Origin: Octopus sinensis
Lineage: Eukaryota
Reading direction: 5' to 3'
Assembly: GCF_006345805.1 (NCBI RefSeq)
Contig: NC_043003.1
Coordinates: 33,604,001-33,668,000 of the forward strand
Length of the DNA stretch: 64,000 nt
Shown here: piece after piece, positions 1 to 64,000 of the stretch
How positions within the stretch are numbered: the first letter of the stretch is position 1
How the letters are laid out: the number at the start of each line of letters is the position of its first letter
Notes under the pieces: generated by a model
Seen by the model: the letters and a program-made list of their open reading frames with translations, nothing else
Database searches by the model: none
What the model was told of the DNA's origin: nothing
Position numbers and translations under genes: made by a program

Positions 1-384
1 ATAAATATTAGCGAGATTTCGTACATATAGTAATGAAAAATTAATAAACAGTAGTTGGAAATTAAATCTTGATATATCGAGTAAACACGATGTTGTCTAG
101 TAAGTTTCTTGTTTTCATGGGATAAGTATTTAAACTTTCAGATGTTAGGAAGATGATTGGTTCTGCTTTGATGATATTTATGAAATAACTTTTGATTGGT
201 ACAGCACTGAACTTGTAAGAATCTTTGAAATGAATGACAAATTAATAACAATTTAACTTCAAGTTTTATGAGAGTTGATATTAAAGAATTTTCAGGGCAA
301 CCTAGTGCATGCTTATGAAAAATAAAATAACAATGATTTCATATATTATTACTGTAAACATGTAACAATATCGCTTTGACATTT

Positions 385-683
385 AGGCACGAGGCCAGCA
401 ATTTCGAGGGTGATGGTGACTAGGTGATGCCAGGAATACCAGTATTTCGTTAATACTTCATTATATCGAACCTCTCGAAAGGATAAAAGGTAAAGTTGAC
501 ATCGTTAGGATTTGAACTCAGGATTATAAGAGTGAAAATATATAACACAAAGCATAACTTTTCTACTATAGGCACACGGTCGGAAATTTGTAGGGAGCGG
601 GGGGGGGGAGGGGTACTAGTCGATTACATCGAATCCGGTGTTTTACTGATTCTTAATTTATCGATCCCCGAAAGGATGGAAGG
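385..683 (-). mobile_element. Two adjacent decayed copies of SINE family A (old tail variant)
   Basis: Reverse-strand similarity to the 50936-51154 copy: aggcacgaggcc..aatttc, atcgaacctctcgaaaggataaaaggtaaagttgacatcg..gatttgaactcag, then a second tail actataggcacacggtcggaaatttg..tttatcgatccccgaaaggatggaaggc. Confidence 0.6.
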
Positions 684-990
684 CTTCAAATTATATCAAA
701 TTGCTTCAAGTATTAATGCAATCACAAGGTGTTATCGACACTACAACAGATAAATTCTTTCTATCTAAATGCCTTTATAAATGTGCGTATGCGTGTGTTT
801 GTCCGTGTGTGCGTGTGTGAGTGTCTGTGTGTTTGTGTCTGTGTGATTGTGGGTGTGTCTGGAAGTTTACACAATCTGTATTGCTATGTCCCGTTGTAAG
901 TTAATGGTTGTAAGAAACTTTATACAAGTATGATAGCGTTGGGTAGCAAAAAGAAAAAAACAAAAATATTGTTTTTAGAGAAAATAAGGC

Positions 991-1125
991 CTTATTCTTT
1001 GTAAGCCTAGTACTTATTCTATCAGTCTCTCTTGCCGAACCGCTAAGGGACGGGGAAGTAAACACACCAGCATCGGTTGTCAACCAATATTGGGTGGACA
1101 AACACAGAATCACAAACATATACAT

Positions 1126-1157
<32 letters not shown>

Positions 1158-1323
1158 ACGACGGGCTCCTTTCAGTTTCCGTCTACCAAATCCACACACA
1201 AGGTTTTGGTCAGCCCGAGGATATAGTAGAAGACATTTGCACAAGGTGCCACGTAGTGGGACTGAACCGAGAACCATGAGGTTGGTAAGCAAGCTACTTA
1301 TCACACAGCTACTCCTACGCCTA
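991..1323 (-). mobile_element. tRNA-derived SINE family B with internal (CA/TA)n, 3' end missing
   Basis: Co-linear with copies at 14975, 36965 and 55801. Head reads taggcgtaggagtagctgtgtgataag..ggttcagtccc on the minus strand (Pol III A/B-box-like). Confidence 0.85.
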
Positions 1324-1566
1324 TTTTAGAAAATATTTTGCACTTTTTACACACCCACGAGCACACTTATAGTCACTCGCATATGCATCTGCATGAATGA
1401 ATTATATATAGATTTCTAATATATATATAACAAATATTTACGTATGTCTATTTCTATACGTGTGCGCGTGTATGAATTATAGGCATACTTTTTTAAAACA
1501 CATTATTTGTTTTCAGGGGTTACTCTTCCATACATGTCACTCCTCAAATCGAATGCCATGTTGCAA

Positions 1567-1608
<42 letters not shown>

Positions 1609-2569
1609 CGACATAGCCAGAGTCAGGCACACAGAGAGATACAGAGAGAGATTCATACATATAAAAGACACACATGCATTTGCAGTATGTGAATATAATA
1701 TGACATGAGAGTATGAGTTTGATGCAGAAAAGGAATGTATAAACTACATCCGATTTGCTAGATATATCAGACGGTGAAATATTCTTGGTTCTTGTATGAC
1801 TTGGCGTCCTATCAATAGTTGGAAGATAGTCAAAAAACTGAAAACATATTTGATGTCAGAAGAAGTCAGTAAGGAACGAGTGCTGAGAAAAATATTGCTT
1901 CTATCCAAACCATAAGCAGAAAGGTCAAACGAAATATGGTTTATGTTTATCTTTTGTATTTGGTCTTGAACTTACGTCAAATTCACAAGAGCAGGTGCAC
2001 GCACAGTTATACACACACATACTTCCATGGTCACAGACACATACACACAAACGTACACAAATACAGACGCACACAAACACATGCACATGGACACATAAAG
2101 TCACACACACACGCACAATCTAACACAAACACGTGTTTTCGAAATCATTCATTTACATACATGCATACAGATGCCATATAAAAATGTATACGCAAATATA
2201 TATGAAAATACATACACACACACACATACATATACACACAAATACACGCACGCTTATGTGTGTTTATGTGTGTGCGTGTGAGTGTATGTATGTATCCGAA
2301 AAAAAGAGAGAGAGAGAGACAGAGAGAGTAATATGTATGTCTTCATTGTTATTGATTGATGTTTTATTTATGGCTCACGAAAATTTTAACTTTTGTCTTC
2401 ATAGAAGAAGATTTAATGCATTCCCAGAAATGTGTATCTACACACACGTACACAAACACACACACGTACACACACACATACACGTACACACACATACGTA
2501 CACACACACACTTACATATATATATACATACATTCACAATGATAGAATGCTAGCCACTATACATTCTTT

Positions 2570-2725
2570 ATTTTCTCCCCTTGTTTCTTTCTGTGCTCCT
2601 TTCTGTGGAAGAGCGTAGGCTCGAATCGTTAAAGACTTTTTCCCTTCCCGAGCTTATACTAATACATCTGTTTATTTTCTACACCACCTGTCTTCGTCTT
2701 TGTTTTTTTTTTGTGAATTGTCCCC

Positions 2726-2730
<5 letters not shown>
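2570..2730 (+). mobile_element. Short repeat family P1 (probable Penelope-like terminal fragment) with HHR-like motif at 2599-2634
   Basis: Homologous to 14504-14700(-) and 45988-46108(-); ends in (TA)n. Motif: cttt-CTGTGGA-a-gagc-gtag-gctc-GAATC-GTT-aaag. Confidence 0.6.
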
Positions 2731-2767
<37 letters not shown>

Positions 2768-3042
2768 TACATACATATTATATATATATTATTATATATA
2801 TATTATATATATTATATATTATATATATATACATACTATATATATAACTATATACATATATACACATACATACATACATTACATATACATATACAGAGAG
2901 ATATAGATATAGATATATTGACAAATATAATATCTCATGTCTGTGCATAAATAAACTTACACCTACATTGAGCATGCCTGGTAACATAAATATTAGAATT
3001 TGTAAATACACACACATACAGATACATACATACTTATATACG

Positions 3043-3116
<74 letters not shown>

Positions 3117-4838
3117 ATTATATATACGCATAACATGTATGTGTGCATACATGTATACATTTATGAAAATCTCTACATTTATCTTCCTTCCTCAAGAGAG
3201 TTGCTTCTCCTTTCTTCAATTTCAACACTTGAGCAACAATTCTTCCTTGCTGAGTCATCTTTTAAAATCATTGTGTCTTTGTGTTTCAAATTAATCCCGA
3301 TGGCTTTCCTTTCTAATATTCATTTATTTAGAAAATATACGTCTGGTTTTAGATACTTCGTGTCATTATCCTATTCTTGTATCTAGTGCGTTGATAAATG
3401 TGTTATTGTTGCTCCCCCCCACATATACACACCGGCCCAAACCTTTCCTTTGCAGCGGCTTCTAAGTAGATCATAGTCTGCTTTCATAAAGTAACAAATT
3501 GTTATCTCTGATTTATAAATACAAATAGAAATTTAAGCGTTAGGTAGGTATCTATTTTAGTAGACATTGAAATCTCCACCAAAATTTGTTAATTAGAAAA
3601 TTGTTAATGAAATCTTTGTTTTCGTGATTGGTATTTCTGTTTCTCTTGCAATATTACTTACTATTTAGTAATATATTCTGTTTTCGAAAGATCTCAAATA
3701 AATTAAATTATGTTACACACAGTGAGAAAAAAAAATTGGTCAAATGAAAATTATGATATGTGTAAATATAATGAAAACGATTTACCGTTTAAGTATTACT
3801 TTCGAAAACATGCATAAAATAAAGAGAATTTCTGGATTTGGAGAGAGGTTTGCCTCCTGCGGTAATAATGTGAGGAATCTACGTGAAGCATTAAATTCAG
3901 ATCACACACGCACGCACACACACACACGCGCGCGCGCACACACATACACATATATAAACCCAAAGAATTTCAAAGATCATGGAAACTAGTATATCTTCAA
4001 TTTTTTTCTTTTAATATAACAGTTAATCACACAACGTAGCTGGTTACTTAAAATGACCGATACACTATTACGGTACACGTCTGAATAATTTATCCCTCTG
4101 TACTCAACTTATATATATATCGGAAACTGAATATTTATTTTTATCGAAGTGTTCTAGCAAGAATCAACAGGATCCTAAATGTAAATATGCAAAAGTCCAC
4201 TTTAGTTCACACATTAATACAATTAGTGACACAAGTTCCTTATCAACTTATACTTCTGAGAAATAATATCATTCTGAGCTCATTTACGAATACTCTATAC
4301 ACTTCTAAGGTCGCTGAAGAACTTAAATAATAAGAAAGCATAACAGATTGAATTTTCAGCGTACAACTTAATAGGAGAATCACTTCTAACTGCATTTGAT
4401 ATTTAATGAACTATCACTGGTGGTTTAGTTTTCTAACAGTTCGTATATTTGGTTCAAAGTTAAAGGCGTAATTTTAATAAATATTTGTTTTACTACACCA
4501 AATTAAGTATTGCTTGTAAATGCTTCAGGCTGTTTATGGGGTTCTTCATACACACATGTTTTCCATAATTAACTGTAAGAAAACTGTATTATACACATAA
4601 GTTAAATTGAAAGTACTAAATTTCAGCGATTAGTTAATTCATCACCATTCCTTCAAATATGCTGTAATTAAATTTTAGATTTTTTTCCATACAGACCTGT
4701 ATTTCGTTTCATTCAAACTACATTGGCATTGAGTTGTATAACGGTATAATTACATTAGAAAATAGGAGACAGCTTGTTTTTAGACACACACACAATAGCT
4801 ATTAATATGTAGGTGTTTAGGTATATGCGTATGTTGTA

Positions 4839-5234
4839 AGGCGGCGAGCTGGCAGAAACGTTAGCACGCCGGGCGAAATGCTTAGCGGTATTTCGTCTGC
4901 GTTACGTTGTGAGTTCAAATTCCGCCGAGGTCGACTTTGCCTTTCATCCTTTCGGGGTCGATAAATTAAGTACCAGTTACGTACTGGGGTCGATGTAATC
5001 GACTTAATACCTATGTCTGTCCTTGTTTGTCCCCTCTGTGTTTAGCCCCTTGTGGGTAATAAAGAAATAGGTATTTCGTCTGCCGTTACGTTGTGAGTCG
5101 ACTTTGCCTTTCATCCTTTCGGGGTCGATAAATTAAGTACCAGTTACGCACTGGGGTTGATGTAGTCGACTTAATAACTATGTCTGTCCTTGTTTGTCCC
5201 CTCTATGTTTAGCTCCTTGTGGGTAGTAAAGAAA
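4839..5234 (+). mobile_element. SINE family A: head plus two tandem bodies
   Basis: Head ggcggcgagctggcagaaacgttagcacgccgggcg; body repeated from gtatttcgtctg (second body starts at 5071). Flanked by imperfect 16-bp TSD gtatatgcgtatgttg / gtatatacgtatattg. Confidence 0.9.
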
Positions 5235-5252
5235 CATGTATATACGTATATT

Positions 5253-5308
5253 GCGGTGCTCCAGCACGGCCGTAGTCAAATGTCTGAAACAAGTAAAATA
5301 ATAGAAGA
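5253..5308 (+). mobile_element. 3' tail fragment of SINE family B
   Basis: gcggtgctccagcacggccgtagtcaaatgtctgaaacaagtaaaa matches the end of the 36965-37413 copy. Confidence 0.7.
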
Positions 5309-5501
5309 ATATGTAAATTCACATGCTTGTTAGCGTGTGTGCATGTGTGCATGTGTGTGTATGTGTGTAGATATTACGCTAACACTAATGAGTATATTTG
5401 CATATTTTGCTTAATGTTTTACGTACACGCACACATACACACACATATTCCTATACAAACACACAGACATATACAGACACATACGCATTCACGCATACAT
5501 G

Positions 5502-5536
<35 letters not shown>

Positions 5537-5704
5537 ACACTCGCATACGTATGTTTTGTATGAATTGAATGAGAAGTTCACAGTCAATTCTTAGTTACTT
5601 AACGGTTGTGAACAGCCAGAGGGGTGAAAATTACTACATCGCATACATCATATATACATACATGCATGCATGTATGTATGTATGTGTGTATGTATGTATG
5701 TATG

Positions 5705-5733
<29 letters not shown>

Positions 5734-5735
<2 letters not shown>

Positions 5736-6251
5736 TCCAGTACAGCCTGTTGCCTGGTCGGGTCGTCGGCGACTAAACCGGCAACCCCACCAAGCTTGCT
5801 TGGTGAGGAAGGTGTTTATTGGACACCCTGCGGGATGAAAAACAAGCCCGTCAAAGGGCGGAGGAACTCTTGAGAGTCAACGGCCATCCAATAAATGTCT
5901 TAAGGATGTATCATGCGCGGGAACATAGAAATAATCGGACTGAATACCCGATCGCGCTGTTAAACCATTGGGAGTGAAGGACTCCTAGCCTTTGTTAGGG
6001 CATCTTTCTAGGAGAAGGTAACTCAGGTAACTGGGATAACTCCGACATAAAATCTGCGGATCAGTGGTTACCGATGATGTTGACTTGTTCTTCTTTTCGG
6101 ATTATGGCTGCTGTTGCTTAGTGAGTGGGATTGACTCAGTGCACAGCCTTTCCTCACTTTAAAAAACTCTTCTTGCACAGGCATTGCACGATAACAACAT
6201 TGATTAAGCTTCGTGCAATGGCCATACTCAATAACGAGGAGGCAGCCACCG
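5734..6251 (+). mobile_element. GC-richer insert in (TATG)n, probable RTE-type LINE 5' UTR or non-autonomous derivative
   Basis: Sharp compositional change bounded by microsatellite on both sides. Contains tctaggagaaggtaactc, resembling the CTAGGAGAAGGAAAACTC motif I recall from RTE 5' UTRs; no ORF. Confidence 0.45.
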
Positions 6252-6338
6252 TATATGTATGTATGTATGAATGTATGTATGTATATATGTATGAATGAAT
6301 GAATGTGTGTATGTGTGTTTGTGTGTGTATACCCACTA

Positions 6339-6665
6339 TGCTGCTGGCACTCCGTCGCTTACGACGACGACGAGGGTTCCAGTTGATCCGATCCACGGAA
6401 CAGCTTGCTCGTGGGATTAACGTGCAAGTGGCTGAGCACTCCACAAACATGCGTACCACTTCACACACCTCTCAGGTAGATTCTGAGTGACACAGAGTGG
6501 GACAAGGCTGGCCCCTTGAAATACAGGTACTACTCATTTTTGCAAGCCGAGTGGACCGGAGCAGCGCGAAATAAAGTGTCTTCCTCAAGAACACAACGCG
6601 CCGCCGGGAATCGAACTTGAGACCCTACGATCGCGAGCCGAATACACTAACTACTAAGCCACATC
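6339..6665 (-). mobile_element. tRNA-derived CORE-type SINE with RTE-like tail (family C relative)
   Basis: Minus strand: ggcttagtagttagtgtattcggctcgcgatcgtagggtctcaagttcgattcccggc (tRNA-like head), tgttcttgaggaagacactttatttc..ccactcggc..aaatgagta (CORE-like). The 3' ~200 nt are shared with 55086-55470. Confidence 0.8.
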
Positions 6666-7205
6666 TCTACACATACACTCTATACATTCATACGTACATA
6701 CATACATACATACATACATACATACATACATACATACATACATACATACATACATACATACATACATACGTACATACGTATGTATGTATGTATGTATGTA
6801 TGTATGACGTATGCGATGTATGTATAGTAAAGTTAATTATAAGGTTTAGCTGTAAATCAATTATGGAATATAAGCCTACGAAGTAAAATGAGGATTAGTA
6901 CGCGTACTAATGCCCGCATTTTCTAATGTGGGTTTATATGCTCCCATATTGAATTATTTTCTATAGTCAATACACGGTGAAATTTTCTAATTATCTTTAC
7001 AATATTTTTGCTCGCCACTGTTTCTTAACAAAAGCAGAATACGCGCATATACATATATACACATATATAAACCTATCGACATGCATATACATATTCAGAC
7101 ATATATATATATACATAGATATACATATGCACTTGTAGTATGTCTAGATAGATACCTTGAACAATGTAAATAGATATACACTCTCAAACAAGCATTCATA
7201 CACGA

Positions 7206-7278
<73 letters not shown>

Positions 7279-7535
7279 AAACTAATATCGTATACACACG
7301 CATATACATATATATATATGTTTACACATTTATAAGTTTGCATTTAAATAAGTATAGGGAAAGAATGAGAAAGAGTTGTATCTGGGTATGTATAGGGGTG
7401 CGGTATAACTATGCATCCATTTCTTATTTTATTGCTTTGTCTTTCGTTATTTACGTTCTTGATTTCTATTTTAATTCACTGATCTTTCATGTCATCTTAA
7501 TATTTCCTCCTTGGTTCATATACATATAAACCTAC

Positions 7536-7579
<44 letters not shown>

Positions 7580-8588
7580 TATATATCCTATATATATATC
7601 TATAATATATATATATGTAGTTATACACACATACCATGCATACATATATACATATATCAGGCACACACATATATATATATATATGTATATGTATATACTA
7701 CATATATATAATATATAGGTATATATATATGTATATATGTATATATATGTTTATGTATATGCCATGTAGCAACTCCCATCCATTCTTTCATAGCTTTTGT
7801 TGTGTTTGTTGTTTATAAAAAAATGCATGATAGCTTGCTTTTCTAAATTTATTATTCTCTACTTTTTTTATATTAAATTTATATCTGGAATTATTGTGTT
7901 CTTTGTTTTTTTTTTTCTTGAAAACTTACTTGCATTCCGCTTTCATATTCTAAGTCTTTATTCTGCCTCTTATTTCATCATTGTCATGGGTTTCTTTTAT
8001 ATTATTGTTTTTTTCTTTTTCTTTTTTTTTTTGTCGCACACTTCATCTGAAATTTCTTAGAATTTTTATCTCTACAATTGTTTTTTTATCATTATTATTG
8101 TTTCTGCTTTTCTATATTTATGTAGATCTTTCTCGTAGTTATCATTGTCTTGCTCCTATCCATTTTTTCCTTTTTTTACTTTTCTCTCATGTATCCTATT
8201 GTCTCTATTTCATTTCTATTCTTTAAAATGTCTCTTCTGGTTAAAACATCATTTTAAACGACACAGCCGCAGAGTCCCCTGATTTCTTTACATTTCTTTG
8301 CATTTCCCATTATGTATTGAATTTTACATTGTTTTATTTTTTTTCGATATTTTTTCTTCTCCTGATTTCTCTCTATGTTGCTTTGTTATTTCATTCTCAT
8401 TCTCTATACACTTAGCACTTATATATTTCTACTTAGGGCTTTATTTATTTATATACTGTGTATTTAATTGTTTACAAACAAACAATCATGAAACATGTAA
8501 ATATGGATAGAGATGAATATATCAACGTATCCTCGCTCTACATGATACAGAGATATATATACACTCAAAGACACACTTCACTGTGTGG

Positions 8589-8656
<68 letters not shown>

Positions 8657-9178
8657 ATATATTATATGCGTGTGTGTTTTTGTGTGTGTGTGCCTGTACC
8701 TATATGCATTTGCCATATATTTATATACATTATATGTACATATATATGTGTGTGTATAAATACATATATATAAAGAGAGAGAAAGAGAAAGTGAAATAGT
8801 TATATATAACTCTATCAGTTATACAAAGGCGCTAGCACAAGCATAAAGAACATTTTATAATGGCACATATGTTTTCAATGTGAAAGTGACACTGCTTTGA
8901 AGAAAATATATATATGTATGTACGAATGTATCTATCTACACACACACGCACACACACTCATATATAGATATATATATCTCATAAATATATATATTATGTA
9001 TGTATAGGAATATATATATTACTGCACATACTCGTATACATATTTACACACATACGTCAACTCAGTTATGCACATGTATGTATCTGTGAAGCTCTATGGG
9101 GTAATAAAAAATTATATTTCTCATTATTTGTAAGAGTGCTTCTGAAGAATATACGCATTTAATTTTATATATATATAC

Positions 9179-9292
<114 letters not shown>

Positions 9293-9455
9293 GTTTAACT
9301 AACTTTTAAAAATGTAGTAGTGTATGTATTTTATATATCATGCTTATATGCATAACTTGAGAGTTATTAATAATTCATATCTGTATGAAAATATGTGTGA
9401 GTTTGTGTCGATGCACATATTATTAGTGTCTGTGTATATATATAAATATTCGTAG

Positions 9456-9500
<45 letters not shown>

Positions 9501-9924
9501 CTATATATGAATGGATGAGCTTGAAAGATAGTTTATGGTTATGCATTTCAAACATCATGATCTTTTTTTCTCTCCTTCTTTAAGAATTCTCTGATCAAAT
9601 GTGTAGACAGTGTTAATATTTTGACAAGGACACGTTTTGTTTACTCCTGGTTTATTTCAAGTTTATATCTTAAATTGTAACTGAAAAGAAGTTAGATACA
9701 TTCAAGTGCGCATGAATCACATTTTTGCTTGCGTATATATATAAAAATGCACAAATATATGTAGCCATAGATACATACATCTATGTAATAATACGTACAA
9801 TATAATATATATATGTATATGAATAGTCATATATAGTATATATATGTATATATATATATATATATATATGCTTATATATATATATAATTATATATGTTTC
9901 ACATATATGTATGTATATAATATA

Positions 9925-9988
<64 letters not shown>

Positions 9989-10162
9989 GTATGTGGGCAT
10001 GTATGTGTGTTTCTTACATAAGTTTCTGTGTAGTAGTGTACCCGTGTATACGTTTTGTAGATATGTATTATGAATATATAAAAGTTACTTTCTATGACTA
10101 TAAGTTTTGCATGTATACATATAATTATACTTATATATACACATACACACATACATGCATAC

Positions 10163-10193
<31 letters not shown>

Positions 10194-10299
10194 CACTTTT
10201 ATGTGTGGTTGTGTTAGTGTGTATGTGGATGTGTATTGACATATGTGTTGTATACATTACGATGGCTGGACATATAGAATTTCCAAATATTTTGCCTTT

Positions 10300-11650
10300 T
10301 GCACTGTTTGCATGCGGCAAAATATTTTACATTCATTCCCTTGTTGAAAGAAGTCTACTGACAGGTACAAAATTATACCCAACAAAATTAGATTTCTTCA
10401 ATTCCATAATCGTGTTGGATATTAGCATACAGTTTAAAACATCAATGGATGCCCTAACTCACTCTCCACTGATTAGTTTGGGGATGTAGCTTAGCTTTTC
10501 TAGATCATCTCTGATGAAGCTATTAACATACTTCAGAAAAGTTTCCAGTAGTATGTCAGTACAGTTGTTTAACGATGGGTTCTACATGACGTGCTAGTTA
10601 ACATGTCTTGATTTTCAATCGCAGTGTTTCTTTGCTGGCTTCATTAGTTACTGGCGTTTGTCGATTTTCTCTAAAACATAGAAAAGGCTAAGTTAAAAAT
10701 TTCTCATACGGTCGATTTCTTCGTATGTTAGACATTTTCATATAGGTGAAATAAGGATGAAACATCTTTATTTATTTTCTGTTGTTTACATTTTTAATCA
10801 TTTAGGGTAGGAACAATTTTCTAGCATGGAAGTACTTGGTCTTTGTAATATTCTGTGTCCATCGCTACTACAGCACTCCCTTTATCGACATTTTGTCATT
10901 TCTGTTTCAGTTTAATTAAGTTTCCCATTCAGTAGTGCTGATGTTTGTGTTAATTCTTTGTTTGTATAATATATTACAAGGGAATTTCAGAATGCGATCA
11001 CTAAAGCCACGGAGCGTTTTATTCCTATCTTTAGTCAGAAGGTAATTGCTTTTGCTTACAAGTGAGTCATCATCATTATTATAGTTAAGTAGTGCTTCTG
11101 TAGGTCAAACCTGTCTGCAAAATTCCATAATTTTATCCTGATTACGTCTGCGTGAGACTGGGAAAAATTATAAAACTTTTACTAGTAGGTTAACTTTGTA
11201 AACTTCTTGAAAATTTTTCTTTGATGAATTTATCACAATGGGATTTTTCTGTGTGTTTTGATCTAAAGTGTCTCTCTGTTTCTCTGAACTGAGTCTAATA
11301 AACATTTCTTGTAATTACATTCTGTTTACTGTCAGTGTTACTAATTATATTTAAATTGTTAGGAGGCTGGTTCTGTTGTAAAAGAACATTAAGCCTCTTT
11401 AGTTGTTTCTTGTTCCTTCGTTGAGAGTTACAAATAATTCCTCGAGTGTTTCTCGTTGCTAGAAAAGTAGTATTCGTAATCCTGGAGTGAATCCGTCTAG
11501 TCTTTCTAATATCTGTGTTGTCTTTATGTCTGGTTTCAGAACGATTTACTTTCAGGCGTGTGGATGGTTTTGTGTAGTTGTGTATTAGATTGTTGAGGTG
11601 ATCAAATAGCATGGCTCCGTGAGCTGTAAGGCATCAAGCCCGTTAATGCA
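10300..11650 (-). pseudogene. Decayed Penelope-like element (PLE) reverse transcriptase
   Basis: Manual minus-strand translation across frameshifts gives, in order: VDKGSAVVAMDTEYYKD (DKG at 10878-10886), FYVLEKIDK (cf. FYGLPKIHK), SCRTHR-LNNCTDILLETFLKYVNSFIRDDLEKLSYIP, ASIDV..LYANIQHDYGIEEI. Motif order and content match PLE RTs. Outer limits are approximate and the part above ~10950 is weakly supported. Confidence 0.75.
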
Positions 11651-12315
11651 CGCAAGATTCCAGGAAATCTAACAAAAATGTGTTAAAAGAATGATTATGA
11701 TAATAATGATAAGAGGAAAGAACATGGGTATACATGGTGATCCTTCATTCCAATTGTTACATATGTTTCTGTATTCAGCAAGACATGACTTAATCGAACA
11801 AATGCAACAGGTTGAGACAATTTATAGGGCTAACATGAGACAAATACATCGCCAGAGAATTGAAAAGGGAATACTGTATTTCCTTATCGATTGTTTACAA
11901 TGTGCCGGAGAAACTGCATCTGCTGGTTGCATCTGTGACGTCATGTGTTGCTAAATGATGAAAAATATGTAATCATCGGTATAAGGTATTACTAAGTTAT
12001 ACTAATATTTTTTTCTCTTCTCATTATTGTTGTGCTCTTTGTATTACGTGCTCTTTGTATTACGATAGCCCACTATCGGATATGAACAGCCTGTATGCAC
12101 ATGCACCGGCTGGTATTTAACGAGGTTAACATTCCATTTGAGAGCTATGTGGAAGAATTGTCCCGAATCGAATGCATCTTGCCATATATGCATACAAACA
12201 GGCACGCACACACATACTTTACTTTTACTTATAATTGTTTCAGTCATTAGACTGCGAACATGGTGGGCACCCCTTGAAGCGGTGTATATATATATATACA
12301 TACATATACATACAT

Positions 12316-12377
<62 letters not shown>

Positions 12378-12380
12378 TAG

Positions 12381-12443
<63 letters not shown>

Positions 12444-12695
12444 ATGGTTGTTATACTGTCAATCTAACACGAACGTGACAGTGGGGGGTACACCACCGCT
12501 GCATAGCCCTAGGAAGCATCGACGCCTCCTGATGGCTTTGACACATTTTTTTCCTGTGTCCTTATATACATTTACGAAGGGGAGACAAACACCCCCGGCC
12601 GCCCGGGCTGCATCTAAGGACACGTGTTTCAGGATGATTGTCCTTCGTCGGCCTAGACTAGCAGACACCGGTCAGCTGGTGATATCTGCCTCGAC

Positions 12696-12770
12696 GGGCA
12701 TATGGCGTAGTGGTTAGGAGTGCGGGCTACTAAAACCAAAATTCCGAGTTCCATTCCAAGCAGTAACCTG
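12696..12770 (+). mobile_element. tRNA-like SINE head followed by (AAT)n (second copy at ~13823-13899)
   Basis: gggcatatggcgtagtggttaggagtgcgggctactaa..gagttccattcca has A-box and B-box-like motifs; acceptor stem does not close. Confidence 0.6.
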
Positions 12771-13057
12771 AATAATAATTATAATAATAATAATAATAAT
12801 AATAATAAAATAATCATTATAATAATAATAATATTAATAATGATAATGATAATAGAATAATAAATAAAAAAAAAAAATAATAATAATAAACAGCAACAAC
12901 AACAAACAACACACAACAACAATAATAATAATAAGAATAATAATATATGATGATGATATGATGATGACGATGAATGTCTAACACGCTATGACGATGTACA
13001 CTGTCGTACACATCGATATGTACTGTACGTTTGACTCAATTTACATCTGATCTGACT

Positions 13058-13157
13058 NNNNNNNNNNNNNNNNNNNNNNNNNNNNNNNNNNNNNNNNNNN
13101 NNNNNNNNNNNNNNNNNNNNNNNNNNNNNNNNNNNNNNNNNNNNNNNNNNNNNNNNN
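13058..13157. other. Assembly gap (100 N)
   Basis: Run of exactly 100 n. Confidence 1.
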
Positions 13158-13451
13158 CATTATTGTTGTGCTCTTTGTATTACGTGCTCTTGGTAGACGA
13201 TAGCCCACTATCGGATATGAACAGCCTGTGCACATGCACAGGCTGGTATTTAACGAGGTTAACATTCCATTTGAGAGCTATGTGGAAGAATTGTCCCGAA
13301 TCGAATGCATCTTGCCATATATGCATACAAACAGGCACGCACACACATACTTTACTTTTACTTATAATTGTTTTTCAGTCATTAGACTGCGAACATGTGG
13401 GGCACCCCTTGAAGCGGTGTATATATATATACATACATTACATACATATAC

Positions 13452-13525
<74 letters not shown>

Positions 13526-13530
13526 ATATA

Positions 13531-13578
<48 letters not shown>

Positions 13579-14406
13579 GTTGTATACTGTCATCTAACAC
13601 GAACGTGACAGTGGGGGATACACCACCGCTGCATAGCCTAGGAAGCATCGACGCCTCCTGATGGCTTTGACACATTTTTTTCCTGTGTCCTTATATACAT
13701 TTACGAAGGGGAGACAAACACCCCGGCCGCCCGGGGCTGCATCTAAGGACACGTGTTTCGGATGATTGTCCTTCGTCGGCCTAGACTAGCAGACACCGGT
13801 CAGCTGGTATATCTGCCTCGACGGGCATATGGCTTAGTGGTTGTTAGGAGTGCGGGCTACTAAAACCAAATTCCGAGTTCCATTCCAAGCAGTAACCTGA
13901 ATAATAATTATAATAAATAATAATAATAATATAATAATCATTATAATAATAATAATATTAATAATGATAATGATAATAATAATAATAAATAAAAAAAAAA
14001 AAATAATAATAATAACAGCAACAACAACAACAACAACAACAACAATAATAATAATAATAATAATAATGATGATGATGATGATGATGATGATGACGATGAA
14101 CTGTCTAACATCGATATGTACTGACGTTTGTACAGATACACTGATCTGACTCATCATGAACAATATTAATTTAAATAATGCCATATTAAAATTTGCGCAA
14201 ACTTGCCTTTCAGTAACGAGAATTATTTTACTGTTCTTGTCTTTTGAATAGGACAGCACTCAAAATCAAACAACAAATCACTTTCCTTCATGTTAGACAG
14301 CTTCACTAACGATGGGAAAATTCAGCACACATGAACATACAAACACAGGCACATACAAACTCACGTCCATCTATATATATTTATATATTATATATATATA
14401 TGTATA

Positions 14407-14447
<41 letters not shown>

Positions 14448-14503
14448 TGTGTGGTGTGTGTGTGTGTGTGTGTGTGAAAGTGAGTGCGTGTGTGTGTGTG
14501 TGT

Positions 14504-14700
14504 AGTTGAAATTTATAGAAAAACAAAAGACGAAGACAGGTGTATGAACAAGAAGCAAGTGTATTATTTTGACAATCGAGAAAAATGAAAGAGTCTTTTA
14601 CGTTTCGAGCCTACGCTCTTCAACAGCAAGGCATAAGAGAAAATAAACAGAAACAGAATGAACAAAGCCTGTAGATTTCTGCGGTCCAGCATGGCGAATG
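14504..14700 (-). mobile_element. Repeat family P1 copy with HHR-like motif at 14595-14630
   Basis: Minus strand: cttg-CTGTTGA-a-gagc-gtag-gctc-GAAAC-GTA-aaag, followed by cacctgtcttcgtcttttg-like tail into (CA)n. Confidence 0.6.
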
Positions 14701-14974
14701 ATTCGAAAAAAAGAGGTTGAAAGAAAGGGAGATAATAATAAAAAAGAGGCTGAATGAAAGGGAGATAATCATGTGCTAGTGATCCCAAGAAACGAATGTG
14801 CCAGTAAGTGTATGTGTATGTGAGAACGGTGTGAGTGGGTTTAAATAGGCGCGACTGACCCTGACATTTGTGTCTGTAATGTGTGTAGCAGTTGATGCGT
14901 GCTTTTTCATGTGATGTGTGCGCATGTGTGTGTGTGTCTGTGTGGAAGCAATGTGCATATGTGTGGTGTATATA

Positions 14975-15202
14975 TACTCTTTTACTTATTTCAGTCATTT
15001 GACTGCGGCAATGCTGGAGCACCGCCTTTAGTCGAGCAAATCGACCCCGGGACTTATTCTTTGTAAGCCCAGTACTTATTCTATCCGTCTCTTTTACCGA
15101 ACCGCTTAGTGACGGGACGTAAACACACCAGCATCGGTTGTCAAGCGATGTTAGGGGGACAAACACAGACACACAAACACACACACACACACACACACAC
15201 AC

Positions 15203-15235
<33 letters not shown>

Positions 15236-15396
15236 CGACAGGCTTCTTTCAGTTTCCGTCTACCAAATCCACTCACAAGGCATTGGTCGGCCCGGGGCTA
15301 TAGCAGAAGACACTTGTCCAAGATGCCACGCAGTGGTACTGAACCCGGAACCATGTGGTTTGTTAGCAAGCTACTTACCACACAGCCACTCCTATG
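14975..15396 (-). mobile_element. Full-length SINE family B
   Basis: Head, internal (TA)/(TG) microsatellite, and 3' tail gactgaaataagtaaaagagta are all present. Confidence 0.9.
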
Positions 15397-18300
15397 TTGA
15401 CGAAAATTATTTTTGTCCATGTATGTTGCCTGTGTATGTATATATACCCTGTGTTGAGGTATTATGTGCTTGTGTGGGTGTGGCAGCGTGCATGATGGTG
15501 TGTGTGGTGTGGGTGCTAGGAAGTTTTCAGTGTTATTGTGTGTGGAGTGGTGTGGTATCAACTGAAGAGAGGAGGTGAGTTGAGCCCATATGGCGCAAAG
15601 GAGCGTAGAGAGAACATTAATTCCTGTTCCTCTAGAATGTAATTATTTTATACACTTTAACTGATGCAACCAGGTAATTCATGAAATACCCAGTTATTCC
15701 ATGAGATAACTGGGCAACATAATTTAACGGTAACTTATATATACTCACACATATATTTATGTATGTGTGTCTGTATCTGTGTGTGTGTGTTTGTGTGAAG
15801 GAGCATGGCTCAGTGGTTAGAGCGCCGAGCTCACAATCATAGTGTCTGTCAAACAAAGACACTTATATATGTCTTGAAAAATCATTTGTTATTGAGTCGT
15901 TACTTTATCCCAGGTATTCTCATTCTTTGGATTATCGTCAAGTCTTTTAATTCATTGGATTTACGTTATTTTATAACTAATGTAATATTTCAATGACATT
16001 CTTTTGTTTTTTCTGGGGTATGTGTCCCCACTCACTGTGAGCAATCCATTCAATGTGAACAAATAATATGTGTACGTACTTACTGGATGAATTTCATGAC
16101 AACAATATTTTTGTGATTGTGTAATAGACAAGGAGTTTAACTTGAAGTTATCATTTGGTATGAATGAAGCAGAAATATTTGTAATGAATCAGAAATATAT
16201 ATCAAATCGGTTTTCTCAAAAATCTAACAATCCAGAAAAAAGTTTTATTATTGGTGAAATGCGAAATGGTTCAACACAAGTATTTCATTTGTACTTCTGT
16301 TATAAATTCAGAAGCACTGGCAGGAATAATCAGGTTGGCAGAAGTTCGAACTCCAGACGCTGGAGTACCAGCATTGATACCTTATATTATATATTTTGAG
16401 TCATTACTCTGATTCATTAAAGTATTTTAGATTATCATAAACTTAAAGATGTGTTAAAGTTGTACACCCAATATTTGCTTTCATTTCATGAGAATTGAAA
16501 TTAATACGGTTATTGATAGATATTTGACGGGTATCAAACAGAAACGCTTGCTACTTTTGTCCTGAATCTGTAATGCGGTGCATAATTGAAAGAACCTTTC
16601 AAAGATAATTGCCACTCAGATAAAGAAATCGTAGCATTGCAAAGTTATTTGAAGAGATGTTACTGCTGAGGTGTTGGATATCGGCAAAGGCGACATTAAA
16701 ATTGAATCATGAGCAATTTAGAAAACCTAATAACGTTGCCTATTTCTTGAGCATTTGGCAGGAGCCAATGAAATCTTGTGTTCAATATGAATTAAGAATA
16801 TCATGCATATAGAGTGAAGTAACAGCGTGGAAACAGGCTGTAAGTGGGGAAAACTCGATAGAAGAGGATTAACATTCGTTATGTGGACAGAAGGGGGACA
16901 GAAGCCTCATTACATTTGGATAGAGATTAAGGGCAAAGGGTGAAATAAAATTGAATAGGATACATTACCTGGATGTAGTTTATGGTAAAGCTGGATACGT
17001 TTGTAACGTGAACGTATTGAAGATTTGCATAAAAGTGATAAAATGTCTTAACTGATTGTCCATTTAAGAGAGGCAGAGATAGCTGAAATAGAAAATGGAA
17101 GCGGTTGAATAAATGATGCAAATTACCGGATACGTAAAACGGATAAACTGAATGATAATAAAGTTTCTCGCTATCTCTGAGTATGTAGGGTATTTTCCTG
17201 TAAGAAACGCAGAATCGATTATCGTTTGTAGTCGCACGTGATTTTATTATTTCAACTGAAAGTGTGAATTCCTGTGATATATGAGTGTGCGCATTCCAAG
17301 CTACACAGGACATGAATTACAGGTTCGTATTTCAAAACAAGTGACACATTTTCGCATATGTTATATTTTCATAAATTATATGGTGCAAAAAAAGAACAAC
17401 CAAAAGCTAACTATAGAGATTCTATCTGGTCGGTAACAGGCCAAAAAAGAAGGCAAAAATACACAAAAATAAACAGTGTGCACTAAATGTAACATATGTA
17501 AACAATGAGTGATGGAAAATTTTCAAGAATGGGAAATTAGCAATATTGGCAGTCTAATTACCACTGGCAAAGATATTGTGTGATTTATATATATCTATAG
17601 AGATGTTTGTGTGTATTTGTATGTGCGCGCGCGTAGGTATCATAGAGTTTTATGTAAGAAATATGTAGTTTGGGGATTTAAGGTAATATTGTAAATTATA
17701 ACATGTTTGGTTATTGAAAATTGAAGGTGGAAAGTAAAACGAAAAGGGATTATATCTGAAAACTTGAAGTCAGATACATTAATCAACCACTTCATCCCAC
17801 AAGTGATATTAACATCTGTCGAATACTTCGGACACGTGATTCTCGTAAAAAAAGGAAAATGTTCCCTTATTCAACTCAGAGGTCAACAATAAAAATATAT
17901 GATTATACATTTTCATATTATTGCACATATTGCAAAAGGGTAGCCTGTGATCTATTTTAGTTCTAAACAATGACTCAGAAAGAGTTTGAAGGGCGATAAT
18001 AAAATGTTTAGTGAGCTCAATAGTTTCAATTCAGTAGATTACAGAAAGCATTTTCTTGGCATTACACACAGGATCGTGTGCAACCACTGTGGCATAGACT
18101 GTGAGATATTAAAGCCATTGATAAGAATACAAGCTTGCTCCGACGTCTGTTACTGACGTGTATAATGAAATAGATACTGTTAAAACTGGTCGACTTCTTC
18201 AAATAGTAAATCACAGAGTTCACTAAAAATAAAGATGTTTTGTTGAATATTACTATACTAACAATGAAAATTAAGAAAATTTATTCGTTATTTTCTCGTA

Positions 18301-18890
18301 AATAACAGCAGAAAGTAAATAAAAATCAGACGATTTTCAGGAAAAATGAAATGCGTTATTTATTTATATTTTCGTTTAATTATTTTTCTAATTTAGTATG
18401 AATGTATTTAAATCCCTTACGAAGAAAGATGCTCATCATTTTATGAAATACATACCCTCCTTAAATTCTTTAAGAATATTAATTCATTTAGATTATCTGA
18501 TGGACGTTTCACTCCATATATTCTAAGAATCCGATCCAATTAATGCTGTCATGTGATGGGATTAATGAAGAAAAGGGCAATACATTATCAGAATTTATTA
18601 TAATTCTTTATATTGGTTAGCGAAACCAATGTTGTAGCAATGTTCTGTGGCTAACCATTCAATTTAGCAACCCTATTAACAAGTATAATGCCTACAGACA
18701 TAGTCAAGCACAAGCACATGCATATACATGTAGTGACAGTAAAATATACTCAATAACACATACAAACACATATAGTTATACAAATACACACACATATATA
18801 CATGTATGTGTGTGTATATATATATACGTATATGTATATATACATTTGTGTGTGTGTGTATGTATATATATATGCACACACACGCACACA

Positions 18891-19805
18891 TATTGATTGG
18901 AACACCCTATAAATGATGCGGTTTTTTATACATCTTTATTTTTTAAAATTAAGATTAAAAAGTTCTTTTTAATCTAAAATATATCCTCCTTCATTTTCTA
19001 CAATGCTCTTACATATATCTGGTAGACTTGCAAGGCCCCCTCTTCCAAAATTGACTCGTTTATAACAAAAAATACACCTCCAGTACGGTTCTGACCTCGT
19101 ATACAGAGTTCGTATATTTCCGTCCAAATGATTTTAAAGACTGCGGAATAAATGATAAGTAGATAGGGCAATGTCCGACAAATATGGTAGGTGGGGCATT
19201 GTTTTCCATTCAAACTGCTCCCAGCCTTTAGAATATCATCCTTACTGTATGTGGTCGAGTATAGTCCTGATGGAAGAACACCTTTCGTATTGAAACCAAA
19301 GATGGTTGTTTTTCTTCTAGCGGTGTTGTCGATGAATGGTTGAATGACCAAATCCAAGCGTCTATGCTAGCTCCTTAACAGTTACGATGGGATTTTGTTC
19401 CATCAGGGTTTTCAGGACGTCCTCGTCGAGCTCTATAGTTCTTCCAAGAAGCTCGTCTTCTAGGTTGTAGTTTCCGGCTCAGAATTTCTGGAACCACCGT
19501 TGACAATGGCTTGCGCTTATTCTCCGATCCCTATATACTGCATTAATATCCCTCGCACTTGCCGTTGCTTTGTTGCATTTAGTGCAAAATATGCTGAATA
19601 TGCTCCTTTGTTACCTCCATTATAGCTTTGAAAAAATATCTGTTAAACTCGAGCTGCACTCTTCAGAACTTGCACTAAGAATAAGGAAAAAAGTAAAATT
19701 ACTACCTGATGTTATAGCAAGTTGATGCGGGTAGTTTATCCCGCCCCCACCAACTTTTAGTTCATGCAATTGAAAATATCGCGTAATTTATGGGATGACC
19801 CAATA
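18891..19805 (-). mobile_element. Internally deleted mariner (Tc1/mariner) relic; transposase pseudogene 18969-19620
   Basis: Imperfect TIRs (attggaacaccctataaatgatgcggtttttt / aaaatatcgcgtaatttatgggatgacccaata). Minus-strand peptides MEVTKEHIQHIL, ARDINAVY..SHCQRWFQKF*AGNYNLEDE and WKTMPHLPYLSDIALSTYHLFRSL (cf. HPPYSPDLAPSDYHLFRSL), ending IVENEGGYILD*. Confidence 0.85.
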
Positions 19806-19835
19806 TATATATAGACACCCACTCTACATATTTAT

Positions 19836-20065
19836 GGCGAGCTGGCAGAAACGTTAGCACGCCGGGCGAAATGCGTAGCCGTATTTCGTCTGCCGTTACG
19901 TTGTGAGTTCAAATTCCGCCGAGGTTGACTTTGCCTTTCATCCTTTCGGGGTCGATAAATTAAGTACCAGTTACGCACTGGGGTCGATGTAAGCGACTTA
20001 ATCCCTTTGTCTGTCCTTGTTTGTCTCCTCTATGTTTAGCCCCTTGTGGGCAATAAAGAAATATA
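19836..20065 (+). mobile_element. SINE family A, single body
   Basis: Matches the 4839 copy; perfect 13-bp TSD tacatatttatgg (19825-19837 / 20066-20078, overlapping the element start). Confidence 0.9.
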
Positions 20066-20392
20066 TACATATTTATGGATATGTATTTAATCCATCGATA
20101 TATTCTTCTCTCAAAAATTCCAAGAAATCACTAAATGCTTCTATATAAAAGGTTAATTAAAACAGTAGTGGAAACATTGAAAATGAGCAAGCCTGCAGCC
20201 TATGATATTTAAATGTCAGTGGAGCTCACACACACACACGCATACACATGTACACACATGCACACATATACACATACAGTCGATATATAGAAACTGACAT
20301 AAACACAAGTATATACATTCTTCATCACGTGTAGGAAATAAGAAAAAATACACATATATATATATGTGTGTTTGTGTGTGCGTAAATGTGTT

Positions 20393-20476
<84 letters not shown>

Positions 20477-21198
20477 GCAGTCATTGAGGAGCATATAGAA
20501 ATGTCTACCGTGAATTAAATGTCTCTTACAAAATCAATTAATCAATTAATGAGAGAGAACTCTATCGTGAAAAGTAATCCGTTTATTTTGTAGCTTGCCT
20601 TAAGTATATTGTTTTTCATCTATTTGGTATTGCTATGATAATTGTTGTTGCTGTTATTGCTTTTGGTGTTTTGTTCATGTTGTTGTTGTTGTTGCTGCTG
20701 ATGATGATGTTGCTATTTTTGCCTTTGCCGTTGGATCTCGATATATTGTGTTGATTACAGGTTCAATAATGTTCCGAATTAGATATAGTGTCTTGGCTTC
20801 ATGTCCAGGAAAATTTTATCGACTTACCAAATTTAATTTGTTTCCTTATATATTTACTCATTCAATTATTGAATGCATTTCATTTAAAAGGTTTCATATA
20901 TTAACATAGATATTTTTTTTCCTTTATCTATTCATTTTTTATTTTTCATTTCAGAGATCGACACTCGATATACATACCTATCTGTTGCTTCTAGAAACAT
21001 TAGCCTTATAAGCATTCATCTACAAAAATATTTAAAAATACATATTACGATATATTAAATATAACGGACCCTAATTATTCTGTTAACTGCAAACTATCGC
21101 AATATATAAGAAAATATTCTCTTGCCTGATAACACATATAGAGCTTTCGCAATTATAAGATGGTATTGTCTTCTTATATGGAAACACACAGTGAAACC

Positions 21199-21267
<69 letters not shown>

Positions 21268-21293
21268 ATATGTATGTGTATAAATATATATTA

Positions 21294-21331
<38 letters not shown>

Positions 21332-21441
21332 ATTTATATATCCATTATATGTATACAGACATGCACAAGTACACACACAAACACAAAAACATGCACACAC
21401 ACTCATATATATATATATATATTACAGGGATGTACATGTAT

Positions 21442-21645
21442 AGCAAGTGACCTGATCTGAGATCGTGTGCTGGAAAGAAAACAATTGCAGCGTGGAGATG
21501 CAGCACGAAATTTTGTTAGTGAACAGGTCGCGGTTTCAAAGCGACGAAAATATTTTGACAAATTCAATTTAAATGTTGAATTGAACCTAACGGATATTGT
21601 GTGTTTCTTAAATGGCTTATATATACCTTCCACGCTGCAATTGCG
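21442..21645. mobile_element. ~200-bp insert with 15-bp inverted repeat and HHR-like fold
   Basis: caattgcagcgtgga (21482-21496) / tccacgctgcaattg (21629-21643). Internal gtcgc..gcgac-GAAA-palindrome aaaatatttt; abuts (TA)n. Confidence 0.45.
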
Positions 21646-22469
21646 TGTATATATATATATATATATATATACAAATATATTGTAGCATTATCAACATCCA
21701 TGTGTGCACATGCGCGCAAGTGTTTGTGCGGTGCGTTTGTGTAAAGATGCAATCGTCCAGTCCAATGAAGGTATTGCAAGCCAAACTTCGAAGTAACTCT
21801 CTGCTTTAATATTCTAACGATGTAATGAATATCTTTATTATTCACCACGCATATGACTATTTATTAATAGTTGGCACGTATCAGCAAAATCTTTCTGTGT
21901 GTAAAAAATGGTCTTTGGTCCTTGTTATATTAGATAGTCCGGCGTTTCTTCTGACTAACGTTACATAAAATGTCAAAACACCAGTGTCCCGGAATTCCTT
22001 TTGTAAATGACAAGTGTGTATTAGAAGACAAATGAAGAGCTGTTCTCCTGTGACGAAATGCAGCTCTGCTGATGATATCGGCTTTGGAAACTGCTGGAGT
22101 ATATTAAGAAGATGTGCAAATCATAGAATCTACGTTATTGTACTGAAATGTATTGAGCAATCGTTCACTTTAATCTTTAACTTTTTATTATATATAATAT
22201 ACTTGAATAGATGCACATATATGCATAAAGATTCTTTCGCACAAAGAAACATTCTAGGTTGTTTTGAGATTACCTCCCTGAAGAAGTCTCTCAAAACTAA
22301 ATATCAGCTCATTCCCTAATGCATATCTTTATTTAATTTGTATCATTTCGACGACTGGGATTTCAACAGTTCCCATTTATTCTCCTTTTGATAATTAATT
22401 TCATTTACGCTAATGATACTTCTCATTACATTCGTATCGAAAATTACAGAAAATCAGAAAATCAAACAT

Positions 22470-23515
22470 ACAAGCTCCCCGAGCTTGATGCAGTCAATTT
22501 TCCTTTGAAATTGTGGCTAGACATAACCTGCAGGAAACATGAGCAAGGAGAAAAATCTAGACGAACGTTGGTTTGAGAAGGAATGACTGGTCGTGGATTT
22601 AGTTCAGAGCCTTGAAAGCATTTTTGGGATACCATCAATGAGTGAGTCCGTTTTATCATATTAAAGGCGGTATTAAACCAGTCAGATCCGAGGAAGAGAA
22701 GCCATTATAGTAAGAGGCAAAAAAGAAAGTAGTCTCGTAATATGGAGGTTGCAGTGTGTCTGGAATTGATTTAATGCTAATCTTTCGCATGTTCCTTCTC
22801 TGGATATCCTCCAAGATATCTGCAAAGAGTATCACATATTGTATTGAGTACTGAAATAATTTCTGACCTTGAAGAGAAGGGCCGGTCTCTGTCATGTGGA
22901 CCATTCTATGTTGAGTATATGCTTCCTTAAGACGACGACTTGTTCATTGTAAGACCCAGCTTTTCGAGTGAATATAACGCTCTAAAGGAACATTCTTGTT
23001 TATGCATGACTGGGGAATTCTTTTTATATGTTTAATGATCGAGCTTTTGTTAAAAGAGACAAGTGTGGCATGGTCCCTCAAGAGGTTGCGCTTAAGGTCT
23101 CCCTTATTGAAACCTATCCAGGTTTAGCGTATTGTGTCTAGGTACGTGTCAATAATGCATCATTGCATGAGGTAAAGAAGGAAGAAATATATCATCTGCA
23201 AAACTGAGATCGTTGTGGGTCACAGTGGCAAGTAGATCACTCATATATAGAAGAAATCAATTGGGAGATAAAATTCTGAGGCACAGCAGCGTCCGGTGAG
23301 AGTGGGGAAGAAAAAGTCCTGTGAAGACACACTAAGAAAGTCATTGATCTAAAAGCACAAGCTAGGTGTAGTCAATAGAGGGGAAGATTTGAGTTTCGAA
23401 TGACACATGGCCAAAATGTTTGCTGTACGTTCAGAGAACATCTTGCATGTGAATAGCATAAAGCAGTAAGTCAAAAATGTAGCTAACTCTGTACAAGCCA
23501 TAATGGTGGTCGTTG
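22470..23515 (-). pseudogene. Decayed CR1/Jockey-group LINE RT and C-terminus
   Basis: Minus-strand peptides AAVPQN..LSPN*FLLYMSDLLATVTHNDLSFADD (FADD at 23191-23202), ILEDIQRRNMRKISIKSIPDTLQP..YYNGFSSSDLTGLIPP and QSFLLKPT..LLAHV; many stops and frameshifts. Confidence 0.7.
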
Positions 23516-23759
23516 GAAAGAGAGAACGAGAGACAGAGAGACAGACAGATAAATAAAGAGAGAGAGAGAGAGATAGAGACGGAGACAGAGACAGAGAGGG
23601 AGAGAGAGAAAGAGAGAGAGCTCGCGAAAGAAAGGAGAGACCGGGAGATATATCAGTTGTTAGAAAGCTCCTTAATGAATGTTAACATTATTTTAAAGAC
23701 GTTATTTCATTAAGCATGTTAGTATGCACGAATCAATCAATCAATCAATCTATCTGTCC

Positions 23760-23832
<73 letters not shown>

Positions 23833-23859
23833 ACTATATATATCTAACTATATATATAT

Positions 23860-23897
<38 letters not shown>

Positions 23898-24073
23898 ACA
23901 GACCCACACACACACATATACATACAAACAAGTGAGTGAATAAACGAAAGAAGGGCAGTTAACCAATTTATTGGGAGTTACATGTATGGATCCAAACGCT
24001 TCAAACTCAGCAGTACCAACGTATTTGTATGAAACTTTTGATCATATATATACACTCATGCATACATACATAC

Positions 24074-24131
<58 letters not shown>

Positions 24132-25232
24132 ATATATATATAAACAAACACATATATATACATATATATTTATTTGTTTGTTTGTATACATGTATGTATG
24201 TATGTAGAGAAAGCGAGAGAGTGGGAGAGAGAGAGAGATCACAAACTAATTGCTGAAGACAAGTTATATAGCACAATACATATTGCATAGTACTCGTTGT
24301 GTGGAACTTATCATTCCATGGGTTGCACATTTTAAGGGAATAGAATAGAATAGTTTGATAATAGTAATTATCGAAAAAACAAAATAATTTCCCTTGTGCA
24401 CATTGAGCATTGAACATTGCATTGTAAACTTGCAGCAATTTCACATAGAGTAGAATGTAAGTGTTAGTAAATCTTTGTGTGTTGTCCAATTGCCATGATT
24501 AATATTTTTTTGTTTAAGATTTATATTTTATGTTCTTATGATATTTTAGGTGTTAGAATACGATCAAAAATCTCGAATATGACGATGAAATGCTCATCAT
24601 TTGTGTTAAACTTAATTAGTAAGGAATCATTTTCAGAATTGCAATAACTCAAATACCCAATCTAGTGGAATAAAAATACTTCAAAGAAACAAAGCATTCG
24701 ACTATTAACGTTACAATATTCACATTCAGCAGTTGATATTTTAATGACAGAGACAAACATGAAACGCTCCCGCTTTATAATAGATTTTAAAATTGTGCTC
24801 ATGAGATATTAAAATAACTACAACGAGTATAAGCTAATATATACTATCAGATATACATACCTGCATCCATCAATCCATCCATCCTTCCATCCATCCATCC
24901 ATCCATCCATCCATCCATCTATCCATCCATTCATCGATTTATACATACGAGCGTACATGAACGACATGCGTATTTATACATTAAGCCGCACATAGTATTA
25001 AATATGAAAAAAAAAAATTAAAAGAAACTTCGGAAAAGCTGAATTCAGTGAAACAGGATCTAGGTCAGTTGAATATGACCTTTCATGTATTAAAAGAAAC
25101 CCTTTTAGCAGCAAACTCGAAAATGTTTAAGCTAAAACCATTTTCTAAGTATTCTTAAGTAGACGGAAACTGAAAGAATCCCTTCGTATATATATATAAC
25201 ATATATATGTATACATATATATACATACATAT

Positions 25233-25268
<36 letters not shown>

Positions 25269-25270
25269 AT

Positions 25271-25321
<51 letters not shown>

Positions 25322-25357
25322 CTCTGAACGAGTTAGAAGCAGTAGCTGCACGATAAA

Positions 25358-25606
25358 GTGAAGTATATTTGTCACCTAAATGTGGCTAACCACTAAGGAG
25401 GGGAATGCTACTGTAGTTTGTAGCCCCAGGAGAACATCTTCTCCAGGTGGCTAATGACGCACTTTCTTTTGGCACAATTTCTTTTTGCCCTAAGGCACAG
25501 AAAGTGTGTCAATAGCCAGCTGGAGAAGCTGTTCTTCTGGGGCTACAAGCTACAGTACCATCCACCCTTAATGGTTAGCCACATTTAGGTGGCAAATATA
25601 CTTCAC
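25358..25606. repeat. Fold-back element, ~110-bp imperfect inverted arms with ~30-bp spacer
   Basis: gtgaagtatatttgtcacctaaatgtggctaacc...gacgcactttct versus agaaagtgtgtc...ggttagccacatttaggtggcaaatatacttcac. Confidence 0.85.
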
Positions 25607-25635
25607 ACACACATAAATATATATATATATATATA

Positions 25636-26094
25636 TATATTATATTAAATTAGAGATAAAACCACTATTAGGCAAATCATACAATGAAAAACTTAAGCCA
25701 ATACATAAGATTAATTAATTTATATTATTTTAAATATATATCAAAATTATTAAAAAAAGATAATTAGTATAACACTACGATCGTTTCATTGATTAAACCT
25801 CGCCAAATATTTCAATCACCTGAAGAATGACTGTAACTCGAATTTTTACGAATTGGACAGCCATGAAACGATCGTAGTGTTATACTAATTATCTTTTTTT
25901 AATAATTTTGATATATATTTAAAATAATATAAATTAATTAATCTTATGTATTGGCTTAAGTTTTTCATTGTATGATTTGCCTAATAGTGGTTTTATCTCT
26001 AATTTAATATAATATAATATTTTACTATAAAATTGGATTTAATCCTAAATCTGATTTTTCCCTGTAAGTTTGGATTTATTCCCTAATATTTTAT

Positions 26095-26097
<3 letters not shown>
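25636..26097 (+). mobile_element. Asymmetric fold-back element: 154-bp perfect inverted arms (25636-25789 / 25863-26016), 73-bp spacer, unpaired tail; PLE-like terminus
   Basis: Arms are exact reverse complements by eye. Inserted in (TA)n; spacer plus right arm contain an HHR. Confidence 0.8.
25817..25879 (+). ncRNA. Minimal type I hammerhead ribozyme motif
   Basis: cac-CTGAAGA-atgactgt..acagccat-GAAAC-gatc-GTA-gtg. Core is intact, stem II is 7/8 bp, stem III is the palindrome acgatcgt, triplet GUA, stem I only ~3 bp. Confidence 0.7.
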
Positions 26098-26174
<77 letters not shown>

Positions 26175-26304
26175 CAGGGAGGGTAGAAAGAAATTAGGCA
26201 TTAGAAACTGCTTATAGAATGTTTAGTATCACTGAAGTCATGACAAAAATATTTTTTAAACAGGCAACACTAACGGGGATTTCTTATTTTCTTATTGTCT
26301 TATG

Positions 26305-26475
26305 ATTTTCCACCCTCAATCGCTTGATAGGCGATGTTGGTGTGTTTACGGGGACGTAAACACACCGATAGAATAAGGACTAGGCTTACAAATAAAAATC
26401 CTGGGATCAATGTTTTCGACTGAAGGTGGTGCTCCAGTATGGTCGCAGTGAAATGACTAAGACAAGCAAAAAGAA
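26305..26475 (+). mobile_element. 3' half of SINE family B with an internal micro-inversion
   Basis: cgcttga..gatgttggtgtgtttacg...accgatagaataag..ggtgctccagtatggtcgcagtgaaatgact. Confidence 0.75.
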
Positions 26476-27910
26476 AAAAAAATATATGGACCAAACAGTT
26501 TGATTCCAATTTGTAGATATTCTTGAGTTTCAAGCGTGATGCTAGTCTTCCGCCATTTCATACAATTTTCTACGAAATGAAATAAGCGCAGCATGAATGC
26601 TCGATGAAGCTGCCGGTAACGTTCAATTTACAGCTGTAGTATATTCAACACTTACATTAACAATGCCTACTACGCCAAAAATGAATAAAAATGTGAGAGA
26701 AAAAACACGCCAAAATACATCAAACTGTTGATGATACTACAAAATATCAGAAGCATTAAAGTTGAACTTAGGGAGCAGGCGATGTTGACAAAAATACAAC
26801 CAGCATATTGCAACCGGATACATAAAAAGCAAATATATTTTGAATGAAAGGGTTTGTGCATTTCATGTCCGTTTATACAAATACCCATATATTTTATATA
26901 TCCGTACAATATTATCTTAATGTAGTTTTTAAATGTCCCGAATCCCTTAAAGCGTGTGTAGATTTCTTTCTAGCATTCAGAGACTATACTCAGGTCTACA
27001 AAATATATGGCTTCCGAGAATGTAAACCAAGTTATATCAATTTATCTAGGACAGTACAGCATGAAAGTTTATGCCTCTTTTCTCGACACACTGAACGCAT
27101 CAGCCATTACCATCGCTTTCACAGCAAAAATATCGATTCGATTTTCTGTAGTTTATATTCAACAGCATAAACACAGTGCATTTATATGTACACGCGTACA
27201 TTTACACACATATGTATGTATGGATATATATATTATGTGTGACTGTGTGTTTATTCGTGTGTATGTATGTGCGTATGTATATATGTCAGTTTGCATGTGT
27301 GTGTGTGTTTGCATAAATACAGGTATAAACGCCATATTTCTCTCTCTCTTTCACTCTCTGTATATAAATATATATATATATATGTATGTATATATATATA
27401 CGTGTATATATATGTATGTATATATATATACGTGTATGTTTTGCATCCTCTCATATATATATATGCATGGAAATATGCAATCGTTCACACATATACCCAC
27501 GCATGTGCGAACCCACATATTCCACATACACATTGATCAGTCAAATACACTGCAGCGCGACATACATATATCTGTGTATATGTGAATATATAGATGTATG
27601 CATATTATATGCATTCATATGAGTGTGCATGCAGGTATGTATGTATATACGTTGGTATAAAACCGTAAATTTGAAGAATAGTCGAAGTATACTCTCCCGG
27701 CGGTATTCGCTCGGCGTAATAGGGAAAGACAGATAAAACAGTGATGGTAATGACATACGATTTACATCCGAAAGTAAACCTGTACGCTGTGGCATTCCCT
27801 TATTGGTAATGTGGTATTTGTTGTTAAACTTCAGTGACAATTTGTAAATGAATAAATAAGTTAAATCTTGCTAAAATATTCAGTTTTCCTCTTATACTTG
27901 CTTGCATGTT

Positions 27911-27969
<59 letters not shown>

Positions 27970-28013
27970 GTCTATCTATTTATCTATATATCTGTATAGC
28001 TAGTTGTCTATTG

Positions 28014-28052
<39 letters not shown>

Positions 28053-28870
28053 ATGTGTAATCTATTTGTTCAAGATATATATATCTATATATATATATAC
28101 ATACATATATATACATGTATATATATATACATGTATATATATATATATACATATATATATAAATATATATATATATATGTGTGTGTGTGTGTTTGTATGT
28201 TTGTTTGTATATTTATACCGATATAGACAGTACCATTTAGATAGGTGGTCACCTATGTAGCTAGCTATTCACTAATCAAATACGTAGTAACATAGCTACA
28301 ATCCACCCTTATTATTTATCATTTTTACCGTTACAGTTCAGGAAATCAGCGTGTGGTATCAATGATAATCTTACAAACTGGCATAAGCATATTGATTTTT
28401 AGCTGTAGCTTAGTGTCGTTATGTTTAAGGAAAACATTAAAGGTATTCACAGTATCTAATGTTTTATAGGATCTTCTCTGGATGTATATGATAGATATTC
28501 TGGTTATTCTTGAGGAGTTCAAACTACACCGAAACGCACGCGTCCAACAATCTATTGACATTATTCATAGTCCCTCTTGTGCTTTCATAAATGCCTAAGA
28601 TGAAAATTTACTCACAGAAATCTGTCTACACTAACGTACTGAATATGATTACACCAAAATATATAATATCAGTTTGAATATCGCTTATTCTGCGCAGAAC
28701 TTTCACGTGTATTTATTTCACTCCTACAAAATTTTATGATTTGAGATTTTGAGTCAAGCTATTATAACACAGACATTAAATCATAGAATTGAGTTTCTTT
28801 TTCATTGCTAGTTGGTATATACATATACATACATACATACATAAGGACATACATACCTATATTTATATAT

Positions 28871-28949
<79 letters not shown>

Positions 28950-29744
28950 CATGTATATATATAAAATACATACTCATCCCCCACAAACACACACACACAC
29001 ATATATATATATACGTATATATATATTTACATATATATATATATATATATGTATACATTTATATTTATTTATATATACACATATGTACGTATGCATATTT
29101 GTGTGTCTGTGTGCCTATGTGCATTTATGCATGAAATGCTTGTAAGTAAGATTTATATGCATATATATGCATGCTGCAACAATGACAACAATTTCTACTA
29201 TCCATGCATAAGAAACTTTGTGACATCTTCCTATGTAAATTACAACTGGGTCATTGATTTTGGAATAAACAAATTTACTACACACGTCCTGTAAATGTTT
29301 CCATGAAATGCAGCACTACTAGAAATCAACCAACCGTTGCTATGATCTTTTATATACCATTTAGGCTGTTATTATCAAAAGTCCTTTATACATTAACGGT
29401 GACACTGTTCTTCACAACATTTAATTGCAGCATGTGAGTGATATGAACAAATGTAACAGGAACAGTTTGTTTTCTGATTTTCTTACGTTTCACTGCGAAT
29501 GTCATTATGTGACGTGGATGAAGAGCAATAATTCCCTTGTTTTAGACGAGTTGTGTCAAGAAGTAAAAGTTTATTATGTGATATTCCTTGAGAAGACGAA
29601 ACAAATTCTGCAAACAAAGCTCTTAGAAACATTTCTGCTGTGCATCATTAATGATACTCACGCATAAACACATGCACACACTTAAACACAAAAGCCAACA
29701 AACTCACACGCATAGACTCACGCATTAGCAAAGGTATATTAAAC

Positions 29745-29777
<33 letters not shown>

Positions 29778-29811
29778 AATATCTTTATGTATGTATATGT
29801 ATATATATCTA

Positions 29812-29884
<73 letters not shown>

Positions 29885-29899
29885 CTCTCTCTCTATCTA

Positions 29900-29964
<65 letters not shown>

Positions 29965-29977
29965 GTATGTATATACA

Positions 29978-30260
29978 CGACCTTTTTGTGAGCACAGTTT
30001 GTGACAGACCATACCTTTTTTCTGCAGGTCTCATTTGCGAACACATGGAAAACGAACGTCAACCAACTATTCTGCCCATGTGTCTGTGCATACATTTCAA
30101 TGCAATGTGTGCCAGAAGGTCTGCAAATCTAACGGAGGCCTCAAAAGACATTTTAAGATCCACAAAGATCAGAACAAAGAATACTTGAATGACATAACCA
30201 GTAATTACAAAGACACTAAATTTCAAACCTGCTGTATTTGTCAAACGAAACATTAACTAC
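29978..30260 (+). pseudogene. C2H2 zinc-finger relic (one intact and two broken fingers), probably the C-terminus of an RTE-type LINE
   Basis: FQCNVCQKVCKSNGGLKRHFKIH at 30095-30163. Upstream frameshifted FVSTVCDRPYLFSAGL..RTH and downstream CCICQ; no TGEKP linkers; starts directly at a microsatellite. Confidence 0.6.
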
Positions 30261-30599
30261 AAAGATATCGTAATCGATGAACACTCACATAGTTATGCGA
30301 TATATTTTTAGAACGTTCTATCAATTCAGAAGTGGAAATAAAATAAAAATTTAGATTAGAAAAATGTGTCAATACAAAATTGAAGAGAGAAATATTAAAA
30401 GTAACTACACGTCATTTTGCTTAAACGAACTACAAATAAGGTAATATGAGCAAAAACTGATTAAGAATTACTTATAAATTAATTTATTCACCCACCGATG
30501 AATAAAAACTTTAAGCTGGAATATTAAAGATGCATTATATTAAACTTAAACTTAAACTAAATGCTAGTAAGAATGTAATTAATACTGTTGATGTTATAA

Positions 30600-31730
30600 T
30601 CACCATATTCTTAACAGAAATCTACGGGAATTGTCAGAGCTGAACAGGAAAAGCATGAAGTTAATCACAGCATTAGGAATACACATCGCCAAATCTAATA
30701 CACAATGATTATATAGGAAGTGACTTCTGCATGTAGAAAATTATAATAAAATATCTACCACAGAAGTGCAAATAAATTTAATAAATAAACAGAAACCTAA
30801 AATTTATGAAGGAAACGAAAAATTGTTTTCTATCCTGAAGGAAGAAATGGAATATGAAACAGCCACTAAGGCAACGGATATCTGGGGTGAAAGGTTATGA
30901 TGAAGAAATAACAACAAAAGCAAATAAAAATATTTAAAAAGTAATAAGGTGAAAATAGGATTGCAAAATGCATGCTGAGTTAGTAAAAAAGAATCCCTTA
31001 CGTGCCCAATAGCGTCTACGAAATGATAAAAATGAAAGAAATACAACATTATGTAAGGGGTGGGGCATTCAAGCAAGATCGAACGATTTCTGATTGCATC
31101 AAGAAAGCTGAAGCTTTTGCGTCATAAATTACCAAAACCTATAATACAGCAGAATGTTAGAACGGAACTGGAACACAAGGCTACATTCGGATGTTTTGTG
31201 CGAATAATTTATCATGCTGGCTTTTGGCTGCTCTGACTTAATAGAAAAAGAATTTATTTAGTCATGATATATTTCAAGATTTGATACACACAGAAATGTA
31301 TGCCCGTGTTATGAATTATCAGCGTAGAAAAATGGTAATGCTATCTTCCACCACAAAAGATCTTAGATTATAACAAAGACGCCATACACTTGGACATGTC
31401 AATTCTTAGGGTTAAGAAAAAGATCAGATATTGTCAAAGGCTACCAGGAAAGAAGTGTCCCATGTATCAATCCCACTATACAAAACGTATAACAAAAAGA
31501 AAAAAAGAGAAATAAACCAAATGTAAAGACCGTGAAATAATGAGAACCAGAATAAATGAATTGAACACGAAAACAGTTCTGGTAATAAAAGGTTTCTTCA
31601 GAATTATCTATTAAAATGCAGGCAAGTATCTAACCGAAACCGTACGTCTTACACATAAGCACAAACTACAGACGGTGCTACTTTAGCATACGATTTATTG
31701 CAGTGTCCGTAGTGTACTCTGAGAAATTAC
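30600..31730 (+). pseudogene. Highly decayed 3' part of an RLE-type (R4/Dong-like) non-LTR retrotransposon
   Basis: Peptides in order: FGCSDLIEKEFI*..HD (cf. SGC..LA..EY..RHD), EKW*..PQKILDYNKDAIHLDMSI (cf. ILWD), SDIV (cf. RPDIV), VSIP, EK*TKCKDREI (cf. EK..KY.DL). 5' limit is approximate. Confidence 0.6.
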
Positions 31731-32369
31731 TTGATTTGGATTAGGATTTGCGTTTAAGTTTGGGGTTTATGTTAGTGTTTAGGATATGTGTTTAGTGTTA
31801 GTGTTTAGAGTTCGAACTTTGTTATAGGGATAGGGTTTGGATTTGAGTTGTAGTTATAAAGTGTAAATGGGCAGTCAGAACGCACGATCAAGTGGCCTTT
31901 TACAGAGAACAATATTTCAATATTTAATTTTGCTTGCAATAGCCGGTTTATTTGGTAAACTATCGTATCTGAAGCTGCTTCATATGCTAAGATATGAAAA
32001 TTGTCAAAGTGTAGTACAACGGTTTAAAATTTTTTAAAACTGCAGCATACGATAGTTTCCAAAAATATTTCTGACTGAAAATATCCATGCATGGAGATAG
32101 AATTTTATGCACCCAACAAAGTATTATTGTTAAGCTGAAACTGTTGCTAATGTAAAAAGAAATGCAATTGTGAAACAATGATTACCTTTTCTCTGAAAGT
32201 AACGTTTTGGACAAAACTTTTACATAATAGCAACGATATGAAGATCTACAAGTGGAGTTTTGGTATTTTTGTTGACTATTACAATTGAAAGTAATCGAGT
32301 TCGAACGAATCATAAATATAGATGAGTGTTTACATACATGCATACATACGTATCTATCTATCTGGCTTC

Positions 32370-32470
<101 letters not shown>

Positions 32471-32485
32471 TTATCTATCTAACTA

Positions 32486-32546
<61 letters not shown>

Positions 32547-34462
32547 TTATAAATGTAAGTATATATGTATATATGTATATAGATATATATAGGTATATGT
32601 ATTTGCGTACGCATACACACACATACATACATACATACATAGAAGTTTAGTGCATACTTTTGCCTAATTCATTTTACTCGTGACGACTCAAACGAAATAT
32701 CTTATTTAAAATCTTGAAAGATGACTTTCGTTCTTCTAAAGTTTTTTTTAAAAAAGTAATTGGTAAGTTATAAGTTTAATTAACTTATTTTCAAGCATTT
32801 CATTGTCCATATTTGAAGTGGTGTCTGTTGATTGTTCTAAAGTAGATTGTATTGTCATTTGCTGAAAAAAGTGTATTGGCTTTTTAATTCTTATAATACT
32901 TTCGATTTTACATATCATACGCGACATTTATATTGTGATTTTCAGTATATATTTGTTCGTGAGTTTGTATGTTAGTGTGAGATGTGAGCCTATACATGTA
33001 TGATGTGTATGACTAATCTCAAATTTTATGTAGATATTCAAATATATTTGAAGAAGCAAATGAAGAAAAACTAGAAAATGAAAATGAAAATGAAAATCAA
33101 AAATTAGAAAGAAACTCTATCTATAATCATATCAACTTTGGGTTAAACAAAGATAAATTAAAATAAGCAGATAGGTACATTATAGTGTGGTGATCGTTTC
33201 ATCGTTTCTCGATTTTATCGTTCACGTCTTCAGACCGTTGCATCAAATAGCTTCTCTGAACTTGCTACGAAAGAAAGAAACTGGCAGGTTAAAAGGTTAG
33301 CCAATGAATTATGAGTCAAACACAAATATTTGACATATCATTTCCTTCTTCTCTCATGCAAGCTAACATCCCTTTCGCAGCTTTATTATTTCTAAATTTT
33401 TCGATTCAAATCTCTTTCATTCTTTTTTCTTTCTTTTCAGTTATTTTCCCTTTTCTTCTCGATCGTTCTTTCCTTTCTACTGCCGTTGTTTATTTTCGTG
33501 CGCATTTGTTTTTTGGGATTTTGTGTGTGTGTGTGGTGTGTGTGTGTTTATTTCTTGCTGCATCTCTTTCATATGGTGGTGGTCTGTTGTGGTGGAATAA
33601 TACCAAGATTTAACTTTCTCAGATTCATGTTTTTTCGAATTTATGTCCATGGCATGTTAAATATTGACGTCTTGGGATTTTTTTAGGAATAAGGGAGGTG
33701 TGTTGATATTGTAAAAAGCAAACATACACGCACACACACGTACATACACAACCACACACATACACACGCAACATATAGAGACACAAAAACACACGCTTAT
33801 TATATATGGTGGTGTAGTCATCATCCCATGCAGGAGACGTGCATCTCGACTGTTTTTGTGAACTTCTTCAGATTCTCAAGCATGTTTCCTGATTATTGGT
33901 CATTAGTGGTTGAGAACTAGCAAATATATAAATTCCTAGTTTAAGGAGATGAGCAGCATTAGAATATGTAGGAGAGGAGGGAAATCCCCAGCAATAGCAA
34001 ACAACATGAAATGATGGTGATGATGATGATGATGATATTTGCAGTGGTGGTATTTCTAGTGGTGGCGGTCGTTGTGATTGTAGATATTGTGTCGACACAA
34101 TGATAATGCTAGTTGCGGGAACGGTGTTGATGTTGGAGGTGGTGTTGGAGTTGGTGGTGCTATAATGGTAAGTTTGGTTTTGATGATGGCGTGTAGGAAA
34201 AAAAAAACTTCAAGACTAATATTAATAACTATAACCATTTGACCCTCTGGAAATTCACAAGAAGCATTACCTACTCACCATAAAATGTTCATAAAGAGAA
34301 TATCTCTCTCTCTCTCGCAGTCTTTCTATCTATCTATATGTATGCATGTATATACATATATATATATGTATGTATATATGTATGTATACACACACACAAA
34401 GACACACACACACATACACATACATACATATATATATACATATATGCATATATGTAAATATT

Positions 34463-34548
<86 letters not shown>

Positions 34549-34552
<4 letters not shown>

Positions 34553-34753
34553 AACAAGAGACTATGGCATTACAACCAGCCAGGAACAGTCTTCGCTACA
34601 TTTGCGGTACCTGCCAGAGGGAGTGTTTGTCCAGGATAGGACTACACAGCCACAGCAGGAAATGTATCAGGACATGAAATATAAAAGCCGGACTAGACTA
34701 CTTTATGCGCAACTCCATTGTCTCCCGAGACAGAAAGAATGCCAACCAACCAA

Positions 34754-34755
<2 letters not shown>
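34549..34755 (+). mobile_element. 5'-truncated RTE LINE 3' end inserted in (TA)n
   Basis: [23 protein letters not shown] (the SRIGL.SH finger typical of RTE ORF ends; stop at 34677), 3' hairpin tgtctcccgagaca, and (CCAA)n tail. Confidence 0.8.
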
Positions 34756-34793
<38 letters not shown>

Positions 34794-35299
34794 ACAAACA
34801 CACAGGAGGGAGAGCGATATCCCTTTCGCCACGATCGTTGCCATAACTACCAAAAATAAACTAGCGCCACTGTTTACACTCTACCACCACCACCACCACC
34901 ACCACCATCACTGCTATCGCCACCACTACCACCGTTAATACTGAATGCCAAAAACAAACATGACACTACTCCCACCATCACCTCCATGACCACCAGCATT
35001 TTGCATTACCGCCACTCGTTCTTTGCATATGACTTTTACATTTCATTCTCTTTTTCATTCTCTCACATTTTCTCTTTCGGTATCTAGATTTCTCTCAAAT
35101 ACCTTCTCTTTCTTTCACTCTCTCTCTCCGTCTCCCTCTCTCCATTCTATATTATGATCGCCATCCTCACCTTCAACATCACACCAACTATGTGGTAACT
35201 AATAGGCTCCCTTTTACTTCAGTTATTTCTGTTACATAGTGATTCATACGAAAGCTGGGTAGATGAAGACGTTTCTTTGCAAACAACGGTACTAACGGG

Positions 35300-35467
35300 A
35301 AAATAATAATAATAAAGATGATGGTTATGATGATGATGATGTTGCTGCTGCTGCTGCTGATGATGATGATGATGACCATAATAATAAAAATAATAACAAT
35401 AATAATAATAATAATAATGATAATAATAATAATAATAATAATAATTATAATAATTATAATAATAATT

Positions 35468-35498
<31 letters not shown>

Positions 35499-35521
35499 TA
35501 ATAACGACGATGATGATGCTT

Positions 35522-35588
<67 letters not shown>

Positions 35589-35615
35589 CGATGATGATGA
35601 TGACGATGATGATTT
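35300..35615. repeat. Compound trinucleotide microsatellite (GAT)n(GCT)n(AAT)n(GAT)n
   Basis: Seen directly. Confidence 0.95.
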
Positions 35616-35619
35616 AAAA

Positions 35620-35790
35620 ATTAGGCCCACAGCCTGTAATTTAGACGAGGTGGTAAGTTGATTTCATCGACCCCAATCTTCAGCTGGTATTTATTTTCTC
35701 TATTCCTAAAGGATACGAGGTAAAGTCGACCTCTGCGGAAATTTAACTCAGAACGTAAAGGCAGACGAGATGCTGCTAACCATTTTGTTT
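35620..35790 (-). mobile_element. Decayed SINE family A (old variant)
   Basis: catcgacccca..ctggtatttattt..aaaggata..aaagtcgacctctgcggaaatttaactcagaacgtaaaggcagacga. Confidence 0.65.
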
Positions 35791-36275
35791 ATTCCTAAAG
35801 GCCAGTAGTTTAGTGGAGAATAAAGTAGTTGATACCATCATCTCTTGTTTTTGACGGGCATCTTATTTCAGGGACCCTATAGGTATGCAATGCAAAGATG
35901 ATCATAGAAGTATTTACAATCAGAAGGTAAATAGCAGAAGGAAACACCGTAAGTTCAATGCGCTATCGATCCTGCTAATCAGCAATTTAATTAGTTTTTA
36001 TCGTAAGAATTGAGATGAAAAGAAAATCATTTTCGAGACTTTGAGTTATTTTGGCGCTTAATCTTAAATCCTACTTTCCAGATGAATTATTTGTTATTCG
36101 TATAACATTCTACTGAATGCAAAAACACTAGCATTGGTAACTTGTTAGAAATATCATATGTGCTGGGTTTCAACTTTTGTTAATTGAATCCAGATTCCAG
36201 GGAAGGTATTATATTTGTTAAATATACAGACACACACACACAGATGTATATATGTATTATGTGTGTGTGTGTGCG

Positions 36276-36352
<77 letters not shown>

Positions 36353-36964
36353 ATACCTGTTGTGCGTTATGTTGCTCTATTAATCTATGTATTCGCTTTG
36401 TAATGCTTCATCCTTCCCCGCACTTCTACACATGTAACTCCTGCACTCGGCTCGATAGATTGAACTTGACTCACCCAATAGCTTCGTATAGATCAATGAT
36501 ATCCAGGAGTGAAATGCCGTCCACTCACAATAATCGAATACCATGGAGAATATCAACCCTCTATACCGTTCTCCTTCTTCCACCTTTTCATCCATTCTCT
36601 CATCCCTTTTCTTATCTCCCTGTCTCCGCTCTCATCTGTCTCTGTTTCTGTGCATATGTCTTCTATATTCTATATCATCGCAAACAAGACAGTTCCATCT
36701 TTCATATTAATCATAGCGGTTAAAGCAGCAGGTGCAACAGTAGTGAATGTAACGATAATAACAGCATTAGGAACAGCAACGGAACATGCCTGCTCCTCTC
36801 TCTCTCTCTCTCTCCCTCTCCCTCTCTCTCTCCCTCCCTCTCTCCCTCTCTCTCTTTCCTTTCGTTCATTCTATTTCTCTGTATTTATGTATGTATTCAT
36901 GTATGTATGTGAGTGAGTATGTATATAAATACAAACGCATATGCAGATATATACATAGTACACA

Positions 36965-37145
36965 TAGGCGTAGGAGTTGCTGTGTGGTAAGTAGCTTGCT
37001 TACGAACCACATGGTTCCGGGTTCAGTCCTACTGCGTGGCACCTTGTGCAAGTGTCTTCTACTATAGCCTCGGGCCAACGAAAGCCTTGTGAGTTGATTA
37101 GGTAGACGGAAACTGGAAGAAGCCCGTCATATATATGTATATATA

Positions 37146-37200
<55 letters not shown>

Positions 37201-37413
37201 GGTATATGTTTGTGTATCTGTCTTTGTCCCCCTAACATCGCTTGACAACCGACACTGGTGAGTTTACGTCCCCGTAACTTAGCGGTTCGGCAAAATAGAC
37301 CGATATAATAAGTACTAGGCTTACGAAGAATAAGTCCTGAGGTCGATTTGCTCGACTAAAAGGCGGTGCTCTAGCATGGCCACAGTCAAATGACTGAAAC
37401 AAGTAATAGAGTA
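36965..37413 (+). mobile_element. Full-length SINE family B
   Basis: taggcgtaggagttgctgtgtggtaag..ggttcagtcc head, internal (TA)n/(TG)n, tail gactgaaacaagtaatagagta. Confidence 0.9.
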
Positions 37414-37864
37414 TAGGTTAACAACAGCGCATCCGTGGCAGAATATCGGTGGAGTTTGTCAGTAAGTTTGGCATTAGTAAAATTTCACATTTTTGAATTA
37501 GTACGCTTTTTGGAGAAGAGCTACTGAAACTTCGATCAAAGTTGATTGTGTTTCAAGTAAATAAAAACATCATTTTCTTTGGGCTTGTTTCTAGTGAGCT
37601 TTCGAAGCAATGGAAATAAAAATTTGTGTGCAATAAGTAGTTTCGTATTTGAGGCTTGTATTTTAGTATTACAGCTTCCAATGTCCGCGTGTATGAAGAA
37701 AATTTACATACGCACATGCTTGTTCGAACTCTGATATAAGTACACATATAAGCACACATGCATGTGTTGTTGTGTGTAATGCTTTGTGTCTGATTATTTT
37801 TTGGACGATTATTCTGTTGCCCACATAGACCTTCTAGCCATCAGGTTTTTCATGCATATATGCT

Positions 37865-37935
<71 letters not shown>

Positions 37936-38365
37936 GTCTGTCTGTCTGTCTGCCTGAGCAGGTCTATGATCCAATCCTTGCAGAGATGAGTGCCATGACG
38001 GCCTTCATAATATACAGGTTTACCATGGTTAAGGCATTCCTTCTCTTTTAGCATGATCGTTCGTGGTATGAGGGATTTTCATTGATATTTCTTGTAACAC
38101 AAATACTCAACCAGAAATTCCTGAATTTCTTAAGTTTGTTACTGTGGACCATGTTCCTCTTATTTGCTCATAGTCACTGGTTTTTCTCCTGTTCTTTATA
38201 ATTAAAGCTTTATTTTTCATTTTACTCTTTCATTCTCCTTTGTTTTTACTCATATCCCTCTGTTAGTATCCCTTCCGAAACATGTATTTTCTATACCTGT
38301 TTCTATCCGTTTTTAATTTGGGAATGAAATCATATTTTCCATTCAACATATTAGCTACCTTAGAT

Positions 38366-38897
38366 CAGTGTTTCCCAACATGGGCTGCAGGAAAATTAGG
38401 TTGGCGCTTGCCTTAGCGTGGGTAGTGATAATTTTTGCAAGTGACTAGAGCGAACACTTATCGACCCTAAACTTAACTTTGCACATTGAAATTTTAAAAA
38501 AAAAAGAAACCAAATCGCCATGCAAATGCTTCGAATCCCGTCTTTCTATGCTGTGCAAACATCGTCATCTCCATCGCTTCCTTAGATTTGTATTAGCCCT
38601 TTTTAAAATGAGTAAAGAAAAGCAAGAAGACTCGTCAATTTTCGGTAGAGTTTTTGAAGTTTTGGTTTATTCCCAGTGAACATGATGAAGGTAAACCGTT
38701 CTGCTTATTGTGTTTATTAGAAAAGAAGCAATGAGCAATGAAGTCAGGCAGGTTAAAAGCGCACTTGAATTAAAAATCGTGTTTCTATATTTAAAAAACA
38801 AATTGATGGGCACCAGATTTTTTGTTATTAAAAAGTGGGGCACCGGAAAATTTGTTATTAAAAAGTGGGGCTCCAGAAAAAGGGTTCTAAAACACTG
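38366..38897 (+). mobile_element. Non-autonomous hAT (Charlie/Buster group) deletion derivative retaining the BED-finger coding region
   Basis: TIRs cagtgtttcccaac / gttctaaaacactg; 8-bp TSD ccttagat / ctttaggt. Peptide KKTRQFSVEFLKFWFIPSEHDEGKPFCLLC..*AMKSGRLKAHL; 30-bp subterminal repeats tttgttattaaaaagtggggc. Confidence 0.8.
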
Positions 38898-39832
38898 CTT
38901 TAGGTAGACGGATAGCGAAAATTTTACTAGAATATGGTCAGAGTTGCTTGTAGCAAAATTCCAGCCATTTATCTGGTATGTTGTTTTATTATATACTTGG
39001 CACATAAACCACTGGGTGCAGATTGAGACTGTTGGATGAGAAAATTCTGAGATGGAAAGTTAGATTAGTTTCATCCCATATTTCTCTACCTATCTCTTCA
39101 TCTATATATATCCATTTCCGTTATTTTCCATACTAGTGGAATAGAACTAAACTATTAGACATGAACACTCAACATTCATATTGTTGTCCTCCGTTTCTAC
39201 CTCCGCATCATCACCATTTCCCCGTAGTATTTCTCATTTCCTATTTTCACTTACATTCACATCCCCATCACTTTCTTACTCTTCCACATAACTTCTTACT
39301 CTTCCTTGTACTCTGCTTCTTCCCCGTATCATCCTTCATTTTCCCTATAAACAACTCAACAGGATATTGATCTTGCTGTTTCTTCTCCTCATCCTTACCA
39401 CCCCGTCGTATTCCCCCACCTTCTCCTACTCCTCACCCTCCTACTCTGCACCCTCTCCTACTTCCCATCCCTCTTACTCCCCACCCCCTACTTCCAACCT
39501 CTCCTACTTCCCCGCGTTCTCCCCCACTCTCACTCTTCCTTCTCCCCCATCATCATCATCATCAACTTGTTCTTTTGCTTCTTCCCATTCTTCTTCTCCT
39601 CCTTCACCTTTTCTTCCACCTCCTTTTGTTGTTTTCTCTTCTTTTCTTCCTCATACTCTCCCTTCTGCTCTTCCTCATTCTTCTCCTCATTAAGCTGTGC
39701 TATCTATAGTCTATTGTCTCTTGTTGATGATGATAAGGGCACGAGTATTTTTCATCTCTCGATTGACTTGCAACACGTATAAGTTTCATGACGAAGGTAA
39801 AGTTGCAAAAAGAGGAGGAGAAGGAAAAAGAA

Positions 39833-39876
<44 letters not shown>

Positions 39877-40559
39877 GTAGAAATTTTGCTGGTTTATTGT
39901 TGATGCTGATATTCATGACCGTAATCGTGATCATAATAAAGATACAGAAGGAAGAGAAAGGAGGTGATCCATCTCTTAGTTTCTTGAATTAAGGTTTCTC
40001 ATTTCTATTTTGTATATTTTATGGTATTCTCTTCCCCACTCTTTGGATTTAGGGATGATGGTGAAGGTGGGATCGTAGCGCTGATGTTGGCTTGTGGTGA
40101 TGTTGACGATGGTGACGATGTCAACGATGAAAATGATAATGCTGACGACGATAATGATAATAGCGACAGTGATAAAGACGATAATAATAATGATAACTGT
40201 GATAATGACGATGTTAATAGGACCGCATTCCCTTCATATTCTTTCTTCGATGCCTGCACTCTTGAGAACTGTCTTAATCTTTTTCCGTGCTCCTCTTATG
40301 CACTTCACAATCCAATCTAACCTGCACTACTTAAACACAAACAAACACACATTCGCTCACACACATGCACAATAAAACATACAGACACAAACATACAAAG
40401 ATAAGAAGCCAAATACACATTTAGAAGCATACGCTTCTCACATTACATATATAAATGCATGTGCAAATACACCGAGGCAACATATGATACTAGACAATAT
40501 TATACAAGTAACCTATCCGTATTACTGCATTAGTATCCAAACCAGCTATCCTACCACAA

Positions 40560-40606
<47 letters not shown>

Positions 40607-40704
40607 GGAACACGCACAGGCTCTTGAAAGTACAGCCAGATTGTTACAGAAACATGCTAAAATAATATATGATTTACAAAACTCTGCAATGTATCAATCT
40701 CGCC

Positions 40705-40900
40705 ATGGTTGCTCTCCCTAATAGAAATAACAGACAACGTCTTCAAATCTCACATCACTCCGCTTTAAGTAAGGAAAGGGATTATAAAATACGTGTCAGT
40801 AAAAAAAAAAAGACAAGATATTCACCGATGGAATGCTTTTCATCATATGTCTGCTAAATTTGCTGTATCTGGTCGATTAGTGTCGACTTATGTTTAAATA
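40705..40900 (+). repeat. Old dispersed repeat (related copies at ~44105-44340, ~52690-52800, ~59262-59450)
   Basis: Shared order of motifs tagaaata(g/a)cag..aaat..tcaaatc..ggataat..tagat..gga(a)tgc(c)ttt(g)atcat; highly diverged. Confidence 0.4.
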
Positions 40901-41147
40901 ACACTTACAAGAAGTTTATTTTTTAGAAGAATGCATATATAAGATGCATACATGTGCATATCATGTATATAATCACACTTATATTCTCAATAAGTGCTTG
41001 CAGTTCAGTACAGACACTACGCGTATGCGTGCACATTTGTATCAAATGTTCTTTTTTTTCGAAAACAAAATATATGCGCTTACAAATTGACCGCATCTCT
41101 ACACATACAATAATCAAACATACATTATGTTCAGTTTTGCATTTATG

Positions 41148-41420
41148 AGATGAGGAATTATGTACATTATTTACATTATTTACATTTGACAGATATTTGT
41201 CCTTATCTTGTTTGTTGTTAACACAGCATTTCCGCTGATGTACTCTACAGCATTCACCACCCGATAATATTAACATAGGAAAAATACCTTAGGAATGAGA
41301 ACCCACGTTCAAAATACCCCCAGGGCACCTGATGAAGGATGGAGAGTACATCAGCCGAAACGGTGCGTTAAAAACAAACAAGATGAGGACAAATAGCCGT
41401 CAAATGTAAATAACATAAAT
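41148..41420. mobile_element. Fold-back PLE-like terminus (arms ~41176-41259 / 41330-41413) with decayed HHR at 41324-41369(+)
   Basis: ttatttacatttgacagatatttgtcc..tcacca versus tgatga..ggacaaatagccgtcaaatgtaaataa. Motif: ggcac-CTGATGA-a-ggatg..cagcc-GAAAC-GGT-gcgtt. Confidence 0.7.
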
Positions 41421-41688
41421 AGTGTATACGTTATGTTCGTCGATATGCACAAATACATATTCATGTCGTTGTGATGGTGATGGTAATATTGGACATATTT
41501 TCTCCATTCGTCTCCATGATCGACATTGAATTGTTCGATCAGGCTTCACACTTACTCATGAATTTCATATACAAGAAACTGAATATTGCGTTAGCATGAA
41601 TGTTCTTAATTCAGTTGTAACGAAATTCGGCAAGGCTGTACTTCAGAATTATATACACAATGTAGAGATACAAACCAGGGAGAGAGAG

Positions 41689-41736
<48 letters not shown>

Positions 41737-41958
41737 TACAGGTGAGGGAAAATAGGTGAACGAGAAAGATGTTCTCCACAGGGTTTGAACTAGGAGAGGA
41801 AATAAAAGGTAAAGGATCTGCAAATTATAAAGAATAATAATATCCGACGCACTAAATTTAACGACACTACCGATTCAAAGTTTATATGTATGAAGACGTG
41901 CACATTCATAAATATGCATGTATACATGCACACATACATACATACATACATACATACA

Positions 41959-41992
<34 letters not shown>

Positions 41993-41994
<2 letters not shown>

Positions 41995-42635
41995 TACAGA
42001 TAAAGGGTGAAATATAATTAATTTAATAAAATCAACAAATTTCAGCAAGTAGTTTTTCGGTATGGAAAAGGACCATATTCGGTAAAATTATATATAATTA
42101 TAACAATGAGTGTTTTTGCAACAGGTTGCTAGACCACATACCGAAAGTATTAGAAATAGCAGCCAGAAGACTGTTATATCTTTTACTACAAAAATATGTC
42201 CCACAGACAACAGTATTTGTAACTCACTATGGCAAAAAAAAACGAAGAAAAACAACGAAATCAAACAGTGTCCGGTCAATTATGGACGCATACGTTTCTG
42301 GATTAGAATCAGGGATTCATTTCCTTCATCAGCATAATATTCCGATAAATAAATCTAGAAATGCTAGGAAATCTTGCCACCATATTCCGAACAGGCGACA
42401 TCGGACATACAGAAGCTGATCAGCATATCCACATTTATATAGACAAGTGAATTCGTATCTCCCTCCAGAATTTCTCCCTCGTGAATCACAAATAATACTG
42501 CCGAAAATTAATTCGTAGTTCCGTCGTAGGGGAGTAAAATAATCAATACAGATAAAGGGTGAAATATAATTAATTTAATAAAATCAACAAATTTCACCAA
42601 GTAGTTTTTTGGTATGGAAAAGGACCATATTCGGT

Positions 42636-42648
<13 letters not shown>
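41993..42648 (-). mobile_element. 552-bp unit plus ~100-bp terminal direct repeat, carrying an HHR (retrozyme-like or PLE pseudo-LTR)
   Basis: atacagataaagggtg...cggtaaaattatatata occurs at ~41994-42095 and ~42546-42647 with 2 mismatches seen; flanked by microsatellites. Confidence 0.8.
42279..42338 (-). ncRNA. Type I hammerhead ribozyme, canonical core
   Basis: Minus strand: attatg-CTGATGA-agga aat gaatc cct gattc taa tcca-GAAAC-gtatgc-GTC-cataat. Stem I is 6 bp, stem II gga/tcc plus gaatc/gattc, stem III ac-g-tatg-c-gt (near-palindrome), GUC cleavage triplet. Confidence 0.8.
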
Positions 42649-42678
<30 letters not shown>

Positions 42679-42900
42679 TCAATATAAGGGTAGCAAAAAA
42701 TTCAATAGGAATTTTTTTCGCCACCAGCGGTCTAGTGAGAAAGAGTAAATAGTTACAGACTATATATATATAATTTCAACAATATTAAGGAATGGCCCTG
42801 ATAGGCCATTCGACTCACCAGAAAGAGCAGCCAAACTCAAACCGCTAAATAGTAGTAATTCAGAAATCAAAGGAAAATTAAAAAACATTTACCCTAATCA

Positions 42901-43003
42901 TCTTTGGACAATGCATTGTTTCGACGTACTTTATGGCAAACCAGCCTAATTAAATTAAATTTAATCAAGTTAATTTACCAATGGCTCGTCTCATCGGCAA
43001 AGA
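42901..43003 (-). ncRNA. Type I hammerhead ribozyme, variant core CCGAUGA
   Basis: Minus strand: tctttg-CCGATGA-gacg-[60-nt insert]-cgtc-GAAAC-aatgcatt-GTC-caaaga. Stem I is 6 bp; stem III is the perfect palindrome acaatgcattgt. Confidence 0.7.
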
Positions 43004-43385
43004 AGCCAGGAGGAATAAACATTCCACGAGGCAGCAGCTTCGATGCCTCGGGAATGTATACTCTAAATTTTCAGAATCTACCGTAATCGCGCCAACTTAT
43101 CAGCAGCAAATATAAAGTGATGATTTAATTTCAGAATTAGTCAAAAAATCATTAATTAATCAATATAAGGGTAGCAAAAAATTCAATAGAAATTTTTTTC
43201 GCCACCAGCGGTCTAGTGAGAGAGAGAAAATAGTTACAGACTATATATATATATATAATTTCAACAATATTAAGGAATGGCCCTGATAGCCCATTCGACT
43301 CACCAGAAAGAGCTGCCAAACTCAAACCGCTAAATAGTAGTAATTCAGAAATCAAAGGAAAATTAAAAAACATTCACCCTAATCA

Positions 43386-43493
43386 TCTTTGGACAATGCA
43401 TTGTTTCGACGTACTTTATGGCAAACCAGCCTAATTAAATTAAATTTAATTTAATCAAGTTAATTTACCAATGGCTCGTCTCATCGACAAAGA
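43386..43493 (-). ncRNA. Second copy of the hammerhead motif, core UCGAUGA
   Basis: Same stems as 42901-43003; GUC sites are 485 nt apart. Confidence 0.6.
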
Positions 43494-44918
43494 AGCCAGG
43501 AGGAATAAACATTCCACGAGGCAGCAGCTTCGATGCCTCGGGAATGTATACTCTAAAGTACGTCGAAACAATGCATTGTCCAATGCATTAGGGTAAATGT
43601 TTTTTTTAATTTTCCTTTGATTTCTGAATTACTGCTATTTAGCGGTTTGAGTTTGGCTGCTCTTTCTGGTGAGTCGAATGGCCTATCAGGGCCATTCCTT
43701 AATATTGTTGAAATTATATATATATATATAATAGATACGTTAACGAATATGTGTGTGTTTGTGTACGTGTCAGCTTGCGTGAGTATGTGTGCGCAGGTAA
43801 TTTCAGAAGCTTGAACTACACATGTTTAGAAGCATATAGATCAGAGAAACAAAAATATAGAGGCAGATGCAAACCCACATATTCCAGCATAGAGGAATTG
43901 ATGTAGTTTAGTATAAAAACATGCGTTGCTAATTTTTACCTCAAGAGTCATATCGCAACAATGTCGATGAAATAAAACAGTGGACGTTCGCTTTAACAGA
44001 CTATAGCATTGAATGCATTGTTCCAACATAGCCCAGATTATAATAAATGAATCCAGTCACAGAACGAAGAAACAACACATACAAATACAATAAATAAATA
44101 TATAGTGGTTGCTACAAGCTATTAAAAACAGTAGCTAAATGCTACCGCCTGAACTGCTTATGAGTACATGAAAAAATGCATATTGGATAATGCAGTCTGT
44201 GATATACTACCTCGGGGAAAAGATAAAAAAAGGAAACAAAAAAAAAATTAACCAAAATTAAGAAGTGTATTGCACTGCCTTAAGTGGCTTTGATCATGCC
44301 CGATTTGTGGCTAAACTACAGTAATAAAATAGCAACGGCTTTAACAATATGAACAACAACAACACTCATAGATATTTTGTTTAGGCTTTTGGTTTTATAT
44401 CATTACTTTTCTCTTTCGTTTCTTACTCTCTATGTCGTGTTTTGTTTGTTTGTTTGTTTTTCTATTACAAATCTCTATTTTCATTTGTATCCTCTTAATT
44501 ATAACATTTTCACATTTCATAAATTCCTTCGTAATCTCCTTCTGTTCCGCTTTATTTCCTCCTCTCTTTCCCTCTCCTTCTCACTCTCTTTCAGTTTTGC
44601 CTTCCTCTCTGCCTCTTGTTAAACTATCTTTATTTTTACAGACACTTATTCTTGTTCTTACTCAACATATTCCTTCCATTCTATCATTCTCTTTTTCCTT
44701 ACCTACTGCTTCGTTTCACTCTCTTCTCATCTGCCCATTCATTCTCCATCGCAGTCTTCCCCACTCTCTTTCTCTCTATCTCTCATTCTCTCTCTATCTC
44801 TCACTCTCTCTCATATCATAGTAAATGTTTTATTAAAATTATTATTTTACGTTCACTTCTTTCAATTTTTCTTACCTAGCACCGCTTTTTACTACAACCT
44901 TCATTATAAATCTCACTA

Positions 44919-45490
44919 AGGCGGCGAGCTGGCAGAATCGTTAGCACGCCGGGCGAAATGCTTAGCGGTTTTTTGTCTGCCGCTACGTTTTGAGTTCAAA
45001 TTCCGCCGAGGTCGACTTGGCCTTTCATCCTTTCGGGGTCGATTAAGTAAGTGCCAGTTACGCACTACGGTCGATATAATCGACTTAATCCGTTTGTCTG
45101 TCCTTGTTTGTCCCCTCTGTCTTTAGCTTCTTGTGGGTAATAAAGAAATTGGTATTTTGTCTGCCGCTACGTTTTGAGTTCAAATTCCGCCGAGGTCGAC
45201 TTTGCCTTTCATCCTTTCGGGGTCGATTAAATAAGTACCAGTTACGCACTGGAGTCGATATAATCGACTTAATACATTTGTCTGTCCTTGTTTGTCCTCT
45301 ATGTGTTTAGCCCCTTGTGGGTAGTAAAGAAATATGTATTTCGTCTGGGGAACACTCTGAATTCAAATTCCGCCGAAATTGCCTTTCATAATTTCTGGTC
45401 GATAAATTAGGTACCAGTGAAACACTAGGATCGATGTAATCGACCAGTCCCTTCCCCCAAATTTCAGGCCTTGTGCCTATAACAGAAAGG
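44919..45490 (+). mobile_element. SINE family A composite: head, two young bodies and one old-type body
   Basis: Bodies restart at gtattt(t/c)gtctg (~45152, ~45337). The last body ends in a different tail, cccccaaatttcaggccttgtgcctataacagaaagg. TSD attataaatctcacta (44903-44918) / attataaatcttacta (45491-45506). Confidence 0.9.
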
Positions 45491-45773
45491 ATTATAAATC
45501 TTACTATCCCACTTTCTTATCCATCCTTTTTGTTTACATCTCTTCTCTCCCTCTCTCTAATGCATCTCTTCATTTTAATTTCCATTACACCTTTCATTTA
45601 CTATATCTATTTACCTCTAGTCTACGGACACCTATATCGCCATCTTTTACTTTAGCCCTCATTTGCCACTCAGCAAACAATTTTTCACTAATCTCATTCT
45701 AAACTTTTCTGTCAATTTTCCTACTTTGTCACCCTACTTATTACTTGCCTTTATCTATCTCCCAAATCACTAG

Positions 45774-45774
<1 letters not shown>

Positions 45775-45848
<74 letters not shown>

Positions 45849-45865
45849 GTCTATCTATCTATCTA

Positions 45866-45897
<32 letters not shown>
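45775..45897. repeat. (TCTA)n/(TCTG)n microsatellite (similar tracts near 23750, 27910, 29810, 32370, 37865, 57710)
   Basis: Seen directly. Confidence 0.95.
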
Positions 45898-45898
<1 letters not shown>

Positions 45899-45927
45899 TT
45901 ATATGCGTATAAATATGTGTGTGTGTA

Positions 45928-45987
<60 letters not shown>

Positions 45988-45990
<3 letters not shown>

Positions 45991-46108
45991 GATAAGTCAC
46001 AAAAAACAAGGACAGGTGGTGTAGACAACAAATAGATGTATTAGTATAACGCTCGGGAAGTGAAAAAGTCTTGAACGTTTCGAGCCTACGCTCTTCCACT
46101 GCAAGGAC
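45988..46108 (-). mobile_element. Repeat family P1 copy, beginning just upstream of its HHR-like motif (46070-46105)
   Basis: Minus strand: cttg-CAGTGGA-a-gagc-gtag-gctc-GAAAC-GTT-caag, then actttttcacttcccgagcgttatactaatacatc; between microsatellites. Confidence 0.6.
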
Positions 46109-46139
46109 TCTCTCTCTCTCTCACTATATATTTATATAT

Positions 46140-46175
<36 letters not shown>

Positions 46176-46844
46176 AGCGTGTGTGTGTGTATATATATGT
46201 GTGTGTGTGTATGTATGTATGTGTGTATGTGTGTGTGTGCATGTGTGTATTTGATTTTTAATCTCATGTACACATACAGCCGTTATCATACGCGCACACA
46301 TATGAATTCATATTCCCACATAGGCATACATTCTATCTTGAAAGCCCTCGCTCTCTTCTCTATATGTCGTTTCGTTTCTTATTTATCTATATTTTGTTAA
46401 TTTTGCTTAGACACTCCACCATAGCATTTCGCATTCATCAAATTCTCCCCTGCGCTTTCTCTAACTTGGCACCTTCTCTAACATTCTTCTTGTTCGTCTT
46501 TCCCTGCACCATTCTGTATTGAACTCAGCTGTATTTTACCTCCTGTTCAGCTCAGTAAAATTTTTATTGATACAATTCTAGTTAATTCGTTGACCACTTT
46601 TTTTCTCCGATTCATTTCTTACTTCCTTTTTGCTACACTCCACTTTTTGATATTGCTCCGCATACGCATTAACTTTCACCAAGTAAGTCACTCTCTCTAC
46701 GAGCACTTACACACACAAATACATAGATACATACATACATATATACTTATCTTTGTCAGTGTGTCTGTCTGTCTCTCTGTCTGTTTCTGTCTCTCTGTCT
46801 CTCTGTCTCTCTGTCTCTCTCTCTCTGTATATATATATATATAA

Positions 46845-46878
<34 letters not shown>

Positions 46879-47042
46879 CAATCATATCTATCTATTCTAC
46901 CTATCTCGATCTCTCTGCATATATATATAAAACATATACACATACAGCCCCCCACATATATGTATATATATATGTATATATACATATATATATATGTATA
47001 TACATAAATATATACATATATGTATGTATGCATCTATCTATC

Positions 47043-47077
<35 letters not shown>

Positions 47078-47724
47078 TTGAAACACACGCACTCACCTCT
47101 TACGCTCTCTCCACTCCGGACTCTCAAAACACACACTCACTCTTTCTTTCTACGATTTGTTATTACTTGTTGCAATAATTTTCTTTGTTTGCCCAAAGAC
47201 ATAACTGAATTTTTACACTGCAGGGAGCGAAATCTTCTTCAAATCTCAGAAGTGAAATCTAGAGATGAATACAAGCGTTAATAGAGATGTTCCTTGTTGC
47301 AGAACAAGAGGCTCGAAATAGTGTACATGTGGAAGTAACTGTCTGTCCTTCTCTTACTCAAATACATTATGAATGCTTGTCTCATTTCTTTTCTATTTTT
47401 TATTTATTTATCCCACCATCTTTCAATCCACGCTCTCTACTAGGCTATATATATTTTATTGCTTTCTATCCAACCGTTCTTTTTCGGGCTCTCTTTCTCT
47501 CTCATAAACTGTCTTTCTACATATTTCACTACACCGATATACTAATACGCACACACAAATACACAATAAAACACATACACTCACACACACACGTACGCAC
47601 ACAAACCCACAGACATGTGTGTGTGTGAGTGTGTACGCAGGCACCAACACCCTATATATGTATGTATGTATATATATATGTATATACATAAATATATACA
47701 TATATGTATGTATGCATCTATCTA

Positions 47725-47764
<40 letters not shown>

Positions 47765-48654
47765 AGAGAGATAGAGACAGAGACAGAGATGGAGGTAGAT
47801 TGATAGATGGATAGATAGACAAATAGGTAGATAGATAGATAGCATTTCATATGTTCAAAATTTGCATATCATTTCTTCGTAAATATGTACTGGCTTCACA
47901 AGACTTTGTTTACCTTTACATCGATGGTTTTGCTGATATTTGAGAGAACGAATTTGTTTTCATGGTCGCACTTAATAAGTAACTCTGATTTTATATTCAT
48001 CTGGTGAAGAAGTATTATAAATCCGAGACGGGGTTGATCTTTGTGATGACGCAAAGTAGAGAAAAGGTTTATGTAGATTAGTGCGGCCATTGTGTAGAAA
48101 TCAGTATCTTGTCCAACAAGTGATGTTCCACATATCAATTCTACAAAACATTCATTATCTTTACTACAGTAATTCTTTAATAGATTGATTTTATTTTGAT
48201 ATGCAAATTAGAGCATGCGGCTGTGTGTATATGTGTGTGTTTGTGTATGTGTGAGTGTGTGTGAATGAATGTGCGCATGTGTGCGTGCGTGTACGTCTAT
48301 AATATATATAATATACATGTATATATGCATGTATGTTTGCATGTATATACATGCGTGTAGGTGTGTGTCTGTCTTTGTGTATGTGACTGTATGTGACTGT
48401 ATGTGGCTGTATGACCAAATATGTAAATGGCCGAAATAATTTTTAAGCAAAACGTAAGAGAAATAGAGCAACACGCCCACAAACAGATAGAATGTAATAC
48501 AGACGGCTTTATGGTGAGGGGATACCATAACAGATTAAATAAATTAATCGATAATTGCATGAATGCACACACATATATATATATACACACATACATGCAT
48601 ACACATAAATTTCGTGCATCCGTCGATATATACATATACAAATATATATGTGTG

Positions 48655-49026
<372 letters not shown>

Positions 49027-50659
49027 AATACGCACAAAGAATCAAAGGGAATTATTTCAATATTGAAAAAGAGACCGAAAATAGTAAACGAAATAAGAGA
49101 TTTAATGCAGTAAGAAATATTTCACTTGAAATATTTTGTGTTTTTGATTCTAATTCCAAGCTATCTGAGCAACTGGTATTTTTAAAGAATTGTTCTATGT
49201 AAGACAAAGCAATTAACCGTCAAGTAGTAAAACGGACAGGGAGATAGGAGATAGGCAGACAAACACACCAGGCATACAAAAATATGTAGTTTATGAAGTT
49301 AGATTAACGGAATTGCAGCTGCTTTGAGTCACCGTTTGAAATATTTTTATATTTTACTGCAGTGAGCATACTCGCAATTTTTATTTTCAGAGCATTTGAG
49401 CCAGTTTCATTGTATGTGTGTATGTATGTATGTACGTACGTGTGTGCGCATGTGTCTGTGTGTGTGTGTTCGTGTTCGGGGGAGTGAATTAATTTGTAAT
49501 GGACTGCAAAAGTGTAGGGCATACAAAATTGATGATAGGTATACCGTTTTTGATTTCAAATGTCGAGAGACAAACTGAGTTGTTAGGAGAGGGGACCACA
49601 GAGAGGAAAGCCATGATCGACACTGTGAGGACATACATACACACATATACATGCACAAATCTTTGGGCTATATGAATGGTGACTGAAAGGTATCTAGCGT
49701 TTTGTGAACAATAATCTTCCTATTATTCATTCACTGGCTTCTAGCATTGAACAGATTTTATATCCTACTTGTTTAATATACTCCCCTACTGTTTCTGTCT
49801 AACTGTATTTCACTCACAAAGCATTGTTCAGCTTCAAGCTATTGTTAAAGATGCATTTCTACTGTGCCATCCAGAGGGACAGAAGATGAAACCATGCGTT
49901 CGCTAAGTGAACATACTCCTTCAGATATTCCTACGATAGATGAGATTTTTTTGAATGCTTTTGTACAACTGTGACCATGTCATTTAACGTACATTTAATG
50001 TGTCACAAATATGAAACAGTGAGTTGATAAACTTGACTAAGATTGTTTATGTATTTAGTAGATAATCGGCTAACTGAAAATTCTGGAAAATATAGACAGT
50101 ATAGATGATAGTAGCTCTTTTTCATAAAGCCAGCTGTTAAAAGTAATGGATATCTTTCGGTCTTATTAAACTTCCTCAGGAAAACATTTCCTACTATGTT
50201 GGTAAAATGTCGAAGTGTATAGCGCATATAAAGTTAGAGGAAGTGTAAAAATGATAATTATAAATGTTTATGCGGTGAAGTTTGAGATTAATTGACACGA
50301 CGTTTTTCTCTGAATAGAAGAAAAATATTTTAACTACCGAACAGCTCTTGCCCTAGCTGTTTCAAATAGATTTTAATGGATCCAAAGAATGAGCAGAGAG
50401 AAAATGAATGAATGTTAAATGAATGATGAACCAGATAAGCGACGATGGTGGGACGAGGTGACAAAAGAACTTATATGTTTTTCCACTTAGTTATTGTAAT
50501 GCGCACCTAAATCTCTTTCAAATCACATTTTGCATTATTGAATAGTCTCTGATCATAGGATACCCCAGTCGGTGACTGCTTGAGGTATCGACGATAATAA
50601 TCTAAATGTGTCACGAACCACACCCTTCCTACAGCAAAAAATGAAAAATATTTTAAAGC

Positions 50660-51323
50660 CAGGGTCGCAATCACCGAGCGGCTGATCAGTACAGCGTGGC
50701 CAATCATTTAGAACCGAGTGGTACAGAAACAATAAATTTCTATTGTACAACTTATCGCTTGAGAGAAAGAGAAAAACGGTGGCAGATAGATATATAAATA
50801 CATACATATTATGTTATATAGCAATATAGTAGTAGTAGTAGTAGTAGTAGTAGTGGCAGCAGCAGTAGTAGTAGTAGTGTTAAGAGGAGGGAGAGGAAGA
50901 GTTACGTATCTCTTGCTTCAAGAATGGAGATTATTCTGTTTTTTTACTCTAGACACAAGACCCGAAATTTTTGGAGAGTGGGGCCAGTCGATTATATTAA
51001 CCCCAGTACGCAACTGGTACTTAATTTATCGACCCCCGAAAAGATGAAAGGCAAAGTTGACCTCGGTGGAATTTGAACTCAGAACGTAAAGACAGACGAA
51101 ATAACTCTAAGCATTTCGTGTGGCGTTCTAACGATTCTGCCAGCTCGCCGCCTTAAGAATGGGGATTATTACAAGAGGTATGAAGAAGAAAGTCGAGTGT
51201 ATTAAATGGTTCTGTGAAGAGACGTTCACTATCGTGTTTTGTGATGCGCGTGATCCACAAGTCCGTCGAAAATTTGTCCTGCACAAAACCGGTACGCGGT
51301 GCGAAAAAGATTGAAGACTATTG
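50660..51323 (+). mobile_element. Possible old hAT-Charlie (MER1-like) MITE interrupted by microsatellite and a SINE
   Basis: 5' cagggtcgcaatcaccgagcggctgatcagtac.. and 3' gtccgtcgaaaatttgtcctgcacaaaaccggtacgcggtgcgaaaaagattgaagactattg resemble MER1-type ends as I recall them; no TSD recovered. Confidence 0.4.
50936..51154 (-). mobile_element. SINE family A (old tail variant), full length
   Basis: Ends in ctgccagctcgccgcctt; 16-bp TSD aagaatggagattatt (50920-50935) / aagaatggggattatt (51155-51170). Confidence 0.9.
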
Positions 51324-52394
51324 GTATGTAGGATTTAGTTCGTGATATAACATGACTAAAGGGAAAATAGCATGGTTGGTGTAATTCTACAATATGTCTG
51401 CAGGATGAAGGCTAACCGGAAGCGACATATCAACAGCACTTCATTAGACAGCAACCTTCATTAGATTTTGTACTTTACCAGTCAGCTCTAAACAAGCTTT
51501 TATTTCTCTTTGTCATAGTAAACATGACTTGTTTAGTGTGTTTTTCTTAAACTATTTCAATATAAACAAACTTAACAACATTCCAGATCAAACGATGACA
51601 GAAATATTTTTAAAGCATTTACTTCATATGTAATAATTAATTATATAGCAAATTGTAATGGAAAATATGTTTTTTTTACGTCGTCACACATTTAAATATT
51701 CGAATATGTCAGAAAGTATTCGAATATGTCAGAAATTTGTGAAGAGTATATTCGAATATTAATTAAAGCTGACTGAAAACTACTCTTCGACTACACTGCT
51801 GTGTGTATCAATCAAATCTTCTCAAGACAGTAAAGCTACTGAATTTTACTATCGCTCGTGATTTTTCTGCCGATCATACATAACATAAACTGCATACACG
51901 AGCCAACGAGAATATCATTGCGTTGTGGTTGGACCTGTGAGATATAGAAGGGGAAAGACAGAGTGGAAAATGTAGTCGCTGATTTACAAACACATAGATG
52001 TTCAAGGCTGCTTGAAACACTGTTGTTATCATTGATAACGATAGCAACATGCAGCAAAGAAGTTAACAACAATTATATCAGCAAAAAAAAAAAAAATAAT
52101 AATAATAATTTTAAATGTTCCCAACCACTTCGTGACAAAATAGTTTAATTGGAACTATTGACGATTTTCTGCGTTATGAGATACGTTCACTAGGTAGAAA
52201 CTTGCTAGACAAAACTAGACAGTATACTTCCTATACTCTCAGACAGGGCTGGCCTTAGGAGGTGCAGGGCCCCATTGGGAATAATTTTGTTGGGCCCCAG
52301 GTTCTCAGTCAGCTTGCACCAAGTCTATAGAATCATAAAAATACAAAAATGTCTATTATGCCGTACCACGACAAACCAGACGAGTGCCAGACAT

Positions 52395-52482
52395 AGCCCC
52401 TGGCTTGTTGGCACTTGTCAAACCGTCCAACCCATGCCAGCATGGTAAACGGACGTTAAATGATGGTGATGATGATGATGAT
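52395..52482 (+). mobile_element. 3' tail of a retroposon with (GAT)n tail
   Basis: tgtcaaaccgtccaacccatgccagcatggtaaacggacgttaaatgatggtgatgat forms a nested hairpin (cgtcc, ccatg/catgg, ggacg) before the simple-repeat tail. Confidence 0.6.
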
Positions 52483-52510
52483 ATGCATATATATATTCAT
52501 ACAAGTATTA

Positions 52511-52542
<32 letters not shown>

Positions 52543-53715
52543 GTAACTTTCGGAAACATGGATAATTTAAAAAAAAAATTTTTTACATATACGTCTCAGA
52601 TGGTCTAGATAACGATTATATGGGAATTTGTTGTGTAAAGCATATTTCTCTCTTTTTCATATGAACTCAAAGGTAGTCAGTCCCCAACGTGGCTGTTTAT
52701 TATGCTAGAAATGGCAGTTATTAGGTATAAAAAACAGTCACCATTCTGATCTAATACACCGCAAAGGGGAAAAATGTCCTTTGCAGTATACAAAGAGCCG
52801 AGATTAGTTGATAGCACACGAAAGAAAAAATAAGGAAAAAAAATAACACCGCGGTGAGTGGGGATTTCGAGGGCCCACCCCGCCTCCAATTTCGGTAGAA
52901 ATAAGTCATTTACGGTAAATTTAGGAGATGAGATTCATTGATAGCACAAGAAAAAGAAAAAAAGAGGAAGAAATATTATTTCTCACCGAAAAGTTGGCTA
53001 TTAAATTATAAATCTAAACTACATCTAAAGTAAGTCTTTTAAAAAATATTCTGGCAAAAATTGGAAAGAAACTTAACAAAATCCCAAAGAAACTTTTATT
53101 TGTTGCATGTTGTTACGCTAAAAAAGATATACATAGAATGCAAATTAATAATAATTATTTATTAGAATTTTTCGGAAGCTGGTTATATACTTACTGATTC
53201 TGTTTTTTTTTCTTTCTATAAGCTCTGTTGTAAGACAAAGTCCTATCTGTGCAGCACGAACTTTGTTTCTTAGTTATATGTTTCTGGATTAAGCAACAGT
53301 GTGTGACACCAAATGTCTCCTGTGTGCTTGTGTGTGTATGGTTGTGCTTGTCCAAATCTTGAATAGGCGCCATTGCAATAGAGATTTTCTCTTTTGTACA
53401 AGAGACAAAACTTTTTATCTCACCTCCCCCAGCTTTCTCTCTTCCACTATACATACACACATATACACGCACACGCTTATGTGTATGTATACAAAATAAA
53501 AATACATATACATACGATCATAAACATATATACAAAATCCTCAACCAAACCACTATCCGAAATAATTGAACTTTTAACCTTTAACCATTGTAGCCAAAAT
53601 ACTGAGAACTGAATTCTATTACACATACACAGTCATTAGCCTTTTGCTTTTGTCATAAAACTTTTTTTTCCTTTCTTTAATACATGCCTATATACATGCA
53701 TGCATACATATATAC

Positions 53716-53753
<38 letters not shown>

Positions 53754-53755
53754 TA

Positions 53756-53803
<48 letters not shown>

Positions 53804-53965
53804 TATATATATTATATACAGAATACACTTTATTGGAATAAAAATTTTCTCCCTAAATTAAACATATACAAACACACACACACACACGCACACACACACA
53901 TACACAGATACAGACACAGACACACACACACACACACACACGTACACACACACACACACACACAT

Positions 53966-54005
<40 letters not shown>

Positions 54006-54007
54006 TA

Positions 54008-54294
54008 TTGTGTCTGGGGAGAGTCATTTTCTTATTGTGCCTTATTATTTAACACACTCACTCCTTTCTTACTTTTATTTTACTAAAATGTTCGTTATGT
54101 CTTGCAACCTTTTCTTGAAAAGGTTGCCAGACGAAACGAATATTTTAGGAAAATAAAAATAAGAAATAAGCGGAAATTTTAACGGTGAGTATGTTAAATT
54201 ATAAGGCACAATCAGAAAATGACTCTCTCCAGACACAACAGAATATGCTTTAACGCACGAACTCACAAAAAGAATCTTGCAAACCAAATCCCAA

Positions 54295-54300
<6 letters not shown>
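54008..54300. repeat. Asymmetric fold-back element: imperfect palindrome 54008-54238 (loop tt at 54115-54116) plus unpaired tail, in (TA)n
   Basis: ttgtgtctggggagagtcattttc..gcaaccttttc-tt-gaaaaggttgc..gaaaatgactctctccagacacaa. Confidence 0.85.
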
Positions 54301-54330
<30 letters not shown>

Positions 54331-54559
54331 CACTTTATTGAAATAAAGAAGTTTCCCGAAAACTAAACATATTTATGGTCAGTGGCACACGCACACACAC
54401 ACACATATATATATATATATAGAAGTTACCCATATACATACTCTCACAGACACACAAATATTTTACCCAAACATCCCATAAACACTTACTCTCCAGTAGT
54501 TTTCTGTAGTTAACTAAAAGCTAATCCCACCGACGGCATTGCCCTGTCGATACAGGGTT

Positions 54560-54755
54560 GAAATGTGTAGCCGTATTTCGTCAGCCGCTACGTTCTGAGT
54601 TCAAATTCCGCCGAGGTCGACTTTGCCTTTCATCCTTTCGAGGTCGATTAAATAAGTACCAGTTACGCACTGGGGTCGATGTAATTGACTTAATCCCTTT
54701 GTCTGTCCTTGTTTGTCCCCTCTATGTTTAGCCCCCTGTGGGCAATAAAGAAATA
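54560..54755 (+). mobile_element. 5'-truncated SINE family A
   Basis: Perfect 11-bp TSD gatacagggtt (54549-54559 / 54756-54766). Confidence 0.9.
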
Positions 54756-55085
54756 GATACAGGGTTATGCAATTCTCATGACATTTGAGAGAACAAGCAT
54801 CCAATTTTGGTACTTTCTTGAACGAGGACGTTCAAGGAAAATCCGCAGTGGGGAGCAGTCTCCGCAAGCGTCAGTGCATCGGATATTACGAATTAAGTAG
54901 GAATAATATTGCTGGAACTGCCCCCGCCTTTAGCAGCAAGGGCAGCATGAAGGGCAGCAATAACAGTAGCAGTAGCAACCGTAGCACTAGCTAGTTTAGT
55001 AGTAGTAGTAGTAGAAGGAGGAGGGGGAGGAGGAGACTTGTAGTAAAAGAAAGCTTCTAGCTATAGTAACTTATAGCAGAAGAAG

Positions 55086-55470
55086 TGGAGGCGCAATGGC
55101 CCAGTGATTAGGGCAGCGGACTCGCGGTCATAGGATCGCGGTTTCGATTCCCAGACCGGGCGTTTGAGTGTTTATTGAGCGAAAACACCTAAAGCTCCAC
55201 AAGGCTCCAGCAGGGGATGGTGGTGATCCCTGCTGTACTCTTTCACCACAACTTTCTCTCAATCTTACTTCCTGTTTCTGTTGTACCTGTATTTCAAAGG
55301 GCCGGCCTTGTCACTCTCTGTGTCACGCTGAATATCCCCGAGAACTACGTTAAGGGTACACGTGTCTGTGGAGTGCTCAGCCACTTACACGTTAATTTCA
55401 CGAGCAGGCTGTTCCGTTGATTCGGATCAACCGGAACTCTCGTCGTCGTAACTGACGGAGTGCTTCCTCC
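55086..55470 (+). mobile_element. tRNA-derived SINE family C (tRNA-Ala/Arg-like head, RTE-like tail)
   Basis: Head ggaggcgcaatggcccagtgattagggcagcggactcgcggtcataggatcgcggtttcgattccc; TSD tatagcagaagaag / tatagcagaaaaag; tail shared with 6339-6665. Confidence 0.88.
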
Positions 55471-56055
55471 TATAGCAGAAAAAGCTTCTAGCTGTCACAC
55501 TTGTCTTTTGTTTCTATTTTCGGTTCCTCCGATGAATAGTGAATTTACACATGCATTGCCATAATATGCCCCCACACATTCTAAGACAATATGTGACGAT
55601 TTAAGTCTCATACATCGCATAGATGGGCCAAAATCAGTTCCTGTAACTTGAGTAGCGTTCTGGTACAACTTACCACTGTTGTCAACAAACCTCAGTTCAG
55701 ACATAACCGGTACAGCAATGATTAAATGTTGTTTATCAGTGAGCGTTCGATCTTCACTTATGGCGCATTGGAAAACGATACAGTGTGATTTAAGAAAATG
55801 TACTCTCTCTTTTACTCTTTTACTTGTTTCAGTCATTTGACTGCGGCCATGCTGGAGCACCGCCTTTAGTGGAGCAAATCGACCCCGGGACTTATTCTTT
55901 GTCAGCCCAGTACTTATTCTATCGGTCTCTTTTGCCGAACCGCTAAGTTACGGGGGCGTAAACACACCAGCATCGGTTGTCAAGCAATGCTAGGGGGACA
56001 AACACACACACACAAACACACACACATACACATATATACATATATATATAGATAT

Positions 56056-57400
56056 ATAACTTAGGATAACTTAGAAAGGTTTTGGCCAGTATTGGCCCAG
56101 GCCATGTCTAACTTAATAGCACCACCTGGCGAAGTCTTTCAGTTCAGGATTTGGGCACCAAGGCCCATTCGAGCAGAGAGTTATTGTTTGCGGAGACATA
56201 TCCGGGTGTGGGTGGTTTGTCCGGTACTGTTTGAAGGAATTTGTCCAAAGACTTCTTGAATTTTTTGTGGTCAGTTTCTTTTTTGACGTGCCCTGGTGTA
56301 ATGTTGAAGAGAGCAGGTCCAATTGAGGTGAAATAGTTGTGCCGTATTGTCGTTATGTGATGCGATTTAGATTTTTGTTGTGGACGGATGGCACGTGGTC
56401 CTAGCCTTGGAAGCATTTTGAAGGTGATGCCAACATCATTCGGACAGTGCTGGTGGAATATTTTCCACATCATACAGATAATGTAGCGTTCACGGCGTCG
56501 TTGGAGTGAATACAATTTCAGCTTCTCTAGTCTACCCCAGTAGTCAAGGTCTGACATGCCATCTATCTTTTTTGTGATTGACCTTTGGGGAGCTTCAATT
56601 CTCATAGTATTTTGTTTTGTGTAGGGAGACCACAGTGGACAGCAGTATTCAAGGTGGGGTCGGGCAAAAGTGGAGAACAGAAGGATAATAGCGTGGGAAT
56701 CTCTTGACTGGAAGGTTCTGAGAATCCAGGAACACATTCTGCGGGCCATGTCAACTTTGCTGCTTATATGTGTAGCCCAGCTTATGTTGTTGTCCACTGT
56801 TACTCCCAGGTCTCTGATGTTGTTGGATGCCATGAGAATTTCTCCAGAAGGAAGAGAGTATGGGAGTTTCAGAGTGTCCTCTCTTCCAAAGTGGATCAGT
56901 TCAAATTTGTCTTCATTTAGCAACATGTTATTCTTTTCCGCCCATTGGACAACAGCCAGTAGGTCTGACTGAAGGTTTATTCGGTCATCCACGCCATTGA
57001 TGACCTTCTGGAGCTTGGAATTATCAGCGAAGGTTCTGATGTTACTGTGTTTGATGGTGTCAGTAATATCATTTATGTAGATGATGAAGAGAAGTGGGCC
57101 CAACACAGTGCCTTGTGGGACACCACTGCTGACTTTGGCTGGGCTGGATTTGACTCCTTCGATTACAACATGTTGGGTTCTGTTAGACAGGAAGCACTTG
57201 ATCCACTGCAGCAGCTTTCCAGTGACACCAATATTGGACAGCTTTCTCAGAAGGATCTTATGATCTTATGATCAACCCTGTCAAAAGCCTTGCTGAAATC
57301 AAGGTAGATGACATCAGTGTTGGAACCTTCTCCCAAGGCTCTCAAAATGTCATCAAAATGATGCAGTATGTCATCAAAATGATGCAGTATATCATCAAAA
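56056..57400 (-). mobile_element. 5'-truncated CR1-group LINE (RT and C-terminus, 3' UTR, short tandem tail)
   Basis: YLDFSKAFDRVDH / GVPQGTVLGPLLFIIYIND / FADN / RPHLEYCCPLWSP. 3' UTR hairpin ggcca-atac-tggcc and tail (ctaagttat)x2 on the minus strand. Confidence 0.93.
56144..57368 (-). pseudogene. Reverse transcriptase pseudogene of the CR1-group LINE (includes ORF 56144-57106)
   Basis: Open frame from ~57260 to the stop at 56144. An 8-bp tandem duplication gatcttat (57254-57269) shifts the upstream frame. Catalytic (F/Y)ADD reads FADN; no endonuclease domain. Confidence 0.9.
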
Positions 57401-57709
57401 TACGACAGGCTTCTTTCAGTTTCCGTCTACCAAATCCACTCACAAGGCATTGGTCGGCCCTGAGCTATAGCAGAAGACACTTGTCCAAGATGCCACGCAG
57501 TGGGACTGAACCCGGAACCATGTGGTTGGTTAGCAAGCTACTTACCACACAGCCACTACTGCGCCTATATGGCGGCTATTTCTCGTACATCGAATGACCA
57601 TTTACAGCTCTCTTGTTTAGTGTAGGTGGTAAAACATATGTAAGTGAAGACGAAATGTTTGGGTTCCATTTGTAATACTAGCGATGTTTCTTCACCATGT
57701 TTCTTCTAT

Positions 57710-57844
<135 letters not shown>

Positions 57845-58418
57845 ACTAACTAACTAACTAACTATCTATTTATCTTCCTATCTGTCTGCCAATCTGTCTG
57901 CCTATCTATCTATCTATCTATCTATCTATCACTCCATCTCTCTCTCTCTATATATATATATTTATTATGTAAACGCACACAGACACACACACACACACAC
58001 ACACACTCATATACATACATATATATGTATGCATTTATGTATTTTTACATGTATGCTTGAGTGTATGTATGCTTGTATTTGAGATGGGAACGGCTAAATA
58101 ATGACAAAGATGCAGATGAAGGAGCAGGGGAATAGATAGATAGATAGACAGATAGAGATTAAGAGAGAGAGAGAGAGAGTGACTGAAATATAAACTCATA
58201 TGGCATATGCGTGTGTGCATGCGTGTACACACATATGCACACACACACATATATGTATACACTCATGCACAGACAGTCACACACACATTGACACAAACGT
58301 ACACACATACACAGCTTCACACGCGAGCACACAAACATGGTAATACACGTATATATAAATTTGCGTAAAGTCCTACATGTTAGATTATAAGTTGATATGT
58401 GCATGCATATATATATAT

Positions 58419-58519
<101 letters not shown>

Positions 58520-60949
58520 GTATGTATATTCATGCCTGCGTATTCCTGTGTATTGTCGTTTGAATGCACATGAATGTGTACTTCTTTATTTAAAACCATT
58601 TAGCGTTTCTACCAGCACAAAATCCGATAAATTTACCGAGATCTTTATTTCTTCTACCTATCGTCCCACGTGGTTTTTATACAGTTTTGCGACTGACAAC
58701 CAATTAATTCAGTCTGTCTGCCTATCAAACACTTCAAGTGAGGCGAAATCACTGACAAAGAATATACGAGATATTCGCTAATGACTGAAACAATTTGGTG
58801 GTTGTGGAGGAAATGATAATCATTTAAGTAAGTTTCATAGGATTTAAATTGGTCTTTGTAGAAATGCAAAAGCCGAGAGCATAAGGTGTCAAGCATTTGA
58901 CTCACGGGTCACAAGTTCGTATAACTCACGTCACTGCTGAAGATCTGCTGTGTCCTTTGGCAAAGCGCTTAGCTGCACCTGACTTAATCAATCTAACTGG
59001 AAATTAATAGTACTAGAGGGATGAACCTTAGTGAATGACGCTGTATTGACTAGATATTATCTGCCGGTTGCCTGAGTTAATGTGTATTCAAATTCTTTTC
59101 TAGTCGTTTCATTACTTTTGTTTGTTTTTTTCTTTCTAGAATTGTACACGTAATTGTGCATGCTTCACTTCGCTTAAAGTGTGTAAGTGGTGGTTGTGAC
59201 GATATCTTTGGGTAAAACTTTTCAATCTCCAGACAATAAATATTCCCTTATGCAGACTTTCGGCCTGTTAGAAATAGTTACTAAATATCCTTCAATTCAT
59301 ATCCTACTATCTTGAGAATAAATGAAAACAATGGATAATATAGGTCTAGATTAGGAATATTCGAAGGAAAAACTTCAATATCACGGTTGAAAATTATTTG
59401 ACCAGACGCTATATTTTGTAAATGAGACATTCTACTGACCTAGATATAAATGGACAAGCGAAAGTTTCTTTTGTATATTTAGCTAATTTAGAAACTAAGA
59501 TATAATAGGGATTCTGTGGAATTTTGTGCTACAAGTTTTAGATATATATGAATTTGATTCGATAAAAGCAGAAAGACATTTCCCATTAGATGAAACCGAA
59601 AATCAAAGATGATTGTCAAAGCAGAGAATAATAAATTAAAAGAAAAAAATGAAATTTTTTAAAAGAAACTTGAAAAACTGCTTAACATTTCTGACATTTT
59701 TGGTGATGGAGATGTCTGAGGCTATTAAGTGTAAAATTTAATGTATTAGAGAATTTAATTTTATCTGTCGAGTTTCTAAATTGAAAACCACTAGGTCTAT
59801 TTTTGCTGTTCATTTATTTTCAGTGGATGCTAAGATGACTAATAAAATATTAGATTCTAAGTATGGAATGCATCAAACTTGATAAATGAATCAAAGTTGA
59901 AGTATTTGGATGCACCTTTCACTATTTTGTCTAACACTCTCCTTTGCCATGTATATAGATGTAAAGTGTAACTACAATACATATATATGTGAAAGGCTTC
60001 ATTCAAAAGATATTACGACAAGCCAATATTTAGCTTATGAAAGAGAGAAATTCATAATGTAAAACATCTTGACGAAAGTAGTGCTGAAACGTAATATTCA
60101 GTCTTCTTTAACAGCAATGAACTATTAAATCGTAAATGTAGCAAAATAATTTACAGTACTGGTATAACTCATTTCGGGAATAGAATCCGATGCTCAAATA
60201 ACAAATTAAAACTTTCAGGTCTTTGATATTTATCTTTGTCCATAAGTAGGAGCGTTGCACATGGCAGATCACAATGAAATAATATCAATACTTCAATACA
60301 TTTCTTACTCAGTTAGACTTCTTATTTCAAATAATAATGTAAGTACTCACCAATTACAGCAAAATATTTGTCAGTAGTAGGATACAAGAAATCACTTATA
60401 GAAAAAGTACAAGAGTAAAACAGGAATAGCGTCCATCTTGTGATATTGTTGCAGATAGCGTTATATCTATAACACCAATCTCAACAGGAAATAGGCTTGT
60501 ATATAACGATGTACGTATTGTTTTGTATCCATGTCAATATTTTAAGCAGTGATAGCCGCTTTAAAAATGAATGGAAGAAGTGGTATACTTCATTATCACT
60601 AAAAAGCATCACACATTTTCTGCGATAAGCTAACTGCCCAATGATATTTTCCTGTTTCTTTTCCAAAGGTGTTACTTTAAGCCAAAGAAGAAGGAGGACA
60701 ATATGAAGATCGTGTGTTATTTTATGTTCTTCAACGCAAAAACCAAGGAAATTGATACAATTGATACTTCTTTACATTAAAAATGCATTTTCTTCTTACT
60801 ACTAGCTCAAGTTGATATCTATTATACGTGATAGAAATAGGTTTATTTATTTTTTTGGTGAAGACCTTGAATAGGGTTGTCACATACAATAATGCCATTT
60901 TAGTAGCCGCAGATAGATATAATGTTATTCGGCGAGATTATTTGAGTCA

Positions 60950-61300
60950 GCAAATATGCCACAACATTTGCGATAACAATTGAAAGTCATATACACTAAT
61001 ATAATTGATGTATCGCTTGATAAAAAAAAGCGGATGCAAAGCAATATTATCCAAGGAAGGCAGAATGCTTTAGTTATTGAATCAGTCAGAGGCAGCGCTG
61101 TGCTAACATGAACCCAGCATAACTCCAGCTTGACAGGGATATTCGTAGTTGAACACTCAATATACTGAAAAGTTAGTTGACATTTGCAATCGTTGATCGG
61201 TTGAAATACTGAAATAGCGTTTGTTATCTTAGCTTTCTTGCGTGACATTTATCTTTTAAGGCCCTTCACCACAGTTAAGCTTTCCTGGCCCGAAAATTCT
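60950..61300 (-). pseudogene. Possible very old pogo/Tigger (DDE_1) transposase fragment
   Basis: RKKAKITNAI (cf. NKKAWMT..IF) followed by ILPSLDNIALHP..SDTSIILVYMTFN (cf. LLLLDNAPAHP..IKLVFLPPN). Confidence 0.35.
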
Positions 61301-62016
61301 GCCTGTCACTGTGCTTCACTAATTTAATGATAAATGTAGAGATTGTAACTCCAAGGTTTCTGTAGACGGCTGCAAATTCATAAGTCATGTGACACAGCAA
61401 ATCGACATCCAGCTTAATTAAGAGTGATAACTTTCCTGTGTAGGATATTTTGGTTATTAAAGGAATTTAGAAACAAAAGGCATACGATTAAGAAAACTAT
61501 CATAAAAGAAATAAAAGTAGAATATTAAGTAACCTTCAGTAAAGTTTCTTCTGATCAAAATAGAGGACAGCCCTTGTATGTCGTATGCGAACAATATTTT
61601 TAAAAGCAGAGACAGTATATTTGTTACCCTTCAAATTAGCATTCACTTGTGTTTCATATAATGATTCATACAGAACAAAGATTACATCAACAACCTCTAT
61701 ATTGCATGAATCATCGCTTTCTTCTTACGACGTCTCTTACATACAAACAGATATTATTGACAATGTTGATTTCCATAAGAGATATTTAACCTTTTCTCCG
61801 CCCTTTCTTCACTAAATCTATCGTAACATAGCTCTCAGCTACTAAAATTAAGAAGTTTAATACAGTTATACCCAAAACCCACCAGCTTGTAGTCTAAGCA
61901 ACTTCTGACGTATATTCATTTAGACCTTGATATTGTTTCTTCGACTTGTACCACAGCATACAATGTACACACCAAGATGTAGCTCAAAAACCAAATAATT
62001 ATATAATTATAGAAGT

Positions 62017-62089
62017 GGGTATAATTACAAAAAAATAAAATAATAAAACACTTTGGGTATAATTACAAAAAATAAAATAATAAAAACAG
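62017..62089. repeat. Short tandem duplication (~35-38 bp x2)
   Basis: gggtataattacaaaaaa(a)taaaataataaaa(a)ca occurs twice. Confidence 0.85.
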
Positions 62090-62179
62090 AGCATCTAGTC
62101 AAGATTATGAGAATGATTGTTTTATTTAAAGAGATAATAAATTTTTGAAATTATACACTTGTATTGAGTAAAATTTCTG

Positions 62180-62951
62180 TCAGGTTATTAAGAATGAAAC
62201 GTCCGATTTTGAACTGAAAGTTTATTTTAACTTATCTCAAGAAAAAGCAATGCAGTTAATCAAAGTATGCATCTAAATTATCAAAACAATTTTGTCATTT
62301 TATCAGTAGTTTATTTATGCCGGCCGCGTTGAATTGTGGAGAGCAGGAGGTGATGAAATCACGAAAGCCTGTTTTATGCATCTTCTTCAAATTTGAAGTT
62401 TTTCGTTGTAAAAAGTTGTCTAATGCCTAGAAAACGAGATAGACAGTTGATGCAACGTTTGTACAGCTTCTTTACCTTGCTGATTTGTTTCAGATGGTCC
62501 AATACAGTCGGAAACGAAACATTAAACTCATGCGTAGCTTGAGATGTAACCGCTTCCGCTCCAGTCAGTTTCCAGCTCATCACTATCCACCTTGGTCTCA
62601 AGTCTACTCCGAGGCTGTTTTCAAGAATAAAGTCACCAGACCGGAACTTCTCAAACCATTGACATACAATGCGCTCATTCTCCACATCTTCACCAAACAC
62701 CCCATTGATGTTTCGAGCTATCTAGGATGCATTGGTTCCACGGCGGAACTCATATTCATAAACAACACGAATTTTTTTATCTATCCATGGGTTCAAGAAA
62801 ATTGATTTACAGACACCAGGAATTGCATTTCAAAAAATTATTTAACTCTTCAATGTTGTAAAACAAAGAATTGCCAAGATAAAATATTAGAGTTAACGAC
62901 TGTAAAACTTGGTGCATAAGAAAATCGGACATTTCATTCTTAATGACCTGA
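62180..62951 (-). mobile_element. Internally deleted mariner element
   Basis: 31-bp TIRs tcaggttattaagaatgaaacgtccgatttt / aaaatcggacatttcattcttaatgacctga (2 mismatches), TA on the right. Peptides YEYEFRRGTNAS*IARNIN and VFGEDVENERIVCQWFEKFRSGDFILEN (mariner HTH). Confidence 0.88.
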
Positions 62952-64000
62952 TACAAATGATGTGTCTCGAAAACCCGTCTAGCTCATAATGCATAAGATT
63001 ATTAACTCCTTACACGGAAAAATGAGGAAAGTATATGAACAACTAGAACCACTATACAATCCATAACGCTAAAGTATCTTCCGGCTATTTTCTATCCAAA
63101 TTAGTCAGCTAGTCTTAAAAGCGAAAAGTCAAGTTTGACTACACTTAGGACGTAAGCGGAGAATCATCAATAAATAGGCAGATAAATCTTTTTGTAATGT
63201 ATGTATCTCAAATTCAAATCCAGCAATAAATAGAAATCATAGTACATAGTGCTAAAAATTCATTTTGAAAGGTAACATAACCAACACTAATCGTTAGAAT
63301 ACATTGAGATACCTTCTGCCTTTTGTTCCAATATGAGGAATTTTTATACATTATGCAGCGTTTAAATAAGATATGGTTGCGGATTTCCCGATGATTCTAT
63401 TGTTATGTCCTAAATGCAAACAAACATACGATCCATATATTTGGATGTATTCCTCCCTCACTGTGATAATGTCTTAAGGATAAATTCCCACAAACCAGAA
63501 AAACAAACATTCACTTATGACTCAGAGAGTAATCACAAGAAGATTACGGCAATGTGTTGTACCGCTGGGTTTATGTCGGTGAATGCCATTAGCACCACGT
63601 AACGTTCTGAGAAGATGGGAGATGGAGAAGTAGAGATGGAGAAGAGGTGAAGCAAAAAAAAAATAAATAAATAAAATTCGGCCAAGATAATGATAAGATG
63701 TTTTTTTTTTTGTTTTGTTTTTGTTTTTTCAACAGATCCATACTTTATGTCGTTACTGCTCTGTAAGCTGGCTCGGGAGCAACAGATATTGTTGCTACGA
63801 AAATTTTAATTAATTAAGATTTTGCGAACAGAATGCAGTATATCTCACATTAAATAATTTATCCAGATTTATTGTATTGATCCGTTCATTTGTCTTAGCG
63901 CATTCTACTTCTAAATAACACAAATTAAAATCACCAAAAGTGATTAAAATAGCTTTTAATGTATGTAAAATTCTTTGTCAAAAGATTAGGCAGTCTTGGC

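Follow-up and report, generated by a model that had tools for sequence, protein, structure and literature searches.

A head-to-head stub of a Penelope-like element in Octopus sinensis, and family-wide evidence favoring two-ended priming on one spliced sense RNA

The locus and its surroundings

The window (the whole 64,000-nucleotide stretch of Octopus sinensis contig NC_043003.1 that we analyzed) contains an insertion whose features are collected in Table 1. Its two arms, 154 nt each and separated by a 73-nt spacer, match exactly as reverse complements. The original prediction, made from the letters alone, described a perfect 154-bp inverted repeat with an unpaired tail of about 80 bp and (TA)n at both ends, and each of these elements was recovered, the tail measuring 81 nt. 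The outermost 4 or so bases of the arms are (TA)n rather than element, and the innermost 5 bases (TTCAT/ATGAA) form a microhomology native to the family. Because both insertion ends sit in (TA)n, a target-site duplication would be masked. The tail consists of two 37-nt units that are 70% alike (26011-26047 and 26048-26084), and in full elements it continues into the open reading frame (ORF). Relative to the usual spliced form, the splice junction of this copy is short by 5 nt and sits at a second GT; it was found at one other locus. Use of a cryptic GT donor is possible, and a small deletion equally so.

Table 1. Features of the insertion, in window coordinates
Feature	Position	Strand	Remark
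(TA)n target microsatellite, left part	25613..25639	.	Any target-site duplication hidden inside
Inverted 5'-truncated pLTR arm	25636..25789	-	Outer end is S1, the family's fixed short end
TTCAT microhomology, common to both arms	25785..25789	+	Complement of ATGAA at 25863-25867
Exon 1 remnant	25785..25806	+	Splice junction between 25806 and 25807
Type I hammerhead motif	25817..25879	+	Predicted cut after 25876; copied uncut
Forward pLTR arm (parent element's 5' UTR), reaching S1	25863..26016	+	Exact reverse complement of the inverted arm
PLE tail, about 80 nt, ending at S2 (fixed long end)	26017..26097	+	
(TA)n then (TG)n, target microsatellite, right part	26098..26169	.	

Directly left of the stub's (TA)n lies an imperfect 250-bp hairpin (25358-25606) that is 81% self-complementary, is present in high copy by contig depth and looks MITE-like. 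Other self-palindromic elements and inverted pairs of 94-96% identity occur at 54000-54246, 41163-41426 and 42761-43730. A 373-residue RT-like frame was called by eye on the minus strand (56147-57265), and an assembly gap of 100 N occupies 13058-13157. No host exon was recognizable by eye among the 116 stop-to-stop frames listed for the window, only an RT-like fragment. Within 21000-31000, four putative-RNA contig sets cover repeat parts only and not the unique flanks, and thus provide no evidence either way; four DNA or untyped contig sets are fragmented at microsatellites, too much to show the junction or an empty site.

It is likely, when taken together with the mechanism proposed below, that the locus is a young head-to-head stub, lacking both ORF and intron, that derives from a Hydra-clade Penelope-like element (PLE). 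By itself it is an ordinary PLE stub, and its layout of inverted arm, one-sided tail and (TA)n target is already published PLE anatomy. Endonuclease-bearing (EN+) PLEs with an inverted pLTR plus tail likewise form 5'-truncated head-to-head copies with the tail at one end (Craig et al. 2021, PMC8557442, Fig. 2 legend; Arkhipova et al. 2013, PMC3846280), and a PLE tail is often found at one end only (PMC8557442). EN+ PLEs also share with the octopus family a hammerhead in the pLTR, microhomology or a palindrome at the junction and an intron in the 5' UTR (PMC8557442, PMC3846280). Their published tail is 30-40 nt, in contrast to the octopus tail of about twice that length.

Family and parent element

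In the genome searched (2.72 Gb), an initial DNA search gave 1,323 candidates, of which 40 were scored, and a tight pattern for the 5' core then identified at least 1,341 motif-bearing copies, with none in the control. Other members of the family therefore carry the CUGANGA/GAAAC motif, whose absence from them had been named beforehand as grounds for dropping the original reading. Walking upstream from the stub, we reached open frames of 689 and 538 residues. Two long copies (L108 and L127) show the order intron, hammerhead, tail and ORF, and in L108 the hammerhead-tail segment flanks the ORF on both sides at a spacing of about 4.9 kb, as a partial tandem with pLTRs. The tail was directly upstream of the ORF at 19 of 30 loci picked by ORF start. 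The first in-frame ATG seen is about 70 nt past the tail, unlike in PAc/Poseidon of Anolis, where the ORF starts inside the ribozyme (PMC11167929).

Parent copies encode RT (YRDD) and C-terminal GIY-YIG-type (VVY..IYIG) motifs in a single ORF, which the window stub does not have and which is broken in every parent copy inspected. Homologues of the parent protein numbered 329 at E<=1e-10, many with PF26215, and a Pfam search with P0001 and P0002 returned no significant family. By the diagnostic motifs of PMC8557442 section 11, the parent is classified as a Hydra-clade EN+ PLE. It has DKT instead of DKG (SDKTR at 68 of P0001), a CxCX5C linker (CTCRDKTKC at 598), and CxxC and CxH around conserved E and N (CYLC..E and CRH in the C-terminal frame). 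No CCHH was seen by eye in the parent protein, and where the N-terminal RWK motif aligns the sequence is RIKWKA, with K in place of R. Family copies also conform in their (TA)n insertion sites. Among the 120 homologues listed, CxCX5-7C and DKT/S are common to 118 and 117, respectively. The unit is about 4.9 kb long rather than the <3 kb general for the Hydra clade, a length that is a tendency and no strict criterion (PMC8557442).

The C-terminal endonuclease, DKT, CxCX5C, CxxC/CxH and (TA)n targets are shared with the Hydra clade, including Hydra-1_Obim, and the RT blocks match by eye the Hydra alignment printed in PMC8557442. Helix II of the Hydra-1_oBim hammerhead likewise opens with A and closes with U. 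Hydra-1_Obim is nevertheless another family of the clade, with a different N terminus and ribozyme, and four exact motifs of the octopus family had no matches in the covered part of the PMC8557442 supplement. Apart from unit length, the octopus family differs from the Hydra clade as described there in its asparagine-rich insert, long 3' UTR and 0.64-0.95-kb intron. The insert, observed in L112 (P0001 residues about 425-510), lies between RT and endonuclease and resembles that of rotifer Penelopes in PMC3846280.

The parent, with its RT and GIY-YIG motifs, and the closeness of the window copy to its subfamily majority agree with the prediction of a very recent PLE-type insertion. The left arm differs from that majority at none of 144 columns, and the right arm plus tail differs at 6 of 295, including the 5-nt-short junction.

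The hammerhead motif

The motif comprises CTGAAGA (25820-25826), GAAA (25865-25868), C-GATC-G-TA (25869-25876) and GTG (25877-25879). A hammerhead descriptor matched only here in the 64 kb, versus a mean of 0.13 matches over 30 block shuffles, and Rfam at the gathering threshold gave no matches in the whole window. Helix I has 3 bp; helix II has 7 of 8 pairs, with one A-C mismatch and an A-U closing pair; helix III has 2 bp and a palindromic 4-nt loop. The CUGANGA, GAAA and UH core and helices I to III are all present, as in a type I hammerhead with a short helix III. The original prediction of a minimal hammerhead in the spacer was thus right about the motif and wrong about its class: the minimal form of PMC4209133 has no helix III or loop 3 and has a G10.1-C11.1 pair, whereas this one retains helix III with its loop and closes helix II with A-U.

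Across 14 chosen variants the core is unchanged except at N7, and loop II varies in length. In these variants 85% of helix cells are paired, compared with 14-53% in slid controls. One clear compensatory pair was found (U-A to C-G), and pairs with two-sided change were no more frequent than in shuffles. Four loci (L238, L256, L258 and L263) form a subfamily in which a long extended hairpin serves as loop II and the core is fixed.

The monomer fold of the ribozyme was computed at -0.2 kcal/mol and the long hairpin at -233.8 kcal/mol, and the ribozyme segment folds worse than all 200 of 200 shuffles. The ribozyme is accordingly modeled as a weak, dimer-type motif, with the monomer predicted to be nearly unfolded. 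Hammerheads of this type were found to need a dimer (PMC4209133), and insertion in vitro can do without the anole hammerhead, which requires protein (PMC11167929). The PLE hammerheads of Cervera and de la Pena 2014 (PMC4209133) are similar in their short helix I, long helix II and palindromic helix III, and they too are predicted to need a dimer or protein. In D. virilis, the intron also has its 3' end just upstream of helix I (PMC4209133). The octopus motif differs from these hammerheads in having helix III and no G10.1-C11.1 pair, and its intron ends 10 nt before helix I, not at it.

Genomic copies were also examined for a trace of self-cleavage: the 5' ends of 28 shorter arms do not cluster at the cut site, with 2 falling within 4 nt. 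The original prediction held that a transcript would form a long double-stranded RNA (dsRNA) and sequester the ribozyme. Both follow from the folding energies, albeit for a monomer predicted to be nearly unfolded anyway, and sequestration probably matters little because the ribozyme appears to be a weak, dimer-type motif. The stub resembles metazoan non-LTR retrozymes (bioRxiv 10.64898/2026.07.22.740005) as an ORF-less repeat with a type I hammerhead and a tie to PLEs. Retrozymes, however, consist of two or more units in tandem, every one with a complete hammerhead, and the window has one sense motif and no tandem array, in a truncated end of an ORF-bearing element.

Spliced copies, fixed ends and the origin of the inverted arms

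Long copies carry an intron in the 5' UTR that ends 10 nt before helix I. Reading splicing from genomic copies, we found 21 distinct introns of 644-945 nt; all have a GT donor, and AG was a condition of the search. In pattern counts, 480 places have the exact spliced junction and 52 the intact donor; a locus-wise tally had left 28 of 97 unclear. Octopus copies that reach the exon junction are therefore mostly spliced, whereas PMC8557442 and PMC3846280 stress intron retention. A second splice form uses the same acceptor with a GT donor further upstream, in the 3' UTR region; it was observed at L178, L186 and L197 (3 of 88 loci), and in both arms of L186.

Spliced and unspliced copies differ in how far they extend. 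We compared 40 of the 52 unspliced places with 40 spliced loci drawn from the 100 that were listed out of 480: sequence beyond AGTTCATTG was present in 37 of 40 unspliced arms and in 0 of 42 spliced arms (Fisher p 3e-20, with loci not all independent). Some unspliced loci, among them four on contig C22, may be segmental duplicates. In an earlier sample, none of 37 truly spliced rows went beyond AGTTCATTG (46 rows, of which 9 were unspliced or spurious). The split is not absolute, since a targeted search recovered several spliced copies that do pass this point (e.g., L004, L032-L034, L047 and L049). From these genomic copies we infer that the wall at AGTTCATTG is the 5' end of the RNA.

Arm ends fall at two fixed points, S1 (26016-26020 in the window) and S2 (26097). 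The first sample comprised 88 distinct pattern-picked loci from the first 100 listed of 1,341 matches, with 2 duplicates dropped. Head-to-head copies made up 29 of the 88, about a third, and 28 of them combined an S1 with an S2 end (the other was S1/S1); solo copies ended at S1 in 38 cases and at S2 in 21. Independent ends would give S1 plus S2 at most 50% of the time (p 6e-8 for 28/29). The same combination was found in all 21 inverted insertions of a second sample of 40 fresh spliced loci, so that across both samples 49 of 50 inverted insertions have one short arm and one tail-bearing arm.

The two arms of a copy also resemble each other. At 48 loci (4 of 52, L029, L032, L177 and L189, were dropped for short or unrelated arms), the arms disagree at 18 of 550 diagnostic cells, compared with 41% (minimum, 26%) in 2,000 shuffles. 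Where at least 5 diagnostic sites were available, the arms agreed fully at 31 of 41 loci and had 2-3 discordant sites at 5 (L069, L147, L215, L223 and L233). Splice form was shared by both arms at all 12 classifiable loci, of 14 in which both arms reach the acceptor. L069 and L147, with 3 diagnostic differences each, are candidate two-template insertions. The idea prompted by L069, that arms often come from different subfamilies, did not hold generally across the 48 loci.

The junction between the arms recurs as well. That of the window was found at 10 loci (5 exact and 5 with one mismatch; control, 0); these loci differ in their flanks, belong to two subfamilies and carry the tail on one arm or the other. 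TTCAT occurs at the 5' limit of spliced copies, in the window at most 2 nt from this putative RNA start, and the ribozyme contains its complement, ATGAA. Recurrence of the junction at TTCAT argues for repeated microhomology joining and against an artefact or a single origin; the latter was ruled out because the junction spans subfamilies. The same junction is seen in a third subfamily at L200. A near-identical sister stub at another site (L002, G000 C8:55251843) has the same junction, a splice junction 4 nt short and a U-to-C change in the ribozyme core. Junctions at L205, L208, L216 and L326 contain a short palindrome at the putative RNA 5' end, which suggests that the cDNA briefly snapped back or that two complete cDNAs annealed end to end.

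The spliced/unspliced split, the fixed ends and the concordance of the arms favor two-ended priming on one sense RNA. As reconstructed from genomic end products, a single sense RNA, spliced and uncut, would serve both cut strands of the (TA)n target as template, with each strand priming reverse transcription from its own fixed start site and the two sites lying about 80 nt from each other. The cDNA of the right arm plus tail would run to the RNA 5' end, and the left-arm cDNA would stop inside the hammerhead; the two cDNA 3' ends would then anneal at TTCAT/ATGAA and be filled in. The anole PLE protein cuts and extends both target strands in vitro and uses two start sites bounding the tail on an uncut RNA template (PMC11167929). 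PAc/Poseidon of Anolis (Frangieh et al. 2024) thus resembles the octopus family in its start sites, its AT-rich target and its template; the covered part of that paper has no treatment of splicing or inverted arms. The stub is probably a dead end, because it has neither an ORF nor sequence upstream of the presumed RNA start. On this reading the hairpin arises as a side effect of the insertion and is no switch kept by selection.

An unlikely alternative is that the inverted arm arose by fold-back self-priming of one cDNA, or of antisense RNA as in PMC3846280, with ends set by staggered endonuclease resolution. Fold-back predicts both the arm concordance and microhomology or palindromes at junctions, and it requires the tail to be on the longer arm, which holds for the window copy. 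A copied arm, however, cannot exceed its template at the 3' end, yet the tail is on the earlier-stopping arm equally often (e.g., L062, L067 and L068). The arm extending further 5' was S1 in 7 fresh loci and S2 in 7, with 7 ties (12, 16 and 8 in another tally), which simple fold-back cannot produce. The precise spliced junctions and palindromes need a sense template, which counts against the antisense version. Snap-back may still contribute at some junctions, given the short fold-back palindromes in L205, L208 and L216.

Alternatively, each arm could be copied from a different RNA molecule, usually of the same source element, held by a protein dimer such as that predicted in PMC11167929. Concordance would also be expected from same-source RNAs, and the five loci with 2-3 discordant sites indicate that some insertions may use two templates. 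As a general account we regard this as improbable: both arms of L186 carry a donor variant that is rare in the family, a mixed spliced/unspliced arm pair occurred at 0 of 12 loci, and separate RNAs alone leave the near-constant pairing of S1 with S2 unexplained.

We give very little credence to the idea that gene conversion, or selection for an editing or small interfering RNA (siRNA) substrate or a ribozyme switch, maintains arm identity. If transcribed, the arms would pair into a 154-bp duplex that hides the ribozyme's 3' half, and the rarity of perfect arms (2 of 48 inverted copies, with 7 differing at one site or none) also counts in favor. That rarity equally speaks against the ongoing arm conversion proposed in the original prediction, and divergence in the spacer and tail is as low as in the arms, so recency suffices for the perfect match. 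Arm lengths differ from copy to copy, and the weak monomer fold, worse than that of every shuffle, also counts against this idea. Nor did an ADAR imprint appear, with no A>G excess among arm differences (22 A>G, 40 T>C). A fold-back read or assembly artefact is the least credible explanation: no contig piece among the matches listed spans the junction, but the palindrome ends at the fixed S1 without entering flanking DNA, the left and right flanks differ, and the recurrence of this junction at 9 further loci, where both arms carry the subfamily variants particular to that locus, makes neither an artefact nor conversion necessary.

Two-ended priming on a sense RNA also bears on why PLEs keep introns. 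In D. virilis the intron is 46 nt from the start, and retention has been explained by selection (PMC2377424); an antisense template has also been proposed for PLEs (PMC3846280). We found no description of spliced genomic PLE stubs or of a spliced/unspliced split in the covered parts of the open-access literature and of the PMC8557442 supplement. Intron-less stubs, all but a few ending at one point, likely explain why full-length copies retain the intron. We tentatively propose, with slightly less than even confidence in the scheme as a whole, that one tandem transcript carrying the two RT start sites twice resolves the puzzle of retained introns with no need of an antisense template. Reverse transcription begun in the upstream, cap-proximal pLTR, where the intron is spliced, would run out at the RNA start and leave short dead stubs such as the window copy. 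If begun instead in the downstream, read-through pLTR, where the intron is kept, it would yield the only copies able to carry promoter and ORF, with each insertion primed from two strands on that RNA and closed by microhomology.

The family offers countable genomic evidence on two questions left open in PMC8557442 and PMC3846280, namely, inverted arms with a one-sided tail and the keeping of introns by PLEs. This evidence speaks for a sense template with two-ended priming; the predictions that follow, one RNA start site and two RT start sites, are testable in the in vitro system of PMC11167929. With about a third of its copies built as long hairpins, the family may also be a passive source of dsRNA, if transcribed.

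Follow-up and report, generated by a model that had tools for sequence, protein, structure and literature searches.

The window that we analyzed, a stretch of 64,000 nucleotides (G000:C7:33604001-33668000), comes from a 2.72-Gb genome that is rich in AT and microsatellites. Read along the minus strand, it carries an inverted fragment, a truncated unit (copy A), a full unit (copy B), and then (TA)n, which bears out an earlier note on this DNA that had described 1.8 tandem units plus an inverted partial unit. The features of the insertion and its flanks are as follows:

42674..43154, minus strand: full 481-bp unit (copy B, unit positions 1-481), the 3′-most along the transcript; its terminus, on the 42674 side, is fixed end 2, followed by the (TA)n target
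43155..43557, minus strand: 5′-truncated unit (copy A, unit positions 88-481), head-to-tail with copy B
43554..43730, plus strand: inverted 5′-truncated fragment (unit positions 222-394), whose terminus is fixed end 1 in (TA)n
43565-43580, plus strand: hammerhead 3′ half only (GAAA...GUC), in the inverted fragment
42761..42773, minus strand: internal TA tract, fixed 3′ end 1, where 109 of 323 family pieces stop
42674..42760, minus strand: 87-nt tail from fixed end 1 to fixed end 2, where 175 of 323 pieces stop
42640..42673, no strand: (TA)n target tract, left flank
about 43719-43733: shorter TA tract, right flank

Copies A and B are 96% identical over 403 nt (7 substitutions and 2 gaps), and in the inverted fragment a short local rearrangement adjoins the partial hammerhead, behind GAAA...GUC. 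No open reading frame longer than 97 aa is found in 41900-43800 (table 11), and there is no reverse transcriptase (RT) or GIY-YIG frame such as an autonomous Penelope-like element (PLE) would have. On the minus strand, positions 41997-42640 hold a unit of about 550 bp plus a partial one of another hammerhead repeat, family C (hammerhead at 42337-42280), and the TA end of this repeat is the site that took in the insertion studied here. Across 36 related copies of family C, the core is U3-A8 in 19 and U3.G8 in about 15 to 16, with C3-G8 in the window copy only, and stem III is a short near-palindrome that varies by 2 nt. Elsewhere in the window, 44967-45334 contains two 184-nt direct repeats with 91% identity.

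Copies A and B each contain a hammerhead motif:

43386..43493, minus strand: hammerhead A (type I), in copy A
43493-43488/43391-43386, minus strand: stem I of hammerhead A, UCUUUG/CAAAGA
43487-43481, minus strand: core of hammerhead A, U3 C4 G5 A6 U7 G8 A9
43480-43408, minus strand: stem II of hammerhead A, with GAAA from 43407
43404-43393, minus strand: palindromic stem III of hammerhead A, with C17 at 43392
42901..43003, minus strand: hammerhead B (type I), in copy B
43003-42998/42906-42901, minus strand: stem I of hammerhead B, UCUUUG/CAAAGA
42997-42991, minus strand: core of hammerhead B, C3 C4 G5 A6 U7 G8 A9
42990-42923, minus strand: stem II of hammerhead B, with GAAA from 42922
42919-42908, minus strand: stem III of hammerhead B, with C17 at 42907

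Both have the type I layout, with three helices round the core and the ends in stem I. Several particulars that the earlier note had given can be read directly from the letters: the GUC sites are 485 nt apart (C17 at 43392 and 42907), stem III is a perfect 12-nt palindrome in both copies, core position 4 is C in both (43487-43481 and 42997-42991), and stem II consists in both of GACG/CGUC and the long AT-rich insertion, which forms a hairpin. Its description of the hammerheads as minimal does not hold, as stem I has 6 bp and a 4-bp stem III is additionally possible inside one copy. The locus departs from the consensus core (C3 U4 G5 A6 N7 G8 A9, G12 A13 A14, A15.1-U16.1, H17) by C4 in both copies and by U3 in copy A, with the remaining positions in agreement; U4 subfamilies within the same family have the consensus core. 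Copy A is a double variant (U3.G8 plus C4), and its C3U change, which is private to it among the 128 two-half motifs that we collected, probably cripples this hammerhead on top of C4.

The motif is not a chance match, since reversed-pattern controls gave 0 matches and since, in 24 C4-only copies, 98.2% of 336 pair cells are paired, compared with 26-46% when the partners are slid. An Rfam scan of the window gave nothing at gathering thresholds and 8 weak matches, none of them to a hammerhead model; the stem II extension of about 60 nt is likely behind this missing match.

The insertion belongs to a dispersed family (family A), for which a 20-nt pattern outside the ribozyme has at least 1037 exact genomic matches (control, 0). 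Among 323 distinct pieces from the fetched loci, 284 end at one of the two fixed 3′ ends and 39 at neither, and 5′ starts are scattered. TA follows 159 of the 284 fixed ends and a further unit follows 79, with 75 of the 175 end-2 pieces passing directly into the next unit without a linker. The youngest subfamily forms arrays of up to six units, and different subfamilies may adjoin within one array (L210/L088). In sum, more than 1000 copies lie dispersed in the genome; they are flanked by (TA)n, have two fixed 3′ ends, are truncated at scattered points on the 5′ side, and include 5′ inversions and partial tandems. Family sequence is also present in four contig sets, whose RNA origin is only guessed and which carry neither end nor strand information. 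In L205:3230-4509, an insertion of about 1.3 kb, presumably a mariner-type DNA transposon judging by eye, splits a family unit at the TA of the internal TA tract.

Partial tandems, 5′ truncation, 5′ inversion, and two 3′ ends with a tail are traits of Penelope-like non-autonomous elements. The pattern described for PLEs includes partial tandems, 5′ inverted copies, an optional tail, and (TA)n targets (PMC8557442, partial text), and the tail has been accounted for by two internal RT start sites (PMC11167929). A (TA)n microsatellite target, as in the Neptune and Naiad clades (PMC8557442, partial text), is found both at the locus and across the family. The earlier note had taken the tandem and inverted architecture as a Penelope-like hallmark, and the ends, inversions, and (TA)n flanks of the family agree with this. 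The 87-nt tail holds a motif common to related families, with 905 genomic matches; these families form a wider group of colinear non-coding hammerhead repeats (family B and L340-L389).

When core positions 3 and 4 were tabulated across genomic copies, as the earlier note had suggested, U3 proved to occur in 1 of 128 motifs, and in the stem I/stem II context of the window C4 had 67 exact genomic matches and U4 had 1. In a sample chosen by a non-ribozyme pattern, the 61 complete motifs comprise 45 with U4 and 16 with C4, and the incomplete ones lack the 3′ half (25) or the 5′ half (13); this sample consists of the 99 anchors that could be recovered from the first 100 places on the list, which cover about one chromosome, and some of its rows are offset by one base and were read by eye. 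These two counts indicate that C4 is the state of subfamilies, neither local nor family-wide, and it is fixed in many of them, while the youngest and most abundant subfamily has U4. The earlier note had proposed that a CUGAUGA consensus would make the variant a local mutation. The family majority is indeed U4, but the fixation of C4 in many subfamilies does not fit a local mutation and supports the other reading that the note had offered, a natural core variant.

A tree of 100 of the 128 copies, those covering unit positions 110-340, with position 4 dropped, requires three changes at that position, as do 200 of 200 bootstrap trees (the bootstrap was not fully converged). Family B (L198:1000-1420 and L232-L261) is a colinear relative with U4 in 30 of 31 copies, and when the tree is rooted on it, U4C is gained once, on a 100/100 branch, after which the C4 subfamilies branch off as a ladder with two U4 groups nested among them. 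C4 as a single clade is rejected (p-AU 0.0005, for a group set by state after the tree had been seen). With the ribozyme columns taken out and family B as the sole outgroup, the root falls weakly inside C4, so that its position depends on the choice of outgroup; a root there would place the U4C gain on the family stem and would imply three returns. Adding four nearer U4 relatives (L352, L358, L359, and L364) brings the root, as taken from runs that keep family B, back among U4 rows, also without the ribozyme columns, with support of 99-100 for the C4-containing clade. Median pairwise divergence, although inflated by flank truncation, follows the same order (basal U4, 0.091; C4 groups, 0.067-0.078; youngest U4, 0.019-0.023), and the other reverted U4 group is heterogeneous (0.085). 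From the trees we infer that U4C was gained once, persisted through the ladder of C4 subfamilies, and gave way twice to U4.

Two returns to U at the same site have a P of about 0.01-0.06, depending on which of two flank C>T rates is applied; this figure is suggestive and post hoc. CpG decay was considered as a source of the returns and rejected, given that C>T change at CpG sites of the flanks shows no rise on internal branches and only a small one on end branches (1.4 vs 1.0). Instead of point reversion, the apparent returns might reflect exchange with U4 relatives, by template switching or gene conversion. Such exchange would be in keeping with the adjoining of different subfamilies in one array (L210/L088) and with the long branch (0.098) to a 14-row U4 group, but in the 4-row U4 group stems I, II, and III all have the versions found in its C4 sisters, and this group nests among those sisters whether or not the ribozyme columns are included; we consider this explanation quite unlikely.

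Evolution of the motif under C4 bears on the remaining suggestion of the earlier note, a recently inactivated lineage. From the rate at 215 flank sites, 5.2 changes would be expected in the 11 invariant bases of the core along the 69 internal C4 branches, and 0 are observed (P about 0.005); end branches carry 10 changes in these bases vs 9.9 expected, as neutral decay after insertion would predict. Two-sided changes occurred on C4 branches in pairs 1 and 4 of stem I, pairs 2 and 3 of stem II, and, twice, pair 3 of stem III, and among the C4-only copies both partners have changed in 5 of the 14 pairs; taken by itself, the number of two-sided pairs did not stand out from a shuffle control (93/500), which ignores relatedness. 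The hammerhead fold is thus supported by its pairing and by compensatory changes in all three stems. Many tree rows were picked by exact core patterns, so that subfamilies with altered cores would be hidden among them; in the outside-anchored sample, which covers about one chromosome, we found no altered-core subfamily, and GAAAC/GUC was intact in 71 of 74 copies. Pair 10.1-11.1 is G-C in 65 of 69 C4 rows, went from G-C to A-U after both U4 returns, and is A.A in the youngest subfamily. Families B and C, like this youngest subfamily of family A, have A on both stem II sides next to the core, apparently by convergence.

U4C is known to lower in vitro activity considerably and yet to permit viroid infectivity (PMC3088659, partial text, citing Ambros and Flores 1998). 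One could therefore suppose that the substitution killed the ribozyme of the source copies and that the element coasted on a trans protein until U4 lineages took over, which would also suit the presence of U4 in the youngest, most abundant subfamily. Nevertheless, over a C4 path of 12-15 branches, amounting to 0.28-0.34 substitutions per site, the rest of the core stayed unchanged and the stems took at least five two-sided changes; the young U4 subfamilies arose from C4 subfamilies, and the count of 0 vs 5.2 core changes largely refutes inactivation. Thus, the inactivated lineage of the earlier note does not stand up well, and we regard it as highly improbable.

Of 74 copies, 68 have a perfectly palindromic stem III, which comes in four versions with an unchanged central UGCA, and 98 of 100 listed variants of this stem are complementary (counted by eye). 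The persistence of stem III as a palindrome in four versions favors dimer folding, and the duplex is calculated to be far more stable (-15 to -19 kcal/mol) than the hairpin (+0.8 to -1.0 kcal/mol), both of which support the proposal of the earlier note that the palindrome lets tandem hammerheads pair as a dimer. As a monomer alternative, a 4-bp stem III hairpin with a UGCA loop is possible. Folding energies for a 711-nt model transcript favor the double hammerhead over two monomers by 10.6 kcal/mol, and the active double fold lies 8.8 kcal/mol above the free ensemble, so that help from a protein or from co-transcriptional folding would likely be needed, as has been reported for PLE hammerheads (PMC4209133, partial text; PMC11167929). 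An inactive C4-G8/stem III fold, which is the monomer MFE structure here, was considered as a reason for C4 and discarded, as it is not kept in UA-type stem III. If the two units pair as a dimer, the site of copy A (43392) would be cut by the core of copy B, in which C3 is intact, and that of copy B (42907) would be cut poorly by the doubly altered core of copy A; since this second core carries C3U as well as C4, the product of about 485 nt is likely to be scarce at the locus.

We consider it probable that the locus is an insertion of a non-coding 480-bp family, likely a non-autonomous retrozyme-type passenger of Penelope-like proteins, and that its motif is a likely working ribozyme, weakened under U4C. 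A tandem array would be transcribed from the minus strand, and a trans-acting RT/GIY-YIG protein would nick (TA)n. Reverse transcription would begin at either of two internal sites, producing the two ends and the tail, and 5′ truncation and inversion would arise as the element inserts. By pairing of the palindromic stem III, two units of one transcript would form a double hammerhead, with cleavage after GUC that would be slow or aided by a protein. Inserted copies would decay neutrally, the core being kept only by source copies. Several points count against this explanation. The active double fold lies above the free ensemble, the root of the tree depends on the outgroup, many tree rows were picked by core pattern, and no autonomous element that shares DNA with the unit turned up in a partial search. 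Moreover, the neighboring family C amplified with a U3.G8 core, which indicates that weak cores are tolerated more widely, hammerhead mutants left insertion in vitro unaffected (PMC11167929), and only 1 of 9 retrozyme dimers has been reported to cleave in vitro (bioRxiv 10.64898/2026.07.22.740005, partial text).

Units could also be excised at successive GUC sites, circularized, and reverse-transcribed round the circle to give more-than-unit insertions, a route that is compatible with the passenger explanation and adds a circular intermediate to it. Head-to-tail units without a linker (75 of 175 end-2 pieces), the six-unit arrays of the youngest subfamily, and the circRNAs described from mussel and coral retrozymes (PMC7229834, partial text) all fit such a route. 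The ends of insertions, however, map not to the cleavage site but to two points that lie 130-220 nt downstream of it, and a linear tandem transcript accounts for the same structures, which leaves the circular route possible but doubtful.

A further alternative is that the fold is selected for something other than cleavage, with the three-way junction and palindrome serving as a signal for PLE-protein binding, dimerization, or packaging, and with U4C abolishing catalysis at almost no cost. Cleavage by the hammerhead is dispensable for insertion in vitro, and an anole PLE has no RNA ends at the cleavage site (PMC11167929); weak cores amplify in the neighboring family, and the youngest subfamily has A.A at 10.1/11.1. 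In contrast, the 11 invariant catalytic positions, including the single-stranded G5, G8, G12, and C17, are unchanged on internal branches, position 4 went back to U twice (with the post hoc P given above), and related families and an autonomous element keep catalytically sensible variants such as U3-A8. We thus judge a purely non-catalytic role to be unlikely. More tentatively, within a range that we would still call possible, the lineage may be tuned for slow cleavage, with one brake swapped for another: U4C with G10.1-C11.1, and later U4 with A-U or A.A. If so, the genome would hold a graded, ordered natural series of hammerheads, and Penelope-type mobilization would favor a ribozyme that works, but not too well.

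We also looked for an autonomous partner of the family. The same genome has an abundant RT plus GIY-YIG element, identified by Pfam (L217 and L224), with the same layout of two ends, internal TA, and tail, the tail being present at 7 of 18 ends and the other 11 passing directly into TA. It shares no DNA with the 480-bp unit. Its CxxC linker is one that we take to be of Neptune type, in part after PMC8557442 (partial text). In L217:1630-5291 and in L224, a 781-aa frame follows a 466-aa upstream frame that starts just past the tail, and the pLTR hammerhead of this element has a U3-A8 core and a short palindromic stem III. In a partial search, blastn of the unit against 30 plus 20 GIY-YIG loci, drawn from 147 scored matches among 5029 candidates, gave no convincing match. 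None of 50 loci with the tail motif continued into an open reading frame, and a motif scan of the tail-motif places found a hammerhead in only 6. Matches to PLE proteins beside family copies (L188, L141, and L150) were rejected as partners, since they look like separate insertions with TA tracts or unrelated sequence between. The window itself has, at 10376-10572 on the minus strand, a short broken match to a Penelope-like RT protein (E about 1e-6).

A PLE-type non-autonomous hammerhead repeat is real at this locus, and its architecture is already known in kind. Non-LTR retrozymes have been proposed to be non-autonomous PLE derivatives (bioRxiv 10.64898/2026.07.22.740005, partial text), and the unit agrees with the definition of a non-LTR retrozyme in that source. 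Like metazoan non-LTR retrozymes, it is non-coding and low in GC, occurs in tandem or dispersed with one type I hammerhead per unit (PMC7229834; bioRxiv 10.64898/2026.07.22.740005, both partial text), and co-occurs with autonomous PLEs; a mussel retrozyme family also departs from the typical loop 1-loop 2 layout (PMC7229834, partial text). In contrast to retrozymes, for which 150-450 bp is quoted, the unit has about 480 bp, a long stem II, and U4C in many subfamilies, and it occurs mostly as partial tandems and inversions with two fixed ends. The pLTR hammerheads of EN+ PLEs (Neptune, Penelope/Poseidon) are alike in their partial tandems and 5′ inverted copy (PMC4209133 and PMC8557442, both partial text; PMC11167929), and in the optional tail from two RT starts, the (TA)n target, and the palindromic stem III. 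The family differs from them in having no open reading frame, a tail of 87 nt instead of 30-40, a 12-nt palindrome with a 6-bp stem I instead of a minimal motif, and no DNA match to an autonomous element among the 50 GIY-YIG loci compared. It also has C4, whereas the PLE core variant in print is U3-A8 (PMC4209133, partial text).

In a viroid, U4C has been described as a natural variant that leaves the rest of the core intact and permits propagation (PMC3088659, partial text); here, in contrast, the host of the variant is a genomic animal retroelement in which U4C is fixed across many subfamilies and its gain and two returns are recoverable. A search for the CCGA core in two supplementary files of PMC4209133 (partial text) gave no core match, and in the literature searched we found no report of U4C in an animal retroelement, a weak absence given that the likeliest source of such variants lay outside that search. 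The subfamily-wide U4C state, together with the evidence for continued selection on the core and the two likely returns to U4, all read from sequence comparison, is likely to be new.

The function of hammerheads in PLEs has been called unclear (PMC8557442, partial text), and hammerhead mutants had no effect on insertion in vitro (PMC11167929). In this likely passenger family, which encodes no protein, the source lineage shows purifying selection at the catalytic core, despite a substitution reported to weaken cleavage. The persistence of U4C through many subfamilies with the rest of the core conserved likely offers a natural test of why elements carry ribozymes, as natural U4/C4 sister pairs with few differing positions make the relation between cleavage rate and transposition success directly testable. 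Families of this kind would escape searches that demand CUGANGA and a short stem II. The core CCGACGA, a short stem II, and a 6-bp stem I also occur in a hammerhead-like match in L096 (minus strand, about position 174), with a similar repeat in L110; this match may represent either an independent case of C4 or chance.
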